Origin: Orbicella franksi
Lineage: Eukaryota
NCBI GenBank assembly: GCA_964199315.1
Contig: OZ116702.1
Coordinates: forward strand, 32,736,001 to 32,800,000
Reading direction: 5' to 3'
DNA: 64,000 nucleotides
Shown piece after piece: positions 1-64,000 of this stretch. Under the pieces are notes generated by a model. It ran no database searches, had not been told where the DNA came from, and saw nothing but the letters and a program-made list of their open reading frames with translations. The translations under genes were made by a program, and so were the position numbers. Position 1 is the first letter of the stretch, and the number at the start of each line of letters is the position of its first letter.

Positions 1-229
1 TAGGCGTGGCCTGTTTTAGCGCCGTGAGAAAAAAACTGCTTCTCGCCGTTGTTTTGTAAGTTGTCTAACATGTGTGGGCCCTTACGCTTTTCATAATTTA
101 ACCCTTTAGATTTTAGGGTCAATCCCGATTCAATTAAAGCGCTTCTTATTTTTAAATCCGAGGTTAAAATGCTACTGTGTGTTCAAGCTATTTGAAAAGC
201 AATATTTATACATTCTTGTGCTACTTTTT

Positions 230-452
230 GTACAAGGTAGTACTAGCTTTTAAGTCTGTGGATGAAACCCTAGTGAAAGCTATTGGGTAGCACTTTCATG
301 TGGTACTGTTTATTATGCTGTACAAGGTGGCTCTAACTTTTAAGTCTATGGATGAAACCCTAGTGTGTGACCATTCAAATGAAAGCTATTGAGCAGTCCT
401 TTCATGTGGTACTGTTTATTATGCTGTACAAGGTGGTTCTACATTTCAAGTC
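230..452 (+). repeat. Short tandem array of a ~107-bp satellite-like unit (2 copies plus a partial third)
   Basis: Unit 'gtacaaggtgg..ctaacttttaagtct.tggatgaaaccctagtg..gaaagctattg..actttcatgtggtactgtttattatgct' restarts at about 230, 319 and 426; the first copy has an internal deletion. Confidence 0.85.
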
Positions 453-1685
453 CGTTCACCAATGTTATGAAAGCTTTAGGGTATAGTACTTTCATGTGAC
501 CACTTAGCGAGTCCAAATTTCAAAAAGAATCTGTCCGGTTGGTAAAAAAAAGCAGTCATATTTTCATCGGCTTCTAATTAATCAAGTGGGGTCACAGCAG
601 TTAGCAGTCTATCGTACACTGTTTTCATTATAAAGAAAACATTTCTGTCAGTGACATAAACCAAGCCAGTTTCCATAGACATACCGAGTGCATTTTTGAA
701 GGTATTTAAACGAGCAAAATCTATCGATCCGTTTATAGAATAAAATTCGTTTGTCCGTATTCCTCCACGAACCCGTTTATAAAAGTATAAAAAAAAACCG
801 AGGGAACCAACCCGGGGAACTTAAATTGCGCTGGTGTTTTTCACTCCTGAATTATGGTATACTTCGCCTGAGCATGTTTACGAACTTCCCAAAATGTATA
901 CAGCACAGTTTGTGGTGGATTGTAATGTCCAATTTTCCAACATTTTTAAAGTATTCATTCTTCCAGGATTTCATCAGTTGTTTCTTTTTTTCAAATACTT
1001 CAATGTATCCATGGTGTTTGTCACAGATGAGACCAAGATGACACAACGGCGCCTAATTTATCAGTCCTGCAATCAAAACAGAATCTCAGCGATCCACGTT
1101 ATACACAGCAGTCTGATGGGATAGGCCAGTGCGAAATAGCACTGTTAAGCACTCTAGCAAGAAGCTATAGCGGCGTGCTAATGTCGAGCCGTGTTTTACA
1201 TTTGATTGTTATCATAGAACGCTTTCCAGGTAAATTAGATTACAGGAGTTCACAGAAATGTCCTTGGATTTATTGCAGCTCGGAGTGATTCTTCAACACC
1301 AAATATGATACTCATAAAATTTGACCCTTTGAAAACATGATATAAAGTGGTTGTGATATGACATTTACCAGGGAAATGAGGCCTATCGATTGATTCAAAA
1401 GGGCGTGGCCTGATGGCGCGATCGCGCTTAAACATACGACAGGTGTCTGTAGAACGCGCTTTTGAGCGTGAAAGAAACGTTTCATAGCCCGCCTTTGGAG
1501 CGGGAAATTGTTCAAAGGACTGTGTAAGGTGGCTAACATTACTCAAGGAGCACATTTCTGCTTGTTTTTGTAACGCGTGTCCGAATTCATCACACTCGTC
1601 AAATCCGTTTATCGAGGCCGCATTTGGAATGTCCCGTAAAATAATAATAAAGACTTTAATATCCTCAAGCAGACGTTGATGCTAA

Positions 1686-1746
1686 AGATAAGGGCAATCT
1701 TCTGCCAATCTCCCATTGGCATTATCTTTAATATGGGAGGTCTGTA
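1686..1746 (+). promoter_or_regulatory. Proximal cis-module of Hlx gene 1: GATA / inverted CCAAT pair / GATA / GLI-type site
   Basis: AGATAA 1686-1691; TGCCAAT 1703-1709 and ATTGGCA 1715-1721 (perfect 7-bp inverted pair, 5-nt spacer); TTATCT 1722-1727; TGGGAGGTC 1734-1742. Lies 82-142 nt upstream of the ATG; three motifs recur in the same order upstream of the paralogue. Function is inferred. Confidence 0.6.
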
Positions 1747-1827
1747 AGTAGAGTACCTGTGTCGCGCTTATGCGGTGTCACAACTCCATGTCAGCGTTGA
1801 CTTACAAGAGCTCTTATCCAACACAGC

Positions 1828-4800
1828 ATGTTTAACTCGCCTCATTTAGTTTACTGTAACTGTGCCTCGGCGCCGTTGCTTTACTGCCCGAGTGTTCACT
1901 CCATGTGGAACTGCTCCATTCCAAACCCACCGTCCGTATACAGAGCGTCTTTAGATGCAGTGGCCACACACAGTGGCGCGAGCGTGCAAGAGGAAAACAC
2001 CGAGACAATCTCGGCGAGTAGAAACCTCAAATTTGGCATTGAGAACATCCTGTATGGACAACTGCAGTCAGGTAGGTCGCTGAGCAAAAGTGCAAAACGT
2101 ACCTAGCTTGTTAAACGGTTGTAATTGCAGTGTACCTCTGACTAATTCTTTAGGCTGTATCTTTCGGTCAGTCTAACTCAACGAGAACGTGTCAACCGAC
2201 TTCGTTGTTCTTCAACTCAATTCTGAGGACGCGAACCTTTTGGCTATTGCTTTATCAATGATCATTTTAGTGCAGTGTTAATTGAGATTTTACTGGTTAT
2301 TCACACTTGATATTTTCGTTATTGCTATACCCATTTCAGTCATATTAGACTCATATTCATGGACTGTTTCTTACAAAGATTGACAGCCTGTACGCGGTTT
2401 CAGTCCATGATCAGTTTGTGTCGCTTAATGTGCAATTGTCATCCATCGGTGAACTGACTCATTGCTTTGATGAGATAAGATAAATTTTTGTTTACCATTT
2501 ACCCTGTAATGTTTTTTTTTTAATCATTTAATGGCTGTTCCATATTGCGAGCATTGTTTAACGTTCCAGATTCGGTAAACACGAATATAAATAGCCGGTC
2601 AAATTTTGTAACTAAATGGCACACGCTTGCGAACAGCGCACGCGGCCGTCACCGCAAGCCTGACTGAACTTCACCTAACCTGATCAGCTATAGTGGTTTT
2701 AACTTGTATCTCAAGGAAGTCTTTAAGCAATTATCAAAATTGCAGACTATATATTGCGTATTTGACGTTGCTCCATTCCATACAGTCGTTTCTAGCACTG
2801 CGCACGACCAGTGAAAGAGGACGTCCTTTGTGGCTTAATTCTCTCGGCGTTTCAACTAACTCTCAGTTCTTCGTGATAATGTCTTAGCGGAAGACGTGGC
2901 CTTCATTCTTCGCCGTTTTGCTTGAGAAATCAATAGGTTAAATGCTTGGCGGAAAATAACTTGATTGCGAAGAATACTGGAAACGCGGATATTTCCCTCT
3001 CCAGGGTTACGGCATAGATTTCAGAATTAGATCACTGAAGAACAAGCTTGGATTTATGATAACTACGTGGAAATCAACCAAATTTAAGACTTAGCAAGAC
3101 CTAACCCAGACAACATTTAAATAATTTCAAATTTTCTACCAGAAACAGAACCGGTTTAGTCTTAACCTTACCTGCCGACAATGGTTTTTATATATTTACC
3201 TTACTCTCCTTAATATGACACGAATTGCATTTTCCTTTCTTGTTAGCGAGTGACACAATCCTCATTTATACTTGATTTACAGAGTCTAATAATTGTTCTT
3301 GTTATTTTAGGTTTATGTTATTACAAAAGGCTCGCTACGACCCATAAAACTCCGCCGACGTTAAAGTAAACTCAATTAATTTCATGACTATAAATTTGAG
3401 TTTAGATTAACACATGAAAAAATAAATTCAATAGGCTTCAGGTCATCGTCTACATACACGAATCCGCAATAAGCACGGCCTGCAAACAGAGAACAAGTTT
3501 TTAGTCCGAACGGAAGAAAATTATCAGTTTAGAAAGGTGTAAATGTACTTCAACGGACATAAGCAACGAAACACTGAAATTACGGCTAAGGGACAAAACA
3601 CGGATCTCGTTTTATTGTTGTTTCAGTATCGTACTACCTGTTCTAAGTCGAAAGATCAGGAAACGATGTTACTGATTCTGGAAGATTTTAAAAACGGGGC
3701 AAAAAACTTACGTAAATAGTACGTCCGGAGCATTAGGCTAATTCCAAATTGTATTTAGTGAGCGATCATGGACAACATGAAAGCAAAAACACAGCAGTTT
3801 TCTGTGTTCGTTTTGCGTGGGGTGATGTTATTTTGCGGTTAAATAAACAAAATTTGAAGTTCTATGCAACAATTCATTAATTATAATATCCGTTCGAAAG
3901 AGCTTTGAAGGAGACGTTTCACTTTGCACACACTGGACATGAACGAGATTAAAAGCAGGCGATGAAATACCTCTTTTGGCTTCTCATTCCATGCCTGTTA
4001 AAGCCCATATAAATGCCATGAATGCAGAAAGTGTTTACCGCATATTTATCACGTTAGTCCCAGCTGAAATGTGTTAATAGTATTAGCAATTTTAAGTACT
4101 TTATGACAATTAATCACAAACACTACCCAAAGAATACAATCCAAAGTTATGAGATCGCTTGCATTTGCTATTCTTTTCACACATATACCTTGCCCCTCAT
4201 CCTTAATTGAATGTCTTGGCTTTTGTTATTTTTAACAACTAACTGCTATCGTGGAACGGAAATGATTTGATTTTTTAAAGACTAACCTGAAATTGATACA
4301 TTCTCAACCGAAAGGCATGGCGGACGATCCTTTCTTTCACGAGAAGTAGAGTTTGCATGAATGTTTGGTCTTTGCGACCTATCCAAAAAGCCGTGTCAAT
4401 AAAATGATGTTTTCTGTTTTGTAGAGGGAGAGTTGATATGGATTTTTGGTCTCTTTAGGTCTGTTTAGGTGCCTCTATGGTAAAGAAAGAGGAATTATGA
4501 AGTTTGGCCTTTACGCTTCACCCGATAATACTGTACTGTAGAGTCGGGAACGGTTTTACGAAATAACGTCTCTCCGGCCGGGACCAGTGTTTATAAGACA
4601 CGGTTTATGTGAATGTTAGTCTCTCTGAGGCTGAACGTTATGTCATTAAGACTAGTATTAATCATGGTAGTGTCTGTTGGAGTAGCCTTTTGAGTGCTTT
4701 GATCGACTAAACTGAGTAATGGTTAAACTGTTCACTTCTGGGCTCGTAATCGAATCCTTTGCAATTGAAGCAAAACGACGAAGTTTAAACACGGAAGCAA

Positions 4801-6865
4801 GAATCAGTTTGAATCAAAACCGAAAACTAACCATACAGCAAATAAATTGTAACACGAAATTTCTCTTTGTATTGCTTGACACTCGATGTACTCTGTGTTT
4901 TTTTCAAGGTAATTATTGTGTAGGGTAATTTTGATGATTTCGATCTATACTAATTGTCATAAGATTGTTTTATAGTTTACTTTACTGATACTTTACATTC
5001 AAGCCTGTTAATAGCTTTCTAATAGTCTGTAGCTCATTGATATTTGCTTCTCTTTTCCCCTACGTTGGTTCAACACGGCTAGCTCTGCTGATCTAGTTTA
5101 GGATATTTGTTAGAATCGGGGAAAACGCTGATACCGAAATGCTGAGTATTACACAACAGCGATTGCGCAAATCGTTCTTGAAAACCAAGTACGTTTTTGC
5201 CACTATTAGTATTCAGGAAAAGCAAAAGACCTACACATTTTTTTAGCGATTCCCTTATCACAGACTAGGTTTAGTTTCAGTTCAATTGCTAACTAAAAAT
5301 CAACCGCCATTGTCAAACACAGATAAGCAACCTCACGGATATTAACACTCGAACTTTCTATGAATATATATCCGTTTTTCGCCAGGGTATGTGGTTGTTT
5401 ATTATTGTTGTGCCGAAATGTTCAAAGTTGGGTGATTCTGCGATAACATAGTCACGATCGAACGCAAAGTTGCTTTTCCAATTCAGTAAACTTTGAAAGC
5501 CTTCCAATTTCGATTACATCGATTGACTAATTCGAAACGCCTTACTCTATGTCGATGAGTGAGTACCCATGAAGTCGACTCAGATAATTGATATCGCTTG
5601 GAAGTTCACATCAGATACGGGGAATAAACTTAACTAACGTCAAAAAAGGAATCTGGCTTTGGGCACGAAAAGATTTATACCAAAGATAGATGGACAAATA
5701 TGGCAACCATTCAGTTTCTGAAAATCATCACATGGTCTTGCTCAATGGCCAGTTTTGCACATAACAAAACATCCATCTCTTCACATGGGCGTTATCTTGA
5801 TTTCCGATGAGGTTTTTCTTGAAAGACAAAATTGCGTGTTAAAAACTTTTTAATATATTGCAAAATGATACTTGATCTAATCCATCTTTACAGTGAAATC
5901 TGTTAAATACATTTAATGTTAATCGGAAAGATCTAGGCTTTAAAATCTCGTATGTCATTGACAGTTCGCTCATTTCTTCTGCACGACATCAACGGATTGA
6001 TACAGATGTATTTGTTGTTTTAAAACAACAGTGTTAATTATATATATCCCTCATATTCATCCATTTACCAATCATCGAGGTTGACCACAGGAATTTCTTC
6101 CTATCAACCCGGCGGCGCCAACGCAAAGCGACTAGCAACTGCTTTCTTCTGCCGTAAGCCGGCTCTGTACAAAGTCTGCAAAATCTTTCTTCCGTGACCT
6201 TGCTTTTGGCAAAAGACCTTTTTACTGAGGGCCTATTGTACTCTGTGACTTGTCAGCTACAAACAACATCTTTATTTAAATCTCTGGAAACTTTAATTTC
6301 ACCTTTTGAAAGTGATAACTAGATACGGGCCATGCTTTCCAGCAATTGAAGTTCTGATCCAGTCTTGTTCAACACTTAAAGCATGCAGTTCTTGCACTAC
6401 TGCAAAATTTAGAATTACATCTAGGGGTAATGATGCGCCATGCACCTCTCAGAAGTCCTGACAGGATAGTTTGAGAAATCAATCAGTGAATAGAACAAAT
6501 GACAGACACACCTTAAAACAAGGGTGCAAGGTGCGAAAAGCGAGAACGTCCGACAGTACCCGAGAGTTGACGAACAGTTCACGAAAGTCCAGCTCTCCAG
6601 AGCTATCAAACGAGCGCGACTAAACAAAGAGAGGAACGAACACTCGAATTGACAAAAATTGCGCAGTACGTGTGTGAAAGGCCTTGGTTAAATTGCTGGT
6701 TTTCAGTGTCACGCAATTCAAAATAGATCAAAATAAAAATCAAAACCGGTCAATAGATAAAGTCCAGAATCTGGGAAATGAAAGAAGGTAAATATGCAAA
6801 GACTCTCGCCAAAATTCTGGTCACAGCAATTTTTCTTATGCGAGATACGTGGAGAAATTTTTTAC

Positions 6866-6909
<44 letters not shown>

Positions 6910-6945
6910 TCCGTATGGGCACCAACATGGCGGCCGGAAACCAAC

Positions 6946-6991
<46 letters not shown>

Positions 6992-7121
6992 CTCGAGGAA
7001 CTCTAAAACACTAAAATAATATTTTTTTTTAAGACATGAACTGTTCAGATAGCCAAGTGCCCCGAATGAAGTCACTTTTTTAACCATCATGACAGCTCTC
7101 TAGGCCGTCATGTAAATGCCG

Positions 7122-7154
<33 letters not shown>

Positions 7155-7858
7155 GTATCACAAAACCAAGAACCCATTCGGAGTGAAAATTTGTTTGAAT
7201 ATCAGTTTTCAGCTGCTCTTATACATAATTAAAGTGAAATCTAAGTAAGATCAATAGTTTTGTGGTTCGAATTTTAGTGACGTCATGTGAAAACCAGCTA
7301 TTAACAGCTGAAAACGTTGATGACTGGGAGAGAGGGTTTCCGTTTTAGGTCACTCTTATGTTCGTTTCCCCTGGGGTTAAGATTCGATTTGAATGCTGAT
7401 GTCGTACTAACTTGCAACACTGTGATGGTTTTTCAGATCATCGTCATGGAGTCCACAGTCAATTTTCACACAACCGAGAACTCAGCTATATCTCTCATCA
7501 GCCTTTCACCCCGCCCATGCGCACTTCCAGCCGCCCTTGGTGTCGCCCAGTCTTCACGCAGCTGCAGCGGCGAGGACTGGAAAAGCGTTTTCAGGTCACC
7601 AAATACGTCACCAAACGGGAACGGTTACAGATCGGCGCCATGTTGGGTTTGTCAGAAACGCAAGTAAAAGTGTGGTTCCAAAACAGGAGAACAAAGTGGA
7701 GGCACGAGGCTGCGCGCAAAGAAGAAAAGCAAAAAGAGCAAGCTTTAAACAAGGCGAAGGAAAACCAGAAACCCGAGACGAGTGAGATTGGCGAGACACA
7801 AGAAAATGAAGAGGAATGTCTGTCCAGTAACAAAGAGACTTTACTGGAGGAACCTTAA
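1828..7858 (+). CDS. HLX: Hlx (H2.0-like, ANTP/NKL class) homeobox protein, 2 exons, 221 aa
   Basis: join(1828..2071,7437..7858). Exon 1 ends after an eh1 motif (LKFGIENIL) at TCAG|gtaggt, phase 1. Exon 2 acceptor ttttcag|AT with branch point TACTAAC at 7405-7411; phases match. Homeodomain [60 protein letters not shown] has the Hlx-diagnostic W3 and GLEKRF/KYVTK; about 40/60 identical to human HLX as I remember it. Confidence 0.88.
6691..7302. mobile_element. MITE (non-autonomous DNA transposon) in the Hlx gene 1 intron
   Basis: Ends aattgctggttttca (6691) and tgaaaaccagctatt (to 7302) are ~15-bp inverted repeats; internal palindrome catgttggtgcccatccgtatgggcaccaacatg at ~6897-6930; no coding capacity. 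Confidence 0.75.
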
Positions 7859-8044
7859 TAACACTGATGAACATTTTGGAAGTCACGATATCTCAGTGTA
7901 TACTCACTGTAGAAGCAGCATTCTTGCCATTATTATCTGAAAGACTGTTTTGGTCGTAGAATGATAGAAATCACAATTTAATGGACATCACTCAGAGGCA
8001 CGCCTCTCCTCACAGTGAACACTATCACCTCATATTCGATCAAC

Positions 8045-8221
8045 TAGGCTATTTCCCTTCTGTCACTGTATCAAAACAAATCTTCGCGCGAGACCATTCA
8101 TATGCAAATGCTTTCATCTCCACATTCATTTTCGTGCAAATCAAACTCATTTTCATAAGAAAAAGCTTTTCAAGAGGACACGTTTTAAAACAGAGGCAAA
8201 AGGCAATTCGGAAATGACCTA
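8045..8221. mobile_element. Short MITE
   Basis: Terminal inverted repeats taggctatttcc ... ggaaatgaccta. Confidence 0.6.
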
Positions 8222-10586
8222 GGTTTTGCTGGAAAGACAGGGCAAGGTTAAAAGCTATCTAACATTGCCTCGGATTAGATTAATATTATAGTGAGCTTTT
8301 TCAGTGACAAGAAAAAAACGGAGTTCACAAGGAACTTGAATTTTACGATTAAACGGACCGGCAGCTTGATGCTGTTACAACGGAACCCATAATGTGACAT
8401 TTATACGAACAGGGTGGAGGCCCGGGCCAGTATCAACTCGGGCCTATAAAATAAGGTCTATCAGCTCGGATCTATAAACTCGGGTCTATCAGCTCGGATC
8501 TATGATAGTGACCCAAGCTCAAATCAAGTCTACTAACTTATCATTTCTTTTGATTTTACCTCTGGAAATCCACAGTGAAACGTCAATTAAGACAATTTCT
8601 AGATGTCAATAATTCTTTGTATTTTGTGTATTTTATGACATGATTTTGATATTGTCAGCAAACACATGACATGTTGATCGGAAGGACGATTTGCACTGGA
8701 TGAGTGCAGGAAACTAGACAGTACAACTCAGGCACTCGCTCACCACTCACATTGCTCATCTTTACCAATATTACGTTTACAACTGAATCACCCACCAATC
8801 AGGTGGATCTGTGATACACTCGACAAAATTTCAAAAGCCAATTTAAAGATAGAGTAAGTCATTCTGCTCCGTGATTCCCTCTTCCTTTCTGTAGTTAGTC
8901 AGGTCAATGACCATCAGCTGCTTGAGGCCGGCGGATAGCTAAAAAAGGTATTCTGCTAGGGAGGGAGAAGGCAAGATGATAAAGCGATTGCGAACTGAAA
9001 TGAGATAGAGCTAGTGAAAAAAGAACGCTTCAATTTTGGCCCGCCTGCCTCAAGACTAGGTTCCCTCGATCTCTCCGAAAAACGTCTAAAAGTAGCTACC
9101 GCAATTTTCGAAATTCTTCGTATTTTTAAACGTTGTACTACCACAGTGTTTTTCAAAAATGTAATAAATAAACATTAAATACCATACCAAAATGGTAAGG
9201 AACAACACCCTTCCTAAATTTAAAAGGAGCGTTAATATGAAAAGAAATAGGGGTAATGTTCAAATTGCGCAAGTTTCTATTTGCTCGTTGGCACTGTACC
9301 GGTAGGTATGACTAGTAAATAATTTATTTTGTGGAGAATTGTATTTTGTAAATTAAAAATTGTTCCTCATCTGTCTTCCCTCCGGGCATGCGCACTTCCA
9401 GTCGTCAAAAACAACATGGCCTTGTTCATGTTAGGGAACCGATTGGTGCGAGTTCATATAGGCAGCGGAAAAGCTGTTAAAATAAAATAAAACTAAAAAT
9501 AGGCATGTTAACACGAGAATTTGTTACTTACTTCGATCATGTTGTAATTATTTTATCTGAAGTGAAAGTCTTAAATAAAAAGGAAAAAAAGTTACTTTCA
9601 ACTGAAATGACTTTGAATGGCCGGAAAATCTGGCATACTTTGAATGAAACAAGCGGAAAGCACTCTCATTATCAGGATGAGCTCTTATGAACTCCAGGGC
9701 GTCTGTTATCAACATTTGGGATCATAGGAAAAATAGCTATGTTCCTGAAAGGAAAACAACATTAGGGACAAGATAAAAGAGGCGACAGAATGATAAGCAC
9801 CTCGCACGAAATCAAGAATGTTTTGCAGAAAAAAAAAAAAAAACCAGCGGCAAGTTTTGCAAGCAATGATTTTCAAAACTGGACCTAACGCAAATCAGAC
9901 CACACAGGATTCCAGATCAGGGAGGCAACACCGAACCATACTCCAAATAAACAGCATTTTAAGCACAGTTTTTTTAAAAGGGAAAGTTACCTAATTTAGC
10001 TACAAAGTCGTAAGGTCAGTCAGGACATAAAGCTGTCTACAGATTTAGTTCGTACCTCCCACAAGAAACTTGGATGTTTTGACACCTAGGTAGCGTGTAC
10101 CGGGGGTACGTCCCCCGGGTACCTCCCTGTTTAAGCTCTGGCACAAGTTATCAGAATTTACTTTAAATGGGAGTAAAGTCTTTTGAGCTGTGGCAGTATA
10201 AACGCAATATGGATTTTGCCTTTTTGAGTGAAGTTTTCCTCTTGAAAGTCAGCAAGGCCGATAGATTTTTCGATATAATCTTCATTTCTATCAACAGTCT
10301 GTAATGTGTAAATAAAGAAAAGAGCAAAGCACTTAATTCTTCGATTTCTACTTCTTCGGGTGAAATAGGGCGTGGATTGAAAAGAACAGGTCTGAAAAGG
10401 GTACGAGTCTTACAAGGTGTGGCGTGAAATATATTTGAAACAGAATCATACATTTGCTGTAAAATAAGGTAAGGGCTGCAAGAACCAAGTGGCGCACTCC
10501 CTCCAAAAATTCCAACAAGAACCCCCCGGAAGTGCAATGGTAACAGACTGATGCGTGCACGATGCGTGGAGAGATAGTCTATAACT

Positions 10587-10681
10587 GATAAGGTGATTGG
10601 CATAAACAGGTGTGGGACAGCGAACTTTGCCGACTGAGCTAAGCTGAATTTAGCCTTAGCTACTTGCGTGGGAGGTCTGTA
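10587..10681 (+). promoter_or_regulatory. Proximal cis-module of Hlx-like gene 2: GATA / CCAAT / GLI-type site
   Basis: GATAAGG 10587-10593, ATTGGCAT 10596-10603, TGGGAGGTCTGTA 10669-10681; all three strings are identical to, and in the same order as, those upstream of gene 1. Confidence 0.6.
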
Positions 10682-10723
10682 CCGCACGGAGTGGCTTTCT
10701 GTATCTCTCGAGTGAAGATAGCT

Positions 10724-13700
10724 ATGAGTTCGATAATGGTTTATTACCAATGCAACTTCTGCGGAACTCCTCCACGAGCAAGTTCCGTTAACGGCTCTGT
10801 AGCACCGCTACAATCGAGTGTATCTCTCGTACCGTTTTGTACAAACGGTTGTACAAATGTGTCAGCAAAAGCACTGACAAAAACAAGCTTGGCGTCCGAG
10901 ACGGGAAATATCACGAGGAAAGCTGTAACATTCAAACAACAGGAGCATCTCTCGTTTGGAATTGACAGGATCCTTTATGGCTCTTCCAAAGCAGGTAAAA
11001 ATTTGACTTCACTTAATTCCAGAAAGAGCAAAGGGCGACCTTTATGCGTAGAGAAATCATCGGCTCGTTATTGATATAATATTATAGGCAGACAATCCGG
11101 TGCAAAAAAGGCCTTGTGTGCGTGCAAGCCCTGGCTACTTAGCCTGCCTTCACCTCATGTGTTTGCGCGATTTACGGATTTTCCAACTCCGATTAATAGG
11201 TACACTTAACAGAATTAAACGATTTATTGGCCAGTATTCAATGTTGTGTTTTAAACCCCTGCAGTGTTGGGCTCTGAGACAAACCGATGTAAACGGATAA
11301 ATTCGTGCGGAATTTTTTTTTGTGGTGCAATACTCCAGGTCGAATTGAACGAAGACCAAATGTACCTGGATCAATAACAGTGAAAAAATTCTACTGACAG
11401 GCGCGAATCGAATAGAGTGGAGATTAAATAGAACGGTTTTTAGCCGATCTGATTATCGTTAACAGCTTACTGATTCTATTCATTGCTAATTTGCTATAAA
11501 AACCTTTCATAATTGCTCGCAAAACACAAACGCCGACGAGATTTAGACACACACGACGAATTCGCGATAGAACTGGAAATTCTCAAGCGCGACCTCTCAT
11601 CATGTCTGAAAACCACAATGCCCAAAAGAGATCACCAGAGAATTTTCTTCGCATTACGAACGGCGCATTAAAATAACTGTGGCTTTCGAACTCTTTTAAA
11701 TAGTGCAAGGCTTAAAAGGTAAACGAACTCCGGGGAATTCAACCATCTTTTTGGTTAAAAAAAAAAAAAAAAAAAAAAATGAAATTCAGCGGGGGGCATC
11801 TTCCTTCAAACAGTGTGGCCGTGGCGCAATTGTTGCCTGCGTGTGTGTCCGGCGCGCATTATAGTCCCATTATACGTTCTATTGGTCATGACTGGCCATC
11901 TTGGTTTCGGACAAAGAGTCGCTTACACATCCGGCATGTTTACAAAACTTATCAGACACCTGTCATGTTGTTATTCAACATTTCGTGCATTTGATGCCGG
12001 AAAAATCAAATGAAATTAAAGATAAAGTGATTCAAGCTATGAGTGTGATTGTTTTAGTGTGTAATTCAATCTTTTTATAGCCTCGATACATTACACCATG
12101 AATTCGTCCCGGAAATTGCCAATCTACGGAAAAAAAGCATTTGTGATTGACTTCGAGAGATTACTTGAAACTGGTCTGTTTCTCTTAGAAGCCGATTAAA
12201 ATAGTTTGAAAACATCTTGTCAATACTATTCTAAGGATATGTAGTGCTCTGGGTAAAGGCCGAATTTCAAAGTTCATTCCTAGTAGGGGTAGTCTTAGCA
12301 GGGGAAGAAAGTAGATTACATTTGCCGAGGTCACATTTGAAGAAGTGATAATTTCTTCATCGTGAAATGTAGAAAATGTACTGTTTGTGTTGGAGTTATT
12401 ATACTCTTACAATGCAGGTCAAGGCATCAAGTCTTTGGAATTGTTGAGCTGCAATACCGGGTTTCTCTGTGGGTTCCCGAAGTAATTTGAACTGAGGCGA
12501 AGTCGCTTTAGACGACCTTTTGTTTCCGATTCGGACTAAAAAATGAAACAAAATTAAGGCTTGAAGTAATCTTCATAAGTGTTAGCAAACGGAGCCTTGC
12601 AGACAGTTTCGCAGAAACTGAACTTCGTATCTACAGTATTTCCAAGGTTGTTTTAAAGGAAGACTTTCGTAAATAGTAAATGATTCTTGTCCAACCTTGT
12701 TCCCAGGGTCTCTCGTCTTCTGGACACTCAGGAAGAGAAAGCCTGGGAACGAGGCTTGAGATTGTCATGAGTGATCACGTGATCCTTTTTTCAAATGATG
12801 ATTAAAATCAATTCGCTCAAAACCTCGAAACATATGATCTATCAAACATTTCCTTTGTGAATCGCTTGTTCGTGGGGTAAAAGTTGACAAAATAGGGCAA
12901 AATACCCTGCAGAGAGACTTTCAATTTTAAAACATGTCGCTTTTTAATAGCTCAGAATAGAACTGAGATCATGGTAAATCATGGTGCGGAGGCAGTCAGG
13001 AAACCCATTGTTATCTAAGCCTCGCGAGTTCAACTACCCAGAGAATGTCTTTGACTATACTGGACTAGAAAGTGGGAATTCTGTGCTTTGTTTGTTGAGA
13101 TACCTTTGGGTAGAATTTAAGCTTTAGTCTTTTTTGGGTTGAGTTGTTAGTAAAACCGTGAACGTGTTTGCCTGGTTAAGACTGAATAGCGCTCCATTCA
13201 GCCCAAATGGTGTACCGGTTAGCCTGAATAGCACGGACTCAACAGTGGTCAGCTCTCAGTAATTGTAACTGTAATAACTGAGCAACCTGTAGTGAACTAG
13301 CGACCTACGTACTTGGCTAAAACAGTTAACTTGTAAACAGTAAAACTTTAGACTAGTACTAAGATAGTTATTTTATTAATTTAAATGGCACCGGCCCAGT
13401 GCCATATGTGGGTTGAGTTTGTTGTTGGTTCTCGCCTTGCTCCGAGGCTTTCTCTGGGTTTTCCGGTTTTTCTCCATCCTGAAAAAAAAAAACATCATCC
13501 CCAAATTTCAATTCGACCATGGCCAGGATGAAATCCAGCTGAGGCTGATGTAGCTTCCATTCTAAATATTGTAATTTATTTAATCTTAAAACAGTGATTA
13601 TATGGAGCACCCGAAGCTCGCATGGGCAAACGTGAAGTGATCGATTCAAATCCTATGCAGATCGCGCAATTTTTGCTTTTAAACTCAAACCTTGCGTGAG

Positions 13701-14745
13701 TCCTTTGACGCCGAGCGTCACCTTTGAACTTGCAATAAGAAGATATTGCCATAATCCGTTTTTAAATTTTATTGATATAGTGCTACTGACAGATGCCTAA
13801 AAATTAATATTGCGTGTTCCAAAAAGATTTGACTTTGTAAAGTTTTTACATCTGATACGTCATAAACCGATTGCAAAACTAAATTGCTTTTATTCTGAGA
13901 TCGAAGTTGTCCTTGTATCACTTTAACACCATTATCTTAATCGTTATGCAACGTTTTCACGTTACAATCTGAGAAAATAGCTTCTGTGCTATACAGAAAA
14001 ATGTTACAAAAAAGTGGCTTACATGATGGCACAGAAGAGCAATATTTCGAATATTGGCTACATTTATTGTTAAAGTTTACCCTATCAGTGGTCTTACGGT
14101 TGACGCCCTGTAAATAAAACAAGCAATTACCTTGTTGTTTTTATCAGGGCAAGAGAGAGAGAGAGATCTTCGCTTTGGTATTTACTAATTCGCCGGAAAC
14201 ACACTCTAGAGAGATAGATCTAAAAACCTTAAAAGACTTCCGAGAAAACTGCTCTTCCACGCAACACGTCAACCTTATCGCGCAATGAAAACTTTTCAGG
14301 TCTGATGCAATGTCATCATATCTTGAAACTTAGCCTTGGGTAACATGTTAATACTTTTCATTTCTTAAAGTTATTTCATCTCAGACTGTGTCTCCAATTG
14401 ATCATAAAGCTATCTTATTCTGTCTGTTTTTCAGACCTGTTTGGTAAGCGTCTTAATGTTACCCTCGCCACTCCCCGCAGTACAACAAGGCAAATTACTC
14501 ACTCCACACCCTGGTCCCGTCCGGTTTTCTCTGACCACCAGCGCAAGACTCTAGAAGACCGCTTTCAGCTTCAGCACTACTTGAACAAACGGGAGCGTTA
14601 TCACTTGTCTCTGTGTATTGGACTTACAGAACATCAAATTAAGGTGTGGTTCCAAAACAGACGAGTCAAGTGGAGACAACGACAGAAGGCGAAAAAACAA
14701 AGCACAAAGCTGTCCCGTGGGGCACCCGGTGCGCAGAAACATTGA
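10724..14745 (+). CDS. Second Hlx-like homeobox protein (divergent tandem paralogue), 2 exons, 193 aa
   Basis: join(10724..10994,14435..14745). Exon 1 ends after eh1 (LSFGIDRIL) at GCAG|gtaaaa, phase 1; exon 2 ttttcag|AC, phases match. Homeodomain [60 protein letters not shown] (W3, Q50, N51). Confidence 0.85.
12692..12758. mobile_element. Tiny palindromic MITE
   Basis: caaccttgttcccaggg ... cctgggaacgaggcttg inverted ends around a short spacer; related half-elements at ~39163 and ~53656. Confidence 0.55.
13388..13582 (+). mobile_element. 5'-truncated SINE with a V-SINE-like core
   Basis: atatgtgggttgagtttgttgttggttctc...ctgggttttccggtttttctcc resembles the V-SINE central domain (from memory) and ends in an AT-rich tail (tctaaatattgtaatttattt). 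Confidence 0.5.
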
Positions 14746-14973
14746 CTTTTGTTGCCATAAGGAAAAAACAGACCCGCTCTTTCAAGAAGAGGAATTGAGT
14801 AAGAAATACGGATTAAGAAAAAACGTGTGTTGTTTAACTGATCATACTGATAAGTGCGCGAGGAAAAACTGCGCAAAAAGAAAATGTACTTTTCTTATCT
14901 TGGTGATTGATATGATTTTCTTACGTACTTTGAAAGTTTCTGTTTTACCAGTGGGATAATTAGTCATCCTTTA

Positions 14974-15263
14974 GGGACGGACCATTATCTTTTTGAGGGT
15001 GGGGGAGGTTGGACAATTTCCAAAACAAATTTTGCACAGCAAAAACTGCTAAAAAAATCGTACAAGGGAAGCCACGGGAAAAACATCGAGCAAGTGCTTT
15101 CACCTAACCAGGTCCTCTGTTTGACTTTTGAAAAATCCTTCCACAAGCTATTGCCCACCAAAATAATCTTGCACAACCTAAAGGTGAGAAAATTGAATTT
15201 CATTCCCCAGAAAATTGCCCCAGCTCCCCCGCCCCCCGCTCTCAAACAGATAATTGTCCGCTC
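14974..15263. mobile_element. MITE downstream of Hlx-like gene 2
   Basis: gggacggaccattatct ... agataattgtccgctcc imperfect inverted ends with subterminal G-run and C-run; flanks tta/tca. Confidence 0.55.
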
Positions 15264-15475
15264 CTCAGTTAAGGGAGTCTTTCATTTGTTCAGTCGTGAC
15301 AAGCAATTGACAGGTGCCGGAGTGTTTTCGTACTATGCTGTGATCGGAACTCCTCCCGTTAGTGTGCGACCATTCAAATAAAAAGCATCGAGAAGCACTT
15401 GCATGATCGTGATACTGTTTATTACACTGTAAAAAAGTGATTTTAACTTTTGGGTCTATGGAGTACTTTAATGTT

Positions 15476-15670
15476 TGCTCCTGCTCCTGCCTCCTGTCGC
15501 TGCCGCTGCTGCTACTGCTCCTACTGCTACTGCTACCACTGCTGTTACTGCTTCTTCAATCCCTAATAAAAGTTAAAATCACTTTTTCTGCCACTGATAC
15601 TAATGCTACTCCTACTCCTACTGTCGCTTCCACTGCAGCGCTACTACTGCAGCCACTACTGTTACTAAGT
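15476..15670. repeat. Degenerate (CTG/CTA/CTC)n trinucleotide low-complexity tract
   Basis: Directly visible ctgctgctactgctcctactgctactgctacc...; explains the poly-Leu ORF 15437..15685. Confidence 0.9.
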
Positions 15671-16171
15671 TATGTAAAACTATAGTGCCATCAAATAGTT
15701 ACACGAGAATACTAAATCAGAAACGTCGTCGGTGGCTTTCGAAAAGTGACGGACACTAAACCGTCAGATAAATTTAAACATGGAATCAGTTTGTCATAAG
15801 AAGGCCGCGTTAATAGTTTATAAAACTCAGGACTACATGTAAGATACAGTTAAAAATTAGTTCAAACTGCAAACGAAGCTCTATAACAGTGCTCCCAATT
15901 TTTGGTTTTAAATGTGTTTGCCGGGATATCCTGTGAAGAGTTCTGAGTGGACGGTACAGCCACGGTTGATGGCACGGTCCCGGAGGGGGGGGGGAGGGGA
16001 CTTCCACATAAAAAGGACGGGGGTGCTGATCGGAAATTTTGAAAAGAACCCTTAAGAGGTACCAAGATTTTGTCTGTTGGGCGTGGCTTGATTGAACAAT
16101 GAAGAACAACAAGCTTGGCTTGCCTTTATGCCGTGCATACGTATAGTTGCTAAAGTTGGTAAGGAGTCTAA

Positions 16172-17311
16172 CTATAATCTAGACTCCTTGACCTGAGTTC
16201 GGCCTTTACCAATTGTTTCTCTAACGGCTTTCTTGAACTCAGGACTTCGGAAACTGTATAAAATAGGATTTATGGCCGTGTTGGAGAATCCCAGCATCCA
16301 AAGAAACCTGCTCACTTCATTTGGAACCGTGTAAACACACTCTTGACAAAAAACAAATGCTATACTCAGTGATGTCCACGGAAGCCAGCAAAAAATAAAG
16401 GAGGACACGATTAAAAAGGTTGTATTAGCCGCGCGAGCATTACGCCTTTGTTTTAATTTTCTGACAGCAGTTTCATTTTGGATTCTATTCAGCTCCAAGC
16501 GACTGTATCGCTCAGTTGGAGGGAAATGACAGAAATGCTCCATTGGTTTGCCTTCCGTTGTTTCGTCGTTGTTTTCAGGTACAGCCGATAAACTGATGCA
16601 TTCCGTCGTTTTGAAAGGAACGGGTTCGCTTTCTGTACCACGTACACCAGGTTGCAATGGACTACGTGACATTTTGAGGACAAGGTGGTACATTCTGAGG
16701 TTAATACAACTAGAAGCCAACACGGGTATTACAAAATTCAGCATGGAGCTTAAAAATGAATAAACCAAAGTTATATTGAAGTAACAAAATCCATTGTGGA
16801 CACTTTTTGAAAAATTTTTCCAGCCAAGGACCGGGGCGAGTGAAAACAAGATCGAGTAAGCCCACAAAATGCAAACCACCAGTGAGGAGCGCCTGCGAGT
16901 CATCAGCGGCGATTCCTTGAAACGATCAAGAGGGTCTTGAAGGGTTCTGTAGCGATAAAACGTCAAAGCCAGCAAGGTGAGAATGGACGTAGGGACTGTG
17001 AGCAAATATGCGGTGGTGTAAACGTTGCACATTATCTCACCATGGCTCCATTTGTCATGTGATATAGTTAACTCCAGATTAAACGATGCGACGAGACACA
17101 TGGTCATGAGGTCGGACACTGCCAGCGATACTATGAAGCAAGCGTTGACAGACCGCCGCAAGGACCTGGTGCTTAGTATCACCACACAGACGGCGAGGTT
17201 TCCCAGAAGAGATACTGCGATAATCAACGCGTAAATTGTGGAGTACACAACTGTAACACTGAACTGAATAATTGTTGCGTTGGTCCAATTGCCATATCGG
17301 GACTCATTCAT
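16172..17311 (-). CDS. Intronless rhodopsin-like (class A) GPCR, orphan, 379 aa
   Basis: Seven hydrophobic segments with class A motifs: GN (TM1), LAVSD (TM2), C3.25, YRY in place of DRY, W4.50, FVIP (TM5), CWLP (TM6), NPILY (TM7) and helix 8. N-terminal sequons NES, NWT, NAT. Confidence 0.93.
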   Translation of the reverse strand: MNESRYGNWTNATIIQFSVTVVYSTIYALIIAVSLLGNLAVCVVILSTRSLRRSVNACFIVSLAVSDLMTMCLVASFNLELTISHDKWSHGEIMCNVYTTAYLLTVPTSILTLLALTFYRYRTLQDPLDRFKESPLMTRRRSSLVVCILWAYSILFSLAPVLGWKNFSKSVHNGFCYFNITLVYSFLSSMLNFVIPVLASSCINLRMYHLVLKMSRSPLQPGVRGTESEPVPFKTTECISLSAVPENNDETTEGKPMEHFCHFPPTERYSRLELNRIQNETAVRKLKQRRNARAANTTFLIVSSFIFCWLPWTSLSIAFVFCQECVYTVPNEVSRFLWMLGFSNTAINPILYSFRSPEFKKAVRETIGKGRTQVKESRL

Positions 17312-19082
17312 GATGGACTAGGATAATAATCTTGTATTTTCTTATTCCAGTTCCTGCATTGCAATTAAAGAGGAGAGAATGTTTTATCTACGAATATTTT
17401 TGTAGATAATTGCTAATTGTAGTTTTTGTTGTGACTTCGGCTGTGATGTCAAGTGACAGACATTTTTATGTTCCTTTTCCATTACCAGCAAAAACCAACT
17501 AAAGTCTGAGAAGTACAAACGTCAGTGAAACTTCTTGTCATTCAATATACCCAAATAGGTCACTAAAAGACATGGATAAAGCTCATCTGAGACAAACTTG
17601 TCGTATTTTGTAGAAAATACGCCCGCAGTATTTATTTGAACTTGTTTATATTTGACTCTAGCAGTTTATGAAGCCAGGTGCTCATTAAGTAAAGATTTAT
17701 TTAAGCGATAATTAACTGGCAAACTAAGAAATAAAACGTTGAGAAGTTTAACTTAATATCACAACTGTTCATCACTTCCAAAAGGGCTGATGAAGATTCA
17801 GAAGAAGATTCAGAAGACTTATTACGTTCTCCTGAAATATATATCCGCACATCCTTTGTAAGGCAATTTTTTTCAGGGAAACTGACGTGGCCAAGAACTA
17901 TTTCACTTGAGGACAAGGGAATTGTTCCAGCTGAACACTTTCTTTTGCTCCGAGATCAAAACAATAGAGATAAATAAGCTTTCTTTTGCGAAATATGGGA
18001 GCAGTTTGTAACACGACTTCAATGAAATCCATAGCAAAATGAATAATCACGTGATCGAAAAAACGATGATATAGTTCAAATGCAAAGCATTATGGGTAGA
18101 GCTTCTAAACCTCTTTGCTTGCAGATTTCAATTTTAATTTTCTTTACGGACAGTCTGCGTCTGCGGAAAAAGCTGAACCACATTTTGTCTGTTTGGTTAG
18201 CCGTCCGTACATTTTCTTTGCCGTATTTTACGCGATGGAAGCCATTAAAACTTACGCTCTAACGTGGCAATGGAAATCCAGCTTAAAAAATAGCGTTAAA
18301 TGAAAAAGTCGTGTGAGTGAGAATCCTTGTCCAGAATTACTCTTTTGAGCCGATCTCCTCGTATCTGCATTGCTTGGAAATCCACTTCTGATCTCACACG
18401 CAAAGCTACTGGTAACAAATGATAATTTCAATAGCAAATGATTTGGTAGCGAATATATATTATTTTTAATATATCCGAAAGTATTCGAAAATACTAGAGA
18501 CAGAAGACTGATAACAACCTGCTCCACACTGGAGGATCATCAAATTGAGTGAAATATAAAATAACCATTCGAAACTTTCAATAACACCGCAAACACAAAT
18601 TAAAGAAGTTAGGATGCAGATGGACAGAAATTGAAAAAGACTAAAACGTATTTTGATATCGTGGCCTGGGTTTTGAAAACCTGTTAGGCTGACAGTTTTC
18701 AAAGTTAATGTCGTTTGTTTGTCGTCTTTATTATAAAGACTGGGAGAAGCATTTCTTTGTAATGAAGCTATAGTTTTGTGCTTTTAGATTCATAGAAGTC
18801 TGAATTTCTTCGCTAACATTAAGTTTCTTGACGAGTATTTGGCGAAACGTAATAAAACGGACAAAACTCAGCTGTGACACAATCGCTTTTGTTTAAGCGC
18901 AATGGAGCCAGAATTGAGTGGAAAACAGAACAAGGTACAGAAAAAGACAACCGTTAACTATTTTCGAAAATTAATCGTAAACAATGGTTAAAAATACATA
19001 CGGTTGCGTTCTCAATGAAGAGCGGTTTGAGCTAATTCTTCCCTCTAGTCCAGTTGGCCGAAGCGTTAGCCTTTAGTGATAC

Positions 19083-19277
19083 TAGGCTGATTTAGCAAGA
19101 GAACGGGAACGTCACTTGACGACGGCGCGCGTAGTATAAATAGCCAAATATGGTCAAATTAGAACAGAATCTAGGTTATTCCGCGCGCCCTGCAGTCGTC
19201 ATCTGACCATATGTGGTTATTTGTACTGCGTGCGCCGCCGTCAAGTGACGTTCCCGTTCCCTTGCTAAATCAGCCTA
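19083..19277. mobile_element. MITE with long terminal inverted repeats (PIF/Harbinger-like ends)
   Basis: taggctgatttagcaagagaacgggaacgtcacttgacg ... cgtcaagtgacgttcccgttcccttgctaaatcagccta: ~39-bp TIR with one mismatch. Confidence 0.85.
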
Positions 19278-20082
19278 ATAACTACAAGAAGACGGCGACA
19301 CCTGACTGGCGACGGAGTTAATTATGAACGAATGTTTTTTTTTTTGCCTCAATAATAGAGAGAACCAGGTGCACCCGCGCTAAACCTAAACGAAACCAAC
19401 TTTAAGGTCAGGATACAAATTCTTACTACTGGCCACCATGCACCCTTCATGTTACTATTTTAGAGAATTCGAAAATTCCCCTCGGTAATCAATTCCTCTT
19501 CTTTCAGTACCTACTGGCAGCACTGAAAATTAAAATGCGCAATTCGCATTTTACATTTAGTTTCTAATGTAATGCAAATGAGACAAGGTAACCGTGAAAA
19601 AGTCTATTCGCTTCTTTAGAAACGTGAAGAAATCTGGTGCGATCTCATCTCGCAAACGCTTGTGGGATCGTCACTGGAGAGAACAGAAGATGAGAAGCCA
19701 TTTATAGAGCGGAAAAACGTACTGCGCGGCTTTCTGCTCGTCTCTCGCCATACCTGCGGGTGGTGGAAAGAACGGCAGACTGTAATAAGGTACGCGAGGA
19801 CGTGGATCGGTTGATTAATTTATAATTGGGCAAGCACGACTTTTTTCGGCATTTCACTCTTTAAAAGAAAACAAGGCTCCCCTGCCTGCTGAGAGGTTTT
19901 CTTGGTTATACATTTAGTAGTGAGCTTATATGGAGGAATATGTAAAGAGGGTTTGTGGGAAAAAAAAATGTCTTCGCACCGAAATTTCTTGTAGACAGCG
20001 GGAAGGTAAGGGTTCGGAAACCTTCTTTAATAGGCGCATTTGATCATATTCACATGCTAATTTGCGCCTTAGAAATATTAAA

Positions 20083-20122
20083 TATTATTATTATCATTAT
20101 TATTATTATTATTATTATTATT
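20083..20122. repeat. (ATT)n microsatellite
   Basis: About 13 near-perfect TAT units. Confidence 0.95.
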
Positions 20123-21255
20123 TTAATGTTAATTTTGTTCGAAAGAAAAAAAAAAGATTCCCCACGAAATCAATACACCAGATTTCCATTAGTGACATGA
20201 GAATGTTGCTGCTTACCGGAAAAATTGGGAAAGCATATTAAGTTCGTAACTTCTTTTTCTTTACACGATCGACAAAATTCCCGCCATTGTTTTCAAACTT
20301 GGAACCTGGCGCGCGGCTAAAACTCGCGCATGCTGAAGGAGTCATGCTGCCGCCAGTAACTGTAACACAAGCCACTGCGAGATGAGACTCGCTCCAGACT
20401 TCTCCTCATTCTAAAGTGGCTAATTCAATTTGCAGACAAACAACTCGTGATTACAAAACAACCGTTTAATGTCGGCACAGCTGATCGTTTAAGGTAGAGT
20501 ATGGCCAACAATTTTCATAAATGAGTTTAATTACTCTCGGGTAACCGCAACTGAAAACAATTATTACAAACCTAGCTAATTATATGTATATATTGGACAT
20601 AATTCTATCAAAACCTACTATTCAACTAATTAATTAAACGCGGCGTATATATACACTACAAGGTAAGATATGCTTTTGAGGTATTTTACAAAAACGACGA
20701 GCAAAATATTGGATTTTCTTTTTTTGTTTCAAAAAATAATCGCTCTTTAGGAAACAAATCTACAAATACATTGCGATAAATTAAGCTTAATATCGCCTGG
20801 GCGTGTTTTAAGTGCTGTAGGAAAAGATAATTCTTGCGTCTGGCTGCACAAAACATTAAGGACGTACATTAGATTGTTATTGGAGTCACCTCATGTATAA
20901 AGCTTTTTTTCATCATTTTGATACACGATGACACTCAATAAACGATCCTTTTCATGCAAGAATTTTGTTTCGCGAAATCCCACTTTCCCAAAGCGATTAA
21001 TAACCCACAGGATTCATAGATGGGTTTCCTGAGACGGAAAAATAACATTTATCTTAAATCACCAGGGCGGTGACGCATTCCTCGATTAAAAAAACCGTCA
21101 TTTCTCTTCCAGACGAAATACGCGAAGAAATTTGACATGCAGATAAAGACACGTTATGTGCTCGGTGTCCCTTAGCAACCGTCACTCAGGACTCTAAGCA
21201 ACGTATGAACACAGATACCATAGTAACTGTTACTCAAGGTTGTAAGCCACGTGCG

Positions 21256-35867
<14,612 letters not shown>

Positions 35868-37195
35868 TTACAACACAACGAAACAATCATTCCTCAACGA
35901 CGAACTTCGACTTCCAATCACTCTGTTTTGAAGCTATGAATAAATTTGTGAGGTTGAATTTGTGGTTACGGCCTCCCACGTGACACGCACTCGCCAATCA
36001 CGAAGCGTTCTTTTCTGCGCCATAAAAATGGAGGTCACGTGCGACTTACTAGGGAGGTGTGGGTGTAATAATGGAATGATGTCATCCTGGAAAATAGTTT
36101 ACGTTCGAATGAGTCGCTAAATGATTTTAGGCCAATATACATGACAAAGTTATAAAAGACTACAATTGCTAGCAAAAGAAAGCGTTTTCGAGATTTTTCT
36201 ACGTCAACTGCAGAAAACGTTCTTCGATAATAAAAAGACAATTTTATGCAGAATCTTATCTACGAGTCAACTGGGAATGTTTCCGTGAGATTTTTTTTTT
36301 GTTTGAATAACTTTCCCTAAATCCTTTCACTATTTTGATTTATTTGTAGGCGTAAAATGAGTATGACACATATCGTGATATCATTTACGCACATAAGTCA
36401 ATTCAAAAGTCTTTTCACAGATGTGTATTTTCTTTTATAACACATTTCCGCTCCGTTAAATGATTCGTAACAACGGTATTCCAATCATCCGCTGTATTTC
36501 AGAGCGAGAGTTAAAATATTTATAAGAAGAAAAGCGTTTTTGTCAACTTTAGTAACTTTCGTGCCTCCTGTAACAGAACTTCAAGAACGGAGTGGACATT
36601 TGCATGAAAACTGGAATGATCGTCAGAGACTATCATATTTCAAGCCATTCGAGTTGTTGAAAAAAAAAAACTTTTTCTCAAAATAGAAAACAAATATTAT
36701 TTAAGAATTATTGAAATACAAAAACGTACGTGCGAAATATCCATTATGGAATGCCTTCCGGCGAATGGTTTTCTGTGAAACATGGCTAGACTTCTTTTGG
36801 AATCTACTTGAGCTTGCCATAAGGACGAGTTATTGTTCACTGAAATAAAAATCATACATAGTAGAAAGTTCTGCTCCGGATTCTGTTGCATAGCTACTTT
36901 ATTTTTACGTCCACCCAAGATCTATGTACAGATCACTGAGACAGATATTTAAATGTAAGTCACGTTGTCATTCTGTGATTCAAACTGCTCTTGAAAGGGA
37001 CACAGTACAGCATCTAAGTCATGACTTTTCACAGATGGGGATCGCCGGTTCGCAGTTTTTCTGACACAGACAAATACCGATGAGGTGCATTTTTCGCAGC
37101 GACTATAAACAATATTATAAGACGTTAATTTATTTGCTAGTTATCTCATGTACAACCATTTTAGAACAACGGAACTTGTATTGCATGGGACCAGC

Positions 37196-37309
37196 CTGTA
37201 TGGGTTATTGACCAAGCTTGTTCGGTCAAGATGGCTGGATATTGGCCAAGTTCTTTTTTTGCGTGCTTATGGACCCAGACGGAGTCGAGGTCCACAAACT
37301 CGCAAAAAA

Positions 37310-37344
<35 letters not shown>

Positions 37345-37511
37345 AAGCTTGGCCAATAAAGGATTTGTTATGCGGCTTTCGGGGAAATTTTTCTTGCGGG
37401 ATACGGCGGGAAGTCCCGAGCGGGCAAGATAGCTCCATCTTGCCCGAGTAGCCAATCAGAGCGTAAGATTTGATTCATCTTGCCCGCACACGGAGCTTGC
37501 CATATAATAAA
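37196..37511. mobile_element. MITE with a ~150-bp internal palindrome
   Basis: ttattgaccaagcttgttcggtcaagatggctggatattggcc (~37207) versus ggccaatatccagccatcttgaccgaacaagcttggccaataa (~37317-37359); explains the cluster of ORFs at 37148-37455. Confidence 0.8.
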
Positions 37512-50216: not shown

Positions 50217-51321
50217 TAGTTTCACATCGTACTGAACACAAAACAACACTCGATCAAATAAATGTGCATATGGGATTTATTTGTTAGGAACCATGAATAC
50301 AAATTAGCTGTTTAAAATTCATGCTGTGTCACGCATGAGGTAGCTAACGCCCTTGGTGCGAAATATTGAGTGCTTTTACTTTTCTTGTATTCTGAAATGT
50401 GAAGCTCTCTACAGTTAAAACGAAGTTCAAAATGATTGTTATTGTTGCTATATATATTATATAAAAAAATAAATAAACATAGTGAATGGAGTAACGATTT
50501 TCGAACAAACGGCCGTAAAAAGAAAGTTTCGCGGTCTCGGGGTCTCCATTTTGAAGGTGAGGAGAGCAAATTAAAAAAAGTAAGGCCGACAGTGTTGTCT
50601 GATTAGATTCCTATGATACTTGGATTCCAAAATGACAAGTTCTGAAGAAAGTGTGTAAAACTAACGGTGACAAAAGTTTATGGCAAAGAGGCCACTCATA
50701 AAATATTTGAGGGATGTATCGACTAACATCGTGTGTTTAGTTCGCTGTTCAGATTTCGCGCTGATTCGAAATGTTCCCGCGTAAATGCAGCCAGCCCACG
50801 GCTGAGAATAACAATTATCCTGAAAACGAGATTACAAAGCAATGCCCAAACGTCTGTTGAAATGGTTTTTTTTTTTTTAGACAAACAACTCTTGGCGGGG
50901 ATGGTCACAGGAGTTTGCAGCGCAGCTGTTGCAAATTCCTCAAAAGTACCAAAATCGGGGCATATCTTATCTATACGATGGATTTTGTATCTGTCGAACT
51001 CTTCTCTGTAACACATCTTGGATTGTGTCTTGCTAGAAAGTGCGAAACTCAACAAACTTGCAAACAAACTGTGAAACAACTTCCCAAGACGACGGCAAAG
51101 ATTCACTCATATTCGTCGTCACGTGATTCGCTTTTTTTTTTAATCACGTGAATGAAACCAACGGTGCGTGCAATGGTCCGGGGAAAAAAAAAAGCTATTT
51201 CATCAGACGTCTGGGATCAATAGTATGTTATAACAATCAGGAGAAACGCCACAACCAATGGTGATTGGCGTTCTGCATTTCCAATTCCGCACTCGGCACG
51301 GCATCGTACCATTTGTAGTGC

Positions 51322-51535
51322 TGGGGTGCTTTACCATCTTGTCGAGTACGACAAGGACTTTTCAATTCTAGTTTCAGACTCCATATTATCAAGTCAAATG
51401 CGAATCTCATCCCATGTGCTACCCTCGCTACCTTACCAACATGATGAGCGAGGGCTCCGGAAACGGTCACTGGTTTGAAATTCGAAAATCGCACTCGTAC
51501 TCAATCTCGTACTCGTAGTCCAATCTAAAGCTCCC
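51322..51535. mobile_element. Older degenerate MITE abutting the next element
   Basis: Right end ctcgtactcgtagtccaatctaaagctccc; degenerate left end ggggtgctttaccatcttgtcgagtacgac. Confidence 0.5.
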
Positions 51536-51538
51536 TAA

Positions 51539-51995
51539 AGGCTGGTTTTCACTAGCGACGGAGTCGTAGTCGGAGTCGCAATCAGAAGCGTAGTGTGATA
51601 CGATCTAGTGAAAATCAAACTGACAGAGTCGGAAGCAGAACACCGCATCCGCCTACAACTCCGTCGCTTACGATCCAGTAAAAACTAGATTGTCGGAGTC
51701 GCAAGCAGAAGCGGAAGAATAAACCAATCACAACGTTCGTTTCCGGGCCTTGTGATTGGTTGGTTCTTCCGTTTCTGTTTCCGACTCCGACAATGTAGTT
51801 TTCACTGGATGATAAACGACGGAGTCGTAAACGGAATCGGAAGAAATGGAAACGTTCTGATTCTTTCGACTCCGATTCCGTCGAGCTTATGACTCCGCAT
51901 AAGACTCTAATTTTCGATTTTCACTAGGTCGTAAGTTCTCTTACGACTCCGACCACGACTCCGACTCCGACTCAGTCGCTAGTGAAAACCAGCCT
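51539..51995. mobile_element. PIF/Harbinger-type (Tourist-like) MITE with TAA target-site duplication
   Basis: TIR aggctggttttcactagcgac ... gtcgctagtgaaaaccagcct; TAA at 51536-51538 and 51996-51998; internal gagtcg/cgactc repeats. Confidence 0.88.
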
Positions 51996-52351
51996 TAATG
52001 GTACTTATTCTTCCAACCTTACCATTTACAATTCGGTTCACCTTTATTGTTTTTTGTTGATAAAGACTTTCGGAAAATGGTAAGGAAAAATGGTAAGGAA
52101 ATTTCCGACGTTCCGATTCGAACGGAAGAGATATACATCTAAAGTTTTGACTCGAGTATTTTTGCGTCTTCTTCAAGATTCTGTGTTTTATACAGTTTTA
52201 ATTTCAGTAACGCCTTTGAAAGATTGAAGGAACTGATAGCACTCATATAATGCTTGGGGTGGATTCCTGTTCTCCGAGTCAGGATTTACATATTTATTCT
52301 TTGTGAACTATTTAAGCAATTACTTATTCTCAAGATCCAATGATTACTCCC

Positions 52352-52540
52352 TAAACTGCAATACACTGTCAAGGAGAACGATAATAAGAATAAAGAAACT
52401 CATCAAGCCAGGGTGATGAACCACCAAATCTACACAAAGTAATCATGGTGAGATTCCGCAAAATATCCCTACCCACACCATAACAGGTCATTGGAAGTTC
52501 CCATGGGTGGGGCCCTCAACAGCCAAAATCAGTAAAGGAA
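52352..52540. repeat. Interspersed repeat, copy 2
   Basis: Matches 48310-48510 in the same orientation. Confidence 0.7.
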
Positions 52541-53915
52541 TCTGAGGATGGGGTAGATTGCTATTCCCGAGTCAAGATTCCCAGCAGCATTTCTAGTTGA
52601 ATCTCAGGTCAGGATCACCAGCTGCAGTTAAGATTTCGAGTCAGGATTTCGAGCCAAGCATCCATTGACTACAAGGTTTCACTCTGTTCACAACAAAAAA
52701 GTCCGACTCGAGATTCTGCTTGAAATCATACTCCGAACTGTCATGTTGTTGTCAGTTGATTAAGCAGCTTAGTGCAACTAAAAACTTGGATATAGTGGAT
52801 GAGTCCATCATTTTGAAGTCTCCACATAAAATAACTTCCTGACAAAAAAAGACGCTATGATGAGCAATGATAGGTGGGAATCCCGCGCGGGTACAGTCGA
52901 AACCGCGAGCCTGAGAATACGTTGGCAACAACTCGTCCACACTTTCTCTTTTTTCTAACTAATATTGAATTTAATTCTCTCACAGAACGAAAAATAATAA
53001 CACTGTCGTTTTTTATCATCACCACTGACTTGCTAGTTTGTTAAACGTGGGCTAAATGCTAATAACTGGGCACAAATTAATTTTTTGGTGCAAGAATTTA
53101 ACTCTTGTAGTTGCATTGCAACAATTCATGCAAGTCGATATACCACATTAGGAACGTGCGACTCACGATTCTGGAATAACAAGAATCCTGTCTTAATTTT
53201 GAATACTAGAACATTCAAGTTCACGTTAGCGTAAGTAATAATTCGTGTCACTTTTGTCACAAAAAATTTGCCAAACAATTCAAGTTTCATTCTCTTCTTT
53301 TGTTCTTTAATTCTCTTTCTTTACAATATCAAAATACTGACGAGCAGACAAGTTACGAGAATAAAAAAAACAATCAAACTGTCGACATTATAACCATGTA
53401 TCGAGGCATTCTTCTAAATTGTTCAAAACACAAAAGGGGTCATATAAACTCAAAAGGTGGAAAGGATAGTTACGGTTGAAGACGATCTTAAATATTTTAG
53501 GATTAAGATTTCAAAACGCGCCATTGCATTTTGGCCGGACCTGGAAACAGCATGCAAGAATGCGTGCTTGTGATCTCGTGAAATTTTACGCCAAAACGAG
53601 AGAATAAAAAGGGGAAGCCTAAGTACTAGTAATTGTCCTCAACTGTCGACCATTAACCTCGTTCCAGGGTCTTCGCAGTTTTGAAAGGAAGTGGTAAACG
53701 AGACCGTCGAATGAAAAGATCAAAGACTCATTTCATCTGTACAGTGTTAGTCTGTCTCAATCTGAACTAAGATATTCAAAGAAGAAGATGCGCCTTTAAT
53801 GAAAAAGGAATAAAAGTTTTGTTGTTGTTGTCTATATTTAGCGGTCGTGGATAACTGGACTATTAGATGGCTCCGGGAAACCGTGAGTTTTTGAGATTCG
53901 GAATTGAATTAAATG

Positions 53916-56900
53916 TTAAGAAGTTGCCTTGGAAGGTTCAACAACAGCCTTAATAAACAGCGCATCGTCTTTTATGAACTCGCCGGACTCCAGGACCTCG
54001 TGGGGCACGAAGCACGGGTTACCAATCCCAAGGTTCTCTTTCATGGTGGGCCGATTGAACACCACTTTAATGTTCGGCAGCGAGCGGTTCGGGCTGAGTT
54101 GGTGAGTCCGATGAGCTTTCTGCTCGCCTTGATCGATGAGAAAAAAAGTTATTTTTTGCTTAAACGGCCAGTCCAGCAACGCATCGTAGTCGCCCTTCAT
54201 TATTATGATGTACAAGGACAAATGCGTCGATTTACCGCGGTCCCGGCCTTGAAGATACGCCTTCAGTCTCATTTTATAACCGTATTGCGAGGTATAGAAG
54301 GGTGGGCTAAAGATAGCCAAGTCTTCAGGTGAAGCTACTGCTTGCTCAAACTGTTGTTTGTAATTGGTGATTTTCCAAATGAACATGCCGTTCGTACAGG
54401 TACTGCGACTCTCGTTTTCCCGGATTTTCAGCAAAGCTAAACTCAGATGGGTGTGTACCGCGGTCTTGGAGTGGTCTTCGAGTACATCGCGTTTACCCTG
54501 AAGATTAGAATAATAATAATAATAAATGAAAAGGGAAAAAACTTTACCAAGTGTCAAATGCATTTAGCACTCAGTGTTGCGCTAATTGGGGACATTAACT
54601 AAATAAATAAACAAATATCGCAAATAATCCCAGCTAGTGGGAGGCTATTTTACATAACACGGTAGAGGAGTCGAGAGAACCAAATCCAGATAGCGGTCGG
54701 TCAGTGTAAAACGCAGACTGTGGAGTGCAGACTGCTGACTGTAGCTCTGTGACTCGTATGCAGACTTTACCTTTTACTATGCCCCACTATGAGGACGAAG
54801 TGAGAGGCGCGGTGGCCTGATGGTAAATGCGCTCGTCTCCGGATCGAGCGGTCCGAGTTCGAGTCCTGGCTGAGGACATTGTTATGGGTTCTTGGGCAAG
54901 ACACTTTACTCTCACAGTGCCTCTCTCCACCCAGGTGTACAAATGGGTACCGGCGAACTTAATGCTGGGGGTAGCCCTGCGATGGACTAGCATCCCATCC
55001 AGGGGGGAGTAGAAATACTCCTAGTAGCTTCATGCTACTGAAACCGGGATAAGCTCCGGCCTGATGAGTCACTTGGCTCGCATACAGACTTTACCTTTGC
55101 CTTACTATGAAGACAAAATTTTTTTTTTACTTTTGGTTCTGACCGAATAACAAATTTCTACCAATTGATTGACCTTACCTTGAAAGTGCAACCAATATCC
55201 TGGTATGAGCAAGGATGGATTGCCAGAGGACACTCGGTTATGTGAAAAGACATCTAAACAAAATAAAGAACTTAGCTCACGTGCGCAAACAACTTCGTCC
55301 GAAGGGCCGGGTTGTTTAAAGCCCGATTAAAGGAGCTCAGTCATGGTATTTCAAGTTATTTTGGCCGCGTACAGAATTACCTGAAAATAGCAGTTTACTA
55401 CAATGGAAAAAAAACACCAAAGAGATAATAATAAACCATAAAGGAACAGGGATGGTTAAGGATGGAGAAGATTAACACGGATTGCAAACGACGAACTGTA
55501 AAAATTTAGGCTAAACTTTTCAAGGTGCGCAAACTGTGACGTTACTCTTTTAAGCTAACCCAGGATTAGCAAACACTTTGATTCGAGTTTTGTAACTTTT
55601 CGGTGAGGTTTTCTGTTTACATTGTTTGTCCTTCAGCTTTGAATTTGAATAATCTCAAACTACACCAAAGATAAGCAGCGAAAAACAGTTTCATAGACTT
55701 CTTTTAACTTTTAATCCTGGGTTAGCGCTAACCGGCTTTCGAACAACCCGGACCAGATCTCTGCACTGCGTCGCTCCGTCGTCGCGGAGGACCAGTTTAC
55801 TTTGCTTGAATCTCAGATATTTCTCTCGTGGGGATTGAAATGAACCTAGTGTCTTCTCGCACGAGGTTTCTCGGTCTCAGCCTGTGTGTTTTTCTTCTCA
55901 AGGTACGATCGTGTCTAGTTAGTTCGCACGCAAACAGCGCATTGAAGAGGAAAAGGAAATGGTTACGGTGACTCGCGTTGTATTGCTTTGCAAATCTCTC
56001 TTCCGCAAACAACATTTTGAAAAAGAATCCAGTGTCCTCCCAGGAATTAATTGCAATAAGATAGAGCGATTTTCAGTCGAGTGTCGAAAGTAATCAGGCA
56101 ATTTAAATTACTTTAGTTTTGGTTTTGGTTTGACTACGGTTTGAGATTGTCTGAGTAGTCTAATTGGTAAGTAATTGGTTTGTTTTTGGTTTTACGACAC
56201 TCAATTGAAAATCGCTCTAAGGAACTTATTGCCTGTCAGTAACAACGCACGGTGAATACAGATCTTTTTCTAGCCCTAGTTATATCGCTCACTTCTTCTC
56301 GAGGAATGTCTTTTGCTCCACACTTGTTGACACACTCCAAAGGGATTCGCTTGCATACTTTCATGTGCAGCTATTATGAAGACAGAAAAATAAACATCTA
56401 TCACGGTTTTTCTGTGCTAAAGAAAAACTTTCATTCACAAAGTTATTCACTACGCCACTTACGTAGAAAAACAACAACGAAGCACTTATAAACCAAATGC
56501 GCCAAGGATGGTTAACATGAACAAAGAACTTGAAAATTCAGGCCGAGTTTTCAAGATTCTTTAACAATGACATGTAATAGCAAGTAGATCTACTTTTACC
56601 TTACTATCCTTGTAAGTGTACATCTCGGAACAAAAGTGACACGACACCACCCTCCAGCGGCACTTTGACACCAGATGATACTGCAGTGTCCTCCGAGGCA
56701 TAAGTTCATTGCACTCCGGGTTTGTACAGTGTACATCTTCATACGCACAGTTTTTCATGTGTTCCTGTGTGAAAACAAAGATCTCAAAAAAAATCTGTCC
56801 CTGTTTGAGTGTTTGCTATTGTGCTGGTATTGGCCATGTTCGAGTGTGTCGGTCAGCCAGTCAGTTGTTGGAGCTATTCAGTGTCAGCCAGCTAGTTGAA

Positions 56901-59900
56901 AGCTCAGTCGTTATTAGGTCCGTCCCTCTTTTCGTACCGGCCGTCTGCTTCCCCTGCCTGCCTGTCTGTCTATCTGCCTTTCTCTCCGTCGGTCCGTCCG
57001 TTAGTCAGTCAGTCAGTCAGTCAGTCAGTCAGACAGTGAGTCGGTCAGGCAGTCAGTCAGTCAGTCGATCGATTGATCGACCGGTCGGTCGGTCGGTCAA
57101 TCGGTCAGTCCGCCCGCCCGTACCAAAAATTAACTGCGATCTTGTGGCGTGAGAATTTTTGCCATTGTAAAGACCATTTAAAAGCCCAGCATTACAACAA
57201 AACCCTAATGAGCACACGAAGACCTCCAGAGTTGTTTAGGTGTATGTTCACCGGCTTACCTAAAATACAATGCAAAACTCTTCATAACCGAAACAACTTA
57301 AAATATCTTGAGAATTTCGTGCGCCTTTTGTTACGTTTCGCATTGTTAGAAATAAACTTAAGCTACTTAATGCTTATTTACGCTTTGGGTTAAAAAACGC
57401 AACCTGATTACATCGAGTTTCGTTTTTTTTTTTTTTTTTGGCCGTAGTTTTATAAATTTTCAGCGACAAAACAACGGTTTTTACAATGCTGTTTAAAATC
57501 AAATAAAATGCTCTTTCAGTTGTCTTACCAATATTAGCTCATGGTGTAAATGAAGCATACTGAAACTCAGCGAGACTCGTCCCGCATTGTTGCGCAACTA
57601 CAGGTGAAAAAATGACGATTTTGGAATTTCTTGTAAGAAACCGAACAAGCGTAAATCTTGAAATGAGCTAATGCTCAGAAGTCAAAAATATACTTTCTCA
57701 TAGCTAATGCATCAGTATTAAGGTATCAGGTCTCTTGCTACTGGCCGAAGACATATGTGGTCAAAATAACATGACATGTTGGTCTGTGAAGTTGTGAAAT
57801 AAGACCGAAGTTAGCGCGCGAAGTCTTATAAAATCGCTCAGTGAGATACCGAAGCAGATTTGCAGTTTATTATTAAAAACAAAAGTACCCTGTAGTCACG
57901 AGTTTTAGTATAAAACACGAAGAAATAAAATATTTAACATCATTACTGAAGCGAAATTTATGGGAAAACATTCCGAAGACAAAACGGCACGTGCTAATAT
58001 GAACAGATGGTTAAATCAAAACACTCCAGCAAACCACAACTTAAACAATAAGAACTACGTGAAGGAATTACATTTACCTTAACAGTTTCAGGAGTTCTCA
58101 AGCCTGTCTTATGAGATTCTGATAATGAAAAAAACACTCGTCGCCTTTCATTAATCTTTTTTTGTTAATCTGTTGTTTGCTTTAGGTAGAAACTTTAAGC
58201 GTTAAAATGACAACTAAATAGAAAAGGAATCCATTTTTACGGGAAACCATGTCAAAGAAGAAGCAGATCCAGCCTCAAAAAAGCAAACAATATACTTCCC
58301 GTTTGACAGAATATATATAATTTTTGACTGAAAGATAAATTAAAATATACCGTGAAAAAGTGGTTTATTTACATTTGTCGAGTAAAACTGAAAGAATTTT
58401 ACATATTCTTAGGCCGGCCTTACAAGATTTCGTTCATTAACACATAGTCCTTTTAAGATTAAAAATTCATTGTTTTACTAAAAAAGAAATTAACCGCGGT
58501 GCTGGTGTGATGCGTTTTAAGGGTAATGTTCCCAACGCCGGAAAATATCATGATTAAGATCTTCATCGATTTTACTTCTAAAGCAACATTTAATCACATC
58601 CCTTTTGTTTATGTCTTTGGTAGAACAACACGACGCAATTAAAATTAAGATCGAGATCGACAGCATTTGAAATGCAGCCATTCAAACACATGGCTTTTTG
58701 AACAGCTGCCCCGATGGGGCTGAGAAGTGACAGATATAAGCTTTGTATTCAGTCGAGTATAATTACTAAAACAAAAAGGCTACAATTATCCAACGCTGCA
58801 AATCAAGTGAAAAAGAAAACATACAGGACCTGTAACTGTAATTTTACAACTTAAGTCTGTCATGAAAGAAGTTTCGAGCTTCTCTTGTTTCACAGAGAAA
58901 TGTCAAAAGTCCTTGTAAGAAAATGTTACAATGGCGGCGTCAGAAGTGTTTGGATGTTGCCATGGGATGTATTTCGTTTTCTTAAAATTGGTACTTGCCC
59001 CAGTCTAGATACTATGAACGGTGGAAGAAATGCAAAATTCCCTATTCCAGGTCTTCGTACTGTAAAATTTTACCACAGGCTTTTCGAAGAAAGGTTTTAT
59101 CAAAGGTTATTCGATCTTACCTCAACATAAATTAAATCCCCAACCCAGTCGCACTTTCTTTTCCAATTGGAGCATTTCACACCAAGTGATAAAACGGCTC
59201 GTTTTGCTGCCTTGTCGACAAAGATCTGTGAAACGAAAGAAGAGGAAAAAGTGTGAAGATCATAAGTACAATCAAATCGCAATGTCTCAAGACAAACTTG
59301 AGAGCAATTAAGTCAGTTTATAGCCTCAGTTATTTTGCCAAACAAAAACAATACTAATAACTCGGGCGCGTTTTTTTTTTTTTCTGGCACGTCTTTTTCA
59401 AATGAATTAGCCACTAGGTGGTTATTTTAAAGAAACCGCGACCAGGTTTTCGATCCCGAGATAATAAAAGACTTTGACGCCAGTGTCTTTCAATGTCACA
59501 CTTCATATTCATTGCTAGCGTCTTCATTTTGTTGTTATAATTCATACATGTAATTGCTCATGTCCGGTGGAGTTCAGCTCAAGAAATATTAGTCATGGCG
59601 TTCGCGGGCCAAGCGCATGTAATTAATCTAAAATACAGAGAACATTTTTTATGCACATAATAACGACAAGTCCTTTTGAGTTAAAAATTGCCGCTCCAAT
59701 ATTGATGATTTTACATAGCACATCTCATTTGATCACTTTTACAGTGATAGAAGACTATACCGAACTGACTGAATTCAAATTGCGGTTGGCGCGATCGTCT
59801 GGCTATAGCTTGAATATCATAATATTTCTGATATTCTGTCTGCTCCTGAGTGCGATAGAAATTATTTTGACTATTCGGAACATCAAAAAGGCCCTCGCCG

Positions 59901-60649
59901 AAATCAATGAAAAACAAAATTAAAAAAAAACCATTTGAGCCAGTTTCTGGTACACGTCAAATACTATCACTATATTTTCAAAGTAGATTAAGAATTATAT
60001 TTTTGAGCGTGAGTATAACACCCAACAAGAGAGCGAAAAGGGATTACATGTATTTTTTTACTATAACATTCAAACAAGGAACAGCAAAGTGAAATAGATA
60101 AAACAGAAAATATATTCACATTACCTTTGAAGAAGATATTGGTTTTCTGTCCAGAGGGCATAAACATGGACTCCCTTGCCTTAAATATTATTTACGGATA
60201 AAAAAGACTATTAGAAAATGTTAGCATCGTTGAAGCAGAAAACAGGTTTAATGTAATTTTCGCCGCACATAAACACAGAAAAAAAAAATATAAACTCTCA
60301 GACAAAAAGATTTCCATGAAATCATCCACTTCTGCTACGAGAAGTAATTACGGCAACGAATTTCGCGCGCGAGCAATACTCGTTACTACCAACATAGCTG
60401 ACTTTTGAATAATAAATACTTCACTTTTTCTCGCACATGCAAACAACAGGGACTAATTTTTCACAGAAATTAAATGTACCTTCGTTTTAACTCTTGTAGA
60501 CATGACTGGCAAAATCGGTGACCACAATCTTCGATTTGGACGGGGTCGCGAAAAGCTAACTGGCAAATTGGGCATTCGTATTCTTCGGGTAGTGGAAGAA
60601 CAAATTCTGCCTCAAATCCTCCAGTTTCTCGATCTACTCTGTCCGCCAT
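53916..60649 (-). CDS. TNF receptor-associated factor (RING + TRAF zinc fingers + MATH/TRAF-C), 7 exons, 409 aa
   Basis: Exons 60649-60480, 60179-60125, 59225-59121, 56764-56600, 56370-56293, 55253-55179, 54497-53916; phases consistent, 1230 nt. RING CPICQLAFRDPVQIEDCGHRFCQSCL...CPLD; C..C..H..C fingers; MATH GMFIWKI..FSPPFYTSQYGYKM..THLSLY..GDYDALLDWPFKQKITF..FIKDDALFIK. Orthology within the TRAF family is unresolved. Confidence 0.93.
54800..55103 (+). mobile_element. Full-length SINE family A with target-site duplication
   Basis: A box TGGCCTGATGG, B box GAGTTCGAGTCC, core and cagactttacctt tail; flanks actatgaggacgaa (54786-54799) and actatgaagacaaa (55104-55117) match 12/14. Confidence 0.9.
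55304..55754. mobile_element. MITE (outer element of a nested pair)
   Basis: gggccgggttgtttaaagcccgattaa[insert]gctaaccccaggatta ... taatcctgggttagcgctaaccggctttcgaacaacccggacc. Confidence 0.75.
55331..55549. mobile_element. TTAA-flanked MITE (Kolobok/piggyBac-type target) inserted in the outer MITE's left TIR
   Basis: TTAA at 55327-55330 and 55550-55553; imperfect ends aggagctcagtca ... tgacgttactctt. Confidence 0.65.
56995..57120. repeat. (GTCA/GTCG)n tetranucleotide repeat
   Basis: Directly visible in TRAF intron 3; explains ORF 56709..57152. Confidence 0.9.
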
Positions 60650-62123
60650 GTCATTCAAATTTCGGAGTACGGCTGTAGAAATTTCCTCTTTCGCTCCAGT
60701 ATTTTCCGAACGTTCGAGATGTAGCTAGTGCGACGCGAAATTCAGGTTGAAATTATTGACAAGTGCTCCGGTGTAAAGGAAAATGTATAAATAATAATGA
60801 ACCAAGGTCCTGACAATTAATGTCATTATTGAAACACATCTGCTTTCGGCGGGCGCTGGTCTGTCATCAATACCTTTCACTCGATAACATAACAACACAT
60901 TTCACGTGTATTTTCAATTTATTTACTTTGATCTTGACATTATGCAAGACTCCAGAAAAATAAATATCAAATTCAACGGGAATTAAAATTAAAAAGAAAA
61001 TATACCCCATGCTTGTCTTTTCGCACTGAAAAAGATTTCACTGCGGTAGTTTTTTTTAATATTATGTTAAAAAAGTGTTTCAGTTCTTTTTTTTCCAAAA
61101 AATGATAAAAAAAAAAATTAAAACAAGGAAGAGAAATTATATTGTCGCTTTTATTGTCGCAAAAATTTAAACAATAAAGCTATTCAAATATTGATTATGT
61201 AAAAAGGAATCTTGTTTCACTTGAGGCGTATAACCAGACTGAAATAGACATGCACAATTTCCGTGGAGAAGAGAAGGGAAAAAGTTCGCCAGGTGATGAT
61301 ATAGGCCTCTGTTTTCAATGCTAACATTAAATAAATAAAATGTCTTGAAAATGTGCCGAAAATGAGGTAACATCAGCCGTATCCAAGTTGTAACAGGACT
61401 GGTTCTGACCTCGGTTCTAAGGTAGGTATGGAAACAAAGATGCACACATTTGCCTCCCAAGAGAAATTTATGCTGTGAGCAATTACAATTTCCAAGCAAG
61501 CATTATTGCATTTCGCTGCGTCAGTCAATGTTTCCAAAGAATAGCGCCAAAATATTCAAAAGCTGGCAGTTGTCAGGGCAGATAACGACCATTTGGTTTC
61601 CTTGGAGATTTTCCTTGAGTCCCAGACTTTCCAGATAACTTCTCGTCCGTGATGGATTTTTCCACAACTCCAACAAAGGTATTTCACGAGGATCTAGACT
61701 TTTCCATGGAGAACATATACAGCCCATCTGCGTGTAAAACTGAAAAAAAAAAGATGGTTGTGTCTTTTGAAACTCATTTACACAATTTGCCGACAGAACA
61801 TCTGTGTGTTTCGGCTCTTGTTTTCTTTTCTCGCAGGCGAATTAAAAGCTGAAAGAAACAGATGGTCTCCCAGGTGATTATACGAAATGTCCCCCTTAAC
61901 AAATCTCTATGATATCTAGCTATGGTTTTTCCAAGCTTCCACGACCGCAATCGTAGTGTGTCCTACAGGCAAGCGCACGAAAGACTCGCGCACTCCCAGA
62001 TTTTGCTGATCAAAATGAAATGGGCCATTTTCACGTGGGTTTTCCATGGTAAGCATCCCCTTCAAAGCCTACGGTTTTATAAGCGTTTCCATAGCAACAT
62101 GACTATGTCGCTGACATGTCATA

Positions 62124-62627
62124 TATAGAGGATATTACACGGTGGCGAGAAGATATGAATTTTATGTGCGAGTGGCAAGAACAATATCTCACGAGTGAGC
62201 GCAGCGAGAACATAAAATTCATATCTTCGAGCTAACGTGTAATGTTCTTTTTATTATATAGACATACTGATGACGGCGTTTTTGACGATTTTCCGAAGAT
62301 TTCCGACCACTTTCCAAAGATTTCCGAAAATTCTCCAAAACTTGTCCGGAGGTCACACGAACGTTGCCGAACATTTTTCGAAATTTTCCGAAGATTTCCG
62401 AAGATTATCAAAGATTGCCAAAGACTTTCGAGGAAGACCCAAAGATGTTTTGATCGTACATCAACAAATTTAAGTACAATTTACGAGACAAACTTGATAT
62501 CAGTGAAATCATCAATATCCTCACTAGTGAAGATATGGAAATACGCCACCCGAGTCCCGGATGTGTTTTCGTATGAATTTTACGCGTGGTGTATTTTCCA
62601 GTAAAACACTCGTGTCTATATAATAAA
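62124..62627. mobile_element. Probable MITE / non-autonomous element with internal ttccgaaga repeats
   Basis: Ends tatagaggatattacacg and cgtgtctata(taataaa); internal inverted gaagatatgaattt/aaattcatatcttc; explains the low-complexity ORFs at 62242-62746. Confidence 0.6.
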
Positions 62628-62759
62628 TCGGAGTTTTCACTGCCAGTGCTCGAGATATTTACTACGTGGACAACAATATTCTTAAACTCTTCAGAACTTA
62701 CAAAAGTTTTGCCGAAAATGCCCTGCCGAAAATGATAAGATATCAAAGAACAGCACTGT

Positions 62760-63716
62760 TTACTGCTTAATGGACTGCTGAGGCATGGCGAAAAGAGTGT
62801 TTACATCAGTATTTAACTTTTAACCACTCACAATAGATTTCTAAAATCCCATACCAGTTCTTGAAGACAGACAACTTCTGTAGCAAGAAGCTGGGATACA
62901 CTTCTCCCCTGTTGCTCTGTTATCACACCTGTGTAAAAAAAAGTAAGAAAAAGAAGTGGGAAAAAATTTACATGGTTTGAACTTCACTTACTTTATTCTC
63001 CTAATTAGAGCTGTGCATACTTTCTTCATTCTCAAATATCTGAGGTGTGTTCGTCACATGAAACTTGACCATATTTGCAACGCAATCTCTTTCCCCACTT
63101 TCTAATGGGTCCCTTCCATTCATAGAGTTCTAAGTTTCTACTACAAAGGAACCATTATTGCATGCTGGGCAGCTGTAATTTATGCTACAGTATTATAGAA
63201 GAAAGAGCCCTTTGAAACTGATTTACCTTTAACAAGAACTGTGAAAAGTGCTTCTAAAATCCGCAAACTTTCTTGGCAGTTTTCAGGTTGAAATACAATT
63301 TGTTCCTCATATTTATCGCCATCATCTGCTTCTTGTGGTGGTACCAGTATAATACCAGCCCCTCTCAGAAACGAGGCTAAGATAGATGAACTGGATATTA
63401 GACACGGAGGAGGGTTTGAAATCACAAAAGATAAATCAACCAGTTGAATCTCACTCTTCTCTTCTGTCTGCAAGGACAATGAGCAAAACTTATTTAAATT
63501 TTGATTAAAAGGCAATTATTCTACCAGAACGTGAATAGGAAAATTTTTAAGTTACCTGAAATTTCTTCATAGTTTTCAACAAGAATTGCAATGCTGCCTT
63601 CCTGTCATCTGGGGTAGGGAAACTAAACAACTTTCGCAAAGCAGGTTGCCAAAAATGCTTTGTTCTCATCCCTCGCACTTGTGATGTTAACCAGCCAACA
63701 AACTCAAAGTCCAGTT
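62760..63716 (-). CDS. 3' end of an unidentified protein-coding gene (last 4 exons; 5' part beyond the window)
   Basis: Exons 63716-63556, 63467-63227, 62928-62855, 62777-62760 have canonical GT/AG sites, a CTAAC branch point before the first, and consistent phases. They give ..LDFEFVGWLTSQVRGMRTKHFWQPALRKLFSFP..GAGIILVPPQE..FQPENCQESLRILEALF..VVCLQELQSIKQ*. Family not recognised. Confidence 0.7.
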
Positions 63717-64000
63717 CTAAAATTTCACATGGAGGTTAGTGATGTTGTTTTTGTTCAATTACAGTCACTTTGACAGACTTCAAGAAAAAATTATGACTGG
63801 CACAATATCCATGGTTAAATTCTCTTCCTAGGTATTTAGGGTGTTTTTGATGACTAAACAACAAAAATAAACAAACAAAAAAATGACTGAGATATTAGTG
63901 CCTTGGTTTGCCTGTTACTAGCCATGGCCCTCAGTTAAGCTTTAGTTAACATTCTTAAAAAGTTCAAAAGGATTGCTTCACATGTACCAACCTTGAGCAT

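Follow-up and report, generated by a model that had tools for sequence, protein, structure and literature searches.

An ancient 5'-leader element shared by two Hlx-type homeobox genes of the stony coral Orbicella franksi

The closest known counterparts of the genes considered here are the HLX genes of Nematostella (HLXa-d; Ryan et al. 2006/2007; PMC1779571, PMC1779807), NK-like homeobox genes that likewise have two exons and a homeodomain of Hlx type; one of them, HLXb, is expressed in the pharyngeal endoderm at the prospective mesenteries (PMC1779807). In contrast to the coral pair, the Nematostella genes have no described regulatory element, and the likeness is drawn at the level of the family, not gene by gene. 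The tissue in which Nematostella HLXb is expressed adjoins the Hedgehog-expressing pharyngeal ectoderm. As to the elements themselves, the promoter of human PTCH1 contains site BS1 (GACCTCCCA), a non-consensus but functional GLI site (Winklmayr et al. 2010, PMC2830928); according to the same study, any base is accepted at position 5 of GLI sites. No paper in the literature searched ties Hedgehog/GLI to cnidarian Hlx. The classical place of an NF-Y CCAAT box is some 60-100 nt ahead of the transcription start.

The window, i.e. the whole stretch of DNA analysed, comprises 64,000 nucleotides of O. franksi (contig OZ116702.1, positions 32,736,001 to 32,800,000), and all features below lie on its + strand. 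It holds two Hlx-type homeobox paralogues, A and B, recognized as such in a preliminary description and sharing the same two-exon layout with identical intron position and phase. Exon 1 of gene A is present in RNA from 1427 to 2071, where the 5' leader takes up 337-401 nt or more ahead of the start codon at 1828 and the donor GT follows at 2072; its coding part (1828-2071) comprises 81 codons plus 1 nt (phase 1) and includes an eh1-like motif. Exon 2 (7437-7858) provides the homeodomain (Pfam PF00046, E = 1.8e-19) and the stop codon, and the 3' UTR reaches at least to 8722. In gene B, coding exon 1 (10724-10994, ATG at 10724) has 90 codons plus 1 nt (phase 1), and the homeodomain (PF00046, E = 2.8e-19) is encoded by exon 2 (14435-14745). 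A recount of the two homeodomains gave the identity reported before, 33/60. At its source, the orthologue of gene A from Actinia bears the name H2.0-like homeobox protein; going by the nearest named proteins, a JGI match carries the name HLX1 and the gene B orthologue is auto-named Hox-B8a-like. Two further paralogues on contig C15 are nearer to A than B is (69% and 63% identity), and the homeodomain of the one of them that was compared is identical to that of A at 44/60 positions.

The preliminary description had noted three strings shared by the two genes just upstream of their start codons and read them as an ordered GATA-CCAAT-GLI promoter module. All three could be located as reported: GATAAGG at 1687-1693 and 10587-10593, ATTGGCAT at 1715-1722 and 10596-10603, and the 13-mer TGGGAGGTCTGTA at 1734-1746 and 10669-10681, in the same order and orientation upstream of both ATGs. 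The 13-mer occurs twice in the window, against 0.01 expected, and a shared string of at least 13 nt has a probability of 0.0013 among 100,000 random pairs of 160-nt segments drawn from it. The same kind of pair shares 1.8 strings of at least 7 nt on average and a collinear chain of three with a probability of 0.047; neither the 7-mer nor the 8-mer exceeds chance when taken singly, so that the 13-mer alone stands out. A further GLI-type variant, GACCACACA at 9898-9906, had rightly been taken as near chance, as 28 of 100 shuffles reach it. In the genome as a whole the 13-mer is found 49 times, compared with 10 for the reversed control. About 37 of these copies form the ends of dispersed MITE-like repeats, which belong to one or two families with common flanks (...GTTATTTGCCGGC on the 5' side and TAGTGAAAAACTGTGACC... 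on the 3' side), and about 12 are unique, which equals the background expectation. A chance match, or a fragment of a dispersed repeat, would draw on these repeat termini and on the chance level of the accompanying strings. It is nevertheless very improbable: both Hlx copies are free of any repeat flank (distances of 20 and 27 of 34, like unrelated unique copies), the segment statistics are against it, and it is contradicted by the exact element at the orthologous place in other anthozoans.

The 13-mer is a real and ancient 5'-leader element of both Hlx genes, and its conservation reaches from stony corals to a sea anemone. All Hlx-A-type genes compared have an exact copy upstream, namely those of Orbicella and its relatives, Acropora, Porites and Actinia tenebrosa, which covers robust and complex corals and one sea anemone, and the B orthologues have a near-exact one; the earlier argument that the 13-mer exceeds a neutral residue is borne out. 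Relative to the ATG it lies at -94 in Orbicella and in its relative L011, at -81 in Acropora (sequence L013, whose exon 2 matches an A. palmata protein at 99% identity), at -82 in Porites A, at -79 in Porites A3 and at -87 in Actinia tenebrosa. In the A lineage it is part of a transcribed 17-mer, ATATGGGAGGTCTGTAA (1731-1747), identical in 11 A-type sequences from at least seven taxa while the surrounding flanks have diverged; the 17-mer holds the 13-mer, a GLI-like 9-mer (1734-1742) and a short upstream open reading frame (1733-1747), and 9 of its 26 metagenome matches are coral Hlx-A leaders. The Porites paralogue A2 reads ATG TGC TGT CTG TAA. Across the genes compared, elements of the 13-mer type keep the sense orientation and a fixed place, 44-95 nt ahead of the start codon, and the orientation holds even in Porites, where gene B is inverted relative to A.

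In gene B the element (10669-10681) lies 55 nt before the ATG and is transcribed in RNA contigs L024 and L025. It is preceded by CG, which gives GTG instead of ATG, and followed by C, and no uORF is formed. The B-lineage consensus, CGTGGGAGGTCTGT, is matched with 0-2 mismatches and represents the best-conserved island of the B upstream region, with the pattern CGTG(G/T)GA(G/C)GTCT(G/T)T and neither a consistent reading frame nor a common stop. The other two strings of gene B (together 10587-10603), situated at or just upstream of the RNA contig 5' ends, have no counterpart at the corresponding alignment positions of Acropora and Porites B and are shared only with the close relative L011. With such a limited distribution, a three-part ordered module common to both paralogues is not supported. 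A different string, GAGATA(G/A), 10-15 nt upstream of GATAAGG, is common to Orbicella B and Porites.

Nor does the element lie in an upstream promoter. The spliced contigs L014 and L015, starting at 1468 and 1491, join position 2071 to exon 2 of gene A, and a contig of run X1 (1427-2071) has a depth of 30.7, compared with 8.4 upstream, and a loose end that continues into exon 2. The RNA contigs of gene B start at 10599 and 10614. With RNA 5' ends at 1427-1491 (A) and 10599-10614 (B), what had been called a promoter module is transcribed 5' leader in both genes. Raw poly-A runs yielded two reads only. In gene A the promoter is better placed about 350 nt further upstream, in a deeply conserved, TATA-containing block (1180-1452) apparent when Orbicella is aligned with four robust-coral relatives, L068 and Acropora. 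The block contains AAATTAGATTA (1232), AGTGATTCTTCAACACC (1284), TTGACCCTTTGAAAACA (1321), the TATA-like ATATAAAG (1340-1347) and ACATACGACAGGTG (1432-1445), and its parts b1-b3 recur in Porites, 440-530 nt ahead of A, A2 and A3. The element lies at about +270-310 from the RNA 5' end in A and at about +55-70 in B, so that its distance to the ATG is much better kept than its distance to the RNA 5' end. This, like the transcription of the element in both genes, suits a role in RNA or translation and counts against a DNA element.

The GATA and CCAAT strings fared differently in the two lineages. The GATA-type core AGATAA (1686-1691, within the feature 1686-1693), which overlaps the GATAAGG of the preliminary description, is invariant in 11/11 A-type leaders including Actinia and is changed to AGATCA in Porites A2. 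Likewise, the A lineage does have a conserved CCAAT, a forward box (TGCCAAT, 1703-1709, CCAAT from 1705) some 29-30 nt upstream of the 13-mer, kept in 10 of 11 A-type leaders; Actinia has a CCAAT at the same 30-nt spacing, aligned differently. The copy originally singled out, ATTGGCAT at 1715-1722, is intact only in the window and the closest relatives L011 and L090, and is altered in L072, L086, L018, L068, Acropora, Porites and Actinia in the A-type leader alignment. Like NF-Y CCAAT and GATA (WGATAR) elements, the CCAAT at 1705 and the AGATAA at 1686 keep their order and a near-fixed spacing upstream of the 13-mer. Unlike the classical position at -60 to -100, both lie at least 235 nt downstream of the RNA contig 5' end or, for the CCAAT counted from the contig starts at 1427-1491, at least +214 nt inside the transcript, and in B one contig starts inside ATTGGCAT (10599) and the other just after it (10614). 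Furthermore, they are not conserved in the B lineage, and Porites A2 is devoid of both.

The first nine letters of the 13-mer, TGGGAGGTC, had been described as a one-mismatch variant of the GLI/Ci/TRA-1 consensus. This is correct: TGGGAGGTC departs from GACCACCCA at position 5 only, with C4 and C6 intact, and is the exact reverse complement of BS1. A match of the GACCACCCA type with both cytosines is present in all 11 A-type copies, in Orbicella B and in Acropora B. Like BS1, the 9-mer stands near the 5' end of a developmental gene and keeps the essential C4 and C6; unlike BS1, which belongs to a promoter, it sits in a transcribed leader, as a putative site known from its sequence match. The conserved span of 12-17 letters exceeds what a GLI site needs, and the A lineage shows no variation in the flanks ATA...TGTAA, which a GLI site would be expected to leave free. 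Position 5 is A in 15/15 A- and B-type copies, although GLI binding and a glycine codon would both leave this position free. Some B orthologues are altered at critical positions, L011 B (TGGGACGTC) with G at the essential position 4 and Porites B with A at position 7, and the match fails in both. Judged from these comparisons, the frozen central A and the B-lineage changes do not fit a simple GLI site.

The same letters may be read in another way. In the A leader, a mini-uORF, ATG GGA GGT CTG TAA (MGGL-stop, 1733-1747), is covered by the spliced RNA contigs and present in 11/11 A-type leaders, its stop lying 65-81 nt before the main ATG. A second, 22-codon frame, uORF1 (1679-1747), ends at the same TAA, and its start lies within a GATG that is invariant in the 11 A-type sequences. 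Conserved uORFs of this kind, for which Hlx output would be tuned by capture of scanning ribosomes shortly before the main start, with the GATA-like and GLI-like strings as by-products of the uORF sequence, represent a possible though rather doubtful explanation of the element. The putative frame resembles the conserved short uORFs of regulatory genes in its good AUG context (A at -3 in most corals, G at +4), in its four codons and stop, and in its steady spacing. The invariant block opens 2 nt ahead of the uATG and closes exactly at the TAA, which also speaks against a DNA element, and codons 5-7 of uORF1 differ mostly at third positions (AGG/AGA/AGT/AAA; GCA/GCT/GCC/GCT). In Porites A2, both uATGs, the four-codon length and the TAA are retained with different codons (MCCL-stop) while the GLI-like, GATA and CCAAT cores are all lost; this, too, argues against a DNA element. 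On the other hand, every synonymous position of the mini-uORF is invariant in the 11 A-type sequences, unlike in known short uORFs, and at such deep divergence this exceeds the need of a uORF or of a four-residue peptide. uORF1, for its part, varies in length and stop among the A-type leaders. An AUG with an in-frame stop in the transcribed leader, kept among orthologues, exists in A and not in B, whose orthologues keep the core with GTG and no common frame or stop; the part common to A and B is therefore not explicable by a uORF.

Recognition of the letters as such could also take place at the RNA level, with UGGGAGGUCUGU in both 5' leaders being bound by an RNA-binding protein or pairing with another RNA; translation, stability or localisation would then be controlled without involvement of a uORF. 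Transcription in both genes, the constant sense orientation even in the inverted Porites B, the anchoring to the start codon instead of the RNA 5' end, and the letter-by-letter invariance including the central A would all suit such a motif. It is nonetheless unlikely: neither secondary structure nor covariation is conserved (consensus energy -3.2 kcal/mol, 0 compensatory pairs), there is no known protein or RNA partner to name, and near-matches to the 20-mer on either strand of the genome number 21, no excess over the 14 of the control, so that neither a complementary small-RNA locus nor a wider regulon is indicated.

The explanation preferred here, held tentatively and with some reserve, is that the 12-13-mer TGGGAGGTCTGT(A) may be an ancestral cis-element of the Hlx pair, a factor-recognition site that would predate both the gene duplication and the coral-anemone split. 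It would serve as the DNA recognition site of a sequence-specific factor just downstream of the promoter. The invariance of all synonymous mini-uORF positions points to recognition at the nucleotide level, and the lack of conserved RNA structure counts in favour of DNA. Since TGGGAGGTC is the same as a GLI site variant that functions in humans, the best-matching candidate among known binders would be a protein with multiple zinc fingers from the GLI/GLIS/ZIC group; the changes at position 4 in L011 B and position 7 in Porites B would weigh against it. The expression of Nematostella HLXb in tissue next to Hedgehog-expressing ectoderm would agree with such a site. In the A lineage the same letters would probably add translational control through the MGGL-stop uORF, which would account for the extension of the conservation to 17 letters there.

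Taken one step further, the element may have been in dual use for more than 500 Myr, as a GLI/GLIS/ZIC-type site for Hedgehog-type control and as a four-codon uORF in the same letters, with B keeping the DNA site after duplication and Porites A2 the uORF. This improbable scenario, if true, would provide the first case of an input to a cnidarian homeobox gene that is both deeply conserved and resolved to the nucleotide. Letter-for-letter conservation of non-coding sequence between stony corals and sea anemones is rare. A more general lesson is that promoter-motif readings upstream of an ATG require a mapped transcription start, and that for motifs located in an mRNA leader, as here, a transcription-factor reading has to compete with one based on uORFs. 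Should the GLI reading be true, a concrete Hedgehog target in Cnidaria would be at hand; if the uORF reading is true, the A-type frame would be among the oldest conserved uORFs outside Bilateria. The conservation pinpoints an element of 12-17 nt in genes of a family that takes part in the patterning of gut and mesenteries.

The two neighbouring Hlx-type homeobox paralogues, gene A (Hlx-A) and gene B (Hlx-B), both lie on the forward strand, with coding exons at 1828-2071 (exon 1) and 7437-7858 (exon 2) in A and at 10724-10994 and 14435-14745 in B. Each exon 2 carries a homeodomain (PF00046, E ~1e-19), and in both genes an Asp codon shortly after an eh1-like motif is interrupted by a phase-1 intron. 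The window is 98.8% identical to O. faveolata GCA_002042975.1 across 10 kb. The preliminary description had reported three strings shared upstream of both genes, and its particulars were confirmed: GATAAGG (1687 and 10587), ATTGGCAT (1715 and 10596) and the 13-mer TGGGAGGTCTGTA (1734-1746 and 10669-10681), all on the forward strand, precede ATG 1828 and ATG 10724 in identical order, and the homeodomains agree at 33/60 positions, as had been stated. The claim that the 13-mer exceeds chance also held, with two occurrences in the window versus 0.01 expected; for 100,000 pairs of 160-nt segments drawn at random from the window, a shared string of at least 13 nt has P = 0.0013. On average a pair has 1.8 strings of at least 7 nt in common, 4.7% of pairs yield a collinear chain of three, and neither GATAAGG nor ATTGGCAT is in excess over its chance frequency within the window. 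Among the shared strings, the 13-mer alone exceeds chance. The further variant GACCACACA at 9898, already described as near chance, is indeed at chance level and common only to the close relative L011.

The possibility that the 13-mer is a fragment of a dispersed repeat turned out to be right for the genome at large and wrong for the Hlx genes. The 497-Mb genome holds 49 copies versus 10 of a reversed control; all 49 were fetched and their flanks compared. About 37 of them are ends of dispersed MITE-like repeats (one or two families) that have flanks in common and carry terminal inverted repeats, and the remaining ~12 are unique, which equals the background expectation. Since neither Hlx copy has any of the repeat flanks around it, a repeat origin was rejected, and the 13-mer is repeat-borne elsewhere in the genome, not at the Hlx genes. 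The MITE-like repeat itself starts with the same 13-mer (...GTTATTTGCCGGC followed by TGGGAGGTCTGTATAGTGAAAAACTGTGACCGAGG...) and has terminal inverted repeats; examples with the 13-mer in central position are L002, L004, L006, L030, L046, L053 and L065, and the ~37 copies belong to this repeat or to a related family (L003, L032, L052).

Orthologues were gathered by protein searches with the homeodomain exons, contig look-ups and a metagenome scan for the 17-mer, the invariant A-lineage extension of the 13-mer (1731-1747). They comprise robust corals (L011, L072, L086, L090, L018, L068), an Acropora locus (L013, exon 2 99% identical to an A. palmata protein), two Porites loci (L009, L010; three A-type genes, A, A2 and A3, and one B) and the sea anemone Actinia tenebrosa (L012). 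The possibility that the 13-mer is missing from other anthozoans did not hold, as it is exact upstream of A-type genes in other corals and in Actinia tenebrosa, at -79 to -95 from the ATG in all of them bar Porites A2. The only invariant runs in an 11-sequence A-type alignment are GATG (4 nt), AGATAA (6 nt) and ATATGGGAGGTCTGTAA (17 nt); AGATAA is thus kept throughout the aligned A lineage, and Porites A2, outside the alignment, has AGATCA. An intact ATTGGCAT at 1715 is confined to the window, L011 and L090, and the conserved CCAAT box is a forward TGCCAAT (1703-1709) that precedes the 13-mer by 29-30 nt in Actinia as well as in corals. In the window, TGCCAAT and ATTGGCA, separated by CTCCC (1703-1721), form an inverted repeat of 7 bp and so a double CCAAT box, and a second possible pairing is between CTCCCAT (1710-1716) and its complement ATGGGAG (1733-1739). 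Conservation of either pairing goes no further than the closest relatives. The Porites lobata cluster (L010, CALNXK010000035.1, 1-23000) differs from that of Orbicella and Acropora in that B is inverted and head-to-head with A, the two ATGs being 2.1 kb apart; there the 13-mer is present in A and A3 and lost in A2.

In the B lineage, conservation in the upstream region peaks at the core of the 13-mer, which is exact in Orbicella and reads TGGGAGGTCTGTT in Acropora, TGTGAGGTCTGTT in Porites and TGGGACGTCTTTA in L011; TGGGACGTC and TGTGAGGTC are variants of the 13-mer in this lineage. GATAAGG and ATTGGCAT of gene B are common to the close relative L011 only, so the GATA-CCAAT-13-mer order is an A-lineage trait, and the comparison does not bear out the ordered module proposed for both paralogues. 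Because robust and complex corals both have both genes, the A/B duplication is older than the split of these clades. Judged from these comparisons, the 13-mer element is real and predates both the A/B duplication and the coral-anemone split, which is roughly half a billion years old. A search for exon 1 of a distant B orthologue (L093/L094) found none. Two further Hlx-type homeoboxes lie on one contig of the genome searched (G000:C15:11247686-11247880, minus strand, and G000:C15:61437-61649, plus strand); both resemble gene A more than gene B does (identities of 69% and 63%; 44/60 homeodomain positions for the former), and their sequence (RAVFSNLQRKGLEKRF...) looks closer to bilaterian Hlx. 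Their first exons were not located, and the 10 kb before their homeodomain exons hold no 13-mer-like motif with at most two mismatches.

The placement of the module in an upstream promoter has to be revised, as spliced RNA contigs contain the whole of it in gene A and the 13-mer in gene B. For gene A, spliced metatranscriptome contigs (L014, L015) start at 1468 and 1491, cross the module from end to end and splice 2071 to exon 2, and a contig of RNA run X1 (1427-2071) has a depth of 30.7, versus 8.4 upstream and 14.9 in the intron, with a loose end that enters exon 2. Six spliced contigs were fetched from a second species; four of them (L017-L019, L021) contain the 13-mer, and three of these four the CCAAT box as well. 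Gene B has spliced contigs beginning at 10599 and 10614 (L024, L025), and the 13-mer lies within both. Contig starts cannot fix the TSS, and three 2026 poly-A runs yielded 0, 0 and 2 reads. The strongest coral-wide conservation for A is found upstream of the module, at ~1180-1450, with a TATA-like ATATAAAG at 1340-1347, and Porites A, A2 and A3 have three blocks of this region as well, 440-530 nt upstream. The TSS of gene A would accordingly lie near 1370, which would put the module at about +310 to +375; the 13-mer of gene B is at about +55 to +70. The promoter region of gene A, 1180-1452, is very strongly conserved among Orbicella, other robust corals and Acropora, and partly in Porites, and better so than most of coding exon 1 of gene A. 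ACAGGTG, an E-box or Snail-type core conserved in orthologues of A and B, occurs at 1439-1445 and 10606-10612, near the points where the RNA contigs begin (1427-1491 for A and 10599-10614 for B), and may be a second feature common to both genes.

Given its position in the leader, the element might act purely at the level of translation. The A-lineage 17-mer reads AT ATG GGA GGT CTG TAA, a mini-uORF (MGGL-stop) whose stop codon lies 65-81 nt before the main ATG and is exactly where conservation ends, and a second upstream ATG sits inside the invariant GATG. Porites A2 (ATG TGC TGT CTG TAA) retains both upstream ATGs, length and stop, but its GLI core is gone, its GATA core reads AGATCA and its CCAAT box TCAAT. 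This pattern favours a uORF for the A-type leader. The core in the B lineage, however, has GTG and no common frame or stop, so a uORF cannot account for what A and B have in common; it is only in the A lineage that the sequence qualifies as a conserved uORF. Moreover, none of the synonymous sites in the mini-uORF varies, so peptide coding is insufficient to explain the conservation. A purely translational explanation is possible but doubtful. An RNA-binding motif is improbable: RNAalifold on nine leaders found no conserved structure or covariation, and genome matches to the 20-mer with at most three mismatches numbered 21 versus 14 for the control, none near homeobox exons. A wider regulon or a complementary small-RNA locus was likewise rejected, the near-matches being at control level and away from homeobox genes. 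In all coral A-type leaders the end of the 17-mer is part of GTAAGT(A) (1744-1750), a 5' splice donor of consensus type that Actinia lacks, and a CAG lies one base before the main ATG (1823-1827), such that an intron of ~80 nt would fuse MGGL in frame with the main ORF; no such joint occurs among the spliced contigs examined (L014-L022, X1 contig).

We tentatively read the 13-mer as a site for a sequence-specific DNA-binding factor just downstream of the promoter, for which the GLI/GLIS/ZIC group would be the best-matching candidate, with the conserved 4-codon uORF superimposed on it in the A lineage. The Hlx sequence TGGGAGGTC is the reverse complement of the human GLI site PTCH1 BS1, GACCTCCCA. 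The extended GLI/GLIS consensus is CGTGGG-N-GGTC, and the GLI-like site of gene B is preceded by CG. In a PTCH1 reporter, any base at position 5 gives approximately consensus activity, positions 4 and 6 being essential (PMC2830928). The central A is nevertheless invariant in 15/15 copies, although neither a GLI site nor the Gly codon constrains this base, which renders the GLI model and the uORF model alike incomplete; position 4 is altered in B of L011 and position 7 in Porites B. Of the GLI assignment, then, the sequence definition stands and the expected constraint pattern fails, so that the element would resemble a GLI site in the former and differ from it in the latter. The sole fact found in support of the conjectural Hedgehog/gastrodermis narrative is that HLXb of Nematostella is active in the pharyngeal endoderm where the mesenteries will form (PMC1779807). 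The literature search returned no paper connecting GLI with cnidarian Hlx, and PMC4887206 holds nothing about cnidarian Gli sites. String matches to GACCTCCCA and TGGGAGGTC in the literature were mostly primer or vector sequences. The occurrence of TGGGAGGTCT just upstream of the TATA box in the CMV immediate-early promoter was treated as coincidence.

As far as the alignments reach, the 13-mer is an ancient, functional-looking 5' leader element of these Hlx-type genes. It belongs to known kinds, conserved cis-element or uORF, with no prior description found, and its main value lies in its sharp definition and direct testability.
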